Shown piece by piece: positions 1 to 64,000 of a DNA stretch of 64,000 nucleotides. This DNA is from Candidatus Bathyarchaeia archaeon (GTDB lineage Archaea > Thermoproteota > Bathyarchaeia > Bathyarchaeales > Bathycorpusculaceae), in the NCBI GenBank assembly GCA_038817995.1, contig JAWAZC010000003.1, forward strand, positions 1,664-65,663, in the 5' to 3' direction. How positions within the stretch are numbered: the stretch's first letter is position 1; each line of letters starts with the position of its first letter. Under the pieces are notes generated by a model that saw only the letters and a list, made by a program, of their open reading frames with translations, made no database searches and had not been told where the DNA came from. The position numbers and the translations under genes were made by a program.

Positions 1-776
1 TCCAAGCTCCGCGCCATAATGGCGAATGGTTTCTGCCGCCTATGTTTGGCTTCCCTAAGCCTCATTAAAGGTTTGTCCTTCAAAGTGGATGCCGCAACGT
101 GAAAACCTCCATAACCCTTAACAGCCACGATGAAACCCTCAGAAATCAGCTTGCCAGCCTCCCGTATGGGATCTCTATACGAAAGCACTTCGCCTTTGCT
201 TGTTGTCAAATAGGCTTTTGGACCACATTTGGGACAAGCCACTGTTTGGGCGTGAAAACGTCTGTTCAAAGGGTTAGTGTACTCGCTTTGACAGAAACTG
301 CACATGGGAAAATCCCGCATCGTCGTGTTTTCCCTATCATAGGGGAGACGTTCAATAATCGTGAAGCGTGGGCCACAATCTGTGCATGTAATGAAAAAAT
401 AGTCATACCTTGGGTCGCGTTTGTTTCTAAGCTCCCTTAGACATTCGTTGCATATGGCCACGTCTGGAGGAATAACAGAACCAGAAAGCTCAGCCTCCTC
501 GGAGCTTCTAACAATTCTAAAGTCTGCGTATTGATGTTCTCCTCCAAGCTTTGTTGTTATGATTTCATGAACTCGCGCTAGGGGCGGCTTCCCATTTTCT
601 AAGGCTTTCAAGAAATTGTTTATAGCGCTTTCTTCACCTTCGAGAAGAATTTCTACGCCAGCATCACCCATATTGCGGACGTAACCCTTTAAGCCATTTT
701 TTACGGCAATACGATAAATAAACGGGCGAAAACCCACGCCTTGAATAATGCCGGTAACTCTAATTCTTACCCGCAC
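1..776 (-). CDS. hypF: [NiFe]-hydrogenase maturation carbamoyltransferase HypF, N-terminal part; the gene runs off the left edge of the window
   Basis: Absent from the ORF track because it is open at the window edge. Manual reverse-strand translation from GTG at 776 gives VRVRIRVTGIIQGVGFRPFIYRIAVKNGLKGYVRNMGDAGVEILLEG (acylphosphatase-like domain). Two zinc-finger units follow (CNECLRELRNKRDPRYDYFFITCTDCGPRF and CSFCQSEYTNPLNRRFHAQTVACPKCGP), then the start of a YrdC-like domain (VAVKGYGGFHVA). This architecture is diagnostic of HypF. Confidence 0.85.
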   Translation of the reverse strand, partial: MRVRIRVTGIIQGVGFRPFIYRIAVKNGLKGYVRNMGDAGVEILLEGEESAINNFLKALENGKPPLARVHEIITTKLGGEHQYADFRIVRSSEEAELSGSVIPPDVAICNECLRELRNKRDPRYDYFFITCTDCGPRFTIIERLPYDRENTTMRDFPMCSFCQSEYTNPLNRRFHAQTVACPKCGPKAYLTTSKGEVLSYRDPIREAGKLISEGFIVAVKGYGGFHVAASTLKDKPLMRLREAKHRRQKPFAIMARSL

Positions 777-906
777 TCGAAGTCATCCCGCAGTTAGTTC
801 TGAAATATTTAGGAATCGTAAATTTAAGGTTCACTTGATACCTCCAAGCGGCTTTTGCCTTCGACAAGAAGAAATCGGTACTTTACAATACGTTTCACGA
901 TGAAAA

Positions 907-916
907 TTTTAATATA
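907..916 (+). promoter_or_regulatory. TATA-box-like element (TTTTAATATA) with an A-rich BRE-like flank, upstream of the radical SAM gene
   Basis: AT-rich octamer-like motif about 48 nt upstream of the ATG at 964, in the divergent hypF/radical-SAM intergenic region. Position and composition fit an archaeal TATA/BRE promoter. Confidence 0.35.
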
Positions 917-963
917 ACCTCAAACACCATAGCCAATCTAACACTCAAAACCAAGGGATATTA

Positions 964-2496
964 ATGACTAAAAACCAACAAGAAATTGTGAAATTTGAGC
1001 GTTATTCAACAAGTGTCTGCCCAGAATGTCTGAACAGAATTCCCATGAAAATTTACGAGGAGAACGGCGTGATTTACCTTGAGAAGACATGTGCGGAGCA
1101 TGGGAAGTTCGAGGACGTTTACTGGGGAGACGCGGAACTCTTCAAGTGGGTCTATGAAGGCTGGTGTAATGCCAAGTACGGTGGAACCGGGTTGGAAAAT
1201 CCCCACACGAAGCCGGTTAGGGGCTGCCCTTATGATTGTGGGCTATGTACACAACACAAGTCCCACACGGTTTTGGGCATAATAGACGTGACGAATAGAT
1301 GCAATATGGCTTGTCCGGTTTGTTTTGCCTACGCTGGGGCGGTGAATTATGTTTATGAGCCAAGCTACGAGCAGATAGTGGACATGATTAAGTTGCTGAG
1401 AAGCAATAAACCTTGGGCTTGTAATGCGCTTCAGTTCAGCGGCGGAGAACCCACCATAAGAAACGATTTGCCAGCCCTCATCGCAGAGGCGAAAAAGGCT
1501 GGAATAACCCATGTGGAAGTCAACACTAACGGTTTGCGTCTCGCAGAAGATCTGGACTATTTTAGAAAGCTTTTGGATGCTGGTTTAAGCACGCTTTACC
1601 TTCAATTCGACGGCTTGAGAGAGGAGATCTACAAAAAAACAAGGGGCAGAACGGATCTAGTCCAAGTGAAACATAAAGTTATAGAAAACGCAAGAAAAAT
1701 CGGGCTCGACTCCATAGTTTTGGTAGTCACGCTGGCAAAGGGCATTAACGACGAGAATTTAGGCGACATAATCCGCTACGCTGTTGAAAATCATGATGTC
1801 GTCAGATGCGTAAACATTCAACCCATATCCATGGCTGGAAGAGCCCGCCGAGACGAGATGCGAAAAATGCGCATAACAGTGCCAGACGCCATCAAACTGA
1901 TAGAGGAACAGACAAACGGAAAAATCACTCGAGGGGACTGGCGCCCCGTCAATTGGCCGGTGCCAATATCCAAGGGCATGGAGATAATCAAGAACCGCGT
2001 GTATCCAGAATTCACGATGCATCCCATGTGTGGAGCCGCAACCTTCATAGTTGTTGAAGAGGACGACACATACAAGCCTATAACCCAGTATGTAGATGTT
2101 GACAAGTTCGCTCAAATTTTCTGGGACATCTACTATACTGGCGTGAAGGGCAAAAGAACCATGGCGAAAATGAAAATGTTAGAGTTTCTGCCCATGGTGA
2201 AGTCGCCGCTCGTAAGAGGTCTACTTAAGGATGTCATAACTAAAGGGAGCTATGAAGCGCTTGGAAGATTTATGCGAAGAATCATCATGATAGGGATAAT
2301 GCACTTTATGGATGTCTGGAACTTCGATTTGGACAGGGTTCAAAAATGTGTTATCCATTACGCCACACCGGACGGCAGAGTTGTACCCTTCTGCACCTAC
2401 AATAGTTTCCACAGAAGCGTCGTGGAGAAACGGTTCGCTATGCCCGTTGATGAATGGGTCGCCAAAACTGGAAAACGTTTAAACGAGCCAATTTAA
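964..2496 (+). CDS. Radical SAM enzyme, MJ0619/COG1964-type; candidate tetraether lipid synthase (Tes / GDGT-MAS family)
   Basis: Radical SAM CxxxCxxC motif in IDVTNRCNMACPVCFA. N-terminal zinc-ribbon CPECLNRIP...CAEHG and an additional Cys cluster GCPYDCGLC. The ~510 aa length and N-terminal layout match my recollection of the MJ0619 family. Confidence 0.6.
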   Translation: MTKNQQEIVKFERYSTSVCPECLNRIPMKIYEENGVIYLEKTCAEHGKFEDVYWGDAELFKWVYEGWCNAKYGGTGLENPHTKPVRGCPYDCGLCTQHKSHTVLGIIDVTNRCNMACPVCFAYAGAVNYVYEPSYEQIVDMIKLLRSNKPWACNALQFSGGEPTIRNDLPALIAEAKKAGITHVEVNTNGLRLAEDLDYFRKLLDAGLSTLYLQFDGLREEIYKKTRGRTDLVQVKHKVIENARKIGLDSIVLVVTLAKGINDENLGDIIRYAVENHDVVRCVNIQPISMAGRARRDEMRKMRITVPDAIKLIEEQTNGKITRGDWRPVNWPVPISKGMEIIKNRVYPEFTMHPMCGAATFIVVEEDDTYKPITQYVDVDKFAQIFWDIYYTGVKGKRTMAKMKMLEFLPMVKSPLVRGLLKDVITKGSYEALGRFMRRIIMIGIMHFMDVWNFDLDRVQKCVIHYATPDGRVVPFCTYNSFHRSVVEKRFAMPVDEWVAKTGKRLNEPI

Positions 2497-2536
2497 CCGA
2501 TCATTAAAACGAGGACTAAATTTAAGTTAGTTTTTG

Positions 2537-2977
2537 CTATTCTAACCTAGTAAACTCGTAGGTAGGATTTCCTTCCGAAGTGATTTTTGCTACAAGCGTA
2601 GCTTTCATACCTACTTTAATTTCTGAATGTTTAAAGCCGGTCAACCATGCAAGCACACGGACACCCTCCTTTAATCTGCCAATAGCCACGGTGTAGGGCT
2701 TTTCATGTTGAAAAGTAGTTGGCCTAACAACGACATGCGTAAAAGTCTCAATTGTCGCCTCATTACCAAGGTCAACCCACTCCATGTTGGAAGTTAAACA
2801 CTGCGGGCAGTCTGCAACCGGCGGGAAATAAATTTTCCCACAACCTTTACATTTCGTGGCACGGATCTTCCCTTGTTTAAGTCCCTCCCAGAAAGGCAAG
2901 GTTTTGCTTATGGGTATGTCCTGCACAACTCTTATTTCCCTAGATTTTATAGACGGTGCCGCCGTCACATTAATCAT
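2537..2977 (-). CDS. DUF35 family OB-fold/zinc-ribbon protein (thiolase-associated small subunit)
   Basis: Rubredoxin-like CKGCGKIYFPPVADCPQC followed by an OB-fold-like C-terminus. The internal ATG (MINVTAAPS...) at 2977 forms an ATGA overlap with the thiolase stop, so it is the likely start. The track ORF extends to 3001. Confidence 0.8.
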   Translation of the reverse strand: MINVTAAPSIKSREIRVVQDIPISKTLPFWEGLKQGKIRATKCKGCGKIYFPPVADCPQCLTSNMEWVDLGNEATIETFTHVVVRPTTFQHEKPYTVAIGRLKEGVRVLAWLTGFKHSEIKVGMKATLVAKITSEGNPTYEFTRLE

Positions 2978-4161
2978 CTCCTCAGAATCGTGACGTAACA
3001 ATAGTGGCCAGTTCCGCCAACGTTATGGGCCAGCGCCACGTAATTTTTCATCGGTGCTTGCCGCCCCTTTTCAACTGCTTCCTCTCTTAACTGTTTTGTC
3101 AGTTCGTATATCATGGAGCATCCTGTGGCGCCAACTGGGTGACCTTTGGCTTTTAATCCGCCGTCAACGTTTACGGGAATTTTTCCACCTATCTCGGTTT
3201 GTCCCTCGCGGATCAGCTTAGCGCCTTCGCCTTTCTTGCAGAATCCAAGATCTTCATAAGCCATTATTTCGGCTATGGTGAAACAGTCGTGGACAACCGC
3301 CACGTCAAGCTGGTCTGGTGTGACCTTGGCCATTTTATAAGCTATTCGAGAGGCTGAAACCGTTGCTTCTAGCCCAACATAGTCAAGCCTTCTGCTGATG
3401 TTTGCTGTTCCAGAAGCATAGCCTATACCGGCAACCCACACAGGTGTGTCAATCCTAAGTTCCTTAACTTTTTCCTCAGAGGCAAGAATTATTGAGGCTG
3501 CCCCATCAGACACGGGACAGCAGTCGAGAAGCTTTAGAGGTGCAGCGACAACGGTTGAAGACAAAACATCGTCAACCGTTATCTTACTTTGAAAATGAGC
3601 TATCGGGTTCATTGAGGCGTACTTGTGGTTTTTAACTGCGACCAAAGCTAAATCTTCCTCAGTTGTTCCGAACCTAGCCATATGAGCGGTTGCATACAAA
3701 GCGTAATAAGCCGGAAACGTTACACCAAAATTGTGAAACTCCCACAAGTAACAGCCAGCTCTTCCAATCCACTCCATAATGGTGGGGGTGTCGATCTCCC
3801 TCATTTTCTCAACGCCCAATGCCAAGGCGATTTCCGCTTGCCCACTTGCCACAGCCCAGTAGGCCGTCGCAAAAGCAGCACTTCCGCTAGCACATGCAGC
3901 CTCACAACGCACAAGACCCGCACCTGTTAAACCACAATATTCGGCTGAAACAACGGCTGGAAGAAACTCCTCACACCATACTCCTGCCCCAGCAGAACCT
4001 ACCGCTACAAACTCTATGTCTTTTGGGGATATCCCAGCGTCCTCAATTGACGGCTTAAAGGCCTCAAAAGCTAGCTCCGCAAAGCTAATATCGCTTCTGG
4101 CGCCAAACTTTGAATTCCCAACACCGATAACGGCCACTTTTCTCATTTCGCCACTTCCCAA
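2974..4161 (-). CDS. Thiolase (acetyl-CoA C-acetyltransferase, archaeal SCP-x-like type)
   Basis: 395 aa. N-terminal VAVIGVGNSKFG, active-site region CEAACASGSAAF, C-terminal GHPVGATGCS and NVGGTG motifs typical of thiolases. Confidence 0.9.
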   Translation of the reverse strand: MGSGEMRKVAVIGVGNSKFGARSDISFAELAFEAFKPSIEDAGISPKDIEFVAVGSAGAGVWCEEFLPAVVSAEYCGLTGAGLVRCEAACASGSAAFATAYWAVASGQAEIALALGVEKMREIDTPTIMEWIGRAGCYLWEFHNFGVTFPAYYALYATAHMARFGTTEEDLALVAVKNHKYASMNPIAHFQSKITVDDVLSSTVVAAPLKLLDCCPVSDGAASIILASEEKVKELRIDTPVWVAGIGYASGTANISRRLDYVGLEATVSASRIAYKMAKVTPDQLDVAVVHDCFTIAEIMAYEDLGFCKKGEGAKLIREGQTEIGGKIPVNVDGGLKAKGHPVGATGCSMIYELTKQLREEAVEKGRQAPMKNYVALAHNVGGTGHYCYVTILRR

Positions 4162-4232
4162 TAGTTATCTAACGTAAACGCTAAACAGCGAATAGCGAAA
4201 GGTTTCCTTTTGAATATTACTCTTTGGAGACT

Positions 4233-5387
4233 TTAGAACTTTCTGAGGAGATACTTGAGCACCGTCAGCTTTAGGATCTCGCTTGTTCCCTCGTAAATTT
4301 CAGTTATTTTTGCGTCCCTATGGTATCTTTCCACGCGGTATTCGCCTAAATATCCATATCTGCCTAAGGTTTGAATGGCGAAGTCTGTGGTTTCCATTGC
4401 CACGCGGCTTGCATACTGCTTAGCCATGGCTGTTGCCATTGGATCAATTTTTCCCACGTCTATAAGCCAAGCAGCCTTGTAAGTCAAGAGCCTAGCAGCC
4501 TCTATTTTTGTAGCTAACTCCGCTAAAGTGAAGCCTATGGCCTCATGCTGTATTATTGGTTGTCCAAAGGCTTCCCTCTGTTTCGCGTAGTTGAAGGCTA
4601 TCTCCCAAGCGCCTTGAGCCATACCAACAGCCTGAGCCGCCACACTGACCCTTGTTTTGTCGAAAAATTCCACCGAGTGATAGAAGCCTTTGTTAAGCTC
4701 GCCGACGATATGCCAATCAGTAACCTCAACATTGTCAAATCGAACTTCGCCCGTCACTGAGCACCGTATCCCCATCTTATTATGGAGTTTTGTCATTTTG
4801 AGGCCTGAAGTTCCCTTGTCCACAACGAAAAGTGTTTGGCCTTTGTATGTGGGTTTAACTTCCGTGTCTGTTTGCGTCAAAACAATTATAAAGTCGGCTA
4901 AGGGAACGTTTATCACAAATGTTTTTGTGCCGTTTATCCACCATTTATTTCCATGTTTTGTTGCTGTTGTCTCCATGCGAGTTATGTCGCTTCCACTTAT
5001 TTTCGGTTCTGTAAAGGCTGCGGCCGAAAGGTAATCTCCCCTACATATGGGCGGCAAATACCTCTCTTTCTGTTCTTCACTACCGTAGGTGAGAATAAGC
5101 CCGCTACCGAAGTTTCCAGCCGAAATCGCCACGCCAAGGGATGAGTCTGCCCTGCACATTTCCTCTATTACAATGCATGTTTCAAGAAAACCACGACCTT
5201 GCCCGCCATATTCTGGCGGAAAGTGCATGCTTGTGAAGCCATGCCTTGCAGCTTTTCGGTAAAGCTCCAGCGGAAACTCCTCTTTTCGATCCAATTCTAT
5301 GGCAAGTTCTGGTTTGAACTCTCTTTCGCAAAAATCTCTTACAGCGTTCTTAATTTCAATTTGTTCCTCGGTTAGTTCAAAGTTCAT
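4233..5387 (-). CDS. Acyl-CoA dehydrogenase
   Basis: 384 aa. MNFELTEEQ..., FTEP..GSD, and a C-terminal TEIYEGTSEI motif containing the catalytic Glu, characteristic of ACADs. Confidence 0.9.
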   Translation of the reverse strand: MNFELTEEQIEIKNAVRDFCEREFKPELAIELDRKEEFPLELYRKAARHGFTSMHFPPEYGGQGRGFLETCIVIEEMCRADSSLGVAISAGNFGSGLILTYGSEEQKERYLPPICRGDYLSAAAFTEPKISGSDITRMETTATKHGNKWWINGTKTFVINVPLADFIIVLTQTDTEVKPTYKGQTLFVVDKGTSGLKMTKLHNKMGIRCSVTGEVRFDNVEVTDWHIVGELNKGFYHSVEFFDKTRVSVAAQAVGMAQGAWEIAFNYAKQREAFGQPIIQHEAIGFTLAELATKIEAARLLTYKAAWLIDVGKIDPMATAMAKQYASRVAMETTDFAIQTLGRYGYLGEYRVERYHRDAKITEIYEGTSEILKLTVLKYLLRKF

Positions 5388-5522
5388 TTACAAAACCTTT
5401 TCCCAGTTTCTCTTCTACACGCTAAACCTTTGTGGCATACTTAAACATAAGTCCATGTGGGTTTTTGCGAACTCTAAAGCCACACTGTTATCGCTTGTCA
5501 TCGCTGGAGTGCCTCTATTTGG

Positions 5523-6515
5523 CTATTTAGTTTTTTGGGCTTTTATCTCGTTGATCTTGTTTTTAAGGGCCGGCACTATTTTGAAGAGGTCTTCCACCAC
5601 ACCGTAGTCTGAAAAGTTGAATATTGGAGCTTTCGGGTCTTTGTTTACAGCTATAATTAGATCCGAGTTTTTCATTCCAAGGATATGTTGAAATGCCCCG
5701 CTTATTCCTAACGCCAAATAAAGTTTCGGTTTAACAGTTTTGCCGGAGGACCCAACTTGCCTCTCGCTTGGTAGCCAACCCTTATCAACTATTGGACGGG
5801 AACACGCCAAAACTCCGCCCAAGGATTTTGCAAGCTCTTCCACCAATGGTATGTTGCTTCGATCTTTTATTCCTCTTCCAACGCTGACAAGGATATCTGC
5901 GGCCGTTATGTCGACGCCTCCAGGCGGTGGCGGAACATACTCCAAGAAGCGCTTACCAGTTATTTCTTCAGTTAATGGTGATGGAACCTCTTCGATTTGC
6001 CCGTTGATTGGAGCCGATGGTTTTTGGGCTTGGAAAGCTGCTTGACGTACAGTCGCCATGTAACTCTCTGATTTGCGCAGGACGGCTTTTGCGTTTACTT
6101 TTCCACCATACATTTGTCTTGTTACAACAAATGCGTCACCTTCGAAACAGAAGTCTATGCAGTCAGTGGCAAGGGGAATGTTTAGGGCGGCCGCCAGTCT
6201 TGGGGCGAGCTCAACACCATAGGATGTATGCCCAATAAGTGTCAGAATGGGTTTACGCTCTACAATTAAACGTGAAAGGACTTTTTGGTATGCGTCGGAG
6301 TTAAAGTTCTCGAGTTTGTCGTCCTCTACAAGTAAAATTTTTGGCGAGTATTCCGCTAACGTTTTCGCGTGTTCCTTAACGTTTTTACCCAGCAAAACAG
6401 CCGTCAGATTAGCGTTTGTTTTTTCAGCCACCTCTCTGGCTTTAGTTAACATTTCAAAGGTTATGTCTCTAAGCTGCCCCTGTCTATGTTCAGCTAGCAC
6501 AAATATTTCGGCCAT
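5523..6515 (-). CDS. etfA: Electron transfer flavoprotein alpha subunit
   Basis: 330 aa. The C-terminal FAD-binding region (VSVGRGI, LYLALGISGAFQHILGM, IIAVNKDPKAPIF) is a typical EtfA signature. Confidence 0.9.
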   Translation of the reverse strand: MAEIFVLAEHRQGQLRDITFEMLTKAREVAEKTNANLTAVLLGKNVKEHAKTLAEYSPKILLVEDDKLENFNSDAYQKVLSRLIVERKPILTLIGHTSYGVELAPRLAAALNIPLATDCIDFCFEGDAFVVTRQMYGGKVNAKAVLRKSESYMATVRQAAFQAQKPSAPINGQIEEVPSPLTEEITGKRFLEYVPPPPGGVDITAADILVSVGRGIKDRSNIPLVEELAKSLGGVLACSRPIVDKGWLPSERQVGSSGKTVKPKLYLALGISGAFQHILGMKNSDLIIAVNKDPKAPIFNFSDYGVVEDLFKIVPALKNKINEIKAQKTK

Positions 6516-6516
6516 T

Positions 6517-7305
6517 TTACATTAACCCCCTAGACTTCAAAATTTCCACAATTCTAGAGGCTATTTCGTCAGGGCTTCCCGTGAGAAACTCAGCCTGTTT
6601 TTCCACAGGTGGAACGTAAAGTTTTTCTATTTTAAGCCATGAGCCTGCTTCACCCACATCATTTTCACTTAGGCCTATGTCCGCCAACCCCATAACTTTA
6701 ACCTCTTTCTGCATGGCCCTGCGAATTCCCATAATTGAAACGTAGCGAGGCTCATTAATCCCAGTCTGAACCGTGAAAACCGCTGGTAGCTTAACTTCTA
6801 ACCGCTCCTCGAAACCTCCTTCAAGCTCACGGTTAACAATAGCCTTTCCATTAGCGAGCTCAATTTTCTTGACCATTGTTGCATGTGGAACCTTAAGAAG
6901 TTCCGCCAAAACTGGGCCTACAACAGCGCTTCCGTCGTCGCTTGCTTGTGCACCCGTCAAGACCATGTCAAAATGCATGTTTTTGATAACACTGTAGAGA
7001 ATTTTGGCCGTGGTGTAAGCGTCTGAACCCTCAAACTTTGGGTCGGTCAAGCGTATAGCTTTGTCCGCGCCGCGTGCTAAACACTTTCGCAAAGTGCTGT
7101 CGGAGTCTTCCGGACCAACAGTTATGGCTGTCACTGTTCCGCCGAATTTTTCTTTAATGCGAACAGCCTCTTCTAAGGCGTAGTCGTCCCATTCATTTAT
7201 GTCAAAGACCAGCCCAGACTTTTCTATGCTTTTCCCGGTTGCATCTATTTTCAGCTCGGCCTCAGCGGTTTCCGGCACGTGCTTAACACAAACAATAACG
7301 TCCAA
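6517..7305 (-). CDS. etfB: Electron transfer flavoprotein beta subunit
   Basis: DVIVCVKHVPE..., LTGAQASDDGSAVVGPVLAELL. The track ORF starts at 7332. A TTG at 7305, preceded by AGGAGATGGTG, gives the canonical M-DVIVCVKHVP N-terminus. Start is uncertain. Confidence 0.85.
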   Translation of the reverse strand: MDVIVCVKHVPETAEAELKIDATGKSIEKSGLVFDINEWDDYALEEAVRIKEKFGGTVTAITVGPEDSDSTLRKCLARGADKAIRLTDPKFEGSDAYTTAKILYSVIKNMHFDMVLTGAQASDDGSAVVGPVLAELLKVPHATMVKKIELANGKAIVNRELEGGFEERLEVKLPAVFTVQTGINEPRYVSIMGIRRAMQKEVKVMGLADIGLSENDVGEAGSWLKIEKLYVPPVEKQAEFLTGSPDEIASRIVEILKSRGLM

Positions 7306-7414
7306 ACAGCACCATCTCCTCATTTTTAGCAAAACAGTTCACATTTGTTTTCATATAGCTTTCGCTAAAAACAAGGCTCTGAAACATGGATGAACTTGAA
7401 ACAAAACAGAAGAA

Positions 7415-10240
7415 CTACTTAACGTCAAGCTTTTTATGCTTAAGTTGACCTTCCAGAACTTCTTCAGCCTTCTTGATAGCGTCTTGTAAATTTTCCTTTA
7501 AGGGCCCACCTCCTTGTGCGAAGTTTCGTCTCCCCCCACCACCGCCGCCTATTATTTTTGAGGCTTCCTTTGCTATTTCGCTGGCGTCTACGCCTCTTTC
7601 AACAGCTTTTTTGCCGGCCATAACCATTATCCTAGCAGTTTTCTTATCGGCTCCATAGAAAATGGCGACGGCGAAATCATCCTTTCTTATTATTTCGTTT
7701 GCTGTTTGCACCATGCGGTTTACGTCAATGTCTATTCCAAAATCGCGTAAGATAAGCTTAACATCGCCAACTTCACGAACTGTAGCCATTTCCGTTTTGG
7801 CGCTCACGTCAAGGCTTTCGAGTCTCGCTATTTCTTTGATCAACCTTCTTCTTTCAGCCTTTGCCTCTTTCAAGTCTCTAAGCAATTTCTCAGCGGTTTT
7901 GTCCAGCTTCTCAAGCGGTGCGTTTAAAATCTCCGAAACCCGCCAAAGAAGCTCCTCGTTTCGCTGTACAGCTTTTAAGGCGTGCACTCCAACAGAGTAT
8001 TCAAGACGCTCCACACCATCCTGAATCCGTTCCGTGTGAGTTATTTTAATGAAGCCTATTTCCCCCGTGTTCCGCACATGGGTGCCAGCGCAAGCTTCCA
8101 CTTCCCAATCTCCAATTTTAACCACGCGAATCTCTTTTCCGGGAACCGCGCCCCCTTGGTAGAGTCTAAATCCATAGAGGCTTTCTGCTTCATTCCGCGG
8201 CATCCATGAGATTTCAACAGGAATATTACGGAAAACAGCCTCGTTGGCTAAAATCTCTATCTTCTGCACTTCCTCTCTTGTAAGACGACGGTGATGGGAA
8301 ATGTCCAGTCTGGAACTTTCAACGCCTTTTTGAGTGCCAAATTGCCAAACATGCTGCCCAAGGACACGGCGCGCAGCAGCATTAACAATATGGGTTGCCG
8401 TGTGACTCTTCATTAAGGCATACCGTCTATCCCAGTTTATAACACCCTTGACAATACTTCCCTCTTTGGGGAGATTTCCGCCTTTAACCTCGTGAACAAT
8501 AACCTTACCAACTTTTTGCACATCAACAATCTCAACTTTTCCTCCATCAAATTCTAGGAAGCCTATATCGGCTGGCTGTCCTCCGCCCTCCGGGTAAAAG
8601 CACGTCCTGTCAAGAACGACGTATTTATCCTTGAAGATTTTGAGAATCTTCGCCTCAAAGCTTGCCATGTATTGGTCTCTGTAGTAAAGTTCCTCCGTCG
8701 CGGGTAAACCAGCGACTTCGTTTTCAAGCCACCTTTCGTGTTCAACCTCTTCCGTGGCCTTTCGAGTTTGCATGTGCTTTTGAGCGACGAGACTGTAAAA
8801 GTTTTCCGGAACTTCAACAGTTAAGCCTTTGGTTTCTGCTATTTCCTTGACTATTTCGGGTGGAAGACCATGCGAGTCGTAAAGTTCGGTTAAAGTTTCA
8901 ACGGGAACGCTTTTGAAGCCTTTAGACTTCAGTTCTTCAGTTAAACGTTTTACGAAGCTTCCTCCCCTTGATATTGTTTCCTTGAATTTCTCCTCCTCTA
9001 CATGGAGCATTTCCATTATTTCGTCCCGCATCTCCATTAGGTGGGGGTAGTCCTGAGACCAATAGCGGATTTGCATATCAAAAATGTCGTAAAGCCTATC
9101 CGTGATCCCCAAAAGCCTAAGCAGCCGGTAAATTCTCCTGAACAAAAGTCTGGCCAAGTATCCCTCTTGAATATTTGATGGAACAACACCTTCGGCCAGA
9201 ATGAAGCTTAAACACTTCGTGTGATCTGCGACGGCGAAGGCGTTTTCTATAGGTGACAGAACTTTATCAAGCGTGCCAACTTCAACGCCTAGGATTTTGG
9301 CTATTTTCCTTCTAGACTCCATTAAACCGGCATTCTTTTCTAAGCTTATAAGAGCTGAAAACTCCGCAACTTTTGCCAGTAAATCTATGTCAACTTGAAT
9401 TATTCCGGCCATTTCAAAGATTTTCTTCAAAAGCTCGCCGTAAATTGTGTGAAAGGCGCTTGTGGCCCCTTGTGAAAGCCAAGCGTAACGCTCTATACCA
9501 TAGCCCACATCAACCGTCCTTATCGGCAGTTTGATAAATTGGTTGCCGACAACTTTATACTGCATGAAAACGAGTGTGGCTACTTCCAAGCCTCTGACTA
9601 TACATTCAAGGCACGGCCCAGCGTTGCCACCGCCGGACCATATCTCTTCTTTGTAAATTATTTCCTCCGGCTTTATCCCAAGCTCTTCCGTGGCAAAAAT
9701 GTGGTGATACCTAACCGTCTGGTCCTTCCAGTAAACCTCTTTGTCTGGATAGTTGAATGCGTGATGCCCGCCCATCTCGAAGATTGTTAGATATTTGCCA
9801 AAAGTTGGACCGGTATTAGTTATATCAACTAAACGGATGCAAGGTTGAACTATGACCAGTGGATTTGCTGGAGGAGGAGCAATTCCCTCCGTAACGTATG
9901 GTTGGAAGTCTATTATGCTGGCATGCGTCAGGTAAATGTCGTCTCTCCACCTTGCAACGACGGGGTAAGGCTTTATACGCGTGTGACCGCGCTTTTCGAA
10001 AAATGATAGGAAAGTTTCACGCATCTCACGTACGGTAAAACTTTTCTTTGTCGGCGGGTTTTTAATGAAAGTGTAAGTAGCACATCCTTCAGCCCTCGCC
10101 TCACCACATGTTTCTTGCTCCGGGTTTAAAGTCCAAAAGAATGTTTCACATTTTGGACAGAGCTTTCTAACATAACCATGCTCCTTGAAAAATGGAAGAG
10201 CATATTCCTCTGCTGGAAACCTCTCCAAACCCCTCAGCAC
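7415..10240 (-). CDS. alaS: Alanine--tRNA ligase, archaeal type
   Basis: 941 aa. Archaeal N-terminal zinc-ribbon-like CPKC...C, class II core, editing-domain HTATH motif (MKSHTATHIV), and a C-terminal DHHA1-like GGGGGGR segment. Confidence 0.95.
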   Translation of the reverse strand: MLRGLERFPAEEYALPFFKEHGYVRKLCPKCETFFWTLNPEQETCGEARAEGCATYTFIKNPPTKKSFTVREMRETFLSFFEKRGHTRIKPYPVVARWRDDIYLTHASIIDFQPYVTEGIAPPPANPLVIVQPCIRLVDITNTGPTFGKYLTIFEMGGHHAFNYPDKEVYWKDQTVRYHHIFATEELGIKPEEIIYKEEIWSGGGNAGPCLECIVRGLEVATLVFMQYKVVGNQFIKLPIRTVDVGYGIERYAWLSQGATSAFHTIYGELLKKIFEMAGIIQVDIDLLAKVAEFSALISLEKNAGLMESRRKIAKILGVEVGTLDKVLSPIENAFAVADHTKCLSFILAEGVVPSNIQEGYLARLLFRRIYRLLRLLGITDRLYDIFDMQIRYWSQDYPHLMEMRDEIMEMLHVEEEKFKETISRGGSFVKRLTEELKSKGFKSVPVETLTELYDSHGLPPEIVKEIAETKGLTVEVPENFYSLVAQKHMQTRKATEEVEHERWLENEVAGLPATEELYYRDQYMASFEAKILKIFKDKYVVLDRTCFYPEGGGQPADIGFLEFDGGKVEIVDVQKVGKVIVHEVKGGNLPKEGSIVKGVINWDRRYALMKSHTATHIVNAAARRVLGQHVWQFGTQKGVESSRLDISHHRRLTREEVQKIEILANEAVFRNIPVEISWMPRNEAESLYGFRLYQGGAVPGKEIRVVKIGDWEVEACAGTHVRNTGEIGFIKITHTERIQDGVERLEYSVGVHALKAVQRNEELLWRVSEILNAPLEKLDKTAEKLLRDLKEAKAERRRLIKEIARLESLDVSAKTEMATVREVGDVKLILRDFGIDIDVNRMVQTANEIIRKDDFAVAIFYGADKKTARIMVMAGKKAVERGVDASEIAKEASKIIGGGGGGRRNFAQGGGPLKENLQDAIKKAEEVLEGQLKHKKLDVK

Positions 10241-10303
10241 TCCTTGGCAGCGGATGCTTTTGCACTTTCAATGGATAGATGAATCTCCAACATTTAAACC
10301 ATT

Positions 10304-10612
10304 TCACCCAAGTTTAAGGCCTAAAAGAAAACCTGCTACAAAGCTTGCGGCAAAAGGCAGCAAAGCTATTGTATGAACAAGCCAAGAAAAAGCGCTGCCA
10401 ACTGCTCCTAGAAAGTCGCTTATAAAGTTGAAAAGTGCTTCGTAGTTTAGGCTTAAAATGCCCTTAATGTTAAGATAGACGAGGAGACATACGAATAAGC
10501 CTATCAAAAATAGTACAAGTTTGCTTAATTTTTTAAGAGCAAACCCTAGTATGAAGCCAATGAATCCTCCCAAACCAACTTGATAGATTATTGGCGGTAG
10601 GACATCGCTCAT
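10304..10612 (-). CDS. Small integral membrane protein, FUN14-like
   Basis: 102 aa with three predicted hydrophobic, Gly-rich helices (GLGGFIGFILGFALKK...). The family assignment is from memory only. Confidence 0.5.
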   Translation of the reverse strand: MSDVLPPIIYQVGLGGFIGFILGFALKKLSKLVLFLIGLFVCLLVYLNIKGILSLNYEALFNFISDFLGAVGSAFSWLVHTIALLPFAASFVAGFLLGLKLG

Positions 10613-10680
10613 TCACGGATTCTCCAAATATCAAGCAACTTGCTGTCTTTAAAATCTTATTGACACGCAAAAGAAGCATT

Positions 10681-12021
10681 TTAGGGAAAATGCCATCCTT
10701 CAATTAGTTTAATCTCCAAGCCTCGCCGTTTCTCCATTCCGTAACGTGAAAGAGGCTTCGTGAGGTGCCTTTGAGATCGAGGAGAGGTAACGTGTAATCC
10801 CTTCTCCACGGTGCGTTTAACACGAACAGCAATTTTGGCAAGGCTGGAAAAACGCAAACCGCATTTTTCGCATCGGAAACCTTTGCCCTTACCTGTAGAC
10901 TTTAAACTTTTGCCACACTTAGGACAGGGAGGATTGCGGTAAATTATTCGAGGTGCAAGTTTTAAAACGCGCAGTTTTTCAAGGTTAATGGTTATCGGAT
11001 GATTTTGAGAGGGGGGACGTACACCCCCGTAAACTTCTACATAATCGCCAACCATTAACTTGCTTGCCGCGTTTCTTAGAATGCCTGTGGGTGCGTAAGC
11101 TGCGCAGTCAACATGAGCACTATTGTCTCCAATCGTAAAAATTACGTGTCTTCTCGGAACTATTCTTGGATTCGCCACCACGATTCCCCTAGCGATCACG
11201 GAGTGGTAGGGCTTTACTTTACTTAATTGTTTAACCCGCTTCAAGTGGGCGTCTGTACCATGGTTTGTGCGGAAAATAACCCAACGTTCTACAGGCTCAA
11301 GGGGCTTGACAATTTCAAAAGCTTTCTTAACAATTTCGGGAGTTTCGCCCCTTATGCCGAATAGAATTGGGTCTGGTCCCCTTGGCGTTATTAATATTCT
11401 GCCAGTTTCCGGGTCAACATTGTTGAAAGTGTATGGCGATGTGACGCGGTCCATCTCTATTATCGATGTTTTATCCACTTTCCGTTCAGTGCCCCAGTTT
11501 TCCGGGACTCGGTATGCGATTACTTCGAAGGTGTGGTCGCCTCTGAGTGTTTCACCAATTGCTGCTAAACCGCCTATAATTCCGCGTCCGCCTTTGAAGC
11601 CTAAAGCCTCAGCCTTAAACTGTTTCAAAAGTTTTATGGCGGTTTTCATAGTAACTATTCCAGTAATAGCATTCTTGGCGAAATCTTGAATTTCCCTTGG
11701 AACTCTGGTTCTTGAAAGGAAAACAATACCGGGATCCGTGCCTTTATGCGCCAAATCAGAATGTTCTTCCACAGCGTCTATGACTATTTCTTTGACTTTG
11801 TCTACAACGTTTTCGTTACATCTTATTCTTAGGCATAGTGCTCCGTTCCCCCGGGTTTTCCATGGAACATTCGGGTTCAGCCTAACAAGGTTTGGGTAGT
11901 CCGTAAATTCGACTCCAAGCTTTTCCAGTTTTTCCACTATCAAAGCTGCAATGTAGGTTGTGCATCCCCTCCGCGGAGAATCTGTGTCATCAAAGCCTAT
12001 GTGCAGGTACTGCAAGGCCAT
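10681..12021 (-). CDS. tiaS: tRNA(Ile2) 2-agmatinylcytidine synthetase TiaS
   Basis: N-terminus HIGFDDTDSPRRGCTTYIAA...LNPNVPWKTRGNGA matches the TiaS kinase-like domain. C-terminal zinc ribbon CPKCGKSLKSTGKGKGFRCEKCG. Confidence 0.85.
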   Translation of the reverse strand: MALQYLHIGFDDTDSPRRGCTTYIAALIVEKLEKLGVEFTDYPNLVRLNPNVPWKTRGNGALCLRIRCNENVVDKVKEIVIDAVEEHSDLAHKGTDPGIVFLSRTRVPREIQDFAKNAITGIVTMKTAIKLLKQFKAEALGFKGGRGIIGGLAAIGETLRGDHTFEVIAYRVPENWGTERKVDKTSIIEMDRVTSPYTFNNVDPETGRILITPRGPDPILFGIRGETPEIVKKAFEIVKPLEPVERWVIFRTNHGTDAHLKRVKQLSKVKPYHSVIARGIVVANPRIVPRRHVIFTIGDNSAHVDCAAYAPTGILRNAASKLMVGDYVEVYGGVRPPSQNHPITINLEKLRVLKLAPRIIYRNPPCPKCGKSLKSTGKGKGFRCEKCGLRFSSLAKIAVRVKRTVEKGLHVTSPRSQRHLTKPLSRYGMEKRRGLEIKLIEGWHFP

Positions 12022-12124
12022 TTTGTATAGCCTACATTAACTATTCTATTCTATCGCTTAAGGATTAAAATATATGCTGTGCGAATTACGGCTTGCTGAT
12101 TCGGAGATAAAGAGGGAAGGTTGG

Positions 12125-12403
12125 CTATTTCGCTGATTCCTCGATTATTATCATTGTGAGGGTTGACCTAACCTTGTCGAGTCTCCTTATGCGCCAAGTA
12201 ACAATTTCTTTGAGCTTGTCCATTGTTTCGGCGCTTACTTTGCAGATTATGTCATATACTCCATAAACGGAGTAGGCTTCCTCGACGCCTTCAATCTTTC
12301 TTAAGTCTTTTAATACATCGGATTCTGAGCCTATTTCTGTGTTGATTAACACGAAAGCCTTTGGCAATTTAACCTCCTCAAATATTGTTGTGCTTAGATT
12401 CAT
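12125..12403 (-). CDS. Stand-alone Lrp/AsnC-type ligand-binding (RAM) domain protein
   Basis: 92 aa. AFVLINTEIGSESDVLKDLRKIEGVEEAYSVYGVYDIICKV has the typical beta-alpha-beta-beta-alpha-beta RAM-domain pattern. No HTH is present. Confidence 0.65.
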   Translation of the reverse strand: MNLSTTIFEEVKLPKAFVLINTEIGSESDVLKDLRKIEGVEEAYSVYGVYDIICKVSAETMDKLKEIVTWRIRRLDKVRSTLTMIIIEESAK

Positions 12404-12499
12404 TAAAATGTTTTGTGCTACCTTTAATGAAGCGGACTGCGGACTGTAGTGAAAATATTCTTATGCAGAGCCTACAATATCAGTTTTTAGGTTTAAGGT

Positions 12500-14053
12500 A
12501 TGCTGAATCAGAGCATTGCTAAGAGTGTTATCACAAGTCGTGAGATGCGGGCTTTAGAGTTAAACGCCGAATATTTTGGGATTTCTCAGCTTCAGCTTAT
12601 GGAAAATGCCGGGCGAAGCGTAGCCCAAGAAATAGCCTCAAGATTTACATCGGACAAAAAAGTTGCAGTTTTCTGCGGTTTGGGCGGCAATGGTGGGGAC
12701 GGTTTTGTTGCAGCGAGACATTTGGCGGCAATAGGCTTTAAAGTTACAGTGATCCTTGCTGGAAAAGCGAGAGAAATTTCTCATCAAGCAGCTCTGGAAA
12801 ATTGGAGAGTATTGCAGTTTCTGAGGGACAGCGTGACAATCTATGAAGTTTATGACAGCTCGCTTATACCCGACATAGAGGCGGATGTAATTATAGACGC
12901 TCTTCTTGGAACTGGAACAAAAGGCAAGCTTAAACCACCAATAGAACAGCTTGTTGAAAAAATTAACGCGTCAAACGCCTTTAAAGTAGCTGTGGACGTG
13001 CCGACTGGTGTAGACTCTGACACAGGCGAAATTTTAGGGACAGCTGTTAAAGCCAACTTGACAATAACCTTCTACAAAACCAAAAAAGGATTGGAAACTG
13101 CAAAAGAGTACGTTGGCGAGTTAAAAGTTAAGGACATTGGACTGCCGCCGGAACTCGAAAACTATGCAGGTCCGGGAGACGTTAAACTAGTAGTGAAGAC
13201 GCGTGTTCCAGAATCCCATAAAGGAGACTATGGAAGACTGCTGGTGATCGGTGGAAGCGAAACCTTTTCCGGTGCTCCAGCCCTCGTGGCACTCGCAGCC
13301 TTGAGAACCGGTGTTGATTTGACTTATGTAGCTGCGCCGCAGAAAACAGCCTATGCAATTTCAGCTATGTCACCAGACTTGATCACCATAAAACTTGACG
13401 GGGATCACTTGAACGTTAGCAACGTCTTCGGCTTGAAAACTTACATTCAAAATTCAGACGCCGTTGTGTTAGGTCCAGGGCTTGGGCTCCACGTGGAGAC
13501 TAAGGATGCTGTTAAAGCTTTGATTGAGGCTGTAGAGGATTTTGGGAAACCGCTTTTGCTGGATGCTGATGGCTTGAAAGCTTTCGCAGAATTCAAAAGA
13601 AAGCTAATGGTACCCGCGGTTTTGACTCCTCACGCCGGTGAATACGCAATTTTAACTGGGAAAACGCTTCCGGAAAGCCTTAAAGAAAAGGCTTTGGAAG
13701 TCCAGAAAACGGCTGCCGAATTTGGAGCGGTAATACTCCTTAAAGGCCCCGTTGACGTTATCGCCGATGAAAGAAGGGTTAAACTCAATTTTACGGGGAA
13801 TCCGGGGATGACTGTGGGCGGAACTGGTGACGTGCTTTCAGGAATCGTCGGAGCCTTTTTGGCGCAAAATGCTGACCCATTTGAAGCCGCTGTTGCTGGA
13901 GCCTTTGTTAATGGTGCCGCCGGGGACTTCGCCTTCGCAGAGAAGGGATATCACATAACGGCATCCGACCTTCTGGATTGGGTTCCAAAAGTTTTAGATG
14001 ATCCCATAAGCCACTTGAGGGTGCAAAAAGCTGGGGGAAAGAAAACCGCTTAA
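12500..14053 (+). CDS. nnr: Bifunctional NAD(P)H-hydrate repair enzyme Nnr (epimerase + ADP-dependent dehydratase)
   Basis: YjeF_N part (VFCGLGGNGGDGFV) fused to a carbohydrate-kinase-like part (HKGDYGRLLVIGGS..., GGTGDVLSGIVGA). Confidence 0.9.
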   Translation: MLNQSIAKSVITSREMRALELNAEYFGISQLQLMENAGRSVAQEIASRFTSDKKVAVFCGLGGNGGDGFVAARHLAAIGFKVTVILAGKAREISHQAALENWRVLQFLRDSVTIYEVYDSSLIPDIEADVIIDALLGTGTKGKLKPPIEQLVEKINASNAFKVAVDVPTGVDSDTGEILGTAVKANLTITFYKTKKGLETAKEYVGELKVKDIGLPPELENYAGPGDVKLVVKTRVPESHKGDYGRLLVIGGSETFSGAPALVALAALRTGVDLTYVAAPQKTAYAISAMSPDLITIKLDGDHLNVSNVFGLKTYIQNSDAVVLGPGLGLHVETKDAVKALIEAVEDFGKPLLLDADGLKAFAEFKRKLMVPAVLTPHAGEYAILTGKTLPESLKEKALEVQKTAAEFGAVILLKGPVDVIADERRVKLNFTGNPGMTVGGTGDVLSGIVGAFLAQNADPFEAAVAGAFVNGAAGDFAFAEKGYHITASDLLDWVPKVLDDPISHLRVQKAGGKKTA

Positions 14054-14060
14054 GATTGTT

Positions 14061-14567
14061 GTGTATCATGCTGGGCAATGCGACCCCAAAAAGTGTACAG
14101 CTCTAAAACTTAAACGCCATGGACTTGTCCGCCTAGTACGCCAAATCAAACTGCTGCCTAAAGGCGCCATAATCCTAAACCCTTTTTCAAAAATCGCCTT
14201 TTCGCCCGCCGACAGAAAGCGAATAGAAACGTATGGGTTGGCGGCTTTAGACTTTAGCTGGGAACACGCCGAGAAACCGCTAATGAAAAATGTTAGAGGC
14301 GCATCGAGGTGCTTGCCATATCTTTTGGCTGGAAACCCTGTCAACTTTGCATGCCCCACAAAACTGAGCACGGCTGAAGCTTTAGCCGCAGCCCTTTACA
14401 TAGCCGGATTCAAAAAAGAAGCACATAGATTAATGTCCATATTCAAGTGGGGACACACTTTCATAGAACTAAACAAAGAGAAACTTGAAAAATACGCCAT
14501 GGCGAAAAACAGCAGCGAGGTTGTGGAAATACAAAAGAGTTTTATTAAAATCCCACAAGGACAATAG
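14061..14567 (+). CDS. tsr3: 16S rRNA aminocarboxypropyltransferase Tsr3
   Basis: YHAGQCDPKKCTALKL N-terminal signature of the Tsr3/DUF367 family. GTG start 8 nt after the nnr stop. Confidence 0.8.
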   Translation: MYHAGQCDPKKCTALKLKRHGLVRLVRQIKLLPKGAIILNPFSKIAFSPADRKRIETYGLAALDFSWEHAEKPLMKNVRGASRCLPYLLAGNPVNFACPTKLSTAEALAAALYIAGFKKEAHRLMSIFKWGHTFIELNKEKLEKYAMAKNSSEVVEIQKSFIKIPQGQ

Positions 14568-14575
14568 TTGCGGAA

Positions 14576-15199
14576 ATGGAACCTATAAATGATTTACCAT
14601 GGTTTCTGGCTTCTGTCGCTGTAATTTCCTTGTCAGGAGTCATGGCGCCTGGACCCGTTTTTGCGGTGACAATTGCGAAAGGATATGAGGATAAAAAAGC
14701 TGGGGCTTTAATAGCCGTGGGTCATGGCGCCATAGAGATTCCGTTAATACTCCTCTTGTTTTTCGGGCTTTCAGAACTTTTCCGCTCCGCACTTACCCAA
14801 AAAATTGTAGGCCTTCTCGGAGGCGTAATCCTCATATATATGGGTTTTGGAATGCTTAGAAAACGCGAAGAGCAAAACATGGACCCCCAACACTTGGGAT
14901 ATACTTCTTTTGTTGCTGGTTTTGTGGCAACAGCCGCAAATCCCTACTTCTTCCTCTGGTGGGCAACAGTGGGGGCAACTCTCATCCTTAACGCCTCTCT
15001 ATTTGGCTATATGGGGCTCGCTTTGTTTACGATTGTTCATTGGTCTTGTGACCTAGCTTGGGATACATTCGTATCCATGACTGTTTTCAAGTCGCGGCGC
15101 TTCTGGACGCAAAAAGTGTTTAAAGTAGTGTTTATGTTCTGCTTCATCGTCCTAACAGTTTTTGGTTCATGGTTTATCGCCTCAGCCTTGCTGTGGTAG
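14576..15199 (+). CDS. LysE/RhtB family amino-acid exporter
   Basis: 207 aa, about 6 TM helices, with an N-terminal SGVMAPGPVFAVT motif typical of the LysE family. Confidence 0.7.
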   Translation: MEPINDLPWFLASVAVISLSGVMAPGPVFAVTIAKGYEDKKAGALIAVGHGAIEIPLILLLFFGLSELFRSALTQKIVGLLGGVILIYMGFGMLRKREEQNMDPQHLGYTSFVAGFVATAANPYFFLWWATVGATLILNASLFGYMGLALFTIVHWSCDLAWDTFVSMTVFKSRRFWTQKVFKVVFMFCFIVLTVFGSWFIASALLW

Positions 15200-15295
15200 C
15201 TGCTCACTTCAAGTTATAACGCTGCTAGCAGTCTTTTGTTGACAGGCTTAAACTTTAAAGGTGAAAAATGCAAACATAAAAATGGTGCAAGGAGT

Positions 15296-15865
15296 ATGAG
15301 TGGAGACATCTGCGAGTACCAAATTGGCAAAGCAAAAGTATGCATTGTGCAAGGCGATATAACTGAGATGGATACGGATGCCATCGTAAACGCGGCGAAC
15401 CCTTCCTTGATGGGAGGGGGAGGCGTAGACGGGGCAATTCACCGCAAAGGAGGACCCAAAATTCTCGAGGAATGTAAACGGATAAGGGCTACGGAATACC
15501 CAAACGGGCTTCCAACGGGAAAAGCCGTCATCACTACGGGAGGTAATTTGAAAGCCAAATATGTTATCCACACTGTTGGACCGATTTGGCGCGGTGGGAG
15601 CCATGGCGAACCAGAGCTTTTGGTTGAAGCTTACCGAAACTCCTTAAAGTTGGCAGTATCAAAAGAGTTGAAAACCATAGCTTTTCCATCGATTAGCACA
15701 GGAGCTTACGGTTATCCAATAGAAAAAGCTTGCAGGGTAGCATTAGCAACTGTTAAAGAGTTCCTTGAAAAGGAAGATAAACTTGACAAGGTTGTGCTTG
15801 TACTGTTCAGTCAACGCGACTTTGAAATTTATAAGGAGGCTGCAAAAGAAATTCTGGCAAGTTAA
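15296..15865 (+). CDS. Macro domain protein (O-acetyl-ADP-ribose deacetylase, YmdB/AF1521-like)
   Basis: VQGDITEMDTDAIVNAANPSLMGGGGVDGAIHRKGG...IHTVGP...SISTGAYGYP is the canonical macro domain. The ATG at 15296 is preceded by AAGGAG. The track start at 15236 adds an atypical extension. Confidence 0.9.
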   Translation: MSGDICEYQIGKAKVCIVQGDITEMDTDAIVNAANPSLMGGGGVDGAIHRKGGPKILEECKRIRATEYPNGLPTGKAVITTGGNLKAKYVIHTVGPIWRGGSHGEPELLVEAYRNSLKLAVSKELKTIAFPSISTGAYGYPIEKACRVALATVKEFLEKEDKLDKVVLVLFSQRDFEIYKEAAKEILAS

Positions 15866-16121
15866 TATCGAATGTAAACTTTGCCTCCAAGTTCTTCGAC
15901 ACTTGATTTAAGTCTCTCCAAAATCTGCTTCATTCTATCATTAACAGTGTCTTGCCATCCCTTAGACCCGCTGGGAACTCGAACCTCAATTATGCAGTAG
16001 TATTGTTCACCCAACCAGTGACACCTAACTTCAGTAGATGTGAGGATGACTTAAATTGTGCGAATCTCGGGTATTGATTAGAAGCAATCCAAAGTCAGAT
16101 TCTGAATAAACATGAGTTGAG

Positions 16122-16733
16122 CTAACTTAGATCAAGGACAAAGCATGGAATCAAACTCATGTATAAAGGATTTTGAATATCCCTTTTGATCACAAGGGGG
16201 TCAATGTATGCGATCAAGGTTTTTCCATTTAAGTCCTCTCGAACTCTCCAGAAGCGTTTTAAGTCTTTTTCAGCAAGCTTTTTTCTGCTCTCCATGTCAT
16301 GTTTTACCGCTAGTTCTATGGATTTTAGGTAAAAGTCTGTTATGGAATAATTTACTAGCCTAAGGTTGAATTTCATGTCTTTGTCATTAAGTTTCTCTGA
16401 AGTTTTGAACCGTGTGATGACGGCGTTTCCAAAGTCTTTTAGGCTTTGCTCCTTCAAAACTATGAGGGGACAGATGAAACGGGAGGCTTGCAGAAGCGAG
16501 TCTAAGATGGGGTTAGACTCTATTTTTGGCAATGTTAAGAGCTTTTTCCACTTCAAATCAAGCTTTAAGGTCTCTGAAACTCCGAGCTCTCTGTATCTGA
16601 ACTTTCGTTTAAGCCATTCAAACTCTGTTTGAGGGGACATGCCCTCTGAAAAGTAGACTACCCCTCTAAGGTTTTTAACAAGGTACAGATGTAAGGGTTC
16701 AGGAACCCCCTTCATTAAACTATCCTTTTGCAT
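16122..16733 (-). CDS. Hypothetical protein, no family recognised
   Basis: 203-aa ORF, Lys/Leu-rich. It looks more A+T-rich than the flanking genes by eye. No recognisable motif. Confidence 0.5.
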   Translation of the reverse strand: MQKDSLMKGVPEPLHLYLVKNLRGVVYFSEGMSPQTEFEWLKRKFRYRELGVSETLKLDLKWKKLLTLPKIESNPILDSLLQASRFICPLIVLKEQSLKDFGNAVITRFKTSEKLNDKDMKFNLRLVNYSITDFYLKSIELAVKHDMESRKKLAEKDLKRFWRVREDLNGKTLIAYIDPLVIKRDIQNPLYMSLIPCFVLDLS

Positions 16734-16741
16734 TGTAAGTC

Positions 16742-17689
16742 TTAAGCTTTATCCGGTTTCTTTACGAGGCTTATGCGTTTACAGAAGGCGCATGTCTCGC
16801 TTGATGATGGAAAACCGCAAACCTTGCATTTGCCAAGGGAAAGTTTGGATTTGACATTTTCTTCCAGCAGCGGTATAAGCTCTAGAAATCTGTTCAAAAG
16901 CTGATGTTTAAAGTATGGGTTATACTTGGCTATGGTTTCTAAGATTTCTTTCCTTTTCCGCACACCAGTTCTCTTAGAAAATGGGCAGTCAATCTCTCTG
17001 AATGGAACGTCTTCATACAAACAATAGAGGAGATTTTCATTTTCCGGACTGCGAATGAGCGGCTTGACTTTTGAGGCCATGCCTTCCGCTAGCGGCGGCA
17101 AGACTGGTTTAAGTCTAATAAGTTGTTCCCAACGCCCATACAGAAAGTTGTTGAACATTATGCCAGCAACATCTTCCAAGTTATGTCCGGTCGCCAAAAC
17201 TTGAACTTTGGCTTTAACCGCCATCTCCTCAAAAATCCGTCTTTTTATGGTTCCGCATACGGAGCAAAGCTTCCCCTTGAAAGGCGTTTTCTGGAAGTCA
17301 CCTATTTTCACGCCTAACTCTTTGTGAATGTTAAAAACGTGCAATTCTACGTCAAGAATTTCAACCAACTTTTCGACTTTGGCTTGGCAATGGTCAGAGT
17401 AGTCTGGAATCCCCAGATTTATGTACAGTGCCACAAACCTGACTTCTGGGTAAGCCCTTCGCAAAGCGTGAAGAAGCGCGGCGCTATCCTTTCCACCTGA
17501 GACAGCCACACCGACGATGGCGTTTTCCTGGAACATTTTGAACTCCTCTACGGTCTTTTTGATTCTTGCGACATAAAACTCACTGAAACATTTAGGACAA
17601 AGGCTTAAACGGGCATAGGGAATCTGCACCTCAGCGCTGGTCGAACGACACTTTACACAGATCATTGGCATGACGACATCAACGCTCAA
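16742..17689 (-). CDS. ttuA: PP-loop ATPase, tRNA 2-thiolation enzyme of the TtuA/NcsA family
   Basis: N-terminal CxxC...CxxC zinc finger, PP-loop VAVSGGKDSAA, Fe-S ligand region CSVCGTIKRR, ATGHNLED, and a C-terminal CKVCGF...CAFC zinc finger. Confidence 0.8.
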   Translation of the reverse strand: MSVDVVMPMICVKCRSTSAEVQIPYARLSLCPKCFSEFYVARIKKTVEEFKMFQENAIVGVAVSGGKDSAALLHALRRAYPEVRFVALYINLGIPDYSDHCQAKVEKLVEILDVELHVFNIHKELGVKIGDFQKTPFKGKLCSVCGTIKRRIFEEMAVKAKVQVLATGHNLEDVAGIMFNNFLYGRWEQLIRLKPVLPPLAEGMASKVKPLIRSPENENLLYCLYEDVPFREIDCPFSKRTGVRKRKEILETIAKYNPYFKHQLLNRFLELIPLLEENVKSKLSLGKCKVCGFPSSSETCAFCKRISLVKKPDKA

Positions 17690-17710
17690 TGCTACCTCGT
17701 CGATTAAAAA

Positions 17711-17720
17711 TATTTTTATA
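17711..17720 (-). promoter_or_regulatory. TATA box (TATAAAAATA on the minus strand) for ttuA; spacing suggests a leaderless or near-leaderless mRNA
   Basis: The motif lies about 22-31 nt upstream of the ttuA ATG (17689), the classical archaeal TATA-to-TSS distance. Confidence 0.4.
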
Positions 17721-17807
17721 CAGCAAAAACGTTAAACCAAAACGATTTATAGAATCTAATCACTATCTTAGCTCCGCGGTTTAATCTTCAAGCTGGGGTT
17801 TACTGTT

Positions 17808-19175
17808 ATGCTTAAACAAGATTTATCGTTCACCAACAGACGCAGAAAACGTGTTATCATAATGGGCGCCGCCGGCAGAGATTTTCACAACTTTAACGTT
17901 TATTTTAGGGACAACGACGACTATGAGATTGTCGCTTTCACAGCCACACAAATCCCAGGCATAGAAAGTAGAACTTACCCTCCTGAACTTGCTGGCAAAA
18001 ACTACCCGAATGGCATACCGATCTATCCGGAGGAGGAATTGGAGGAACTTATAAGAAAATACGACGTTGATGAGGTTATTTTTGCTTATAGCGACGTTTC
18101 CCACGAGTATGTTATGCATAAGGCGTCTATAGCATTGGCTAAGGGAGCAGACTTCAGGTTAATGGGACCTAAAACAACAATGCTGAAGGCCAAAGTTCCA
18201 GTAGTATCTGTGGGAGCTGTCAGAACCGGTTGCGGGAAAAGCCAAACTGCGCGACAGATCGCAAAAATCTTGAAAAACAAAGGCTTAAACGTGGTTGTGG
18301 TTAGGCATCCAATGCCCTACGGGGACCTACGGAAGCAAATTTGTCAACGCTTCGCCACTTATGAAGACCTTGATAGGTATAATTGCACAATAGAGGAGAG
18401 GGAAGAATACGAACACCACATAGACAATGGAGTGATCGTTTACGCTGGAGTAGATTACGAGAAAATTTTAAGATCAGCGGAGAAAGAGGCAGATGTAATC
18501 GTTTGGGACGGAGGAAACAATGATATACCTTTCTACAAACCAGACTTACATGTAGTTGTCGCCGATCCTCATAGAGCTGGGCATGAACTAACCCATCATC
18601 CCGGAGAAACCAATCTGCGCATGTCCAACGTGGTGATAATAAACAAAGTTGACACAGCACCTGCGGAAAGTGTTAACCGCGTTAGAGAAAACATTAGAAA
18701 AGTGAACCCAAACGCCATTATCTTAGAAGCAGCGTCACCAATAACGGCTGACAAACCAGAGCTCATCAAAGGTAAACGCGTCTTAATCATTGAAGATGGC
18801 CCCACGCTGACCCATGGAAACATGCCCTACGGCGCCGCCACAATATTGGTCAAGCAGCTCGGTGCAAGTGAACTAGTAAACCCCAGACCTTACGCTGTTG
18901 GTTCCATAAAGGAGGTTTACGAAAAATATCCGCATTTGGAAGCTGTGCTTCCAGCATTAGGTTACGGTGAAAAGCAGATTGCAGAATTAAATGAAACAAT
19001 CTCTCACACACCATGCGACGTTGTTGTTATTGGAACTCCAGTTGACTTGAGGAGGGTTATGAAAATAAACAAGCCTACCGTCAGAGTGAAATATGAACTA
19101 AAAGTTTTGGGACCAATATCGCTGGAACAAATTTTAGACGACTTTCTCGAGAAGGTGTGTAAACGTGGAAAATGA
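17808..19175 (+). CDS. P-loop NTPase of the COG2403 / cyclic 2,3-diphosphoglycerate synthetase-like family
   Basis: 455 aa. VIIMGAAGRDFHNFN N-terminus and a Walker-A-like GAVRTGCGKSQTA. The overall layout matches my recollection of cDPG-synthetase-like 'predicted GTPase' proteins. Function not established. Confidence 0.55.
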   Translation: MLKQDLSFTNRRRKRVIIMGAAGRDFHNFNVYFRDNDDYEIVAFTATQIPGIESRTYPPELAGKNYPNGIPIYPEEELEELIRKYDVDEVIFAYSDVSHEYVMHKASIALAKGADFRLMGPKTTMLKAKVPVVSVGAVRTGCGKSQTARQIAKILKNKGLNVVVVRHPMPYGDLRKQICQRFATYEDLDRYNCTIEEREEYEHHIDNGVIVYAGVDYEKILRSAEKEADVIVWDGGNNDIPFYKPDLHVVVADPHRAGHELTHHPGETNLRMSNVVIINKVDTAPAESVNRVRENIRKVNPNAIILEAASPITADKPELIKGKRVLIIEDGPTLTHGNMPYGAATILVKQLGASELVNPRPYAVGSIKEVYEKYPHLEAVLPALGYGEKQIAELNETISHTPCDVVVIGTPVDLRRVMKINKPTVRVKYELKVLGPISLEQILDDFLEKVCKRGK

Positions 19176-19542
19176 AGAGATCTCGAGGATAAAAATAAGA
19201 TTTGTAATTGAGGGTTTAGGCGAGGCTGAGGGCGAGCTAATTCGCCATATGTCTCCGAGAACCGTGGAGATGGTTGTTCGAAAACTTCCATTTGAAGGGA
19301 GGGCAGCCCTATGGAAAGAGGAGGTCTATTTTGAGATACCAGTTAAAATGGGAGAGGAAAAAGCAAAAAGCGTTGTAGAAAAGGGCACAATAGCATTCTG
19401 GCCTATGGGAAGCGCCCTATGCATATTTTATGGAGAATCCCAACCATACAGTCCAGTAAACGTTCTGGGGAAGATAACAAAAAATCTTGAACTTTTTAGC
19501 AAGGTGAAAAGTGGTACCGTGATTAGGGTGGAGAGGTTATAG
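19165..19542 (+). CDS. Cyclophilin-like (TM1367-like) superfamily protein
   Basis: 125 aa. The GTIAFWPMGSALCIFYGESQPYSPVNVLGKI motif resembles the conserved (D/T)IAYWPpGnAlcIFYG segment of the cyclophilin-like families. Overlaps the upstream gene by 11 nt. Confidence 0.6.
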   Translation: MENEEISRIKIRFVIEGLGEAEGELIRHMSPRTVEMVVRKLPFEGRAALWKEEVYFEIPVKMGEEKAKSVVEKGTIAFWPMGSALCIFYGESQPYSPVNVLGKITKNLELFSKVKSGTVIRVERL

Positions 19543-20013
19543 ATACACGCTTTCAGCCCAGCTTTTCAGCAGTTTTTCGCATTCTTCTCTCACTTCACGT
19601 TTTCTGCTTTTAACCTTCAACGCTTCAAGAAATTCGATGCGTTTTTGCACGGACCGCCTCTCAGCTTCACCTCCATAGTAAAGTTTGCCCTCAAGAAACT
19701 CCTTCATGTGATTTGCCTTTTGCACAAAAAGACTGGCGACGTCAACGGGATTTGCAACGGCATACTTGTTTGCCCATATGGTTGCTTCAGCCTCGCGAAG
19801 CTGTGTGAAACCATCAACTTCGGATATCTCCCGAATATAGGTCCTAAGGAAATCGTAGTAGCCTGCCGTTTTAACAAGTTTAAGAGCCTCCCTTACTTTT
19901 TGCTTAAACTCCGGGCTTCCCTTAACCTTCAAACGATGCTTAAAACCTTTCTTGATTAGTGCTTCTACTTTTTGTACATCCTCTTCTGTTTGAATCCTTT
20001 CAGGGTAGGACAC
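19537..20013 (-). CDS. Hypothetical protein, helical, no family recognised
   Basis: 158-aa ORF with plausible coding composition, convergent with the cyclophilin-like gene (6-nt 3' overlap). Confidence 0.5.
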   Translation of the reverse strand: MSYPERIQTEEDVQKVEALIKKGFKHRLKVKGSPEFKQKVREALKLVKTAGYYDFLRTYIREISEVDGFTQLREAEATIWANKYAVANPVDVASLFVQKANHMKEFLEGKLYYGGEAERRSVQKRIEFLEALKVKSRKREVREECEKLLKSWAESVYL

Positions 20014-20041
20014 GCGCTCTCCTCAAAACGGATTTTGGCTG

Positions 20042-20380
20042 TTAATCTACAGCCTTATATATCTTGATATCATGGTTTCCAGAAACCAATCTGACCAAGC
20101 CATCGCTTTCAAGTTGTTCAAGTAAATCTTTTGCAGCGCTAATCCTGAGATTGAATTTTGACGCCACAGCGTAAGGTGTTAGAACACGCATTTTCCTCAG
20201 TTCCTCCAGCATTTTACCGCCTTTAATATCAGGACCCACTATGCCTGCTAGTTTCTTCTCCTTAAGAGCCGCCTTTTCCTTTTCTTTCTCTTTCTTCTTT
20301 TTCTCTTCCTCATCTTTCCGCATTTGCATGCGTTCCATCTGTTTCAAGGTCAGCTTCTTTTTTCCACCCATTAGTAACAC
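20042..20380 (-). CDS. rps25e: Ribosomal protein eS25 (S25e)
   Basis: Lys/Glu-rich N-terminus followed by the winged-helix part VLTPYAVASKFNLRISAAKDLLEQLESDGLV. Confidence 0.85.
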   Translation of the reverse strand: MLLMGGKKKLTLKQMERMQMRKDEEEKKKKEKEKEKAALKEKKLAGIVGPDIKGGKMLEELRKMRVLTPYAVASKFNLRISAAKDLLEQLESDGLVRLVSGNHDIKIYKAVD

Positions 20381-20482
20381 CCATTTAGAGCAAGTGTAGG
20401 ATATTCTCCGCGTTTCTTATATCTATTACGAGCACAGTCATTTCTTGGAAAATATGTGAAAAAGAGGGAGGGTTTAGAGAAT

Positions 20483-20704
20483 TCATCTGCCCATAACTTT
20501 TCGGGCGGCGATTTCAATGTCCTCAGCTTTTATTGTTTTTCGTCCAGTGTGCATTGCAAAATCTAAGGCTTCCTTGGCTATTTTAATCCCAATTTCCTCC
20601 AAAGCCTTGGCAAGCTCTCTAGCGGCTGCCTCGCTCACCCTCTCCGCTCCAGCCTTCTTGCAAATCCTATGCATGGGAGCAATTGCCAACTCCAAATCCG
20701 CCAT
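20483..20704 (-). CDS. Archaeal histone (histone-fold, HMf-like)
   Basis: 73 aa. [61 protein letters not shown] has the canonical three-helix histone fold with the RKT loop. Confidence 0.85.
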
Positions 20705-20862
20705 AAAGGCTCCTCCAGTGCCTCTCTTTGTATTTAGAGCAATATTTAACGTTTATTGCACTTTATCTTCCAAAAACAAACTCCAAAAGTCTGTCTTCTT
20801 TAACCGACAGAGGAAATTATAAAAACCTCTAGGAAGGTAGTTTATGCCAAAAGTGAACGATA

Positions 20863-21666
20863 ATGAAACCTTTAAGGTATGTTGACGCCCACATACACCT
20901 GTCAGATGAGGAATACGTGGAAAAAATTGATGACATTCTTTCAGAAGCGAAAAAATTCAACGTTGTTGCATTAGTTTCTAATTCTATGGATCTTGGAACA
21001 AGCATCAGAAGCCTAGAACTAGCCACACGCCATGAGGGCGTCTACGCTGCCTTAGGAATTCATCCTTGGACCGTAAACGATCTAACAGAGGCTCAGTTGC
21101 GCCAGACCTGCGAATTCATTTTGAAACAAAAGCAGAACAAATCAGTCGTAGCTATAGGAGAAGTAGGCTTGGATTATAAGTATCAGAAGATCTGGGATAA
21201 ACAGTTGAAAGTATTTGACGAAATGCTTAGGTTAGCCGAAAAAATGGAACGACCCGTAATAATTCATTCCCGTGGCACAACCGCAAAAATTGTGGATATG
21301 CTTCCATCCTACCAGCTGAAAAAAGTTCTGCTTCACTGGTTCAGTAACCCAATTAGCGCACTATCCAAAGCTATAGATAGTGGGTATTACATAAGCGAGG
21401 GACCACCAGCAGCTTATTCTGAAGGCATTCGAGAAGTTATTAGACGTGTTCCCTTGGAAAATCTCCTGACGGAAACCGACGGGCCTGTCCGTTATTACAA
21501 AAGTCCATTTGATGGCAGGTTAACTAGTCCAGCCTTTCTGCCGGCAGTTGTCAACGCCATAGCGGAAGTGAAGAGGAAAACCGTTGTTGAGGTTGCGGAG
21601 CAAATGCTAAAAAATTTCGAGGAATTTTTCGGCTTAAAGTTGAATTCTACAGATGCAAACGCGTAA
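20863..21666 (+). CDS. tatD: TatD family metal-dependent hydrolase
   Basis: VDAHIHL at the N-terminus, GEVGLDY, IIHSR and ETDGP motifs. Confidence 0.85.
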   Translation: MKPLRYVDAHIHLSDEEYVEKIDDILSEAKKFNVVALVSNSMDLGTSIRSLELATRHEGVYAALGIHPWTVNDLTEAQLRQTCEFILKQKQNKSVVAIGEVGLDYKYQKIWDKQLKVFDEMLRLAEKMERPVIIHSRGTTAKIVDMLPSYQLKKVLLHWFSNPISALSKAIDSGYYISEGPPAAYSEGIREVIRRVPLENLLTETDGPVRYYKSPFDGRLTSPAFLPAVVNAIAEVKRKTVVEVAEQMLKNFEEFFGLKLNSTDANA

Positions 21667-21747
21667 AGTTAAATTAGTTTCACGTTATGAAAGACTCACT
21701 TATCTAGGCGGCAATGTAAATGCTAGACTAAGCGTGGAGGAAAATGA

Positions 21748-21966
21748 TTGGGAAAGGTTCGAACCGAACAGATTAAACGTATAGCCAAAGAACTCATTAG
21801 ACGTTTTCCTAACAGGTTTTCCGGAAATTTTGAAGAAAACAAGCGTGTTGTCGCTGCTCTTGTGCCCGGAGCCACCACAAAAGTGCGGAACCAGATTGCA
21901 GGTTACATAACACACTTCTATGGAGGGGCAGCGTCTTCTGACGAAAGCCTGGAGGAAAGCGAGTAG
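21748..21966 (+). CDS. rps17e: Ribosomal protein eS17 (S17e)
   Basis: MGKVRTEQIKRIAKELIRRFPNRFSGNFEENKRVV. TTG start 8 nt downstream of a GGAGG motif. Confidence 0.9.
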   Translation: MGKVRTEQIKRIAKELIRRFPNRFSGNFEENKRVVAALVPGATTKVRNQIAGYITHFYGGAASSDESLEESE

Positions 21967-22009
21967 CTTATTAGATGCTTTCACATTTTAGAGAGCCGGA
22001 AGTGGAGCG

Positions 22010-22384
22010 ATGATCGACGATTATAGGCGTGGGTGGGCTTTACGCTATTTGCGGGAGGCAAAGGCAGAGCTAGAAGCTGCAAGAAAAATGCCTTATATGG
22101 CTCCAAGCCTAATTCTGGAGGCTGTAAGAAAAGCAAGGAACGCCATATACTACAGCCTAGGCGAGCCGGCGTTCATCGAAAACATTGTAAGAGAAGCCAT
22201 AGAAAAAGCTCAGACGAAAAACGACCCCATTCTGAAATGCTTAGCGGAAATCGAAGAGATCATGCAACAGCTGGCACAGGTAGAGGATATGGATGAGGAA
22301 AAAGCCATTAAAAAGGCGGATATTCTTGTCCAAACAGCATCAGAAATTGTTGAAACAGTTACAGGGGAAAAAGTGGAAGGCTAA
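22010..22384 (+). CDS. Hypothetical all-helical protein, possibly HEPN-like
   Basis: 124 aa. The helical pattern RYLREAKAELEAARK...AVRKARNAIYYSL is reminiscent of HEPN/PaREP-like bundles. No catalytic RxxxxH motif seen. Confidence 0.4.
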   Translation: MIDDYRRGWALRYLREAKAELEAARKMPYMAPSLILEAVRKARNAIYYSLGEPAFIENIVREAIEKAQTKNDPILKCLAEIEEIMQQLAQVEDMDEEKAIKKADILVQTASEIVETVTGEKVEG

Positions 22385-23553
22385 AGTCCTTCAAGAGCCA
22401 TCTCGATTCTTTTTAGGGCTTCTTTAATATTTTCAATGGAGTTTGCAAAAGATAAGCGTAAATACCCTTCCCCATATTTTCCGAAAGCTGTACCAGGTAA
22501 CACGGCTACACCAGTTTCGTTGAGGAGGTAGTCTGACAGTTCTTTGGAGCGCATCCCCGTGCCAGTTACGTTGGGGAAAATATAGAATGAGCCTTTAGGC
22601 TTTCTGCAGGTTATGCCCTTAATTTTGTTTAGACCTTCCACTATTATTTCTCTCCGTTTTCTGAATTCTGCAACCATTCGATCCACAGAATTTTGGGGAC
22701 CTTTTAGGGCTTCTATGCCGGCGACTTGAACAAAAGCGCAGGTGCATGAGTTGGAGTTAATCATTAGTTGGGTGATTTTTTCAGCCAAGTCCTTACGCAT
22801 TACACCGTAGCCGAGCCTCCAGCCTGTCATAGCGTAGGTTTTCGAAAAACCATCGAGGATTATTGTTTTCTCTTTCATCCCTGGAAGCGAAGCAATGCTT
22901 TCATGAGTCCCCTCGTATATTATGCGGCTGTAGACTTCGTCTGAGAGGACGATCACGTCGTCCCTGTTGGCTATGCAATCCGCCACGACTTTCAAATCTT
23001 CTTTTGTTAAAACACTGCCTGTAGGGTTCCCCGGCGAGTTGAGAATAATCATTTTGGTCTTCTTTGTTATCTTCTCCTTTACATATTCATGGTCAATACT
23101 GAAGTCGTTTTCCTCCATAAGTGGAATTGGCACTGGCTTGGCTCCAACAAAATTTATCACTGACTCGTAAATTGGAAAGCCAGGGTTTGGGTATAAGACT
23201 TCATCGCCTGGATTCACGCATGCCAGTATAGCAAAAAATATTATTGGCTTTGCGCCTGGTGTAACGACAACCTCCTCCGGGTCGACTGGTATTTTTCTGG
23301 TTTTGGAAATGTACTCGGCTATGGCTTCTCGAAGTTCTGGTATGCCGGCGGCTGGCACATAGTGGGTGTAGCCGGAATAAAGGGCTTTAACCGCAGCCTC
23401 CTTTATGTTCTGAGGTGTGTCAAAATCAGGCTCGCCTATTTCTAGGTGTATAATGTTTTTTCCTTGCCTTTCAAGAGCCTTCGCCTTGGCAAGCACTTCA
23501 AAAGCTGTTTCTGTTCCAAGGACAGCCATTCTGTCCGCGAATATGGAGGACAT
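22381..23553 (-). CDS. PLP-dependent aminotransferase, class I (aspartate/aromatic aminotransferase-like)
   Basis: 390 aa. NPGNPTG, the SKTYAMTGWRLGY PLP-lysine motif, and a C-terminal RLSFA. Confidence 0.9.
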   Translation of the reverse strand: MSSIFADRMAVLGTETAFEVLAKAKALERQGKNIIHLEIGEPDFDTPQNIKEAAVKALYSGYTHYVPAAGIPELREAIAEYISKTRKIPVDPEEVVVTPGAKPIIFFAILACVNPGDEVLYPNPGFPIYESVINFVGAKPVPIPLMEENDFSIDHEYVKEKITKKTKMIILNSPGNPTGSVLTKEDLKVVADCIANRDDVIVLSDEVYSRIIYEGTHESIASLPGMKEKTIILDGFSKTYAMTGWRLGYGVMRKDLAEKITQLMINSNSCTCAFVQVAGIEALKGPQNSVDRMVAEFRKRREIIVEGLNKIKGITCRKPKGSFYIFPNVTGTGMRSKELSDYLLNETGVAVLPGTAFGKYGEGYLRLSFANSIENIKEALKRIEMALEGL

Positions 23554-23631
23554 AGAGCCACCGCTTTTTACATTTCGAAAACGGACTGAATATTAACCAT
23601 ACACTTTTAAAAAGTTTTCAGAAAACGACCG

Positions 23632-24639
23632 TTAGAGAAGTTTTAATGGTGAGCGTATCTGGAGGACCTCAGGGTTTACAAGGTTTGGCGGCGGCCTTCC
23701 CTCAAAAAAGGCGACGAGGTTTTCAGCGGTCATTTCAGCCATTCTTGAACGGGTTTCATAACTTGCGCTGGATATGTGTGGAGCAACCACAATGTTGTCA
23801 AGTTTGAGTAGCGGATTATCCATTGGTGTGGGTTCCTGCTCGAAAACGTCTAAAGCTGCACCTGCAATCCAACCTTCTTTCAAAGCTTTGTAGAGAGCCT
23901 TCTCGTCAACAACAGGTCCCCTAGAGTTGTTGACGAGGTAAGCTGTTTTCTTCATAAGTTTGAGCTTCTCTTCGTTAACAAGGTGGTAGGTTTCTTTCGT
24001 TAGAGGAACATGGATACTTATGAAGTCAGCTTCTCTGAAAAGCGTGTCCAAATCAACCCGTTTGGCGCCAAGTTCCCTTTCCAACTCTGGAGGCATTGGC
24101 ACAACATCATAGTAGATTATTTTCATGTTGAATCCTTTTGCTCTTTTAGCAACAGCTGTTCCAATTCTACCAGCACCCAATATGCCAAGTGTGGCACCAT
24201 ATACATCTCTACCCAACAACATGCTGGGGTGCCAGCTTACTTTCCACTGGCCTGTCCGTACATATCTGTCCGCTTCAACCACGCGTCTAGCAACAGCCAT
24301 AAGTAGAGCCCACGCAAAATCTGCCGTTGTTTCAGTTAAAACGCCGGGTGTGTTGGTTACGTATATACCCCTCTTTGTGGCTTCAGCAACGTCTATGTTA
24401 TCGTAGCCAACCGCCATTTGAGCAACTATCTTAAGTTTCGGAGCCGCATCAAAGACTTCAGCGTCTATCTTATCCGTCAAAAGTGTGACCAAAGCGTCAA
24501 CGTCCCTCACTCTCCTTACTATTTCATCCTTTGGTGGCGGTCCATATTCTGGCCAAACTTCCACGTCGAAGCGTTCCCCTATTATTTTCATTCCTCTTTC
24601 AGGGAGCTCGCGGGTTACGTAAACTTTTGGCTTTGTCAT
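23632..24639 (-). CDS. gyaR: D-2-hydroxyacid dehydrogenase (glyoxylate/hydroxypyruvate reductase)
   Basis: MTKPKVYVTRELPE..., NAD-binding GILGAGRIGTAVAKRA, NNSRGPVVDE, and the catalytic HISSAS region. The start at the internal ATG 24639 is preferred over the track start at 24672. Confidence 0.85.
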   Translation of the reverse strand: MTKPKVYVTRELPERGMKIIGERFDVEVWPEYGPPPKDEIVRRVRDVDALVTLLTDKIDAEVFDAAPKLKIVAQMAVGYDNIDVAEATKRGIYVTNTPGVLTETTADFAWALLMAVARRVVEADRYVRTGQWKVSWHPSMLLGRDVYGATLGILGAGRIGTAVAKRAKGFNMKIIYYDVVPMPPELERELGAKRVDLDTLFREADFISIHVPLTKETYHLVNEEKLKLMKKTAYLVNNSRGPVVDEKALYKALKEGWIAGAALDVFEQEPTPMDNPLLKLDNIVVAPHISSASYETRSRMAEMTAENLVAFFEGRPPPNLVNPEVLQIRSPLKLL

Positions 24640-24735
24640 GAATAGGGCCACCAAACAATTGTTGCAAAACACTTTATTAATGCTAGATTTATTACATTTA
24701 CCATCTTACTTCCCGCAAGCTTTGACGGGAACAAG

Positions 24736-26115
24736 ATGACGGTTTCCATTAAAAACTTGGAGCAACTTATCCAGAACGGACAGACAGGGGCAGACAAAAA
24801 GGCGAGAAAGCTAGCCTTAAAAAGTCTTGAGGCCGCGGTTAGGGCGGTGGACCCTAAAAGGTTAATAGTATCAAAGCTAACGTTGGATGGTTCTATCTTG
24901 AAAGTGAATGGTTTAGCCTTCGATCTGAGTCGATTCAAAAACGTGTATGTTATTGGTGGAGGAAAGGCTAGCGGTTCTATGGCTGAAGCCCTAGAAACGG
25001 TTTTAGGCAAAAGAATAACGGAAGGCTTTGTTAACGTGCCGAAGGGCAGCATGCACAAAACAAAAATTGTGCAACTTCATGAAGCAAGCCATCCCATACC
25101 AGACGAATCGGGAGTTGAAGGCGTCAAACGCATGCTTGAAATAGCAGAAAAAGCCATGGAAGACGACTTAATAATATGCTTGATATCTGGTGGAGGTTCC
25201 AGTTTAATGCCGCTGCCAAGAAATGGGATAACGCTGGCAGATAAAAGGAAAATCACAGAAGACTTGCTCAAGTGTGGTGCAACGATAAACGAGATAAACA
25301 CTGTGAGAAAACACATTTCGGGGGTTAAGGGCGGCTGGCTAGCGAAAAAAGCCTACCCAGCCACCGTTCTAAGTCTCATTCTTTCAGACGTGCTCGGCGA
25401 CCCTCTCGATTTCATTGCTTCTGGACCCACAGTTCCAGATTCAACAACTTTTAGTGACGCTGTAAAAATTTTGAAAAAATATCGGTTATGGGAGAAGGCT
25501 CCTGAATCAATTAGGAGAGTTTTAACTGAAGGAGAAAAGGGGCTTATTCCTGAAACTCCGAAGGCGGGGGATGAAGCCTTTGAAAAGGTTTTCAGTGTTG
25601 TGATTGGAAATTGCAGAGACGCATGCATGGTAGCATGCGAAAGCTTAAAGTCCGAAGGATTGAACATTCTGCTTTTAACTTCACTTCTTGAGGGTGAGGC
25701 ACGACACGTTGGAACGGTTTTGGCTTCGGTAGCGCGTGAGATTGCTGTCTCCGGAAACCCGGTGCAAAAACCCGCAGCAATAGTAGTTGGAGGGGAAACA
25801 ACCGTTACGGTTGCCGGCAAAGGCAAAGGAGGAAGGAATCAAGAAATAGCCTTAGCCGCCGCTCTGAAAATTAAAGGCTTAGATGGATGTGTTGTTGCCT
25901 CGCTAAGCACCGACGGAGTAGACGGCCCAACCGACGCTGCAGGTGCTTTGGCTGACGGAAAAACAGTGACAAGGGCGGAAAAAGCTGGACTTAAAGCGGA
26001 GAATTTTCTCGCCGAAAATGATTCTTACAATTTCTTTTCGAAGCTTGATGATTTGATATTTACCGGTCCAACGGGAACAAACGTAAACGACATATCCGTC
26101 GTCGTAGTTTTATAA
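24736..26115 (+). CDS. Glycerate 2-kinase (DUF4147 + MOFRL domains)
   Basis: 459 aa. VIGGGKASGSMA, LISGGGSSL, NTVRKHISGVKGG, and a C-terminal GGETTV...GGRNQE...STDGVDGPTDAAGA (MOFRL). Confidence 0.8.
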   Translation: MTVSIKNLEQLIQNGQTGADKKARKLALKSLEAAVRAVDPKRLIVSKLTLDGSILKVNGLAFDLSRFKNVYVIGGGKASGSMAEALETVLGKRITEGFVNVPKGSMHKTKIVQLHEASHPIPDESGVEGVKRMLEIAEKAMEDDLIICLISGGGSSLMPLPRNGITLADKRKITEDLLKCGATINEINTVRKHISGVKGGWLAKKAYPATVLSLILSDVLGDPLDFIASGPTVPDSTTFSDAVKILKKYRLWEKAPESIRRVLTEGEKGLIPETPKAGDEAFEKVFSVVIGNCRDACMVACESLKSEGLNILLLTSLLEGEARHVGTVLASVAREIAVSGNPVQKPAAIVVGGETTVTVAGKGKGGRNQEIALAAALKIKGLDGCVVASLSTDGVDGPTDAAGALADGKTVTRAEKAGLKAENFLAENDSYNFFSKLDDLIFTGPTGTNVNDISVVVVL

Positions 26116-26147
26116 CTTGGGGAGCAGCTCTGAGCATAAACATAACA

Positions 26148-26423
26148 GTGAAGTTTGTCGGCAGCTTACGCAACGCCATTGGAAAAGGCAGGGTCAAATT
26201 GACAGTTAACGGGGCAGATAAGACAATTAGAGATTTGATAGGCGTTATTGTTGAAGGGTTCCCTCAAGCAAGAAGAGTCCTCATAGACCCAGAGTTGGAG
26301 GACCCGAGACCAAACGCCTTAATAATTGTGAATGGTAAGGAGATAAGTGTCTTAAACGGTTTGGAAACAATCCTCAAGGATGAGGACGAAGTTGTTTTCG
26401 TCCCGGTTTCTCATGGCGGATGA
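26148..26423 (+). CDS. MoaD/ThiS-family ubiquitin-like small protein with a C-terminal Gly-Gly (SAMP-like sulfur carrier or modifier)
   Basis: 91 aa. Beta-grasp pattern, IIVNGKE, DEVVFVPVSHGG-stop. GTG start; the true start may lie a few codons upstream. Confidence 0.7.
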   Translation: MKFVGSLRNAIGKGRVKLTVNGADKTIRDLIGVIVEGFPQARRVLIDPELEDPRPNALIIVNGKEISVLNGLETILKDEDEVVFVPVSHGG

Positions 26424-27231
26424 TTCCGCTAAGCCGCAGATCCCAGTAATAACGTTAACTACGGATTTTGGGCTTGCAGACCCCTATGTTGCCGAGATGA
26501 AAGCCGTTATTTTGAGAATAAATCCTGACGCCAGAATAGTGGATATAACCCATCAAGTAGAGAAATTCAACATTAGGAATGGCGCTTTTATCTTGGCCGC
26601 TGCATCTCCTTACTTTCCAAAGGGCACGATACATGTGGCGGTTGTTGATCCGGGTGTGGGAACGAAACGTAAACCCATATTAGTTGAGACGGAAAAAGAC
26701 TTCTTTATAGGTCCGGATAATGGCGTATTAACATTGGCAGCAAAAAATCAAGGGATAAAACACGTTTACGAGATAACAAATCCGAAGTTTATGCTTCCAA
26801 AGATCTCTCAAACTTTTCATGGTAGGGACATTTTCGCCCCAGCGGCGGCATACCTCTCGAAAGGCATAAAACCGTCAGAGTTTGGATCAGAAATCCGCAA
26901 ATTCACGGTGCCTAAGTTTGCAAAGGTCGCCAAGAAAAGTGACACGTTGATAGGCGAAGTTATCCATATTGACGATTTTGGAAATATTATCACAAACTTC
27001 ACGGTGGAGCATCTTAAGGCTTTGAGGGTAAAGGATTATGTGGACTTAAGACTGAGGGATAACAGGCTGACGTTGAAACTTTGCAAAGCCTATGCGGAGG
27101 TAAAAGCGGGAGAACCTCTCGCCATCATAGGAAGCCATGATTTTCTAGAAATATCTGTAAACATGGGCAGCGCGGCCCAAGCCTTCAAAGTGAAGATCGG
27201 GGACACTGTTACACTTTATCGGTCTTTGTAA
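26413..27231 (+). CDS. SAM hydrolase / SAM hydroxide adenosyltransferase family protein (DUF62)
   Basis: ITLTTDFGLADPYVAEMKAVIL, FHGRDIFAPAAAYL and DDFGNIITN are hallmark DUF62 motifs. The ATG at 26413 overlaps the MoaD-like stop by 11 nt. Confidence 0.85.
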   Translation: MADDSAKPQIPVITLTTDFGLADPYVAEMKAVILRINPDARIVDITHQVEKFNIRNGAFILAAASPYFPKGTIHVAVVDPGVGTKRKPILVETEKDFFIGPDNGVLTLAAKNQGIKHVYEITNPKFMLPKISQTFHGRDIFAPAAAYLSKGIKPSEFGSEIRKFTVPKFAKVAKKSDTLIGEVIHIDDFGNIITNFTVEHLKALRVKDYVDLRLRDNRLTLKLCKAYAEVKAGEPLAIIGSHDFLEISVNMGSAAQAFKVKIGDTVTLYRSL

Positions 27232-27733
27232 GGTCTTTGAGCCTTTCAACGCCGCCTATTTCCTTTATGAACTCCGCCACGCTTTTCGGGACTAGTTCCT
27301 CCCAGTTTCCGCCTTTAAGCATTCTTTCCCTAATCTCGGTGGCCGAGTAAACCTCGCGCTTGTGGAAACGGATAGGCTTAACTTCGTAGCCGGCCTCTGT
27401 GAAAAGCCTTCGTGTAAGCGGTTCATTAGAGTAAACAACGTCAAAGCGCGGGGTATAACCTTCAACGGCTGAAACCCAAACCATGTGAATGTGCACGTCT
27501 GGCACGGGCACAATCCATATGCGGCTTAAGTCCATCTTCTCTTCTTCTAGGGCTTTTCTTATCATTACAAGCCTCTCGCCGGTCGTGAACGGGTTATCAA
27601 GACGGTGGCTGTACTGGGCGCTGCCAACAACAATAATAAGCTCATCCACCTCGTCTAGAATCTCCTTAATTACTTGTAGGTGCCCTTTATGGAAGGGTTG
27701 AAATCTGCCAACAAAAAGTCCCCGTTTAACCAT
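27209..27733 (-). CDS. nadM: Nicotinamide-nucleotide adenylyltransferase, archaeal type
   Basis: GLFVGRFQPFHKGHL (HxGH-type nucleotidyltransferase motif), 174 aa, ...SATEIR. Confidence 0.9.
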   Translation of the reverse strand: MVKRGLFVGRFQPFHKGHLQVIKEILDEVDELIIVVGSAQYSHRLDNPFTTGERLVMIRKALEEEKMDLSRIWIVPVPDVHIHMVWVSAVEGYTPRFDVVYSNEPLTRRLFTEAGYEVKPIRFHKREVYSATEIRERMLKGGNWEELVPKSVAEFIKEIGGVERLKDLTKTDKV

Positions 27734-27769
27734 AATTATCCCCTCACTGATTTAGGCGTCAAGCTTTTA

Positions 27770-28369
27770 TTATTTGCGCTGATGGACACCTAAATGCTTC
27801 AAAACAAACTCCACCGGAAAGACTTGTAAAACACCACTGTCCACTTTAATTTCCCCAATTGAGGAGTGACCTCGACTTTCTCGTTGTAGAATTTCAAGCT
27901 TAACTTGTACGCCTCCACCGTAGCCGCCCAAAGTGAAGTCTGAAGCTACAACTCTATGGCATGGAACAATTAGCGGGAAAGGATTTAAAGCCATAACCCG
28001 TCCCACAGCTCTTGGACTTCCGCCAACAGCTTTCGCCACAGAGCCATAGGAGGCAACATAGCCGGTAGGAATTAGGGAAACCACCTTGAGAACTTTCTGT
28101 GCATAGCTGGACAGCCATTCCATGGCGAGAGAAAAACTTTCAGCGCATTCTCGACCATGGTAGATGTCCGCTATCGAAGAAATAACTTTCTCAGCGAACT
28201 GAGTTGGCTTTTCCGAATGCTGGAAGGGGACGTTAAATGGGGTGTTTCTAAGCAAATTTTGCAAAGCTTGACCTCTGTCAAAGGCGAAAGCCGTGGCAAA
28301 AACTATTTCATTTTCGTGTGCAACCCCAAACCAGACGCCTTCAACATAGCCAACGTAGAGTGTTAGCAT
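27770..28369 (-). CDS. ogt: Methylated-DNA--protein-cysteine methyltransferase
   Basis: Active-site PCHRVV in IVPCHRVVASD, preceded by the helix-turn-helix YGSVAKAVGGSPRAVG. Confidence 0.85.
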   Translation of the reverse strand: MLTLYVGYVEGVWFGVAHENEIVFATAFAFDRGQALQNLLRNTPFNVPFQHSEKPTQFAEKVISSIADIYHGRECAESFSLAMEWLSSYAQKVLKVVSLIPTGYVASYGSVAKAVGGSPRAVGRVMALNPFPLIVPCHRVVASDFTLGGYGGGVQVKLEILQRESRGHSSIGEIKVDSGVLQVFPVEFVLKHLGVHQRK

Positions 28370-28435
28370 GTCGCTGCCTCGTTAAAGCGTTTTAAAATCT
28401 TGCAGCTATTTTAATTCTGTGGAGGAAAAGCCGTC

Positions 28436-29116
28436 TTGGAGGAGGTTAAAAGAAAAACAGTATACTTCAAATACTGTGGTGAAGCAAACACTGAAAAGGT
28501 CCTTTTGGCAGTTAGGCACCGCTGCAAAGAGACGGACATAAACAAGGTTGTAATAGCCTCTGAAACTGGAAGAAGCGCACTGAAAGCTCTTAAAATATTT
28601 GATGGAGCGAAAATCCAAGTAATAGTTGTAACCCACTATCCGGCTGAGACTTGGGGGCCGAGGGGAAGCATGCCAATAGGACTAAAACGGAGAGAATATG
28701 CTGAGAATCTGAAAAAGCTTATGGAAAGCGGCTGTAAAATTGTTCAAGGCACTAGACCCTTTGCTCCGCCCTCTCGTTCCATAGGTTGGAATTATCCCAC
28801 ACCGGAAGGCGTCATTGATAAAACTCTTGAAATTTTTGGAACGGGCACGAAAATAGCCATAGAAGCAGCAGTCATGGCGACAGATGCTGGAGAAATAGAC
28901 GAAGGCGAAGAAATAGTTTCGTGTGCCGGCACCTACAAGGGTTTGGACACCGCGCTGCTTGTGAAAACGGCTTACAGCATGAACTTCTTTAAAAAGTTTG
29001 AGGTTCGAGAAGTTATAGCTAAACCCTTATGCCGTGTTAAGAAGCTTCCAGAATTTGAATGTGAAAATTGGAAGGGTAACTTGGAAGACTATTACATGCA
29101 GCTTGGGAGACATTAA
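28436..29116 (+). CDS. Pyruvate kinase C-terminal (alpha/beta) domain-like protein of unknown function
   Basis: 226 aa. VVIASETGRSALKA... and KIAIEAAVMATDAG resemble the stand-alone PK_C-like archaeal family. Assignment from memory. Confidence 0.5.
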   Translation: MEEVKRKTVYFKYCGEANTEKVLLAVRHRCKETDINKVVIASETGRSALKALKIFDGAKIQVIVVTHYPAETWGPRGSMPIGLKRREYAENLKKLMESGCKIVQGTRPFAPPSRSIGWNYPTPEGVIDKTLEIFGTGTKIAIEAAVMATDAGEIDEGEEIVSCAGTYKGLDTALLVKTAYSMNFFKKFEVREVIAKPLCRVKKLPEFECENWKGNLEDYYMQLGRH

Positions 29117-29151
29117 GTTTAATAGGTTGCGCTCGTATATCACGTGGAAAG

Positions 29152-29781
29152 GTGAAAAGCTTGGAAAGGGAAGGACAAATATCCCAGTATCTATGGGTTC
29201 CGGGCGCCACAACCGTTGGCATCGTCTGCAGGGACGGAGTCATATTGGCTTCTGAAAAACGCGTCTCTTACGGATATTTAGTCGTCAGTAGAGGAGGCAA
29301 AAAGGTTTTCAAGATAACAGATCACATAGGTGCGGCTTGTGCTGGACTTGTTTCAGACATGCAGATTCTTGTTCGCGAAGTGGAAGCTTACGCAAACCTT
29401 TACAGCATGGACGTTGGCAGACCCATATCGGTTAGATCTGCAGCCAAGCTTATGTCTAACTTGCTTTTCGCTAATAGGTTGGCTCCCTTAATAACTCAGA
29501 CCATTGTGGGAGGAATAGACGACGAGGGTGCCTCACTGTACGTTTTAGACGTTTTAGGGTCGGTTATACCGGACAAGTATGCGGTTGTCGGTTCCGGAAC
29601 AGAAATCGCCATGGGGGTTCTTGAAGAGGGCTACCGTGAAGGCTTAAGCATGGAAGAGGGAAGGGACCTAGTTATCAGAGCCATAAAATCCGCCATCAGC
29701 AGAGACATTATGAGCGGTGACGGTATCGACTTTCTCTTCATAACTAAGGATGGAGCCTACGAGGAATCAATAAAATTCTAG
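29152..29781 (+). CDS. psmB: Proteasome subunit beta
   Basis: Propeptide followed by the active-site GA|TTVGIVCRDGVILASEKR, then GSG..A motifs. GTG start. Confidence 0.9.
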   Translation: MKSLEREGQISQYLWVPGATTVGIVCRDGVILASEKRVSYGYLVVSRGGKKVFKITDHIGAACAGLVSDMQILVREVEAYANLYSMDVGRPISVRSAAKLMSNLLFANRLAPLITQTIVGGIDDEGASLYVLDVLGSVIPDKYAVVGSGTEIAMGVLEEGYREGLSMEEGRDLVIRAIKSAISRDIMSGDGIDFLFITKDGAYEESIKF

Positions 29782-29797
29782 GAAGGGCTAACAAGCG

Positions 29798-30418
29798 TTG
29801 TCTTTTGACTTAAGCTTAGAAGAAGGAACATTGCTAGTTAGGCTTGCCAGAAACGCTGTAGAGGAGTATTTGAAAACTAGAAAACGTATTCGCGCGCCGG
29901 AAGAACTTCCAAAGAAGCTTATGCAGCCCTGCGGGGTTTTCGTGACAATAAACAGCGTTCGAAACGGGGAAAAAGAGCTGCGTGGATGCATTGGACTACC
30001 ATATCCAACGACGCCCTTAGCGGAAGCCGTCATAGAGTCTGCCATAAGCTCGGCGACCCAAGACCCAAGGTTTTATCCTTTGTCCCTTGAAGAGTTAGAC
30101 AGTGTGGTTTTCGAGGTCAGCGTGCTCACACCACCCCAATTGGTGGAAGTGAAAAATCCCAGCGAATACCCATCAAAAATAAAGGTTGGTGTTGACGGGC
30201 TAATCATAGAAAGAGGCTTCTACAAAGGACTGTTGCTTCCTCAAGTGCCAGTGGAATGGAATTGGGACGAAGAAGAGTTCTTGTGCCAATGCTGTTTAAA
30301 GGCTGGGCTTCCGCCAGACTGCTGGCTTATGAAAGGCACAAAAGTCTACAAGTTTCAAGCCATAATCTTCGAGGAGGAAAAACCAAAAGGCGAGGTTAAA
30401 CGCAAAGTTCTTACATAA
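29798..30418 (+). CDS. AMMECR1 domain protein
   Basis: LRGCIG motif (KELRGCIGLPYP), ...DPRF..., LLPQV. TTG start. Confidence 0.85.
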   Translation: MSFDLSLEEGTLLVRLARNAVEEYLKTRKRIRAPEELPKKLMQPCGVFVTINSVRNGEKELRGCIGLPYPTTPLAEAVIESAISSATQDPRFYPLSLEELDSVVFEVSVLTPPQLVEVKNPSEYPSKIKVGVDGLIIERGFYKGLLLPQVPVEWNWDEEEFLCQCCLKAGLPPDCWLMKGTKVYKFQAIIFEEEKPKGEVKRKVLT

Positions 30419-30431
30419 ACTGTCCGCGTCT

Positions 30432-31583
30432 TCAACTTTTCTGCGCAACTTCTTCGATTATTTTTACTGCCCTATCAACTCCCTTAAACTTGCTGGCAAA
30501 CTGGTTTAACCTCTGCACGTTCTTCTTGTAAGCGTCTATGCGATTCTCCATTTCATGAATTGCTTGTTTCAGTTGTTTTGCGTTTCTGGCAATCGTTGAA
30601 CAACCCATATCTTGCAGTTTCTTGGCGTTTGCGAACTGTTCAGGTTGTGTCGGAACGCACACGCTTGGTTTCGCATACTTGACAACTTCAAAACAAGTGT
30701 TGTGTCCTCCGCTAAAAACCACTAACCTAGCATTTGCCATAAAATCGCTTCTCTCTCGGGGTGAAAGCCACGTGTACACGGTGCAGTTCCCAAATTTTGC
30801 CACCCTTTTTTCACCATACTCCCCAAGACTAACCACACTTTCTGTTTCTAGACGACTTAAAACGGGAATAATAATCCGCTTTAACTGAGACCTCGCTCCG
30901 GCAGGTCCACTTATTGGAGCGAAAATGCAGTTTTCTTCACCCTTCGCTGGTGCAATGTGAACGTCGACGAAACTTCCGACGAATTCAACTTTGTCCGCAA
31001 CTCTGATGTCCTTTAAGTTGCCCAGATTGTACTCGCAAATGGTATATGGTGGAGGAACATCCGGAACAATTATTTTCAAACAACTCCTCACATAACGTTC
31101 GGTGAAACGTTCACCCGGGACCAGCAGCTGAGAAAAACCGAAACTCGGGCGGATAAAGTTTGTTATGTATATCGATGGGTAGTGCCATCTCCAAGCTAAA
31201 CGCAACGCATGCAGGTCGCCATCCGACACTATCAGATGGGGTCTTATTCTCAAAATGTTTTTTCTGAGGTCATAGTAACGATGCACTGTTTCCAAACTGC
31301 TTGGAGATTTAATCTCTAACCTTCCATTTTCCGGGTTGACACGTGGTAACGGGAAGAGAATGTTCAAAACAGAAGCGGAGAAAACTATTCCACGGGCATT
31401 TTCATACCACGCTACAGGCGTGCAATAGTAGACATTTCTAAACTCCCTTTTTAAAAGCTCGTAGGCGCTTCCTCCAGAGAAAAGGAAAAGTTCGTTCCCC
31501 TTTGCTTCAAGCTTTTTCCCTAAAACTATAAGCCTAGAAGCATGCCCCAAACCAAGCTCTGAACAGCTCAGCATTAAACGCAT
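30432..31583 (-). CDS. Glycosyltransferase, GT-B fold (GT1/GT28, MurG/UGT-like)
   Basis: N-terminal SELGLGHASRLIVLGKKLEAKGNE (Gly-rich acceptor-domain loop) and a C-terminal donor-binding region VFSGGHNTCFEV.... Confidence 0.65.
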   Translation of the reverse strand: MRLMLSCSELGLGHASRLIVLGKKLEAKGNELFLFSGGSAYELLKREFRNVYYCTPVAWYENARGIVFSASVLNILFPLPRVNPENGRLEIKSPSSLETVHRYYDLRKNILRIRPHLIVSDGDLHALRLAWRWHYPSIYITNFIRPSFGFSQLLVPGERFTERYVRSCLKIIVPDVPPPYTICEYNLGNLKDIRVADKVEFVGSFVDVHIAPAKGEENCIFAPISGPAGARSQLKRIIIPVLSRLETESVVSLGEYGEKRVAKFGNCTVYTWLSPRERSDFMANARLVVFSGGHNTCFEVVKYAKPSVCVPTQPEQFANAKKLQDMGCSTIARNAKQLKQAIHEMENRIDAYKKNVQRLNQFASKFKGVDRAVKIIEEVAQKS

Positions 31584-31647
31584 AATTCAAAGTGCCCCGT
31601 CGCCATTTATTTTGGTTGCTATACAAAATTGTTAAATAAAAAAGCGA

Positions 31648-32538
31648 GTGATGAAAAAACGGAAAGCCATGTTCCTTCCCAAAAAAGTTCTCGAAGAAAG
31701 GCTTTTACAAATGCTTTCGGAAGACCTTGGGCAGGGCGACATAACAACATCTCTTCTGGTTTCAGAAGGTTGCATTATAGAGGCTGAAATAATAGCCAAA
31801 GAAACAGGCATCGTCGCCGGAATAGAAGAGGCAAAAGTGCTTTTTGAAGCTTTAGGCTTAAAATTTGAGGCTTACGTCAAAGATGGCGATGAAATAAAGC
31901 CTAAACAAGTTTTGATGAAGGTCTATGGGGATGCACGAGCTATACTTTCGGCTGAGCGCACCCTCCTCAACATTATTTCGCGAATGAGCGGTATAGCTAC
32001 AGCCACACGAAGACTTGTCGAGAAAATCCGAAAGGCTGGATATAAAACGAAGGTTGCCTGCACAAGGAAAACGGCGCCAGGGCTACTATACTTTGACAAA
32101 AGGGCTGTTGCCATTGGTGGTGGAGACACGCATAGACTTCACTTAGATGACATGATCTTAATCAAGGATAATCACATTGCTGTAGCTGGAAGCATCGAAA
32201 AAGCTGTTAAGACAGCCCGAGAAAAAGCCTCGTTCAGCAAGAAAATCGAGGTTGAAGTGGCTAAGGTTGAGGATGTTCTCAAAGCTGCTGAAGCCGGAGC
32301 GGACATAATAATGTTGGACAACTTTTCGCCTAAACAAGTGGGGATGGCGGTCAAACTGTTGGAGAAAGCTGGATACCTTGGAAAAGTGATGCTGGAAGCC
32401 AGCGGCGAAATAACGACGAACAACGTTCTCGATTACGCTTCGAAAGGAGTGGACATCGTAAGTTTGGGTGAAATAACTCATAGCGCGAAAGCCCTAGACA
32501 TGAGCTTAGAAATCACAAATGTCAAGGTAGCGGAGTGA
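31648..32538 (+). CDS. nadC: Nicotinate-nucleotide pyrophosphorylase [carboxylating] (quinolinate phosphoribosyltransferase)
   Basis: EDLGQGDITT, AERTLLNIISRMSGIAT, TRKTAPGLL, IMLDNF and EASGEIT motifs. Confidence 0.9.
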   Translation: MMKKRKAMFLPKKVLEERLLQMLSEDLGQGDITTSLLVSEGCIIEAEIIAKETGIVAGIEEAKVLFEALGLKFEAYVKDGDEIKPKQVLMKVYGDARAILSAERTLLNIISRMSGIATATRRLVEKIRKAGYKTKVACTRKTAPGLLYFDKRAVAIGGGDTHRLHLDDMILIKDNHIAVAGSIEKAVKTAREKASFSKKIEVEVAKVEDVLKAAEAGADIIMLDNFSPKQVGMAVKLLEKAGYLGKVMLEASGEITTNNVLDYASKGVDIVSLGEITHSAKALDMSLEITNVKVAE

Positions 32539-33085
32539 AGGCTTTTATTAACGCCATTTCAATAAACGCAGCCAACAAAAGTGTCACTGCGCATATGGAT
32601 ATCATGATACACATGTTTACGATCTCTCGTCTCCAGCCACCTTTTATAATGCGCCAGCTTAGCCAGACGCTTTCGGCAAAGGCTGCTGAATATGCTAGGA
32701 ATTCAAGCCATGTAAATGGGAAAAGGAACAACATTAAAAATGCAAAGTGAGGATTTACACCACTACAAATGCTTTGGGCTGCAATTACAACTCCTGTGCT
32801 ATATAGCACAAAAAATCCGAAAATAGGGCCAAAAAAGGGGACAAAAAAGGCTAAGCATAAAACGAAATTGTTGCCAAAAATTAAAGTTGTTCCACGAAAC
32901 AATCCAGCCGTCGAAATGTAGTCTCGCATCTCGCCAAGCTCCTTCTCCATTTCAGATGCCTCCTCCACAGTAAGCGGAGTTGAAACACCGGCAACGGTTA
33001 CAGCAATCGAGATAAGGAAGAACACTAAAATCGTGAGAATACGTTTCACCTTTGACGGAAAACTTTTCCAAATGTTTGATGTCAT
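32522..33085 (-). CDS. Membrane protein, SpoIIM-like (DUF95)
   Basis: 187 aa, about 5 TM helices. Topology and the FIFGNNFxxxLxxF segment resemble the stage II sporulation protein M family. Tentative. Confidence 0.5.
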   Translation of the reverse strand: MTSNIWKSFPSKVKRILTILVFFLISIAVTVAGVSTPLTVEEASEMEKELGEMRDYISTAGLFRGTTLIFGNNFVLCLAFFVPFFGPIFGFFVLYSTGVVIAAQSICSGVNPHFAFLMLFLFPFTWLEFLAYSAAFAESVWLSWRIIKGGWRREIVNMCIMISICAVTLLLAAFIEMALIKAFTPLP

Positions 33086-33099
33086 ATTTCCCTCTCCAA

Positions 33100-33804
33100 T
33101 TATACATTTGAGGGGGTTATTTTTAAGGCTCTAAAGCCCCTTGCGCATGGGTTTAACATTTCCATGATTTTAACCTTTTCCAAAATTTTGTCTGTGTCCG
33201 TTGCGCAGCCTGAAATGTCATGCTCCGCCGCCATTAAGGAGTAAACATACACCCTATTGCCCAGAATTTTTGGTTGACAAGTGGATGGAAGCCCAAGCAT
33301 TAACGGCTTGTTCTGTTCTATGGCTTTTTCAGAAGCATATATTATGGCGTGGGCCCCCGCTGTTAATTCTGCTATTCTTACAGGTATGCTTTCTTTCCCT
33401 ATGGCTATAACCTCTATTCCATATTTTTGGGAGATTTCGCCCGAAATCTTTCTCAATTTGGGAAGAATTTTTACAATGTTGCTTTTGGCTTTACTGGAGA
33501 GTCTAATATTGGAAAACTGTATGGGAGAAAGTTGTTCAAGTGAAACCGCCCCAAGAGACATGTCGAGGTGAACAACGTCCGCCTCCACTTTTTCAAGCAG
33601 CTGCTTACATAGTTCGACTTCATGCACTATAACTTCGTGGCTGTTTTTAGCATCTGCAAAAATCGGTTTAGCCAAACATTCGCTTGGCCCTCTGTAGGGG
33701 GGCTCCACTAAAACAGCCGCTGTCGCCACAATGGTTAGAGGCTCAAAATTCCCGTTTAGAACGGCTGAAGAAGAATCTGCGGCAATTATCCTCAAGGGTT
33801 TCAC
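33100..33804 (-). CDS. Conserved-looking hypothetical protein, function unknown
   Basis: 234-aa ORF. Strand-Asp patterns (RIIAADSSS, VVHLDMSLG) hint at a metal-binding alpha/beta fold. No family identified with confidence. Confidence 0.4.
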   Translation of the reverse strand: MKPLRIIAADSSSAVLNGNFEPLTIVATAAVLVEPPYRGPSECLAKPIFADAKNSHEVIVHEVELCKQLLEKVEADVVHLDMSLGAVSLEQLSPIQFSNIRLSSKAKSNIVKILPKLRKISGEISQKYGIEVIAIGKESIPVRIAELTAGAHAIIYASEKAIEQNKPLMLGLPSTCQPKILGNRVYVYSLMAAEHDISGCATDTDKILEKVKIMEMLNPCARGFRALKITPSNV

Positions 33805-33854
33805 CTTCCTCTAATTGGCTTTATAAAAATTTAGCTTTACCGCTTCTTAGCCGC

Positions 33855-34472
33855 CTAGAACCCTGAAGCCTTGAGGCCGAGGCCTAAAACAAAAAGCTCA
33901 GCGCTTTTCGCCCTACTAGCCTTTGGCTTTATAATTTTTACATCCCTAAAGTGCTGTTTAACCTTGACTATAAAGTCTTCAAGCATATCTCCTTGAAAAA
34001 CTTTCACGAAAAAGTTTCCATAGGGCTTAAGCACTTTAAGGGCTATTTCCAAAGCTCTTTGAGCTAAATCTATCTGGCGAGCATGGTCCAGCTCCCAAAT
34101 TCCAGAAATATTTGGTGACGCATCTGAAATAACTACATCAGCCTTGCGTGGAAGCAATTCCAAAATTTGGGTTAAGGTTTCTTCCTCCATTATGTCGCCG
34201 ACGATTGCTTTAACGTTGCGCTCCCTAAATGGTTCAATTGGTTTCAAGTCAACAGCTAAAACGAAGCCTCGGGGCCCGATAATTTTTCTGGAGGCTTGCG
34301 TCCATCCGCCGGGTGCAGCGCCAAGATCTACAACGACGTCGCCTTCTTTCATAAAGTGGTATGTTTCGACCGCTTGGAAGAGTTTGTAAGCTGCCCTTGA
34401 ACGATAATCCTCTTCCTTTGCCTTTCTATAGTAGTAGTCTTTTTTGCGTTCTTGAATCCAAGCTTTTGGCAA
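33855..34472 (-). CDS. rlmE: 23S rRNA (uridine-2'-O)-methyltransferase RlmE/FtsJ
   Basis: YRSRAAYKL, SAM motif VVDLGAAPGGWTQ, and DASPNISG. Confidence 0.9.
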   Translation of the reverse strand: MPKAWIQERKKDYYYRKAKEEDYRSRAAYKLFQAVETYHFMKEGDVVVDLGAAPGGWTQASRKIIGPRGFVLAVDLKPIEPFRERNVKAIVGDIMEEETLTQILELLPRKADVVISDASPNISGIWELDHARQIDLAQRALEIALKVLKPYGNFFVKVFQGDMLEDFIVKVKQHFRDVKIIKPKASRAKSAELFVLGLGLKASGF

Positions 34473-34474
34473 AA

Positions 34475-34852
34475 CTAACTGTCACCTAAAACGGTTTGGG
34501 TTGATTCAGCCATGCGGAAAAGCCATTCCGTAAGCCTTTCACAGTTTTGGGGTGTAACGTTGCCGGTTGGTCCGCATCTCGGGATGTCAGGACACATCAT
34601 GCATGGACAGTCGACTATGGAGTCTATGGATGCTGGAAGCCTTTTGGGGTAAAGCCTATAAGTCCACCTTCCGTTGCGTAGCTCCTTTTCGCGTCGTATA
34701 AGCCCTTTACTTTCAAGTTTCAGAGCTATCCTTGAGCCCTCCCTGCTGCTCGCGCCTAACCTTCGCCATAATTCAGACTGCAGTAGACCGCTGTCTCCAG
34801 CGCTCATTATTATTTGCAAAGCTTTCTGCTCTAAGTCGTTGGGCTTCGGCAT
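34475..34852 (-). CDS. Winged-helix protein with a C-terminal Cys cluster; candidate TFE-beta / RPC34-like transcription factor subunit
   Basis: 125 aa. wHTH (LLQSELWRRLGASSREGSRIALKLESKGLIRRE...WTYRLY) followed by CPCMMCPDIPRC...C, compatible with an Fe-S or zinc-binding tail. Confidence 0.45.
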   Translation of the reverse strand: MPKPNDLEQKALQIIMSAGDSGLLQSELWRRLGASSREGSRIALKLESKGLIRREKELRNGRWTYRLYPKRLPASIDSIVDCPCMMCPDIPRCGPTGNVTPQNCERLTEWLFRMAESTQTVLGDS

Positions 34853-34954
34853 CCTTCCCTTTCAGTCTCCACGCAAATATATAGGCGCTCACTGTAAAAT
34901 ATGTTTATCCCAACATAAAATAATTTAGGTTAAACTAAAAATGGGATTCATGAA

Positions 34955-35977
34955 ATGAAGCAGGAAAAAACTAGCGAAGGCTACTGTTTGGGCATTGAAA
35001 GCACAGCTGACGACTTCAGCGTTGGAATCACCACATTTAAGGGCGAAGTATTAGCCAACATAATAGACGCCTACGTCCCACCGGAGGGAGGAATCCACCC
35101 CAGGGAAGCAGCGCAACACCACGCAGAAGTTGCAAGCAAAGTCATTGAAGAAGCCTTAAAAAAGGCTGGAATAAAGCCAAAGGATTTAACAGTAATCGCG
35201 TTTTCGCAAGGCCCTGGACTTGGACCGTGTCTAAGAACAGGCGCCACTGTTGCGCGGGCGCTTGCCTCATACCTGCATGTTCCACTGGTCGGCGTTAACC
35301 ACTGCATAGCCCATATAGAAATTGGAAAATTAAAGACAGGGGCTTCAGATCCGGTTACGCTTTATGTTTCCGGCGGAAACACCATTATAGCGGCTTTTGA
35401 CGCTGGACGCTACAGGGTTTTCGGTGAAACGTTAGACATTGCGTTGGGGAACTGCTTAGACGTTTTTGCAAGAGAAGCTGGACTGAAGCAGAAGCCGGGA
35501 GAACCCTTCGGAGCCGTTGTTGAGAAACTGGCGAAAAACGGCAAGCAGTTTGTGCCTTTACCCTACACTGTAAAGGGTATGGACATATCCTTTAGCGGGC
35601 TTTTAACAGCTGCAATAAAAGCCCTCAAAGAAGGTGGATATAGGCTGGAAGACCTGTGTTACAGCCTTCAAGAAACAGCCTTTTCAATGGTTGTTGAGGT
35701 CACTGAAAGAGCTTTAGCCCACACAGAGAAAAAAGAAGTCCTCTTAACTGGAGGTGTCGCCGCCAACAAAAGGCTTCAGGAAATGGTGCGCTCCGTAGCT
35801 GAAGAACACAACGTTAAGTTCTGCACTGTTCCAAGTGAATACGCAATTGACAACGGGGCCATGATAGCGTGGACTGGTGTCTTGGCGTTCACTCATGGAC
35901 TCACAACCTCCATTGAGGAGAGTTTTGTGCGGTTAAGGTGGCGCCTCGAAGAGGTTGAAGTTCCTTGGGTGAGGTGA
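34955..35977 (+). CDS. kae1: tRNA N6-adenosine threonylcarbamoyltransferase Kae1 (KEOPS)
   Basis: GIESTADDF, HPREAAQHH, GVNHCIAHIE, SGGNT and DNGAMIAW motifs. Confidence 0.95.
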   Translation: MKQEKTSEGYCLGIESTADDFSVGITTFKGEVLANIIDAYVPPEGGIHPREAAQHHAEVASKVIEEALKKAGIKPKDLTVIAFSQGPGLGPCLRTGATVARALASYLHVPLVGVNHCIAHIEIGKLKTGASDPVTLYVSGGNTIIAAFDAGRYRVFGETLDIALGNCLDVFAREAGLKQKPGEPFGAVVEKLAKNGKQFVPLPYTVKGMDISFSGLLTAAIKALKEGGYRLEDLCYSLQETAFSMVVEVTERALAHTEKKEVLLTGGVAANKRLQEMVRSVAEEHNVKFCTVPSEYAIDNGAMIAWTGVLAFTHGLTTSIEESFVRLRWRLEEVEVPWVR

Positions 35978-36633
35978 ACCTACCGGTTCTCATAAAAAAA
36001 GGTGCAGAAGCACACTTGTTCCTTGCAGAGTGGCACGGTAGAAAAGTCGTGTTGAAAAAACGCTTACCCAAAAAATACAGGACGCCAATTCTGGACAGAC
36101 AAATTCGAACTTATAGAACCATTCATGAAGCTCAATTAATACACGAGGCGAAAAGGGCTGGTGTGCCCACACCAACATTATTCTTTGTTGACGTGAAAAA
36201 CTCCATAATCGTAATGGAGCTCATTGAAGGCAAACAACTGAAACAGTTGTTTAATGAAATCTCCGACGAGTATAGAAAGCAATTATGTCGCAAAGTTGGC
36301 GAATTAATTGGAAAGCTCCACAAACACGGAATCGTTCACGGAGACTTGACAACCTCAAACATGATTCAAGCGTATGATGGAAAAATCTACTTTGTGGATT
36401 TTGGATTGGGCGAAAAAACAAGGGAGCTTGAAGCAAAAGGCGTTGATCTGCATTTAATGAAAAGAGCGTTGCAAAGCACTCATTACAAGTTTGCAGAGGA
36501 ATGTTTCAAAAGCGTGATTGAAGGATACTCAGGCGTTTTAGACACCGAAACGGTGAAAAATGTTTTAGACAAAGTCGATGAAATAGAAAGGAGAGGCCGA
36601 TACATAGTTGAAAGAAGTCAAAGAAAAACGTGA
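35965..36633 (+). CDS. bud32: KEOPS kinase/ATPase Bud32
   Basis: GAEAHLF..., VLKKRLPKKYR, and catalytic-loop HGDLTTSNM, DFGLG. Separate ORF overlapping kae1 by 13 nt. Confidence 0.9.
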   Translation: MGEVNLPVLIKKGAEAHLFLAEWHGRKVVLKKRLPKKYRTPILDRQIRTYRTIHEAQLIHEAKRAGVPTPTLFFVDVKNSIIVMELIEGKQLKQLFNEISDEYRKQLCRKVGELIGKLHKHGIVHGDLTTSNMIQAYDGKIYFVDFGLGEKTRELEAKGVDLHLMKRALQSTHYKFAEECFKSVIEGYSGVLDTETVKNVLDKVDEIERRGRYIVERSQRKT

Positions 36634-37231
36634 GCCAACAGATTTCCCTTTAAAGGGAAAAGTTGTATTTTTTGCCACGAACAACATTCACAAGTTCGAT
36701 GAGGCGCGCAAGGTCTTAAATCGATACAGAATAGCTGTTGGCATGTTAAAGGTGAAAACTCTTGAAATTCAAAGCGAAAGCCTAGAAGAAATCGCGAAAA
36801 CAAGCGCTATCCACGCTTTCCAACAGTGCCAACTTCCAATAATCGTTGAGGACGCCGGCTTATTCATAGAAGCCCTAAACGGTTTCCCGGGGCCCTATGC
36901 CGCATATGTCTACAAAACCATCGGAAATGAAGGCTTGCTAAAGCTTATGAAGGATGTTGCCAACAGAAAAGCCCGCTTCCAGTCGGTGGTTGCCTACTTT
37001 TCCGAAGAGTTGGATGCACCAGTCTGTTTTAAAGGAGAAGTTTCTGGGGAGATAACGGAGGACGTTCGAATAGGGCATTCAGGTTTCGGTTTTGACCCAA
37101 TTTTCAAGCCTTCTGACAGCGATAAAACTTTTGCTGAAATGGGCATAGATGAAAAAAACAAGCATTCACACAGAGCTAAAGCCTTCCGTAAATTTGCAAG
37201 ATGGTATAAAGGCTTAAAAGATGAGAAGTAA
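36608..37231 (+). CDS. rdgB: Non-canonical purine NTP pyrophosphatase (HAM1/RdgB family)
   Basis: VFFATNNIHKFDEA, EDAGLFIEALNGFPGPY, GFGFDPIF and SHRAKA motifs. TTG start overlapping the bud32 3' end. Confidence 0.85.
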   Translation: MKEVKEKREPTDFPLKGKVVFFATNNIHKFDEARKVLNRYRIAVGMLKVKTLEIQSESLEEIAKTSAIHAFQQCQLPIIVEDAGLFIEALNGFPGPYAAYVYKTIGNEGLLKLMKDVANRKARFQSVVAYFSEELDAPVCFKGEVSGEITEDVRIGHSGFGFDPIFKPSDSDKTFAEMGIDEKNKHSHRAKAFRKFARWYKGLKDEK

Positions 37232-37261
37232 ACTGTAAAGGTTCGTGGAGGTTTCCCTTCG

Positions 37262-37801
37262 TTGAGCGAAAAACAAGTTAGTATTCCAAGGGAAGTTGTG
37301 ATAGCGCCAAACGAAAAGGTCCTCATGGTTCTAGAGAGGCATTACATTTCGTATGCAACAATAGCAACCACAAGCCTCATAGTAATATGGGTTATTACAG
37401 CTGGCGCGACTTTCGCGGCACCGCCTGAATACGGTTGGATTGTGTTTCCAATACAAGTGTTCGTGTTTCCAGTTCTTCCAGTTCTAGTTTACGGTTTGGG
37501 CTACATCTACGTTAAGGGACACCGCTATATAATCACAAACGAGCGGATAATAATGTTCAGAAAATTTATTGGAATCTTAATGAGGACAGTTACCCACGAC
37601 AAGATCACGGACATAATTGTGAATCAAGGCCCTATAGGGAGGCTCCTCAACTACGGTAGAGTGTCGCCGATCACGGCTGGCATGATCATGCCTATGGGAG
37701 CCACCATATTCTCGATTTCTGGTGTTAAAAACCCCTACGAGGTTAGGGATACCATTGCAAAGCTTGTGGAGGAATTCAAGCAGAAGGGTGCAGAAAGCTG
37801 A
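37262..37801 (+). CDS. Membrane-anchored bacterial-type PH (bPH_2/YdbS-like) domain protein, copy 1
   Basis: Two TM helices, then GHRYIITNERIIMFRKFIG...THDKITDIIVNQGPIGRLLNYGRV. Confidence 0.65.
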   Translation: MSEKQVSIPREVVIAPNEKVLMVLERHYISYATIATTSLIVIWVITAGATFAAPPEYGWIVFPIQVFVFPVLPVLVYGLGYIYVKGHRYIITNERIIMFRKFIGILMRTVTHDKITDIIVNQGPIGRLLNYGRVSPITAGMIMPMGATIFSISGVKNPYEVRDTIAKLVEEFKQKGAES

Positions 37802-38376
37802 TGGAGGCAGCAGAACTCACCCAAAAGTACGTGTCGTTGCACCGAGATGAAAAAGTTTTGATGACACTGCAAAGACGCTATCCTTCTATATTTTCATCTA
37901 TTCTGTCAACCATCGTATTCATGATTTTCGTGTATTGGTGGTCTATTTTCCGCTATATCACCCAATACTCAAGCTTTCTGATGGAAGCATTGTTCACGCT
38001 CCTTTATGCGCTAATAGTTGTTATTGCTGGCATTTTCATTATAATGGCGCTTGTAGGCTACTTTTACGTTAAGGGACACCTTTACATTCTAACCGATAAA
38101 CGCATCATCATGTTCAGAAAGTTCATCACAGTGTCAGTTAGAGAACTCACATACAACGAAATAACCGACATAGTTGTCAATCAAGGGCCCATCGCCAGAT
38201 GGTTGAACTATGGCTCCGTAATACCGCTGAGCCCTGGGGTTAGGGGACCATACGCTCTGCCATACCCCTATGTTAGAAGGGCTTCTTATGCTAGGGTTGA
38301 ATTGAAGGACATTAACAACCCAATGAAAGTTGCAGGCGAACTGTTTAACTTAGCGCGCATTCAAAGTTTAGGCTGA
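37801..38376 (+). CDS. Membrane-anchored bacterial-type PH (bPH_2/YdbS-like) domain protein, copy 2 (tandem paralog)
   Basis: Same layout as copy 1: GHLYILTDKRIIMFRKFIT...TYNEITDIVVNQGPIARWLNYGSV. The start overlaps the copy 1 stop (TGATG). Confidence 0.65.
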   Translation: MEAAELTQKYVSLHRDEKVLMTLQRRYPSIFSSILSTIVFMIFVYWWSIFRYITQYSSFLMEALFTLLYALIVVIAGIFIIMALVGYFYVKGHLYILTDKRIIMFRKFITVSVRELTYNEITDIVVNQGPIARWLNYGSVIPLSPGVRGPYALPYPYVRRASYARVELKDINNPMKVAGELFNLARIQSLG

Positions 38377-38442
38377 AAGTTTAAATCGAAGGTCTTAAAT
38401 ATCCGTCTATCCTCGCTTTCACAAAGCTTAGACGGGGTATAC

Positions 38443-38883
38443 ATGCCAAAACAAGAAAAGGGGAAATCCCACTCAACCAGACCGGTTAGCAAGCGCCCTC
38501 CAAGCTGGTGCAAGTATCAGCCCGAAGAAGTAGAAGCGCTTGTCATTAAACTTGCCAGAGAGGGACACCCCCCAAGCCGCATAGGCACCATTCTCAGAGA
38601 CCAGTACGCTATTCCGCTTGTTAAACCGTTAACTGGAAAAACCATAACCCAAATCCTTAAAGAAGCTGGACTTGCCCCATCCATACCTGAAGACCTTGAA
38701 AACTTGCTAAAAAAGGCCGCGAGACTTTCAGCCCACCTTGAAAAGCACAGAAAAGACGTGCACAACAAAAGGGCTTTGCAGCTTGTTGAAGCCAAGATCC
38801 ACAGACTCGTAGAGTATTATAAGCAGGAGGGCGTTTTGCCTTCCGACTGGAAGTATGAACCAAAAGCTGCCTCAATAGCGTAG
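38443..38883 (+). CDS. rps15: Ribosomal protein uS15 (S15P/S13e)
   Basis: KGKSHSTRP...PSWCKY.PEEVEALV.KLAREG.PPS.IG..LRDQY.IP has the typical archaeal S15 N-terminal extension plus the S15 core. Confidence 0.9.
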   Translation: MPKQEKGKSHSTRPVSKRPPSWCKYQPEEVEALVIKLAREGHPPSRIGTILRDQYAIPLVKPLTGKTITQILKEAGLAPSIPEDLENLLKKAARLSAHLEKHRKDVHNKRALQLVEAKIHRLVEYYKQEGVLPSDWKYEPKAASIA

Positions 38884-38940
38884 CAATTAAATCCTAAAAC
38901 ATATTGAACTTTTCAATAAACTGAGAATACTGTGGTGTGA

Positions 38941-40386
38941 ATGGAGCTTAATAGGCAGGTAGCTGGTTTTTTCGAAGGTGTATCGAAAGCAGCTGATGCC
39001 ATCCAAGAAGCCGTAAAAGAGGATCGATACATTTACGTTTTTTCACATTTGGACGCTGATGGGATAGCTGCCGCTGGGATTATCGGTAAAGCTTTACATC
39101 GTCTTGATGCGAGATTCCGAATTAGGATAACCCAGTGGGTTGACGAGAAAATTGTGAACGAGATAGTTGAGGAAAAACCTCAAATGGTTATTTTCGCAGA
39201 CCTGGGAAGCGATTACGCGCTTCTGCTAAGGCAGAAAGCTCCAGAAATCAAAATTGTCGTCTTAGACCATCATCAAATCGGCGGAGACCTCGGCGATTTC
39301 CCACTTGTCAACCCTCACATTTACGGGATTGACGGGGCGCGAGACGTAAGCAGTTCAGGAATAGCCTATTTCGTGGCTAGAGCCGTTGACAGTGTAAACA
39401 TGGATTTAGCGCCCATAGCTGTTGTAGGCGCCCTTGGAGACCTGCAGGACAAATACGACCAGCGAAGCCTCGGCGGCTTAAACGGGAAAATAGTTGAAGA
39501 CGCCAAAAACCAAGGACTGTTAACTGTTGAGAAGGATTTGATATTTTTTGGGAGAGAAACACGCCCAGTCCACAAGGCTTTGGCATCCACAACAAACCCG
39601 TTTATTCCGGGAATAAGTGGGGACGAAGGCAAAAGTTTCGCGTTTTTAGACAGCCTAGGGATTAAAATAAAAGTAGATGACAGGTGGCGAGCTTTAAGGG
39701 ATCTAACAGAAGAGGAGAAAAGAAAGCTTTGCTCAGCCCTTGCGGACTATCTAGTTTCAAAGGGGCTTCACTATGAAGTGTTAAATTTAATAGGACATGT
39801 TTATACATTAACTCGCGAGGACTCGTGGACGCCGCTTCGTGACGCAAGGGAATTTGCCGTTTTGTTAAATGCAACCGGACGAATGGATAAACCAGGAGTA
39901 GGCGTCGCGATATGCATGGGCGACAGAGGCGCAACCCTTGAAGAAGCGAACAAGATCCTTGAAGAGTACCGGCGAACCATCAATAAATACCTTGAATGGG
40001 TCATGGAGGAGCCTGGACGCTTGAAGGAGCTAGACAACATATACGTTGTTTACGGTGGAGATCGAATAGACGATAAAATGGTTGGAGCTCTATCCTCCAT
40101 CCTCTCAACTTCGCTGCCCAATCCCGAAAAGCCTCTAATTGCTTGTGCAGACGTAAAGGAGGAGGGTTTGGTGAAGGTTTCCGCCAGAACCGTGGATTCC
40201 GTTGTTGCAAAAGGCGTTAACCTAGGTGAAATAATGCAGATAGCTGCTGAAAAGTGTCTTGGAAAAGGTGGAGGCCACGATGTTGCAGCGGGAGCACAAA
40301 TACCAACAGAAAGCGTGGAGGTTTTCATCAAACTGGTCAACGAGCTTGTCGGGAAACGGTTGGCTGGTGGGAAAGTTGGAAGCTGA
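38941..40386 (+). CDS. recJ: DHH/DHHA1 family RecJ-like nuclease (archaeal GAN/RecJ/Cdc45 homolog)
   Basis: DHH motifs appear intact: HLDADGIAA (motif I), FADLGSD (II), VVLDHHQ (III), and DHHA1 GKGGGHDVAAGA (GGGH). Confidence 0.8.
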   Translation: MELNRQVAGFFEGVSKAADAIQEAVKEDRYIYVFSHLDADGIAAAGIIGKALHRLDARFRIRITQWVDEKIVNEIVEEKPQMVIFADLGSDYALLLRQKAPEIKIVVLDHHQIGGDLGDFPLVNPHIYGIDGARDVSSSGIAYFVARAVDSVNMDLAPIAVVGALGDLQDKYDQRSLGGLNGKIVEDAKNQGLLTVEKDLIFFGRETRPVHKALASTTNPFIPGISGDEGKSFAFLDSLGIKIKVDDRWRALRDLTEEEKRKLCSALADYLVSKGLHYEVLNLIGHVYTLTREDSWTPLRDAREFAVLLNATGRMDKPGVGVAICMGDRGATLEEANKILEEYRRTINKYLEWVMEEPGRLKELDNIYVVYGGDRIDDKMVGALSSILSTSLPNPEKPLIACADVKEEGLVKVSARTVDSVVAKGVNLGEIMQIAAEKCLGKGGGHDVAAGAQIPTESVEVFIKLVNELVGKRLAGGKVGS

Positions 40387-40624
40387 AATCACAATAATTT
40401 ATGAAAATGAAAAGAAAGCGAAGGCTGTTGCGGAGGCAGTCTCTCCGGACAATTTTAAGGTGCCTGCTGGCTTGTATGTGAAAACTGAGCAAAGAGGCTC
40501 CGTTGTCTGGACAAGTATAAGATGTGGTAGGGGACTTCGGACATTTATAGCAACAATTGACGATTTGCTTTTCGCTATCTCAATAGCAGAGAAAACTTTA
40601 AAGATCGCACAGAAACTTGAATAG
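40367..40624 (+). CDS. pcc1: KEOPS subunit Pcc1
   Basis: KLEAEITIIYENEKKAKAVAEAVSPDN...RCGRGLRTFIATIDDLLFAISIAEKTL matches the Pcc1/CTAG family pattern. The likely GTG (40367) or TTG (40376) start overlaps the recJ-like 3' end. The track ORF (from 40259) is over-extended. Confidence 0.7.
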   Translation: MGKLEAEITIIYENEKKAKAVAEAVSPDNFKVPAGLYVKTEQRGSVVWTSIRCGRGLRTFIATIDDLLFAISIAEKTLKIAQKLE

Positions 40625-40673
40625 GACGTATACGCCTTTTGACAAGCAAGAAACAGCGAGGCGAACTGCGAAC

Positions 40674-41963
40674 ATGCTGGACATAAAACTTATCAGAGAA
40701 AAACCCGAATTTGTCAGAGAAAACCTTGCAAAAAGGGGCGACCCGGAATATCTGAAGATGCTGGACGCGCTTATTGAATGCGATAGGCTTTGGCGCCAAA
40801 ATCTAACAAAGCTTAACGAGCTTCGCCGAGAAAGAAACCGTATAACGGCCGAAATTGCATCCTTGAAGAAGAAAGGGGAGGACGTTTCAGCAGTTGTTTC
40901 AAGGGCTAAAGCGGTTGATGAAGAAATCACTACGCTAGAGAAACTCGTGGCTGATTATGAGGAAAAAGTGCGCAATTATCTGATGATGATGCCAAACCTT
41001 TTGCACGAGTCAGTTCCAATAGGCAAAGACGAAAACGATAATGTCGTTGTCAAAACGTGGGGAGAACTGCCTAAATTCAACTTCCCACCGAAAGACCACA
41101 TAGAATTAGGCTTAAAATTAGACATTATGGACATTGAAAGGGCTGGAAAAATAGCTGGCGCCAGGTTCTTTTATCTGAAAAATGAAGGCGTCTTGTTAGA
41201 CATGGCTCTAATGAACTTCGCCCTAGAGGAAATGATTAAGAAGGGTTATACACCCATAGAACCCCCCTTCCTTATGAGACGTAAACCCTATGAGGGCGTT
41301 ATAGCCCTAAGCGACTTTGAAAACGATTTATACAAGATTGATGGCGAGGATTTGTATTTGATTGCAACTTCGGAGCATCCAATGGCAGCCATGTTTATGG
41401 ATGAAGTTCTGAAGGCTGAGGATCTCCCCATAAAGTTTGTTGGAATAAGCACAAACTTTAGGAAAGAGGCGGGAGCCCATGGCAGGGATACCCGGGGAAT
41501 TTTCCGCACTCACCAGTTCAACAAGGTCGAACAATTCGTGTTCTGTAAGCCAGAGGACTCTTGGAAAATCCATGAGGAGCTCTTGAAAAATGCTGAGGAA
41601 CTTGTGCAGAAGTTGGGCTTGCCCTACCGGGTTGTTAACGTTTGCACTGGAGACATTGGAAAAGTTGCCGCCAAAAAATATGACATAGAAGCGTGGATGC
41701 CAGCCCAAAATGCGTATAGAGAGATAATTTCTTGTAGCAACTGCACCGACTACCAGGCGAGGAGGCTTAACATCCGTTATAGGGAGAGGGAAGGGGAACC
41801 CCCAAAGGGCTTTGTACATACTTTAAACTCAACGGCACTAGCCACTGGGAGAACGATAGTCGCCATACTGGAAAACTATCAACAGGAAGACGGTTCGGTG
41901 GTTGTCCCGGAAGTTTTGAGGAAATATATGATGGGCATAGAAAAAATTTCCCCAAAAAAGTAA
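40674..41963 (+). CDS. serS: Serine--tRNA ligase
   Basis: MLDIKLIREKPEFVRENL (canonical N-terminus at the internal ATG 40674), coiled-coil arm, and class II motifs (FRKEAGAHGRDTRGIFRTHQF, TLNSTALATGRT). Confidence 0.95.
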   Translation: MLDIKLIREKPEFVRENLAKRGDPEYLKMLDALIECDRLWRQNLTKLNELRRERNRITAEIASLKKKGEDVSAVVSRAKAVDEEITTLEKLVADYEEKVRNYLMMMPNLLHESVPIGKDENDNVVVKTWGELPKFNFPPKDHIELGLKLDIMDIERAGKIAGARFFYLKNEGVLLDMALMNFALEEMIKKGYTPIEPPFLMRRKPYEGVIALSDFENDLYKIDGEDLYLIATSEHPMAAMFMDEVLKAEDLPIKFVGISTNFRKEAGAHGRDTRGIFRTHQFNKVEQFVFCKPEDSWKIHEELLKNAEELVQKLGLPYRVVNVCTGDIGKVAAKKYDIEAWMPAQNAYREIISCSNCTDYQARRLNIRYREREGEPPKGFVHTLNSTALATGRTIVAILENYQQEDGSVVVPEVLRKYMMGIEKISPKK

Positions 41964-42011
41964 AGTTTAATACCTTACGATGAAACTTTTCCTCGCTAAC
42001 GGAGGGCTGTT

Positions 42012-42638
42012 GTGTCTGCGAAAAAGGTTCGGGACAAGTGGCGCAGCAAAGTATGGTATACAGTGCTGGCTCCACCATACTTTGGAAATGTGGAGCTCGG
42101 TTCAATCCCCGCTGACGAGCCTGCAAAACTTCTTGGAAGAGTTATCGAGGCAACCCTTTATGATATCACGGGAGATTTTGCCCATCAATACATGAAAATC
42201 TACTTTCAAATAGTGAAAGTTGAGGGAAAAACAGCTCACACCATGTTCAAGGGACACGAGTATTCGAGAGACTACTTGCGAAGCCTTGTGCGCAGAAGAA
42301 CAACAAAAGTTGACGGCATATTCAACGTAAACACAAAAGATGGATACAAACTGAGAGTCGCTGTGTGCGCGTTTACTCTTTCAAGAATTAAAACTTCACA
42401 GGAAACAGCGATCCGCAAAATTATGGCAAAAATTGTTGATGAGAAAAGTAAAGCCCTTACATTGGATCAGTTTGCCCAAGAAATGGTTCTCGGAAAAATC
42501 GCTTCAGACGTTTACAATGAAGCGAAAAAAATTGTTCCACTACGGCATGTCGGCGTTAGAAAATCAAAGCTTTTAACGCCATTAGTTCAGCTGCAAGCGC
42601 AAGCACAGATACCAGTGCCGGAAGTAGAGCAACGCTAA
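42012..42638 (+). CDS. rps3ae: Ribosomal protein eS1 (S3Ae)
   Basis: KKVRDKWRSKVWYTVLAPPYFG... is the typical S3Ae N-terminus. GTG start. Confidence 0.9.
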   Translation: MSAKKVRDKWRSKVWYTVLAPPYFGNVELGSIPADEPAKLLGRVIEATLYDITGDFAHQYMKIYFQIVKVEGKTAHTMFKGHEYSRDYLRSLVRRRTTKVDGIFNVNTKDGYKLRVAVCAFTLSRIKTSQETAIRKIMAKIVDEKSKALTLDQFAQEMVLGKIASDVYNEAKKIVPLRHVGVRKSKLLTPLVQLQAQAQIPVPEVEQR

Positions 42639-42753
42639 CCCCCGACGGGTCTGTTGCATCCACATTCACGCGATCGAACTTTTCTAACCGATTGCGTAAT
42701 ATAAGGCCCCGGATAAGTACCTTTGCGTAGGCATAGCTAACCATGAGTGAGGA

Positions 42754-43785
42754 ATGTTGATGGACAACGAAATTAAAGTTGTATTGTACGGTGTTGGTGC
42801 TATAGGCAGTTTAATTGCCAAGGCTATGTTGGAAAGACAAGGCTTGAAAATTGTTGGCGCCGTGGATGTGGCAAAGGACAAAGCTGGTAGAGATTTAGGC
42901 GAAGTGTTGGGTTCAAGGGAAAAACTCGGCGTCAAAGTTTACGCCAACATTGACGAACTTTTCCCCGCAGTGGAGGCGGATATAGCCGTCCATGCAACCT
43001 CTTCCTATCTCAGGGATGCCTACCCGCAAATAGCCTCCCTCGTAAAACACGGTGTAAACGTTATATCCACATGCGAGGAATTAGCCTACCCATACTTTTC
43101 AGAGCCCGAAATTGCAAGAAAACTGGATGCCCTAGCCAAAAAGCATGACGTTACAGTTCTAGGCACGGGCATAAATCCGGGTTTTCTGATGGACACCCTT
43201 GTGATCACCTTGACTGCGGTGTGCCAGAAAATAGAGAAAATTGAAGCATTTAGGGTTATGAATGCCGCTACGAGGCGATTGCCTTTTCAGAAAAAGATTG
43301 GAGCAGGGTTAACGGTTGAAGAGTTTAGACAGAAAATCAAAATTAGGCAGATTACGGGGCACGTGGGCCTTGAACAGTCCATAGCAATGATAGCGGATGC
43401 TTTAGCATGGAAACTTGACAGGATAAAGGCTGAGCCTGTTGAGCCGGTGATTGCAAAAGAACCCGTCAGTAGCGAGGCTATACAAGTTGAAGCCGGAAAA
43501 GTGGCTGGTTTAAGACAGGTGGCGAAAGGGTTTATTAAAGATAGAGAAGTTATAGTCCTAGATTTTCAAGCCTACATCGGTGCTGAGGAAGAATACGACG
43601 CCATAACAATTACAGGCGTGCCAACGGTCAGACAGAAAATACAACCATGCATTCACGGAGACATAGGCACCGTTGCAATCGTCATAAACGTTATTCCAAA
43701 AGTGCTAAACACCCCGGCCGGCTTGCTTACTATGAAGGACTTGCCAGTTCCATCAGCCATGTTAGGGACTTGCGGAAATACTTGA
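42754..43785 (+). CDS. NAD(P)-dependent DapB-like oxidoreductase (2,4-diaminopentanoate dehydrogenase / native amine dehydrogenase-like family)
   Basis: Rossmann N-terminus VVLYGVGAIGSLIA, and the GTGINPGF motif typical of the DapB-like amine dehydrogenase group. Substrate unknown. Confidence 0.6.
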   Translation: MLMDNEIKVVLYGVGAIGSLIAKAMLERQGLKIVGAVDVAKDKAGRDLGEVLGSREKLGVKVYANIDELFPAVEADIAVHATSSYLRDAYPQIASLVKHGVNVISTCEELAYPYFSEPEIARKLDALAKKHDVTVLGTGINPGFLMDTLVITLTAVCQKIEKIEAFRVMNAATRRLPFQKKIGAGLTVEEFRQKIKIRQITGHVGLEQSIAMIADALAWKLDRIKAEPVEPVIAKEPVSSEAIQVEAGKVAGLRQVAKGFIKDREVIVLDFQAYIGAEEEYDAITITGVPTVRQKIQPCIHGDIGTVAIVINVIPKVLNTPAGLLTMKDLPVPSAMLGTCGNT

Positions 43786-43862
43786 AGATTTAGCTTGTTC
43801 ATAGCGCGCATAAACTGGATAAAGTTAAAACTTTAAAATACTTATAACGGCTTGTTGTACTC

Positions 43863-44324
43863 ATGGTGTTGATAATTATGAAACACGTTCATGAGAAGGG
43901 AGATTTATCCATTGAAAGATTAATTGCTGAAGTGAAAAGCAAACCCGATTTCCATAAGGCTGGGGCTATAGCAATTTTTGTTGGAATTGTCCGTGGAGAA
44001 AACCCAAACGGCGAAAAAGTCCAAAAGCTTGAGGTTGAAGCCTACGAAGAAAAGGCTGACGAGGTCTTATCGGAAATTTGCCGAGATTTAAAGGCAAGAA
44101 AGGGCATTGTGGACGTTCAAATTCACCATTTCTTCGGCAAATTCAATGTTGGCGAAGACCTCGTGTATGTTTTGGTTGCGGGTGACCACAGAGATAACGT
44201 CTTTCCAGTCTTAAAAGAGGCTGTTGAAAGGTATAAAAATGAGGCTCCGATATTTAAGAAAGAGTACGTTATTACGAAGGAAGGGAGCATGAAATCTTAC
44301 TGGGTTGCTGAGAGAGAATTTTGA
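43863..44324 (+). CDS. moaE: Molybdopterin synthase catalytic subunit MoaE
   Basis: GAIAIFVGIVRGEN..., LEVEAYEEKA, VAGDHRDNVF and APIFKKEY motifs. Confidence 0.85.
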   Translation: MVLIIMKHVHEKGDLSIERLIAEVKSKPDFHKAGAIAIFVGIVRGENPNGEKVQKLEVEAYEEKADEVLSEICRDLKARKGIVDVQIHHFFGKFNVGEDLVYVLVAGDHRDNVFPVLKEAVERYKNEAPIFKKEYVITKEGSMKSYWVAEREF

Positions 44325-44365
44325 TTAAAATTGGAAAAGTGTTATTAAGTGTTCCATGAAACTAT

Positions 44366-45055
44366 GTGGAGTGGTGGGATAAAGTTTTGGAGAGCAAAAG
44401 TTACACTTGGTTTGAGAGGAGGCGAAGGGCGAAAGCCCTTGACTTGGCGCAGGAACAGATAACAAAAGCCCTTGACACTGTGACGCTTCTTCATCAAGCC
44501 ATGCAAAAGATGGTTGAAAACAAAAAGAAAGAGGCGATGCAACATATAGACAACATTTTCAAGGTTGAGAAAGAAGTTGACAGATTACGCACGGAAGTTT
44601 TCAAGGAACTTTCGAAGGGTGTAGCGCTTTTCGCGGAATACCGTGAAGACTTAATGCACCTTGTGAAAAGGCTGGACACGCTTGCAGACCACGTGAAGGA
44701 CGCTGCAAGATGCATTAAAATGCTTGAAGAGGCAAAAATACCGAAGGAGTTGTGGGAGAAAACTGCCTGCACAACTGGTTTTCTCGTGGAATGCGCTCAC
44801 GCTTTAAGAGGGAGCATCGAAAAAATAGCGGTTGACTCCACTGGAGCCATAAATGGAGCGAAAAAAGTTGAAGAAATCGAGAAGAAGATAGATGACGAAT
44901 ACTTGGAAACAAAGGCATTGTTCATCAAGTATGCAAACGAGATGGACAGCGGCTCCATAGTTATCTTCGACGACCTTGTAGAGTTTATAGAACATGCTGC
45001 AGACATGTGCGCGGACACAGCCGACTACATTGTGATCCTTGCAAGCAGAGAATAG
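44366..45055 (+). CDS. DUF47 / PhoU-like (TIGR00153-type) helical protein
   Basis: 229 aa, all-helical, with a repeated E(x)nD pattern. Layout resembles the PiT-associated DUF47 family, but no PiT transporter is adjacent. Confidence 0.6.
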   Translation: MEWWDKVLESKSYTWFERRRRAKALDLAQEQITKALDTVTLLHQAMQKMVENKKKEAMQHIDNIFKVEKEVDRLRTEVFKELSKGVALFAEYREDLMHLVKRLDTLADHVKDAARCIKMLEEAKIPKELWEKTACTTGFLVECAHALRGSIEKIAVDSTGAINGAKKVEEIEKKIDDEYLETKALFIKYANEMDSGSIVIFDDLVEFIEHAADMCADTADYIVILASRE

Positions 45056-45074
45056 CTGCATTTTCTACCTTTTG

Positions 45075-45347
45075 TCAGCTGCTTTTGGACATTGCCTTTC
45101 CAAGGGCGAAAGATAAAACTAGAACGAGAAACGTCCCGAAAAGTCCTGCAAGCAATGTTGACACGTAGGGGTTTTCAACCGCTGGCAGCGTGTAGTCTGG
45201 CATTAAACCTCCCCATAATGACTCACTTTCTTCAACGCCAAGCGCTTCAGCCACCGTTTCTAATCCGTCTGGATATGTTGAGGCAAAGGGCAGTAGAACC
45301 GCAAATCCAATTAATATTGATATTAGGGCTTTGATGTAATCCTTCAA
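45075..45347 (-). CDS. PDGLE domain membrane protein (CbiM-associated)
   Basis: Contains the literal PDGLE motif (ASTYPDGLETVAE) between two TM helices. Overlaps the cbiM stop by 4 nt. Confidence 0.7.
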   Translation of the reverse strand: MKDYIKALISILIGFAVLLPFASTYPDGLETVAEALGVEESESLWGGLMPDYTLPAVENPYVSTLLAGLFGTFLVLVLSFALGKAMSKSS

Positions 45348-46006
45348 GCAGCATCCCTCTTGAAGAGGGTTAACCCGTTTAAGATGGCTGGTTGAAGCCT
45401 ATGTAGCTGAGTTATGAAAGTTGTTGTTATCGCCGCCTCGGCAAGCCCAATTAATGTGTGCCAGAAAAGCATAGCTGGAACTGTTACAGCTATTCCGCCG
45501 GCCTGCGAAAAAATTGGAGATACGCCTATTTCTAAACCGCACGCAAGCGCCCCGAGAACAACAGAAAGCCAAGAAGCCGCGAAAACTCCTATGGCGAAGC
45601 GTTTGCCTCGCATGGAGTTGCCCACAACAAGTTTTACTATGAAGAAGCTTAACCCGCCTATAATAGCCATGTTAAAGATGTTGGCGCCTAGGGCAGATAT
45701 TCCGCCGTCTGCAAAAAACAACGACTGTATTAACAAGACAATTGTCATGCTTAAAACCGCTGCGTATGGACCTAAAACCACGGCGAGAAAAGTGCCGCCA
45801 ACCAGATGCCCACTGGTTCCATAGGTTATCGGAAAGTTGATCATTTGAGCAACAAAGACAAAGGCGCTTGAAACAGCCAACAAAGATGCGAAGGATTTTG
45901 GATAAGCTGCTTTGGCTTTTTTCCAACACACAACGAGGAGGAATATGGATACAACGCTCATTAAGATTGAAACTTCGGGGCTCAGGTAGCCATCAGGTAT
46001 ATGCAT
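45344..46006 (-). CDS. cbiM: ECF-type cobalt/nickel transporter substrate-capture component CbiM/NikM
   Basis: N-terminal MHIPDGYLSP (metal-ligating Met1-His2 motif) and a polytopic membrane protein. Confidence 0.85.
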   Translation of the reverse strand: MHIPDGYLSPEVSILMSVVSIFLLVVCWKKAKAAYPKSFASLLAVSSAFVFVAQMINFPITYGTSGHLVGGTFLAVVLGPYAAVLSMTIVLLIQSLFFADGGISALGANIFNMAIIGGLSFFIVKLVVGNSMRGKRFAIGVFAASWLSVVLGALACGLEIGVSPIFSQAGGIAVTVPAMLFWHTLIGLAEAAITTTFITQLHRLQPAILNGLTLFKRDAA

Positions 46007-46166
46007 TTCGAAGCCTCGTATTACTTTCTAAAATAAAAGTATTACCTTTATAAATCTTCCGCGCAAGCTGCTATGCCTCCCCTCATATAGAAATAACGTG
46101 CAACTTAAAAGGGCTAAAATGCAATTACATCTAGCAAACAACCATCAACTAACGTTGGGAATAGAC

Positions 46167-47561
46167 ATGAGGTTGTTTGGCAGTTCCGGGGTAAGAGGCT
46201 TGGTTGGTGCTGAGCTAACCCCAATATTGGCTGCTGAAGTGGGAATGGCCGTTGGCACCTTCACAAAAGCTGGACAGGTTCTTGTAGCAAGGGACACCAG
46301 AACTTCCGGCTTGATGCTTGAAAACGCCATAGTTTCGGGCTTGCAGGCATGCGGCGCCAAAGTTTTCTGTCTAGGAGTCACGCCTACCCCGGTTTTGGCT
46401 TACCTTACAAGGGCTCTGGGCGCCGATGCTGGGGTTATGATTACAGCTTCACACAATCCACCGGAATACAATGGGATAAAGCTCTTTGACGGAACGGGTA
46501 TGGCTTACGGTGATGAATATCAAGATGAGATAGAGCGTTTGGTTATGCATGAAAACTTTCGTTTGGCAGAATGGCAAAACATTGGAGAAGCCACATCAAT
46601 AAACGAAGAGAGCCTGTACATCAAAATGGTTTTGAAAAGTTTTAGACTTGACAGGAAATGGCACGTTGTAGTTGATCCCGGATGCGGAGCGACAAGTCAA
46701 ATAGCACCAGCTATTTTTAAAGGCTTAGGATGCAAAGTCACAGCCATAAACGCTAATCACGACGGATTCTTCCCAGCGAGAAACCCGGAACCTAACGCGG
46801 ATTCTCTTCAGTGCCTGGCTGAAACCGTGAAAGCTTTAGGCGCCGACATCGGAGTGGCTTATGATGGTGACGGGGACAGAGCCGCTTTCATAGACGAGAA
46901 TGGCGCCTTTGTAGATTTTGATAAGGTTCTAGCGGCGTATGCAGCTTACGCTGTAAAAAGCTTTGGGAGGGGGGTCGTTGTTACGAACGTTGAGGCTTCT
47001 ATGTGTGTTGAGCGGATAGTGGAGCCTTTGGGTGGAAGAGTCGTTAGAACCAGAGTGGGGGATGTTTACGTGGCTGAATCCGTGAAAAAATTTGAGGCTG
47101 TTTTTGGCGGTGAACCATGTGGTGCATGGATACATCCGCGATACCACTATTGTCCAGACGGAATTCTTTCATCAGCGCTCTTGTTAAAAGCCTTGGAGGG
47201 TGAAAGCAAAAAACTTTCAGAGTTTGTCGCCGACGTTCCAGTTTTCCAAGTTTTAAGGAGGAACATTCGCTGTAGAAATGAAGTAAAGCATGCCGTTGTT
47301 AGAAAGGCAGCGGACAGCCTAAAAGCTAGTTTTCCAAATTACAGAGATATTTCCACGGTTGATGGAGTTCGTTTAGCCCTTGAAGATGGGTGGGTTTTGG
47401 TTAGGGCTTCAGGCACCGAGCCTCTTGTGCGCTTAACTGTGGAGGGTGAATCTTTAAAAGTTGCTGAAAAGATAATGGAGAAGGCCGCAAGTGCTGTGAC
47501 GAAAGTTGTGGAGGATTTTGAAAGTGAAGGCCGTTGTTTTGGCTGCAGGCGAAGGGGTTAG
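46167..47561 (+). CDS. glmM: Phosphoglucosamine mutase / phosphohexomutase
   Basis: MRLFGSSGVRG (start at the internal ATG 46167), active-site ITASHNPPEYNGIK, metal loop AYDGDGDR, and RASGTEP. Confidence 0.85.
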   Translation: MRLFGSSGVRGLVGAELTPILAAEVGMAVGTFTKAGQVLVARDTRTSGLMLENAIVSGLQACGAKVFCLGVTPTPVLAYLTRALGADAGVMITASHNPPEYNGIKLFDGTGMAYGDEYQDEIERLVMHENFRLAEWQNIGEATSINEESLYIKMVLKSFRLDRKWHVVVDPGCGATSQIAPAIFKGLGCKVTAINANHDGFFPARNPEPNADSLQCLAETVKALGADIGVAYDGDGDRAAFIDENGAFVDFDKVLAAYAAYAVKSFGRGVVVTNVEASMCVERIVEPLGGRVVRTRVGDVYVAESVKKFEAVFGGEPCGAWIHPRYHYCPDGILSSALLLKALEGESKKLSEFVADVPVFQVLRRNIRCRNEVKHAVVRKAADSLKASFPNYRDISTVDGVRLALEDGWVLVRASGTEPLVRLTVEGESLKVAEKIMEKAASAVTKVVEDFESEGRCFGCRRRG

Positions 47562-48804
47562 ACTTCGACCATTAACTTTTACACGTCCAAAGCACATGAT
47601 CAACATTTGTGGAAAACCAATTCTCGAACATTGCTTAAACACCATTAAGGCTTGCGGAATAAACCACATAATAATCGTTGTTCATTACATGGCTGACATT
47701 ATCCGCCACTATTTTGGTTCGGGCGAAAAATTTGGACTGAAAATAGAGTATGTAGAGCAGCAGAGTGTCCTTGGAACTGGAAACGCTGTGAGTGTTGTTG
47801 AACCATTCGTGAAAGACGATTTCGTGCTTGTTTATGGTGATTTACTTTTCACGTCGGAGGCCCTAAAGAGGGTTATCAGCCTTCACAGTGCAAAGCAAAC
47901 TGTTGCAACGTTGGCTGTTGTTCGGGTGGAAAAGCCGGAGGATTATGGCATTGTGGAGCTTGAAAAAACCGGTTTAGTGAAGCGCATTGTTGAAAAGCCG
48001 GCCCGTAAAGAGGCACCGTCAGATATAGCTAACGCCGGGTTATACGTGTTTTCCACCGAGATTTTCGAGAAAACGAGGAATATTAAGGCTTCTTCAAGAG
48101 GTGAATGGGAAATCACCGACGCCATCCAACTATTAATTGAAGAGGGTAAACCCGTTTTAGCAGCTGAAATTCCCCGCGCCGACTGGTTCGACATTGGCAG
48201 ACCATGGGATTTGCTCGAAGCTAACCGCTGGATGCTGAGCCGAATGGAGCATAGAATACTTGGGCATGTGGAAAATGGTGCCCACATCACTGGCCCGGTT
48301 ACAGTGGCGGAGACCGCGCGCATCCGCGCTGGAGCCTACATCGAGGGGCCGGTCTACATAGGCGAGCACAGCGATATTGGGCCTAACTGTTACATACGGC
48401 CATGCACAAGCATAGGCAGAAAAGTGCGTGTTGGAAACGCTTGTGAAATAAAGAACAGCATAATCATGGACGGGGTGCACATAGGCCACTTGTCCTATGT
48501 AGGCGACAGCATTATTGGTGAAAACTGCAACTTGGGCGCTGGAACGATAACTGCCAATTACCGTCTTGACGCGGGGACTGTCAAAATGGTGGTTAAGGAC
48601 AAGCTTGTGGACAGCGGCAGAACAAAACTTGGCGCAATTTTAGGCGACAACGTGAAAACTGGAATAAACGCCCTCTTCATGCCCGGCGTAAAAGTTGGAA
48701 ACAACTGCTGGATAGGCCCAAACGTCGTGGTTTACCGGGATGTGCCGCCGGATACAGTTCTACTGCTTAAACAGGAACTGGAAGAAAGAAGACTCGCTAG
48801 CTAA
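47524..48804 (+). CDS. Bifunctional sugar-1-phosphate nucleotidylyltransferase / acetyltransferase (archaeal GlmU-like, ST0452-type)
   Basis: (M)KAVVLAAGEGVRLRPLT nucleotidyltransferase motif, and C-terminal left-handed beta-helix hexapeptide repeats. The probable GTG start at 47524 overlaps the glmM 3' end. Confidence 0.85.
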   Translation: MKAVVLAAGEGVRLRPLTFTRPKHMINICGKPILEHCLNTIKACGINHIIIVVHYMADIIRHYFGSGEKFGLKIEYVEQQSVLGTGNAVSVVEPFVKDDFVLVYGDLLFTSEALKRVISLHSAKQTVATLAVVRVEKPEDYGIVELEKTGLVKRIVEKPARKEAPSDIANAGLYVFSTEIFEKTRNIKASSRGEWEITDAIQLLIEEGKPVLAAEIPRADWFDIGRPWDLLEANRWMLSRMEHRILGHVENGAHITGPVTVAETARIRAGAYIEGPVYIGEHSDIGPNCYIRPCTSIGRKVRVGNACEIKNSIIMDGVHIGHLSYVGDSIIGENCNLGAGTITANYRLDAGTVKMVVKDKLVDSGRTKLGAILGDNVKTGINALFMPGVKVGNNCWIGPNVVVYRDVPPDTVLLLKQELEERRLAS

Positions 48805-49852
48805 TTATTATCGATGTTCCGCAGTATTCGCACTGAACTGACGTTTGCCCCTTGTAGATTTCCTTCGTGTAGGGGGCACCACAGTGGGGGCAGCGGACAA
48901 CTCGTATTGTAGGCGCCTCTTTTGGAGTTATGCCCTTTACTGCGGCTATGTCTCTGTCCGCTTCCCCTCCGATAATGTACTGGAAGAATCTGGTTATCAC
49001 GTCAGCTTCCCAGTCCTTAACGTCGAAGGGTGTTTCCTCCATTTGGACCCCGGGTTTAAAGCGTATGTATACGCCTGTCCAAGCGATCAGCCCAACCCTT
49101 CCCTTCGAGATTTCTTTTAGGGCGCCTATGGGCTGTTCGATTAACACTGTGCGTTCTGTCTTCTTTTTGGTGGCTATGAAAAGCTTCTTTTCAAATACCA
49201 CTTCACGCTTACCCTCAAAAATGAACCTTTGATTCGTGAAGTACAATGTGCCTTCGCATTTGTCTTTCGTCATGATTTTTCCTTCAACAGCCAGGACCGG
49301 GCTTTCTTCGGGTTTAAGCGGGAAAGAGGCGAAAGAGAAAAGCTCCATGGTTTTCTCTGCAATTTTTAGGTCTCTGTCTATGGCGTTTATGCTTCCGAGA
49401 AACTCGCCAAGAGAGGCGTTTATCCTCGCGGTTTCAGCCGCAACTCGCGCCCTCAAAGTCGAAGCTTCCGCTGAAAGGCGGCTTGCCAAACCCCAGCAGA
49501 ATGCCGCGCTTCCACGATTTATTTCTATCCTCAAACGGTTCGCGTCAGACTGGAGCACGCGGATCTGGGCAGTTAGGGGCTGGACATTGTTATAGAATGC
49601 TTGTTTAATTGTTGAGGAAGCTTCCATCCACTTCTTTGTTAAAAGCTCTATGCTTTTTTCAAGGTGCCCCATGGCAGCGTATCCACGACCACGAACCGCT
49701 ACAAGCCTGCTGGGCAATGAAGCCATAGCACTGTCTATGTGGGCTAATTTGCTTTCCACATCGCTTATGGCTGCAGAAGCACCGGACAGGTCGGATTCGA
49801 TTGACCGCAGCCTAGCGTATAGGGCTTCTCGTTCTCTGTCAGCGTGAGCCAT
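48797..49852 (-). CDS. Hypothetical protein: N-terminal Ala/Arg/Ser-rich helical region, central PH/GRAM-like segment, C-terminal zinc ribbon
   Basis: 351 aa. EGTLYFTNQRFIFEGKREVV resembles GRAM/bPH strands. The C-terminus CPHCGAPYTKEIYKGQTSVQCEYCG is a CxxC-x16-CxxC ribbon. No family recognised. Confidence 0.5.
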   Translation of the reverse strand: MAHADREREALYARLRSIESDLSGASAAISDVESKLAHIDSAMASLPSRLVAVRGRGYAAMGHLEKSIELLTKKWMEASSTIKQAFYNNVQPLTAQIRVLQSDANRLRIEINRGSAAFCWGLASRLSAEASTLRARVAAETARINASLGEFLGSINAIDRDLKIAEKTMELFSFASFPLKPEESPVLAVEGKIMTKDKCEGTLYFTNQRFIFEGKREVVFEKKLFIATKKKTERTVLIEQPIGALKEISKGRVGLIAWTGVYIRFKPGVQMEETPFDVKDWEADVITRFFQYIIGGEADRDIAAVKGITPKEAPTIRVVRCPHCGAPYTKEIYKGQTSVQCEYCGTSIIIS

Positions 49853-49959
49853 TATCTCGCCACAAAGCTGAATTTTTCGCTTGGCGTAGTTAATAACCCT
49901 TTGTGTAAATTAAATCTAAAATACGGGTGCTGCATACTCTAGCTTAGAGGAGGATAAGT

Positions 49960-50382
49960 TTGTCGGCAGCTCAAAGAAGATTTTACACCGAGGTTTCAGC
50001 CCTCGTAGACAAAAGCGTCATCGTGATAACCACAACAGGCAAAACTTATAACGGGACTTTGATAGGTATAAACCCGGATAACCTAAGCCTCTGCCTAGCT
50101 GAAGCCAAAGACGAGGAGGGTAAAAAGCTCCACAGAGTATTTTTGAACGGATCCATAGTCGCCCAAATACTGAGCGTAGAGAAGCCTTTTGACTTAAAAG
50201 CTTTGGCGGAACGCCTTGAAAGGGTTTTCCCAACCATGGTTAAACTTTACGAGGATAAAGGGTTCATTTGGGTTATGGATAAAATTAAAGTAACCGAAAA
50301 GGGCGTTGTGGAGGGTTCTGGACCCGCTGCAGAAAGGGTGCAAAAGGTTTATGAACAGTTTGTCAGCGAGACCAGAGGCTAA
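49960..50382 (+). CDS. Sm-like (LSm) protein with a C-terminal extension (SmAP3-type)
   Basis: Sm1/Sm2-like VIVITTTGKTYNGTLIGINPDNLSLCLAEA...RVFLNGSIVAQI plus a ~70-aa extra domain. TTG start after GAGGAGG. Confidence 0.6.
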   Translation: MSAAQRRFYTEVSALVDKSVIVITTTGKTYNGTLIGINPDNLSLCLAEAKDEEGKKLHRVFLNGSIVAQILSVEKPFDLKALAERLERVFPTMVKLYEDKGFIWVMDKIKVTEKGVVEGSGPAAERVQKVYEQFVSETRG

Positions 50383-51128
50383 ACAAACCAGCGGAAATCT
50401 TCCCTCTTCTTTTCCTCTCCCTTAACAGTCCTAACCCAGCCGAAGGATTCCAAGATTTTTGCGGTCTTTTCAGCCGCCAAGTCAAGCCTCGACAAGTCAA
50501 CCTTTAGCCCCAAATACTTGTTTAGGGCTACTAAAGCATAGCGGGCAGCATTTGCATCTGGGTACGTGCCTGGAGTCTCAACAAGAAGGGAAAAACCCTT
50601 AAAGCCTCTAAGGGCGCCAAGCCCGATGAGGATGCCAGCTACGCCGAAAATGTTTCCAACCATCACCTTTGCGCCTAAGTTTAACGCCTCTTTCAAGGTT
50701 TCCACGTCTGAAGCGGCACAATAAATCTCCGGAATCTCTTTCGCCTCTTCCTGTTTGAAGCCTCCCACTGTTATGAGGAAGTGGCATCCCAATTCCTCGG
50801 CAATGTCAAGCACACGGCCGCAAAGCTCATACTGCCCAAACGTTGTCAGAGCTTGAGTATTGCCATACCATATGATCAGGTCCCGGCCTGCGCCTCCTCT
50901 TTCGTAATAATACAGCTCGTTTATCGGTGAACGAGGTTCTCCGGCCTCCGTTGTCACGGCCAAGTCTTGAAAGGATGCGGAGAAAATTCTTGCAAAGCGT
51001 TTAGCCTTTAACTCATGAATCAAATGCAAGGCCACTATGTTGGCTACGAAGCCTATTCCCGGAAGACCCTCGATCAGCACTGGATTGTTAAGTTTTGGTT
51101 TTTCCTCAATTTGGATTGAAAGCGGCAT
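50379..51128 (-). CDS. PAC2-family proteasome assembly chaperone (PbaA/PbaB-like)
   Basis: NNPVLIEGLPGIGFVANIVALHLI is the typical PAC2/DUF75 N-terminal motif. 249 aa. Confidence 0.75.
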   Translation of the reverse strand: MPLSIQIEEKPKLNNPVLIEGLPGIGFVANIVALHLIHELKAKRFARIFSASFQDLAVTTEAGEPRSPINELYYYERGGAGRDLIIWYGNTQALTTFGQYELCGRVLDIAEELGCHFLITVGGFKQEEAKEIPEIYCAASDVETLKEALNLGAKVMVGNIFGVAGILIGLGALRGFKGFSLLVETPGTYPDANAARYALVALNKYLGLKVDLSRLDLAAEKTAKILESFGWVRTVKGEEKKREDFRWFV

Positions 51129-51224
51129 ATTGTCCCTCTTGCATTAGAAGAAGTTGTTGAAGTAATTAAGCTTGCAGCTTTACATTTTATAAACCCGTTT
51201 AACTGATTCTGTCTAGACTAAGCG

Positions 51225-52841
51225 ATGAGTTTCGAAGTAAAGGAAAAAGACTTGCTGGCAAGAATTGGGAAATTACGGACAAAAAGCGGTCCAGTGGAAA
51301 CTCCGCTCCTTTTTCCGGTTATTAATCCAACAGTGCAACCGATCCCTCCAAAAAGAATCCACGAAGATTTCGGCTTTGAAGCACTCATAACAAACGCATA
51401 TATATTAAAGAAACGTTTCAAAAATGAAACCATAGAAAAAGGCTTGCACAACTTTCTTGATTTTAAGGGCGTCGTGATGACCGATTCGGGAGCCTACCAA
51501 ATATTGGTTTACGGGGATGTGGAAACAACACCAGAGGAGATAGTCGCCTATCAAGAGCAGATAGGTACAGATATAGCCGTTATACTGGACTGGCCGACGG
51601 GTTGGAAAGCCACGAGGAAGCATGCAGAACAAACAGTTGAAGAAACATTGAAAAGGGCGCATGAACTCTTCCAGATAAAAACTAGGGACGACATTCTGTG
51701 GGTTGGACCTGTTCAGGGCGGACGCTATCTAGACCTCATATTGAAGTCAGCCCGCGAAATGAGCGCTCTTCCATTCCACATTCATGCACTTGGAAGCCCA
51801 ACAGAGGTTATGGAAAATTATCGGTTCGATGTTTTAGTCGACATGATTTTAACTGCCAAAATGAACCTGCCAATTGACAGACCTCTCCACCTCTTCGGAG
51901 CTGGCCACCCATTCATGTTCGCGTTGGCAGTGGCTCTTGGATGTGACATGTTCGACTCCGCGGCCTACGCCATTTACGCCAAAGAAGACCGTTACATGAC
52001 AGAGTCTGGAACCGCTAGGCTTGAAGAGCTTGAATATTTCCCATGCTCGTGTCCAAAATGTTCGAGTAAAACGCCCAAAGATGTTATGGAAATGCCTCGA
52101 AGCGAGAGGCAGGTATTCCTCGCCGAGCACAACCTTTACGCGTGTCTCTCAGAGATCAAGCGGATAAAGCAGGCTATAAAAGAAGGACGCCTATGGGAGC
52201 ATTTGGAGCTTAGAGCGCATGGACATCCGGCGCTTCTGCAAGCCTTGAAAAGGTTGAGGAAGTATGAGACTTTTATCGAAAAACATAGTCCAATAGCCAA
52301 GCCCAGCGGCATATTCTTTTTCAGTCACATTGGCCTGTCACGTCCAGAAGTTGTACGCCATAAGGTCAAGCTTTCAGAACGGTTCACACCTCCGGAGAAG
52401 GCAAAAATCCTCGTTTTAATGCCCCAGACAAAGACAAAGCCTTTTCATAGGTCTCGGCTTTACAAGAGGCTGGTTAAAACGCTTCGTAATGTTTTAAGTG
52501 AAGAAGGGCTAGCAAAAGTTCATGTTTGCTTTTATGAGACGCCTTTCGGAGTTGTCCCAGTAGAGCTCGACGAGGTTTACCCGCTTTCCCAACATGAAAC
52601 AGCCCTTCCGCCGGACCGTGAAACTGTGGATTACGTTGCTGTTCAGGTGGCAAAATATGTGAGCCGCACAAACTGCAAAACAGTGGTATTCCTTAATGAT
52701 GGAGAAACTTGGGGTGAAAAGGTTTTAGAGGCTTGCAGGAAAGCTTGCACAATAAAGGGGATAGCCTTTAAAAGCTTTGATGTTGAAGATGACTGGACAA
52801 CTCTTCTTGCCAACTTTTTGAGGGAAAGTGAACAGTCTTGA
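51225..52841 (+). CDS. tgtA: Archaeosine tRNA-guanine transglycosylase (tRNA-guanine(15) transglycosylase)
   Basis: LLARIGKLRTKSGPVETPLLFPVINP, MTDSGAYQ, GLG.P..., and the zinc site CSCPKC....H. At 538 aa a C-terminal PUA domain may be absent. Confidence 0.85.
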   Translation: MSFEVKEKDLLARIGKLRTKSGPVETPLLFPVINPTVQPIPPKRIHEDFGFEALITNAYILKKRFKNETIEKGLHNFLDFKGVVMTDSGAYQILVYGDVETTPEEIVAYQEQIGTDIAVILDWPTGWKATRKHAEQTVEETLKRAHELFQIKTRDDILWVGPVQGGRYLDLILKSAREMSALPFHIHALGSPTEVMENYRFDVLVDMILTAKMNLPIDRPLHLFGAGHPFMFALAVALGCDMFDSAAYAIYAKEDRYMTESGTARLEELEYFPCSCPKCSSKTPKDVMEMPRSERQVFLAEHNLYACLSEIKRIKQAIKEGRLWEHLELRAHGHPALLQALKRLRKYETFIEKHSPIAKPSGIFFFSHIGLSRPEVVRHKVKLSERFTPPEKAKILVLMPQTKTKPFHRSRLYKRLVKTLRNVLSEEGLAKVHVCFYETPFGVVPVELDEVYPLSQHETALPPDRETVDYVAVQVAKYVSRTNCKTVVFLNDGETWGEKVLEACRKACTIKGIAFKSFDVEDDWTTLLANFLRESEQS

Positions 52842-53443
52842 TCAGGGCGGACCTCCACATTCACACCCTTTTTTCGCCGGATTCCTCCATTCATCCAAAA
52901 ACTTTGGTGGACATGCTTTTAGTCCATCCCTCCATAAAGGCGGTGGCGGTAACAGACCACAACACTGTGAAGGGCTACTTTAAGGTGCAGGAACTGGCCT
53001 CCGCCTATCCAGACTTGCTTATAATACCCGGCATCGAAGTAAGCACGTTGGAAGGCGACGTGATCTTATTAGGCGCCACGGAAGTGCCGCCCCAACCTTG
53101 GACAGTAGAAAACGTTATTGACTTTGCCCGGAGCAGGGGAGGTTTAGTGGTTGCCGCCCACCCATATAGGGCATATGGATTGGGCGACTCTGCAAGAAAA
53201 TACCCAATAGACGCTGTTGAAGTTTTGAATGGCGGTTGCCCTCGTCAGCTTAACATAATGGCAGAAGAGCTTGCCAAAGCAATGGGTGTACCTGGCACGG
53301 GTGGAAGCGACGCCCACAAAGTGAACGAACTTTGGACCGTTTATACCGAAATACAAGCCTCAGCCGACTTAGATGATGTTTTAAAGGCTATTAAACGGGG
53401 GCTTGTCAGGGCATCTTACAGCGAAAAGTCAATACGTTTTTAA
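52838..53443 (+). CDS. PHP domain metal-dependent phosphoesterase
   Basis: ADLHIHTLFSPDS, VTDHNT, AAHPYR and GGSDAH motifs. The TTG start overlaps the tgtA stop (TTGA). Confidence 0.8.
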   Translation: MIRADLHIHTLFSPDSSIHPKTLVDMLLVHPSIKAVAVTDHNTVKGYFKVQELASAYPDLLIIPGIEVSTLEGDVILLGATEVPPQPWTVENVIDFARSRGGLVVAAHPYRAYGLGDSARKYPIDAVEVLNGGCPRQLNIMAEELAKAMGVPGTGGSDAHKVNELWTVYTEIQASADLDDVLKAIKRGLVRASYSEKSIRF

Positions 53444-53472
53444 AACAGCAGTGCAAATGTTTACTGCGTTAA

Positions 53473-54753
53473 ATGGTTGAAACGGAAATGAGCCCACTGC
53501 AGATAAAGTTTCTGGGCGCAACCCACGAAGTTGGAAGGGCGGCAATCGCCGTTAAAACTCCTAAGACGCAGGTTTTATTAGACTACGGTGTAATGTTAAA
53601 TCACGAGCCAGGCTTCCCCATGCATGTTCCACCGAAGGAAGTTGATGCTATAATTTTGGGACACAGCCACCTTGACCACTCCGGCGCAATCCCAATATTT
53701 TTCATCCATGGAAAAAAACCTGTCTATACAAACAAGCTTACAGCAGAGTTAACCCAACTTTTAATTTCAGATTTTATCCACCTTTCCAGCTATTACCTCC
53801 CATATGAATACCTTGAACTGCGAGCGATGATGAGGAACATTAGGCATCTGGATTTTGGCGTCAAAGAAACCATAGGGGATTTAACCTTTGAATTTCGTAA
53901 CGCTGGACACATTCCCGGAAGCGTTCAGGTGCTCATAGAAGCGGAAGGCAGAAGACTTCTATACACAGGCGACTTCAATCTAATAGATACAAGGCTTTTA
54001 GAAGGAGCAAAAATGAACTATGGTGACTTGGACGCAGTCATAATTGAAAGCACATATGCCAACGAAGACCACCCGGACCGAATGGAGCTCGAGAAAAGTT
54101 TTGTGGAAGAAGTAACCGAGGTGGTCGAGAGAGGCGGAACTGTCCTCGTGCCAGCCTTCAGCATTGGAAGAGCCCAAGAAATCGCATGCATCCTTGCCGC
54201 TCACCATTTTGAGCATTCAGTCTACTTTGATGGAATGGCGCGGGAAGCCAGCCGACTCATGATGAACCATATAAAGTTCTTAAGAGACCCTAAACTATTC
54301 ATGGACGCTATTCATTCAGTCAATTGGGTGGAGGGCTGGAGGGACCGCAGAAAAGCGACGAAAACGCCCTGCGTAATAATATCGCCAGCGGGCATGCTCA
54401 AGGGCGGTCCAGCAGCCTTTTACGTTTCTAAAATTGGGAAAAAACCTCAAAACGCCATTTTCTTGGTAAGCTACCAAATTCCGGGAACACCGGGACGGGA
54501 GCTTTTGGAAAAAGGTGTTTGCGTCATTGACGGAAAACTTAAAAAGGTAAAGGCTACGGTTAAACACTTCGACTTCTCATCTCACTGCGGTGCAAGGGAG
54601 CTTAAGGAAGCCATTCGCAAAATTAATGGCAGAGCAAAAATCTATGTGATCCATGGTGCCGAGGGAAACTGCGAACTTTTGGCAAGGTGGGCGGAAAAAG
54701 AAATGGGATTAGAAGCCGTGGCGCCAAGACCCGGAGATACTTTCGAGGTTTAA
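53473..54753 (+). CDS. Beta-CASP metallo-beta-lactamase RNase (aCPSF2-like; no KH domains)
   Basis: MBL motif HSHLDHSG, beta-CASP region (ESTYAN..., PAFSIGRAQE), and a C-terminal HGA motif. 426 aa. Confidence 0.8.
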   Translation: MVETEMSPLQIKFLGATHEVGRAAIAVKTPKTQVLLDYGVMLNHEPGFPMHVPPKEVDAIILGHSHLDHSGAIPIFFIHGKKPVYTNKLTAELTQLLISDFIHLSSYYLPYEYLELRAMMRNIRHLDFGVKETIGDLTFEFRNAGHIPGSVQVLIEAEGRRLLYTGDFNLIDTRLLEGAKMNYGDLDAVIIESTYANEDHPDRMELEKSFVEEVTEVVERGGTVLVPAFSIGRAQEIACILAAHHFEHSVYFDGMAREASRLMMNHIKFLRDPKLFMDAIHSVNWVEGWRDRRKATKTPCVIISPAGMLKGGPAAFYVSKIGKKPQNAIFLVSYQIPGTPGRELLEKGVCVIDGKLKKVKATVKHFDFSSHCGARELKEAIRKINGRAKIYVIHGAEGNCELLARWAEKEMGLEAVAPRPGDTFEV

Positions 54754-54760
54754 CCCAACA

Positions 54761-55318
54761 ATGAAGATTGGAATATTGCGGGTTGGAGAAATTCCCACAG
54801 ACGTTTTGAGTAGGCTAACAGAAAACCTGAATATTTCCTTCCCAGAAGCCCGATGCCAGCTGATCTCTGATGTCCTAGCTTTGCCAAGCCAAGCCTTCAA
54901 TAATACGAGAGGGCAATATCGCTCAGACATAATCCTTGACCTAATTAAAGACTATTCACATAAGACAAAAGCTTTCAGCCACGTTTTGGGCGTTGTAGAC
55001 GTTGACATTTATGTCCCCGGGTTAAACTTTGTCTTTGGAGAGGCTGAATGCCCGGGAAAAGCGGCTCTAATATCTTTATGGAGGCTTAGGCCAGAGTTTT
55101 ACGGCAAACCTCCAAACTTTGAAGTCTTCATTGAGAGGGCCACTAAAGAGGCTGTTCACGAACTAGGCCACACTTTAGGCTTGGGACATTGCGCCAATCC
55201 GTTCTGCGTTATGTATTTTTCTAATTCCATATTTGAAACGGATAGGAAGAAAAGTTTATTCTGCAATAAATGTTATTCGAAGATCCTTAGCCTATTTAAC
55301 TTGGCGGGAAAATCTTGA
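54761..55318 (+). CDS. amzA: Archaemetzincin
   Basis: HELGHTLGLGHC...CVM (HExxHxxGxxH plus Cys motif), and a C-terminal CxxC (CNKC). Confidence 0.9.
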   Translation: MKIGILRVGEIPTDVLSRLTENLNISFPEARCQLISDVLALPSQAFNNTRGQYRSDIILDLIKDYSHKTKAFSHVLGVVDVDIYVPGLNFVFGEAECPGKAALISLWRLRPEFYGKPPNFEVFIERATKEAVHELGHTLGLGHCANPFCVMYFSNSIFETDRKKSLFCNKCYSKILSLFNLAGKS

Positions 55319-56139
55319 GCGAAAGCTTTAAGGTAAAGCTTATTCATCTAGCACCCGTCATTGTAAGTTTGCTTTTCAGCATCAGCTGCGCCTATCTTCT
55401 TATGGCTTCTAGAATGAAAGTTTTTGAGATAACACCCTTTCAAGAAGAAAGCCCTGTTGGACCAATTAGCAACGCACTATACTTTGTGGTTTTGGTGGGT
55501 CTGGGCGCTTTAGTTCTCTTCCTCCTTCTAAGGAATGGACGGTTTAGGCTCGTTATCTTCGTCACGGGTTTCGCTCTAATTTCAGCCGTTTTCCTTCTCT
55601 CAATGGTGTATTTTTACGCATTTTCTATGATATTTGTCCCCTTGCCAACCGGGGTTTTGGTCGCGGTGCCCGCGTTAATAACGGTCTCCGTCGGCTACGT
55701 GTTTTACGGAACAAAAAGTAGGCTTTGCGATCTTCTAGTCCTACTGTTAGGCGGGGCCTTGGGAACGCTGCTGGGAGCATGCATCAGAACCCTAAGCACC
55801 GTGCTGATCCTCTGTTTTCTGGCTGTTTACGACGCCTTCGCCGTCTATCGCGGCCCCGTCGGAAAAATAGCTCGCGTGGGGCTTGAAAAATTGAGGGGGC
55901 TAAGTTTTTCTTTTAGAAATATCCAGATGGGCTTGGGAGATTTAACCTTCTACTCCATGCTTGTAAGTCACATGCTGCTCTATTTCGGCGTTATTCCATG
56001 CCTAGCTTCCATGGCGGGGGTTTTGGTTGGGTGTTTTTTGGCTTTCAGCATGTTAGAGCGTGAAGGAGTGTTCCCAGGACTACCAATTCCAATTTTTGTT
56101 GGCTTGGCCTTAGGCTTCCTCTTTGTGCCTCTGGTCTAA
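55315..56139 (+). CDS. Presenilin/signal-peptide-peptidase-like intramembrane aspartyl protease (PSH, A22 family)
   Basis: Polytopic. YD motif (LAVYDAFAVY), GxGD motif (QMGLGDLTFY), and a C-terminal PAL-like PGLP. Confidence 0.75.
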   Translation: MSESFKVKLIHLAPVIVSLLFSISCAYLLMASRMKVFEITPFQEESPVGPISNALYFVVLVGLGALVLFLLLRNGRFRLVIFVTGFALISAVFLLSMVYFYAFSMIFVPLPTGVLVAVPALITVSVGYVFYGTKSRLCDLLVLLLGGALGTLLGACIRTLSTVLILCFLAVYDAFAVYRGPVGKIARVGLEKLRGLSFSFRNIQMGLGDLTFYSMLVSHMLLYFGVIPCLASMAGVLVGCFLAFSMLEREGVFPGLPIPIFVGLALGFLFVPLV

Positions 56140-56315
56140 GTTCCGGCCAAGACAAGTCTTGTAGAATTTACGTCCACTTCCATGATTTTACAGTTTTTGA
56201 ACTCCTTTGATTGACCCGCCACGTCTTTGAGTATTACCTTGTTGCCTTCAACCTTTGCATAGATAACGTCGCTCCAAACTTCTTTTCCGTTTAGGATTAC
56301 TTTAAACTCGCACAT
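56136..56315 (-). CDS. cooT: CooT-family small nickel-binding protein (59 aa)
   Basis: Absent from the ORF track (<60 aa). Manual translation: MCEFKVILNGKEVWSDVIYAKVEGNKVILKDVAGQSKEFKNCKIMEVDVNSTRLVLAGT. The Met-Cys-Glu N-terminus and beta-rich ~60-aa layout match CooT (formerly 'predicted RNA-binding protein'). Its stop overlaps the PSH stop on the opposite strand. Confidence 0.65.
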   Translation of the reverse strand: MCEFKVILNGKEVWSDVIYAKVEGNKVILKDVAGQSKEFKNCKIMEVDVNSTRLVLAGT

Positions 56316-56455
56316 GTCGACTCGCCAGCCTAGAAGGGTTTAGAAAGATGGCGGTGGTTATAATGTTTTCTGGGCATGCTCTGAAAGTTAGAGTTCGGAT
56401 ATTAATTCCGAATTCATAATCCTATTATTTTTGGGACGCGGAGACAAGTGCTGGT

Positions 56456-56779
56456 GTGCGTAAGTTGACCTTATGGCATGAAATTGAAGATCTTCAAAAG
56501 AAGAAAGCGGAGTTAGAATTTCAGCTTCGCTCTTTAGAAGAGAAAGAAAAGAGCCTTGAAGAAAAAGCGCGATTGCTGGAGGAAAAGCTTGCCATCAAAG
56601 AGCTGGAGCAGAAGCTTAAGTTAAAGACTGAAAGCATAGAGAAGCTTGAAGCCCGTATAAACGATTTGGAGCAAAGGCTAAGCGCCTCTGGAGAGTTTGT
56701 GGCAATTCCAGAACTGGAGAAGCAAACAAGCAACCTTCATGAAAACAACTATCACTTGAGAAAGCTCTTCGGCGAATAG
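56456..56779 (+). CDS. Hypothetical coiled-coil protein
   Basis: 107 aa, GTG start, with E/K/L heptad-rich sequence (LQKKKAELEFQLRSLEEKEKSLEEKARLLEEKL...). Confidence 0.4.
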   Translation: MRKLTLWHEIEDLQKKKAELEFQLRSLEEKEKSLEEKARLLEEKLAIKELEQKLKLKTESIEKLEARINDLEQRLSASGEFVAIPELEKQTSNLHENNYHLRKLFGE

Positions 56780-56939
56780 CAAATCCCTTACGCCATCCAT
56801 CAACGTATTCAGCGTAGTTTAATAAGTAAGTTTTACAGCTTGACAGCTGATTTTATAGTTGGCATTAGGAAATTGTTTTTCTGGACACGAACAGTTATTA
56901 ATTTTCAAAGATACTATGGCTGTAGAATAGTCATGTAAG

Positions 56940-57425
56940 ATGAACCGAGTGGAGAAGGTGGAGTCTGACAGAACATTTTCATCGGACATTTTTAGTTTGC
57001 TCGTTGAAACAAGCGAAAGGGAAAAGCGTAAACGCCGAGAGAACCTCTTGGCACCGCTGGGCATTAAAGAGTTTTTTGTTGATGGTAGGATAACAATTGA
57101 CAAGCGCACATGCAAGGGTGTAGAGTGCAAGCTTTGCATTAAAGTCTGTCCCACAAACGCCTTGTACTGGAAGAGCAGCGGCGAGGTTGGCATAGTGGAT
57201 GAGTTGTGCATCTATTGTGGAGCATGTGTATTAAACTGCATGGTGGATGACTGCATTAGAATTGAAAGAAGACGAGAAGACGGTACGTTGGAAAAGTTCA
57301 GCACTCCCCGCGCCTTCATAACGCTTGAAAACAGCGTAAACACGAAAAAACGATTCGAAAGAGTTAAGGCTATTTTTCCATCAGCCACTGATTATTTGAG
57401 GCTGTACAAGCCCACGTTAACATAA
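56940..57425 (+). CDS. 4Fe-4S dicluster ferredoxin-domain protein
   Basis: CKGVECKLCIKVCP and CIYCGACVLNC cluster motifs, flanked by basic N- and C-terminal extensions. Confidence 0.7.
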   Translation: MNRVEKVESDRTFSSDIFSLLVETSEREKRKRRENLLAPLGIKEFFVDGRITIDKRTCKGVECKLCIKVCPTNALYWKSSGEVGIVDELCIYCGACVLNCMVDDCIRIERRREDGTLEKFSTPRAFITLENSVNTKKRFERVKAIFPSATDYLRLYKPTLT

Positions 57426-57432
57426 ATTGCTT

Positions 57433-58119
57433 TTAACGAGATTTTGAGGAGTTAATCTGCTCTATTAAGGTGGGTATGTCGGTAATGGACATCGCAAGGT
57501 AGTCTGCTCCAGCGTCCATCAATTCTTTTGGTGTAGATACACCGGTAGGTATGCCCACAGCCGTTGCGCCTAGCTCCTTTGCGCATTTCATGTCGGCTTG
57601 GCTGTCCCCGACAACCAAGACTTCATGGGGGCTCACTTTTAGGGCTTCTAGTGTTGCTTGCAAATGCTCTACATGGGGCTTTACGCGCTTAACTTTTTCT
57701 CTTGATATTACGGCGCTAAAGAATTCCCTTATTCCAAACCTTTCAAGCAAATACTCCACAGGCTTCCGACCGTTAACAGTGCACAAGCCAACTTTTAAAC
57801 CAGCCATCTTTAAAGTTTCAAGAACAGTTCTTGCACCGGGTTGAAGGCTCGTCGTTTTTGCAGCTTCAAACTCATACTTTTCAACTATGGCTAGAGCTTT
57901 TGTCCGAACAGCCTCTATCGCAGCTGCGGATTTATCGTTGTTTTTCATAAAAATTTCAGTTTTATTTAACATTTCAAAAACGCCATCGTTAATGGATAAA
58001 ACTGACGCGGGTATTCCCTGACTTATTAGGAAGCTTCTGACCTCTGCCCTAACCGCCTTGAAGTCTATGTTAAACTTTACTAGGGTTCCATCTAAGTCGA
58101 AGACTACAGCTTTAATCAT
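57433..58119 (-). CDS. HAD superfamily hydrolase (phosphoglycolate phosphatase-like, subfamily IA)
   Basis: Motif I VVFDLDGTL, motif II CTVNG, and motif IV VGDSQADMKCA. Confidence 0.85.
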   Translation of the reverse strand: MIKAVVFDLDGTLVKFNIDFKAVRAEVRSFLISQGIPASVLSINDGVFEMLNKTEIFMKNNDKSAAAIEAVRTKALAIVEKYEFEAAKTTSLQPGARTVLETLKMAGLKVGLCTVNGRKPVEYLLERFGIREFFSAVISREKVKRVKPHVEHLQATLEALKVSPHEVLVVGDSQADMKCAKELGATAVGIPTGVSTPKELMDAGADYLAMSITDIPTLIEQINSSKSR

Positions 58120-58212
58120 TTGTAAACCTTCAAATGGGTCAGAGTTTTAGGCTAACGTTTCGTCAAAAATAAACTTTACCGCAACAAAGTTCTATAGAAC
58201 TTCACGTGGGGC

Positions 58213-58770
58213 GTGTTGAAAATGGATGTGTTTGAAGCCATTCAGGCAAGGCGTTCAATCCGCGCCTACGAGTCGACACCGGTGCCAAAAGAAAAGCTTG
58301 AGAAAATTTTAGAGGCAGCTAGGCTTGCTCCTTCAGCAGGCAACGTTCAGCCGTGGCACTTTATAGTTGTTACGGATTATGATAAGCGGGCAAAACTTGC
58401 GAGGGCGCCTTTCGCGGGTTTTCTCAAAGAAGCACCCGTGGTGATAGTTGGCTGCGGCGACCAGAAAGCTTCCCCGAAATGGTTTATGGTGGACGTGGCG
58501 ATAGCCATGCAGAATATGGTTTTAACAGCTACAAGCGAGGGGTTAGGCACATGCTGGGTCGGAAGCTTCGATGAAAATGAAGTGCGTGAAATGTTGAAAG
58601 TTCCGGAAAACTACCGTGTTGTGGCGCTATTAGTCTTGGGCTATCCGAGAAAAAAGATTGACATTCAAGGCAAAATTCTCCATTTGGTGAGACGGCGGAA
58701 AAAGCTGGAGAAAATAGTTAGTTTCGAAGAGTTTGGACAGAAATGGCCGAAGAGTGAAACGATTAATTAA
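58213..58770 (+). CDS. Nitroreductase family protein
   Basis: EAIQARRSIRAY, APSAGNVQPWHFIVV and GLGTCWVG motifs. Confidence 0.85.
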   Translation: MLKMDVFEAIQARRSIRAYESTPVPKEKLEKILEAARLAPSAGNVQPWHFIVVTDYDKRAKLARAPFAGFLKEAPVVIVGCGDQKASPKWFMVDVAIAMQNMVLTATSEGLGTCWVGSFDENEVREMLKVPENYRVVALLVLGYPRKKIDIQGKILHLVRRRKKLEKIVSFEEFGQKWPKSETIN

Positions 58771-58802
58771 ATGATTCACATAGATAACCGCAGGATCAAG
58801 CC

Positions 58803-59027
58803 ATGAGCCTCGAAGAATACACCAACGAAAAGCTTTGGCCAATCCTTGTGGAAATAGCGCATGCCATGGTTATGTACCCCCACCACAAGGCTTATACGAG
58901 GGATGTTCTGCTTCACGAAAAGCCGGACATAACGCCGCAGGAGCTTGCCTGTAGGCTGCGTATTCCCTTGGGTGAAGCTTTGGTTATACTTTACGAGCTG
59001 AAAAACGAAGCGAAATCTAAGGCTTAG
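58803..59027 (+). CDS. Small hypothetical protein, possible helix-turn-helix
   Basis: 74-aa ORF. ITPQELACRLRIPLGEALVILYELK resembles an HTH recognition segment. It may not be expressed. Confidence 0.35.
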   Translation: MSLEEYTNEKLWPILVEIAHAMVMYPHHKAYTRDVLLHEKPDITPQELACRLRIPLGEALVILYELKNEAKSKA

Positions 59028-59817
59028 TAACCATCCGCACAGTCGCCAAAACAAGAATAACACCGAGCAAAACTTTAAGGATGTCTCTGTCCACAACACC
59101 GGCATAAGAGGCTCCAATAAAAGCTCCTATAACGGAACATACACCCATGGTTATCGCGATGATGCTCGCGTTCCCGTCCAAGTGTCCCATGTTGTGATGT
59201 TTCAGAAAACCCGAAGCCACTGTTGGAATGGAAACAAGTAAGCTGGTGGTTCCAGCTGTTACAATGTCAAGGCCAAAAATATACATTAGAGCTGGAATAC
59301 GAAATTCGCCGCCCGCAACTCCAAGTGCGCCGGAAATAACGCCTATTATTAAACCAACTAGAGCTGCCAGAACAGCTTCTTCCAAAAAACTTGGTGCAAA
59401 GGAAAAAACTATTGGAAATTTAACGAAAGGTTCGAGTCCAATCTTCAAGCCAACAATAACCAGAAAAGCCGCCAGCAATTTTTTTAAAGGTTTTTCTGGA
59501 ATTTTATCTGTTAAAATTGCCCCTAAATAGGCCCCAACTATGGAGAATACCGACATAATTAGGGCAATATCTACAGAGTGGCGGTCCATCAAGCCCAACA
59601 GAAAGCGTCTCAAAAAAGAGACACCAACTGTCAGCAAACCTACGAAGAGGTTTACAGCTACAGCCGTCACAACCGGAAGCCTAACAACGTAAAGCAATAC
59701 GGGAATCCTAAACTCTCCTCCACCGACACCTAGCAAGCCAGCCGCTGCCCCGAGAAGTAAACCGAAAACTGATGCTGCTAAGACCCTAACTGTTAACAGC
59801 TGAAATTTGTCTTTCAA
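59017..59817 (-). CDS. TauE/SafE family sulfite/anion exporter
   Basis: 266 aa. Two internal repeats, each with GVGGGEFRIPVL / GVAGGEFRIPAL motifs. TTG start. Confidence 0.8.
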   Translation of the reverse strand: MKDKFQLLTVRVLAASVFGLLLGAAAGLLGVGGGEFRIPVLLYVVRLPVVTAVAVNLFVGLLTVGVSFLRRFLLGLMDRHSVDIALIMSVFSIVGAYLGAILTDKIPEKPLKKLLAAFLVIVGLKIGLEPFVKFPIVFSFAPSFLEEAVLAALVGLIIGVISGALGVAGGEFRIPALMYIFGLDIVTAGTTSLLVSIPTVASGFLKHHNMGHLDGNASIIAITMGVCSVIGAFIGASYAGVVDRDILKVLLGVILVLATVRMVTKP

Positions 59818-60079
59818 GAACTTTCACCGATATGCTTCTGTATTCATAACGAAGTAACTTATAAAACTACTGCGGAACACTCACATGCATCGAGGATGTA
59901 TAGCAAGGTTTTAGCATAAAAGGCAACATGGCAACCATCGTTGTTTCTGGACGTGGAATATTCAAGCGGATGTTTCGGGCTTAGTAAAACCCAAAAGGCT
60001 TGGAAAGTACCAGTCTCAGCAATTATTGTCTTGCTTTTGAAGTTTAGAAGGTTAGAAGTTTAACTGCCGCTTTCCTTCT

Positions 60080-60628
60080 TTATTCTACGACGTACCGGTA
60101 AGCTATATGTTCGCCGGCTGTGGGGCTCCTCCTTATTATGCGTATTATGTCGCCAGGTTTTGCGCCTATAGCTTTGACCGCTGGATCTGAAGCTTTTATT
60201 TGTGGCAATTGGTATGGCTTAACCCGGTATTGGGCTAGGACTTTTTCGCGTTCTTCTGGAGTTAATATCTCGTGTTTTGGCACAAGCACGTGTTCAAATA
60301 TGTCGAAGACTGGGAAGGTTTTTGGCAGGAGTTCTATGTGCTTTTTCTTTGCTGTTTGTTTTGCAGCGTTGGTGTAGCGTCCGCTTGCTATAAGGATTCC
60401 ATATTCTATTTCGGCTTCCTTCATGGTTTTTGCCATGCGGCTTACGGCTTGTATGCCAATGGTTTCGTCTGGGACGCACCAAATCAGAATTTTTCTCTTT
60501 TCACTTGGAGATTCAACAAGATAGCTTACCACGTTTTTGACTTTCTCTCTTTTGATAGTTTTGTAGCCTCTAAGTTTGATCAAAATTTTTGCTTTACGTT
60601 CCTCGAGGGTTTCCTCCTCTTCGCTCAA
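60080..60628 (-). CDS. rpo5: DNA-directed RNA polymerase subunit Rpo5 (RpoH), unusually long, with an RPB5-N-like N-terminal domain
   Basis: The C-terminal ~75 aa ([69 protein letters not shown]) are unmistakably RpoH/RPB5-C. About 105 extra N-terminal residues are present (see findings). Confidence 0.85.
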
Positions 60629-60760
60629 ATCTAAAACCTCTGTGAATGGAGCACTCGAAACTCTAATGTGGTGGAAGCCTTAAACTTTGCGCTTCTAAAG
60701 CTTAAAACCGAAGCAGAGAGTATGGCTATAATGTTTGGGGATTTGGGGAAATATCCCTAG

Positions 60761-60844
60761 AAAAAGCCGCTAAGAGGGGTTGCCTCCTACGCTGACATTA
60801 GAATCAGCGAGATTCTAAATGAGAATTTGACGGCTAGTGTCAGC
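60761..60844 (-). terminator. Nested hairpin followed by a T5 tract, 3' of nrdG; candidate terminator or stabiliser
   Basis: The outer stem GCTGACA (60791-60797) / TGTCAGC (60838-60844) encloses a perfect 8-bp stem TTAGAATC (60798-60805) / GATTCTAA (60811-60818) with the loop AGCGA. On the minus strand a TTTTT run (60761-60765) follows. Confidence 0.3.
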
Positions 60845-60864
60845 TTACTAGCGCATCCTTTTCA

Positions 60865-61542
60865 TTAAAAGCGGAGAATCACGTTTTCCACATATTTCTT
60901 CAGAGTTTCGGCAAATTCGGTGAGCGTGTCTGGTGGGTATGGTTGTAGGTTCTTGTATTCTTCACTTAAAGTGTCGCCTGGTATAAACTGTTGCAAGGCG
61001 TAGTTTATGGCGCCTTTGGCTATTTCGCCCATGTGGGTTATGTCTGCTTCCTCAACGATTTTTGGCACAACTGTGGTTCTGAACTCGTATTCAACTTCTC
61101 CAGCTTTCAGCAGCTCGATGGTTTTTAGGAGCGCACTTGTTTCCTTCGTTCCCAAAAGGTGATATTTTTCCGGCGAGGTTTTGAGGTCTAAAGCCACATA
61201 ATCCAAGTAGGGAAGACATTCTTCCAGCACTGTTGGATTTAAGCCATTCGTATCCAGCTTTACATCGAAACCGCGCTCTTTAAGCCTTCTTAAGAAGCGG
61301 GGCAGCTCCTTGTGGATGGTTGGCTCGCCGCCTGTCACGACAACAGCGTCTACGTATTTCTTGCGTTCATCCAAGATTTGAAGGGCTGCTTCCTCGTTAA
61401 GAAAGGGCGGCTGTGGATTAACCACTATGCGCCAATTATAACAGTATGGACAACGCAGATTGCAGCCTGGCGTGAACAGGACTGCTGCCACTCGATCCGG
61501 ATAGTCTATCAGGCTTGTTTTTTGCAAGCCGCTGAACTTCAT
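60865..61542 (-). CDS. nrdG: Anaerobic ribonucleoside-triphosphate reductase activating protein (radical SAM)
   Basis: SLIDYPDRVAAVLFTPGCNLRCPYCYN (CxxxCxxC) and VVVTGGEPT. The internal ATG at 61542, 7 nt after the nrdD stop, is preferred over the track start at 61593. Confidence 0.85.
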   Translation of the reverse strand: MKFSGLQKTSLIDYPDRVAAVLFTPGCNLRCPYCYNWRIVVNPQPPFLNEEAALQILDERKKYVDAVVVTGGEPTIHKELPRFLRRLKERGFDVKLDTNGLNPTVLEECLPYLDYVALDLKTSPEKYHLLGTKETSALLKTIELLKAGEVEYEFRTTVVPKIVEEADITHMGEIAKGAINYALQQFIPGDTLSEEYKNLQPYPPDTLTEFAETLKKYVENVILRF

Positions 61543-61549
61543 CTGGTGG

Positions 61550-63673
61550 TCACCGGGCTGCCACGGCTTGAGGCGTAATAATAGCTTTTTCAAAGGTTCT
61601 GCGCATGGCGAATTCAGCTTGTTTTCCGTCGTTCCACTGGTCTACTGGGCGGAGGTAGCCCACAACCCGCGAGTAAACTTCACATCTGGCTCCGCATTTG
61701 GGACACTGTCTGTGTTCGCCGCTCAAGTAGCCGTGGGTTGGACAAACGCTGAAGGTAGGCGTCAACGAGAAGTATGGCATACGGAAGTTCCAAGTCACCT
61801 TGCGGATGAGCTCCGCAGCAGACTTCCACGAGTGCAGGCGTTCTCCAAGATAAATGTGGAAAACAGTTCCACCCGTGTAAAGTGGTTGAAGCTTGTCTTG
61901 ATGTTCCAACGCCTCAAAAAGGTCCCCTTCATAGTCCACTGGCAACTGGGTCGAGTTTGTATAGAAGGGTTCGGCGCCTTTGGACAAGTACTTTTCGTTA
62001 GCCACTATTATGTCAGGGTACTTGCGTTTGTCTATGCGGGCTAGACGGTAGCTGGCACCTTCGGCTGGCGTAGCCTCTAGATTGTAAATGTTACCCGTTT
62101 CCTCTTGAAAGTCGGCGAGTTTTTCCCTCATGAAGTTTAACACTTTCACTGCAAATTCGAGGCCTTCAGGCGTGGCTATGCTGTATCCGAAAAGGTTTAG
62201 GATAGCCTCATTCATACCCACTAAGCCTATGGTTGAAAAGTGGTTCTTCCAGTACTTCCCAAATGTTTCTTTCACGCCACGGAGGTACCGCTTCGAGTAT
62301 GGGTATAGGCCTTTCTCCGTGAACTGTTCCAGCACCTTGCGTTTTATTTCCAAGCTGTCTTTAGCGAGTTCCATGAGCATCTCCAAACGTTCAAAAAATT
62401 CGTCTTCATCTTTGGCTAAGTAGCCGATTCTTGGAAGGTTTATGGTTACAACGCCAATGCTGCCTGTCAGCGGGTTAGCTCCGAAAAAGCCTCCGCCGCG
62501 TTTGCGGAGTTCCCTGTTGTCTATTCTTAGGCGGCAGCACATACTTCGAACGTCTTCGGGTTTCATGTCGCTGTTCACAAAGTTTGAGAAGTAAGGCGCG
62601 CCATACTTGGCGGCTACTTCGAAGATTTTCTGGGAAACAGGCGAACCCCAATCGAAGTCTTTTGTTATGCAGTATGTCGGTATTGGAAACGTGAAAACTC
62701 TTCCCTTAGCGTCGCCTTTACTGAGGACTTCTGCAAAAGCCAAGTTGAACATTTCCAGTTCCTTCTCCATGTCGCCATAGGTCGCGTCCATAACTTTTCC
62801 GCCGATTATGACCGGCTCGTCCTTCATGAAGTCTGGCACTTCCAAGTCCAAAGTGACGTTTGTAAACGGCGTCTGAAAACCCACACGAGTTGGCACATTC
62901 ATGTTGAAGAAGAATTCTTGAAGGGCTTGCTCGACTTCTTTTTGGCTTAGATCATCATAGCGAATGAAAGGCGCCAGGTAAGTGTCAAAGTTTGAGAAAG
63001 CTTGGGCGCCGGCCGCCTCGCCCTGCAACGTGTAGAAAAAGTTTACCACTTGGCCTAAGGCTGTTCTGAAGTGCTTGGCCGGCGTGCTTTCAATTTTGCC
63101 TGGCACACCACCAAAACCGGTTAGTAACAGATCCTTTATATCCCAGCCAACGCAGTAGGGCCCTAGAACTCCGAGATCGTGGATATGAAAGTCTCCTGAT
63201 ATGTGGGCTTCAGCTACGTTGGGCGGGTATATGCGGCTCATCCAGTATTTGGCGATGACGGTCGAGGATAGGTAATTGTTTAAGCCCTGCAGCGAATAAC
63301 TCATGTTGGAGTTTTCTTTAACCCGCCAGTCCTCCATCTCTAAATACTGGTCCACAAGGTCTGCTTGACTCAATAGGGCTGCTAGTTCCCGTATGTCTTG
63401 GTGCTGCTTACGGTAAAGAATGTAGGCTTTAGCGGTCCGTGCATGTCCGTTCTCTATTAAAACTTTCTCCACAACGTCTTGAATTTCTTCAACCGTCGGG
63501 ACACCGTCTTCGCCGAACCGCTTTTTAAGCTCGGCGACCACTTGGTCGCTTAACCGTTTAGCCAATTCACGATCTTTTCCACCAACCGCCTTAGCAGCTT
63601 TCCAAATGGCGTTTGTTATGCGTTCTTGATCGAAGGGTTCTAATCTACCATCCCGCTTTCTAACAAACTTCAA
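61550..63673 (-). CDS. nrdD: Anaerobic (class III) ribonucleoside-triphosphate reductase
   Basis: N-terminal ATP-cone (VRKRDGRLEPFDQERI...), a large barrel, C-terminal zinc site CPTHG...CPKCG, and the glycyl-radical motif SRVVGYLRPV. TTG start overlaps the nrdR stop (TTGA). Confidence 0.95.
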   Translation of the reverse strand: MKFVRKRDGRLEPFDQERITNAIWKAAKAVGGKDRELAKRLSDQVVAELKKRFGEDGVPTVEEIQDVVEKVLIENGHARTAKAYILYRKQHQDIRELAALLSQADLVDQYLEMEDWRVKENSNMSYSLQGLNNYLSSTVIAKYWMSRIYPPNVAEAHISGDFHIHDLGVLGPYCVGWDIKDLLLTGFGGVPGKIESTPAKHFRTALGQVVNFFYTLQGEAAGAQAFSNFDTYLAPFIRYDDLSQKEVEQALQEFFFNMNVPTRVGFQTPFTNVTLDLEVPDFMKDEPVIIGGKVMDATYGDMEKELEMFNLAFAEVLSKGDAKGRVFTFPIPTYCITKDFDWGSPVSQKIFEVAAKYGAPYFSNFVNSDMKPEDVRSMCCRLRIDNRELRKRGGGFFGANPLTGSIGVVTINLPRIGYLAKDEDEFFERLEMLMELAKDSLEIKRKVLEQFTEKGLYPYSKRYLRGVKETFGKYWKNHFSTIGLVGMNEAILNLFGYSIATPEGLEFAVKVLNFMREKLADFQEETGNIYNLEATPAEGASYRLARIDKRKYPDIIVANEKYLSKGAEPFYTNSTQLPVDYEGDLFEALEHQDKLQPLYTGGTVFHIYLGERLHSWKSAAELIRKVTWNFRMPYFSLTPTFSVCPTHGYLSGEHRQCPKCGARCEVYSRVVGYLRPVDQWNDGKQAEFAMRRTFEKAIITPQAVAAR

Positions 63674-64000
63674 GTTTTATTCACCTCTTGAAGCACGCGA
63701 CGGAAGTCTTCCGGTTCTTCGAATCGGCGATACACGGAGGCGAAGCGCACATAGGCTACGCGGTCAAGGTTTTTCAGGTGTTTCATAACTAGGTCGCCGA
63801 TTTCTTGGGAGGACACTTCTTCCTTGCCAAGCTGCATGAGCTCCTGCCTAACCTTTTCGGCTAGGGAGCGAATCTGCTCCATGGTTACTGGCCGTTTTTC
63901 GCAGGCTTTCTGTAAACCTCTAATGATTTTGTTTAGGTCGAAGCGTTCAAGTCTGCCGTCGCGTTTCCGCACCATCAGCTCAATAGCCTCCACATACTCG
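63670..64000 (-). CDS. nrdR: Transcriptional repressor NrdR, C-terminal ATP-cone part; the N-terminal zinc ribbon lies beyond the right edge
   Basis: VRKRDGRLERFDLNKIIRGLQKACEKRPVTMEQIRSLAEKV...EVSSQEIGDLVMKHLKNLDRVAYVRFASVYRRFEEPEDF closely follows the NrdR consensus as I recall it. The reading frame stays open upstream to the window edge (..EYVEAIELMV..). Confidence 0.8.
   Translation of the reverse strand, partial: EYVEAIELMVRKRDGRLERFDLNKIIRGLQKACEKRPVTMEQIRSLAEKVRQELMQLGKEEVSSQEIGDLVMKHLKNLDRVAYVRFASVYRRFEEPEDFRRVLQEVNKT

Follow-up and report, generated by a model that had tools for sequence, protein, structure and literature searches.

Eukaryotic RPB5/RPABC1 (yeast Rpb5, 1DZF; human POLR2E; chain E of Pol I, II, III, IV and V) is composed of an inactive PD-(D/E)XK domain followed by an Rpb5_C domain. 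The N-terminal domain (RPB5-N) has been called eukaryote-specific (PMC2675907, PMC3424549, PMC3906176, PMC1802627), and several papers present the RPB5 jaw as an innovation of eukaryotes (PMC2675907, PMC3424549, PMC3906176). A Pyrococcus chimera does not rescue yeast rpb5 mutants (PMC3906176). An earlier reading of the present locus made from the letters of the DNA (the sequence-only reading) had given the domain as usually described as eukaryote-specific, and these papers agree with it. Canonical archaeal Rpo5/RpoH is a protein of ~75-90 aa that contains the C-domain only, and its gene typically heads an rpoH-rpoB-rpoA operon. In the Sulfolobales, the site beside Rpo5 that the jaw of RPB5 partly fills in eukaryotes holds Rpo13, for which contact with DNA has been proposed (PMC2675907).

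The window (the whole stretch of 64,000 nucleotides that was analysed, from a Candidatus Bathyarchaeia archaeon) contains an rpo5 gene whose product has the same domain order as eukaryotic RPB5, with a folded N-domain of ~105 residues ahead of the archaeal assembly domain (Table 1). Its product is probably the Rpo5 (RpoH) subunit of bathyarchaeial RNA polymerase (RNAP) in a two-domain form, equipped with a minimal Mrr-derived jaw domain homologous to RPB5-N. The ORF listing gives exactly one ORF at this position, uninterrupted as the sequence-only reading had it, on the minus strand (a strand which that reading left unstated) and with coordinates that include the stop codon. That reading also took some 105 N-terminal residues to be extra, and they are so counted here because solved archaeal Rpo5 chains (such as T. 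kodakarensis 4QIW_H and S. acidocaldarius 7OK0_H) are 77-84 aa long. When 88 independent loci are aligned, the start codon of the long gene is TTG in 59, ATG in 16 and GTG in 11, and it lies at the identical aligned position in 86. Sixty-eight of the 88 have a Shine-Dalgarno-like tetramer of the GAGG type (mostly GAGGTTTA) 3-16 nt 5' of this start. An Rfam scan of the whole window gave no match.

Table 1. Coordinates of the long rpo5 gene, its parts and its neighbours in the window
Feature	Position	Strand	Basis
Complete CDS, long Rpo5/RpoH, 182 aa plus stop codon	60080..60628	minus	ORF listing; Pfam and NCBIfam matches; full-length homologues in 88 loci
N-terminal domain, residues 1-105	60314..60628	minus	Mrr_cat, NA-iREase1, AF2, RPB5 profile matches, Foldseek, dN/dS
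Linker and C-terminal RpoH/Rpb5_C assembly domain, residues 106-182	60083..60313	minus	PF01191, NF007129, identity to T. kodakarensis Rpo5, dN/dS
TTG start codon	60626..60628	minus	First ATG/GTG/TTG after in-frame TAA 60680-60682
Shine-Dalgarno-like GAGGT	60636..60640	minus	Read from sequence; 7 nt upstream of TTG
TauE gene	59017..59817		
Radical-SAM NrdG-like activase	60865..61593		
NrdD	61550..63673		

The long Rpo5 occurs at full length, with the frame open through both domains, in all 88 loci, which come from many studies and include closed chromosomes and long-read MAGs. The 80 loci from genome collections are all Bathyarchaeia MAGs with 57-88% identity, a sample drawn with a single protein query and biased to relatives with at least 57% identity. 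All named genomes with the long form belong to the Bathyarchaeia, and further divergent long-form clades (P0155, P0299 and P0300) are located on metagenome contigs. More than 350 cluster representatives of ~176-200 aa have both parts. Both domains are under purifying selection, with a dN/dS of 0.10 for the N-domain (residues 8-105) and 0.04 for the C-domain (residues 106-182), each from 248 pairs.

The TTG start, and the existence of annotations that give only the 81-aa C-terminal part or list the 5' part as 'restriction endonuclease, partial', might suggest that the N-terminal 105 residues are unreal and arose by misassembly, by a frameshift that joined part of a restriction-endonuclease gene to rpoH or by overlooking an internal start. 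This explanation has practically no chance of being correct and is effectively refuted already, as the same open frame is present in 88 independent contigs, the TTG/ATG/GTG start and GAGGT motif are conserved, the N-domain shows the low dN/dS given above, and AF2 predicts a confident fold over residues 8-101. Furthermore, the first internal Met (residue 65) falls in the middle of this folded domain. The long rpo5 gene is not an assembly artefact, and the ORF, about which the sequence-only reading had raised the question of misassembly or frameshift fusion, is genuine.

The C-domain, which that reading described as a textbook RpoH ending, is just that. Residues 108-180 match Pfam RNA_pol_Rpb5_C (PF01191) with an E-value of 1.8e-32 (111 bits vs a cut-off of 23.5), and the NCBIfam RpoH equivalog NF007129 is matched at 115 bits (cut-off 83). 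Over the C-terminal 75 residues, identity to solved archaeal Rpo5 chains is 53-65% (rmsd 1.3-1.6 Å), with the 65% identity, and a target-normalised TM-score of ~0.9, applying to T. kodakarensis Rpo5. Against five eukaryotes, the C-domain obtains bit scores equal to those of Thermococcus, Pyrococcus and Methanocaldococcus RpoH. A special affinity of the C-domain to eukaryotes, or its transfer from eukaryotes, was rejected on the basis of these equal scores.

Unlike canonical rpoH, the long gene is not located upstream of rpoB and usually follows nrdD-nrdG, which adjoin it in 57 of the 80 genome loci; in another clade it is adjoined by a radical-SAM gene and a Zn-ribbon ORF. In a phmmer search with a yeast Rpb2 fragment as query, no RpoB-like ORF was found in the window or in the 88 loci. 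The large ORFs beside the long gene were considered as rpoB and rejected; they encode subtilases and PQQ-repeat proteins. The placement of the gene between nrdG and a TauE exporter and its detachment from rpoB and rpoA, both pointed out from the sequence alone, are confirmed, the latter in every one of the 88 loci examined.

This detachment in 88/88 loci, with unrelated genes as neighbours, is compatible with a canonical short rpoH having been kept beside rpoB, in which case the long gene would be an additional copy whose product might serve as an alternative subunit or as a free-standing regulator using the Rpb5_C fold. A Bathyarchaeota Rpo5 accession (MEM2791772.1) that is only two numbers from that of Rpo1 (MEM2791770.1) points in the same direction (PMC13257274). 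However, the C-domain scores above the RpoH equivalog cut-off, and its 65% identity to Thermococcus Rpo5 and dN/dS of 0.04 are the behaviour expected of the essential copy. No second Rpb5_C ORF is present in the window or the 88 loci, where the search returned only noise at E ~1, and some NCBI Bathyarchaeota 'short RpoH' entries are the same long gene annotated from an internal codon. PF01191 has also served as a phylogenomic marker for a data set, in a paper that discusses Bathyarchaeota (PMC7554672). An extra copy is thus quite improbable, and the long protein is treated below as the Rpo5 of the bathyarchaeial RNAP, into which its sequence suggests that it would be incorporated.

The N-domain (residues ~8-102) is modelled by AF2 as a PD-(D/E)XK alpha-beta domain (pLDDT 90-92) with the core order alpha-beta-beta-beta-alpha-beta-alpha-beta (H8-19, E23-30, E33-40, E45-52, H59-71, E76-81, H87-95, E98-101). 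Its best Pfam matches are Mrr_cat (PF04471; E 7e-9, 36-40 bits vs a gathering cut-off of 21) and NA-iREase1 (PF22722; E 3e-8, 34-36 bits vs 27), and both models are matched at the reporting E-value by 18 of 18 diverse N-domains. These families, represented among solved structures by MspJI (4F0P), AF1548 (1Y88) and AspBHI (4OC8), have the alpha-beta-beta-beta-alpha-beta core in common with the N-domain of the window. The nucleases are joined to DNA-recognition, NACHT or ATPase modules whereas the N-domain of the window is joined to an RNAP subunit. Active Mrr-type nucleases possess a catalytic D...(E/Q)xK triad, but the N-domain alignment contains no conserved D...(E/Q)xK residues and no conserved acidic/Lys pair at beta-3, where the window protein has IWCVP and other clades have MHVLL, VAWLP, IARIP or LLRII. 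The N-domain is therefore predicted to be catalytically inactive, its nuclease activity apparently having been lost. The charge of the domain varies: in the clade of the window it is basic (pI ~9.5, up to 10), whereas another clade and the acidic N-domains of eukaryotic RPB5 have a pI of ~5-7.

The sequence-only reading had assigned the N-domain to the RPB5 family by eye, and on this point the direct scan against Pfam that it had proposed gave a different answer. PF03871 (RNA_pol_Rpb5_N), which eukaryotic RPB5 carries, is not matched at E up to 10 by the window protein or by the 18 diverse N-domains, which match best to Mrr_cat and NA-iREase1 as described above. The miss is explained by the coverage of the model, which on eukaryotic RPB5 stops after the first 90-99 residues. 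In addition, the N-domains of eukaryotic RPB5 have weak matches of their own to Mrr_cat and NA-iREase1, which favours the link to RPB5, and the assignment was not considered refuted.

Profile comparisons link the N-domain to RPB5. A profile was needed because the single N-domain sequence had no significant match in the PDB, with RPB5 placed sixth at E 0.6. With the archaeal N-domain-only profile (hmmsearch), eukaryotic RPB5 chains made up matches 1-7, with E-values from 7.6e-6 to 1.6e-3; Mrr-type nuclease chains were absent from the PDB matches at E up to 10. Conversely, an HMM built from four eukaryotic N-domains ranked 88 of 88 rpo5 ORFs above ~3,700 other ORFs from ~1 Mb of bathyarchaeial DNA, the best unrelated ORF having an E-value of 5.6. 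When compared with eukaryotic N-domains by hhalign, the domain aligned with a probability of 92.5% and an E-value of 4.8e-7 over 91 columns, which put window residues 12-102 opposite residues 18-131 of yeast Rpb5. RGY falls on RGY, a 14- and 15-residue window block falls on yeast 'LWVEFCDEPSVGVK...GIFVYQNNITPSAMK', and 'IELL' falls on 'IETF', reproducing the alignment made by eye. A gap of ~18-25 residues lies opposite the eukaryotic insertion that follows the RGY motif.

The N-domain of eukaryotic RPB5 (~140 residues) has an N-terminal extension and this helical insertion, whereas that of the window (~100 residues) has neither. Because both are absent, the window protein is described as having a minimal, Mrr-like jaw. 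The label 'eukaryote-type' given in the sequence-only reading consequently holds for homology at the profile level but not for these eukaryotic additions. Two further differences from eukaryotic RPB5 are the archaeal type of the C-domain and the host, which is an archaeon with a single RNAP.

The AF2 monomer model of the full-length protein (pLDDT 90, pTM 0.80) superposes on Rpb5, and its best 32 Foldseek matches in the PDB are RPB5-family chain E structures (Pol I/II/III/IV, and two of the African swine fever virus (ASFV) homologue) with a TMq of 0.66-0.79, compared to 0.39-0.40 for short archaeal Rpo5 chains. The two-domain viral homologues from ASFV (8Q3B_E) and vaccinia (6RFL_E) are found by Foldseek with the same model at TMq values of 0.74 and 0.46, but at 18-20% identity their sequences have diverged far more, and the viruses in question infect eukaryotes. 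The RPB5-like arrangement of the two domains in the model may stem from the training of AF2 on RPB5 structures. With the N-domain model alone, Foldseek ranks MspJI first (E 3.8e-5) and gives the highest TM-score to AF1548 (TMq 0.68), while RPB5 is matched at E 1.7e-4 and a TMq of 0.55-0.59. The modelled N-domain by itself is about as near to the Mrr-type nuclease domains of MspJI and AF1548 as to RPB5, which qualifies the assignment made in the sequence-only reading.

How the bathyarchaeial and eukaryotic proteins came to resemble one another can be answered in two ways. A single fusion in an archaeal lineage may have joined a nuclease-dead Mrr-type domain to RpoH, after which eukaryotes inherited or acquired the fused gene and added insertions while the Bathyarchaeia kept the primitive state. 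This history, with its putative fusion event common to the Bathyarchaeia and the eukaryotic lineage, is put forward tentatively, with slightly less than even confidence. Alternatively, the Bathyarchaeia may have joined an inactivated Mrr-type domain to RpoH independently, the likeness to RPB5-N reflecting common Mrr_cat descent. Even then the protein would still be an RNAP subunit and might act as a jaw.

Several results are in keeping with independent fusion. Mrr_cat is the strongest family match of the N-domain, the nuclease structures lead the Foldseek comparison of the N-domain alone, and the RGY, VG, T..A and IEL motifs found in both the N-domain and RPB5-N are what we take to be general hallmarks of Mrr_cat. 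With fungal RPB5, the archaeal profile (~16 bits) does no better than the generic Mrr_cat model. The same N-domain also occurs with other partners, joined to a Zn-finger in P0150 and to Smr in P0138, and the C-domain shows no particular closeness to eukaryotes. All carriers with a name are Bathyarchaeia (of the Thermoproteati) and not Asgard archaea, the lineage usually linked to eukaryotes.

However, the archaeal N-domain profile finds RPB5 in the PDB and no Mrr-type nuclease chain, and metazoan and plant RPB5 score ~10 bits higher with this profile than with Mrr_cat or NA-iREase1. The two groups are also alike in their domain order, in having a similar linker that leads to the 'HxLVPxH' motif and in the apparent loss of the catalytic triad, and the full-length model fits Rpb5 with a TM-score of up to 0.79. 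An independent origin is for these reasons regarded as rather unlikely. A single fusion, if correct, would reveal where a core module of Pol I/II/III came from and would imply one of two histories. In one, a jawed Rpo5 was already present in the archaeal forebear of eukaryotes and afterwards disappeared from most archaea; in the other, a gene passed between a Bathyarchaeia-like lineage and the proto-eukaryote.

The organization of the long Rpo5 suggests how it could work. The C-domain (residues ~106-182) is the ordinary archaeal assembly domain, the one that docks onto the largest subunit. The C-domain would hold the nuclease-dead Mrr-type PD-(D/E)XK domain fused directly upstream of it (residues ~8-102) at the lower jaw, next to the channel for downstream DNA, as in Pol I/II/III. 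There, it could serve as a non-catalytic module that contacts DNA, transcription factors or both. Rpo13 of the Sulfolobales has a gene of its own, is an unrelated helix-turn-helix protein and shares neither sequence nor fold ancestry with the N-domain. Rpo13 may nevertheless be a functional analogue since it is an archaeal addition beside Rpo5 at the jaw locus for which DNA contact has been proposed.

No description of an archaeal two-domain Rpo5 was found in the full-text literature, a search whose scope was papers available without subscription. The bathyarchaeial sequences give the jaw a concrete ancestry in an inactivated Mrr-type restriction-endonuclease domain and represent an intermediate that connects RPB5-N to Mrr_cat. 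They bear on how the eukaryotic polymerase arose and, as a eukaryote-like RNAP trait in a non-Asgard lineage, on scenarios of eukaryogenesis and on the counting of 'eukaryotic signature' features. They also offer a simple archaeal system in which to study the role of the jaw, whether in downstream-DNA contact, open-complex stability or factor docking. The locus exposes an annotation problem as well, as one gene appears in public annotations under three labels (81-aa RpoH, 'restriction endonuclease, partial' and RPABC1). The last of these is assigned by the JGI pipeline, which labels several members RPABC1 with a eukaryotic KO.

According to the literature searched, the N-terminal jaw domain of eukaryotic RPB5 is confined to Eukaryota (PMC3424549) and archaeal Rpo5/RpoH consists of the assembly domain only (PMC2675907, PMC3906176, PMC1802627), in keeping with the sequence-only reading, which called this N-domain eukaryote-specific by usual description. 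The subunit itself is known; new here is an archaeal two-domain form of RNA polymerase subunit Rpo5/Rpb5, otherwise unreported. No two-domain archaeal Rpo5 was found in the literature searched, and passages of a 2026 survey of archaeal RNA polymerase small subunits that cover Rpo6 and Rpo8 in Bathyarchaeota do not mention a long Rpo5 (PMC13257274). As first read, the window gene is uninterrupted and ends in an RpoH domain: Pfam RNA_pol_Rpb5_C covers residues 108-180 (E 1.8e-32) and the protein scores 115 bits with the NCBIfam RpoH equivalog (cut-off 83). Since archaeal Rpo5 chains with solved structures have only 77-84 aa, about 105 N-terminal residues are indeed extra.

Features at the long rpo5 gene (window coordinates)
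Feature	Position	Strand	Remarks
TauE	59017-59817		neighbour of long rpo5
Long rpo5 ORF	60080-60628	-	182 aa, TTG start; single ORF there in ORF listing
TTG start codon	60626-60628	-	first canonical start past in-frame TAA at 60680-60682
GAGGT motif	7 nt upstream of TTG	-	read from sequence
NrdG-like activase, radical-SAM	60865-61593		neighbour of long rpo5
NrdD	61550-63673		neighbour
ATP-cone ORF	63670-63993		107 aa, ATP-cone domain only

Misassembly, frameshift fusion and internal initiation were dismissed because the frame is open across both domains in all 88 fetched loci, the start and its Shine-Dalgarno-like (SD) motif are conserved, dN/dS is low and the first internal Met (residue 65) lies mid-way in the predicted N-domain fold. 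Across the 88 loci the aligned start is TTG 59 times, ATG 16 times and GTG 11 times, and an SD-like GAGG-type motif lies 3-16 nt upstream in 68. For 248 pairs of sequences whose dS is unsaturated, residues 8-105 have a dN/dS of 0.10 and residues 106-182 one of 0.04.

Among 5.8 billion proteins, 1,752 relatives were found, the best 120 of which are all 176-201 aa long with both parts, and two more protein searches using divergent members as queries gave several hundred further relatives. In a genome scan with each GTDB species represented by a single genome, 80 loci were found, including closed chromosomes, at 57-88% identity across residues 1-182 or starting at residue 2-11. Seventy-nine are labelled Bathyarchaeia (kingdom Thermoproteati) or Bathyarchaeota, or bear a generic archaeal or older MCG name. 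The other is labelled Sulfotelmatobacter; its 82-kb contig (DATGZD010000158.1), filed as the acidobacterium 'Candidatus Sulfotelmatobacter', carries an archaeal long rpo5 with nrdD and nrdG and was probably mis-binned. Only 38 clusters were recovered from 1.84 billion representatives when the N-domain served as phmmer query; those with a named source are from Bathyarchaeota, and three divergent long-form clades lie on metagenome contigs. Two homologues of the N-domain differ in architecture: P0150 (235 aa) has a Cys-rich CxxC zinc-finger tail, and in P0138 (220 aa), which may be a chimera or frameshift, the C-domain breaks off early and is followed by an Smr domain.

The check proposed earlier for residues 1-105, a match to Pfam RNA_pol_Rpb5_N (PF03871), gave no match. 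Two other Pfam families cover residues 15-101 with scores past their gathering cut-offs, Mrr_cat at E 7e-9 and NA-iREase1 at E 3e-8, and 18 diverse N-domains gave the same outcome. The archaeal N-domains miss PF03871 because that model reaches only the first 90-99 residues of the eukaryotic RPB5 N-domains, which themselves match Mrr_cat (E 0.0024-0.014) and NA-iREase1 (E 0.02-0.2) weakly. AF2 models of the full-length protein (pLDDT 90, pTM 0.80) and of the N-domain alone (pLDDT 92) were obtained; the predicted order of helix, three strands, helix, strand, helix and strand is that of a PD-(D/E)XK core. The domain appears to be a non-nuclease since D...(E/Q)xK is not conserved in the alignment; the beta-3 motif is IWCVP in the window protein and MHVLL, VAWLP, IARIP or LLRII in other members.

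The C-domain was left out of all four sequence tests for homology to the RPB5 N-domain. As a single sequence, the window N-domain was insufficient to reach RPB5 in the PDB. With a profile built from 18 archaeal N-domains as query for the whole set of PDB sequences, eukaryotic RPB5 made up matches 1-7 (E 7.6e-6 to 1.6e-3, aligned at RPB5 residues ~55-118), and no Mrr-type nuclease chain was among the matches with E up to 10. The N-domains of four eukaryotic RPB5 sequences, verified against the PDB, were aligned and compared with the archaeal alignment by hhalign (probability 92.5%, E 4.8e-7, 91 columns), which pairs window residues 12-102 with yeast 18-131. RGY falls onto RGY, with an insertion after it only on the eukaryotic side, and the blocks lie as the sequence-only reading had placed them by eye. 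For the reciprocal test, an HMM of the four eukaryotic N-domains was run against every six-frame ORF (3,822 in total) from the window and the 88 loci. All 88 rpo5 ORFs were matched, each within its N-terminal part, with E as low as 6e-7, and no unrelated ORF did better than E 5.6. Metazoan and plant RPB5 gain ~10 bits when the Pfam nuclease models are replaced by the archaeal profile; fungal RPB5 shows no such gain. The RPB5-specific signal beyond the generic Mrr_cat signal is moderate.

Comparison of the predicted structures gave a mixed picture. In a Foldseek search of the PDB with the full-length model, RPB5-family chain E from Pol I/II/III/IV takes all of the first 32 places, two of them held by the ASFV homologue; E goes down to 2.7e-15 and TMq is 0.66-0.79 over ~150-208 aligned columns. 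For short archaeal Rpo5 chains TMq is just 0.39-0.40, and MspJI does not appear before rank 50. For the N-domain alone, the significant matches are essentially just Mrr-type domains and RPB5, about equally near: RPB5 at E 1.7e-4 and TMq 0.55-0.59 (75-80 columns, rmsd 2.0-2.9 Å), MspJI at E 3.8e-5 and TMq 0.51, and AF1548 at TMq 0.68.

These results support the interpretation of the long protein as an Rpo5 whose N-terminal domain is of Mrr type, nuclease-dead and a homologue of the RPB5 jaw. The profile tests uphold the proposed RPB5-jaw homology, but the form is minimal and Mrr-like rather than fully eukaryotic; it is shorter, at ~100 residues against ~140 for the eukaryotic domain, and less derived. 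Judged by its matches, the bathyarchaeial N-domain behaves as an intermediate sequence bridging RPB5-N and Mrr_cat. Common descent of the fusion with eukaryotic RPB5 is probable. Recent acquisition from eukaryotes is ruled out because the C-domain shares 65% identity with the Rpo5 of Thermococcus and lies no nearer to eukaryotes than other archaeal RpoH; the C-domain comparison gave no sign of sisterhood with eukaryotes. The jaw domain of Pol II flanks the channel for downstream DNA and has been implicated in binding that DNA and in TFIIB contact (PMC2675907). By analogy, the C-domain would anchor the long Rpo5 on the largest subunit and the N-domain would make a lower-jaw element. N-domains of the window's clade have a net charge of +7 to +13 and pI 9.5-10, and those of the P0146/P0153 clade and of eukaryotes are about neutral or acidic. 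Such a basic domain would suit DNA contact, a weakly supported step because strong basic charge is not found in all clades; the sharp difference suggests that the binding partner may differ among lineages.

The gene lies between nrdG and a TauE exporter, detached from the rpoH-rpoB-rpoA context as first noticed, and never adjoins rpoB in the loci examined. Neither an RpoB-like ORF nor a second Rpb5_C ORF occurs in the ~1 Mb of fetched DNA. Some lineages may keep a canonical Rpo5 copy, the long protein being a paralogue, and the Rpo5 accession given for Bathyarchaeota in PMC13257274 is two numbers away from that of Rpo1. However, the C-domain is under very strong constraint, and some Bathyarchaeota 'short RpoH' NCBI entries are the same long gene called from an internal codon: the 81-aa 'RNA polymerase subunit H' entries OGD57471.1 and MGD0805021.1 begin 'MPPTLPTFDIF' and start at an internal Ile codon. 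NCBI annotation of the family (P0288, P0289 and P0294, relatives of the window gene) is inconsistent, the 5' part of one gene being named 'restriction endonuclease, partial' (MCK4438433.1), and the JGI name for some members is RPABC1. This inconsistency probably explains why the long form was overlooked.

In 57 of the 80 genome-scan loci, nrdD-nrdG comes first and long rpo5 follows in the same orientation. In the window, the nrdD and nrdG ORFs as listed share 44 nt (61550-61593), the ATP-cone-only ORF runs 4 nt into the start of nrdD, whose product already contains an ATP-cone, and no Rfam family (tRNA, rRNA, riboswitch) reaches the gathering threshold in the 64 kb. The nrdG-rpo5 gap is only 236 bp (60629-60864), against a gap filled in the nearest relatives (L001-L004 and others, ~3000-5900 in locus coordinates) by an opposite-strand PmbA/TldD metallopeptidase pair. 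In another Bathyarchaeial clade, long rpo5 comes after a radical-SAM gene and a small ORF coding for a Zn ribbon. This ORF of 61-63 aa (L081 7813-7998, L084 7804-7995) lies 2-5 nt upstream of rpo5, is apparently co-transcribed with it, and matches DUF7129 (E 5.5e-5) and, at E 0.004, the zinc ribbon of Rpo12/RPAB4, both weakly and below threshold; no zinc-ribbon ORF of at least 50 aa is listed in the window's gap. In L087 (1-2581), a divergent long rpo5 adjoins an acetolactate-synthase-like TPP-dependent enzyme interrupted by an intein (PF14890).
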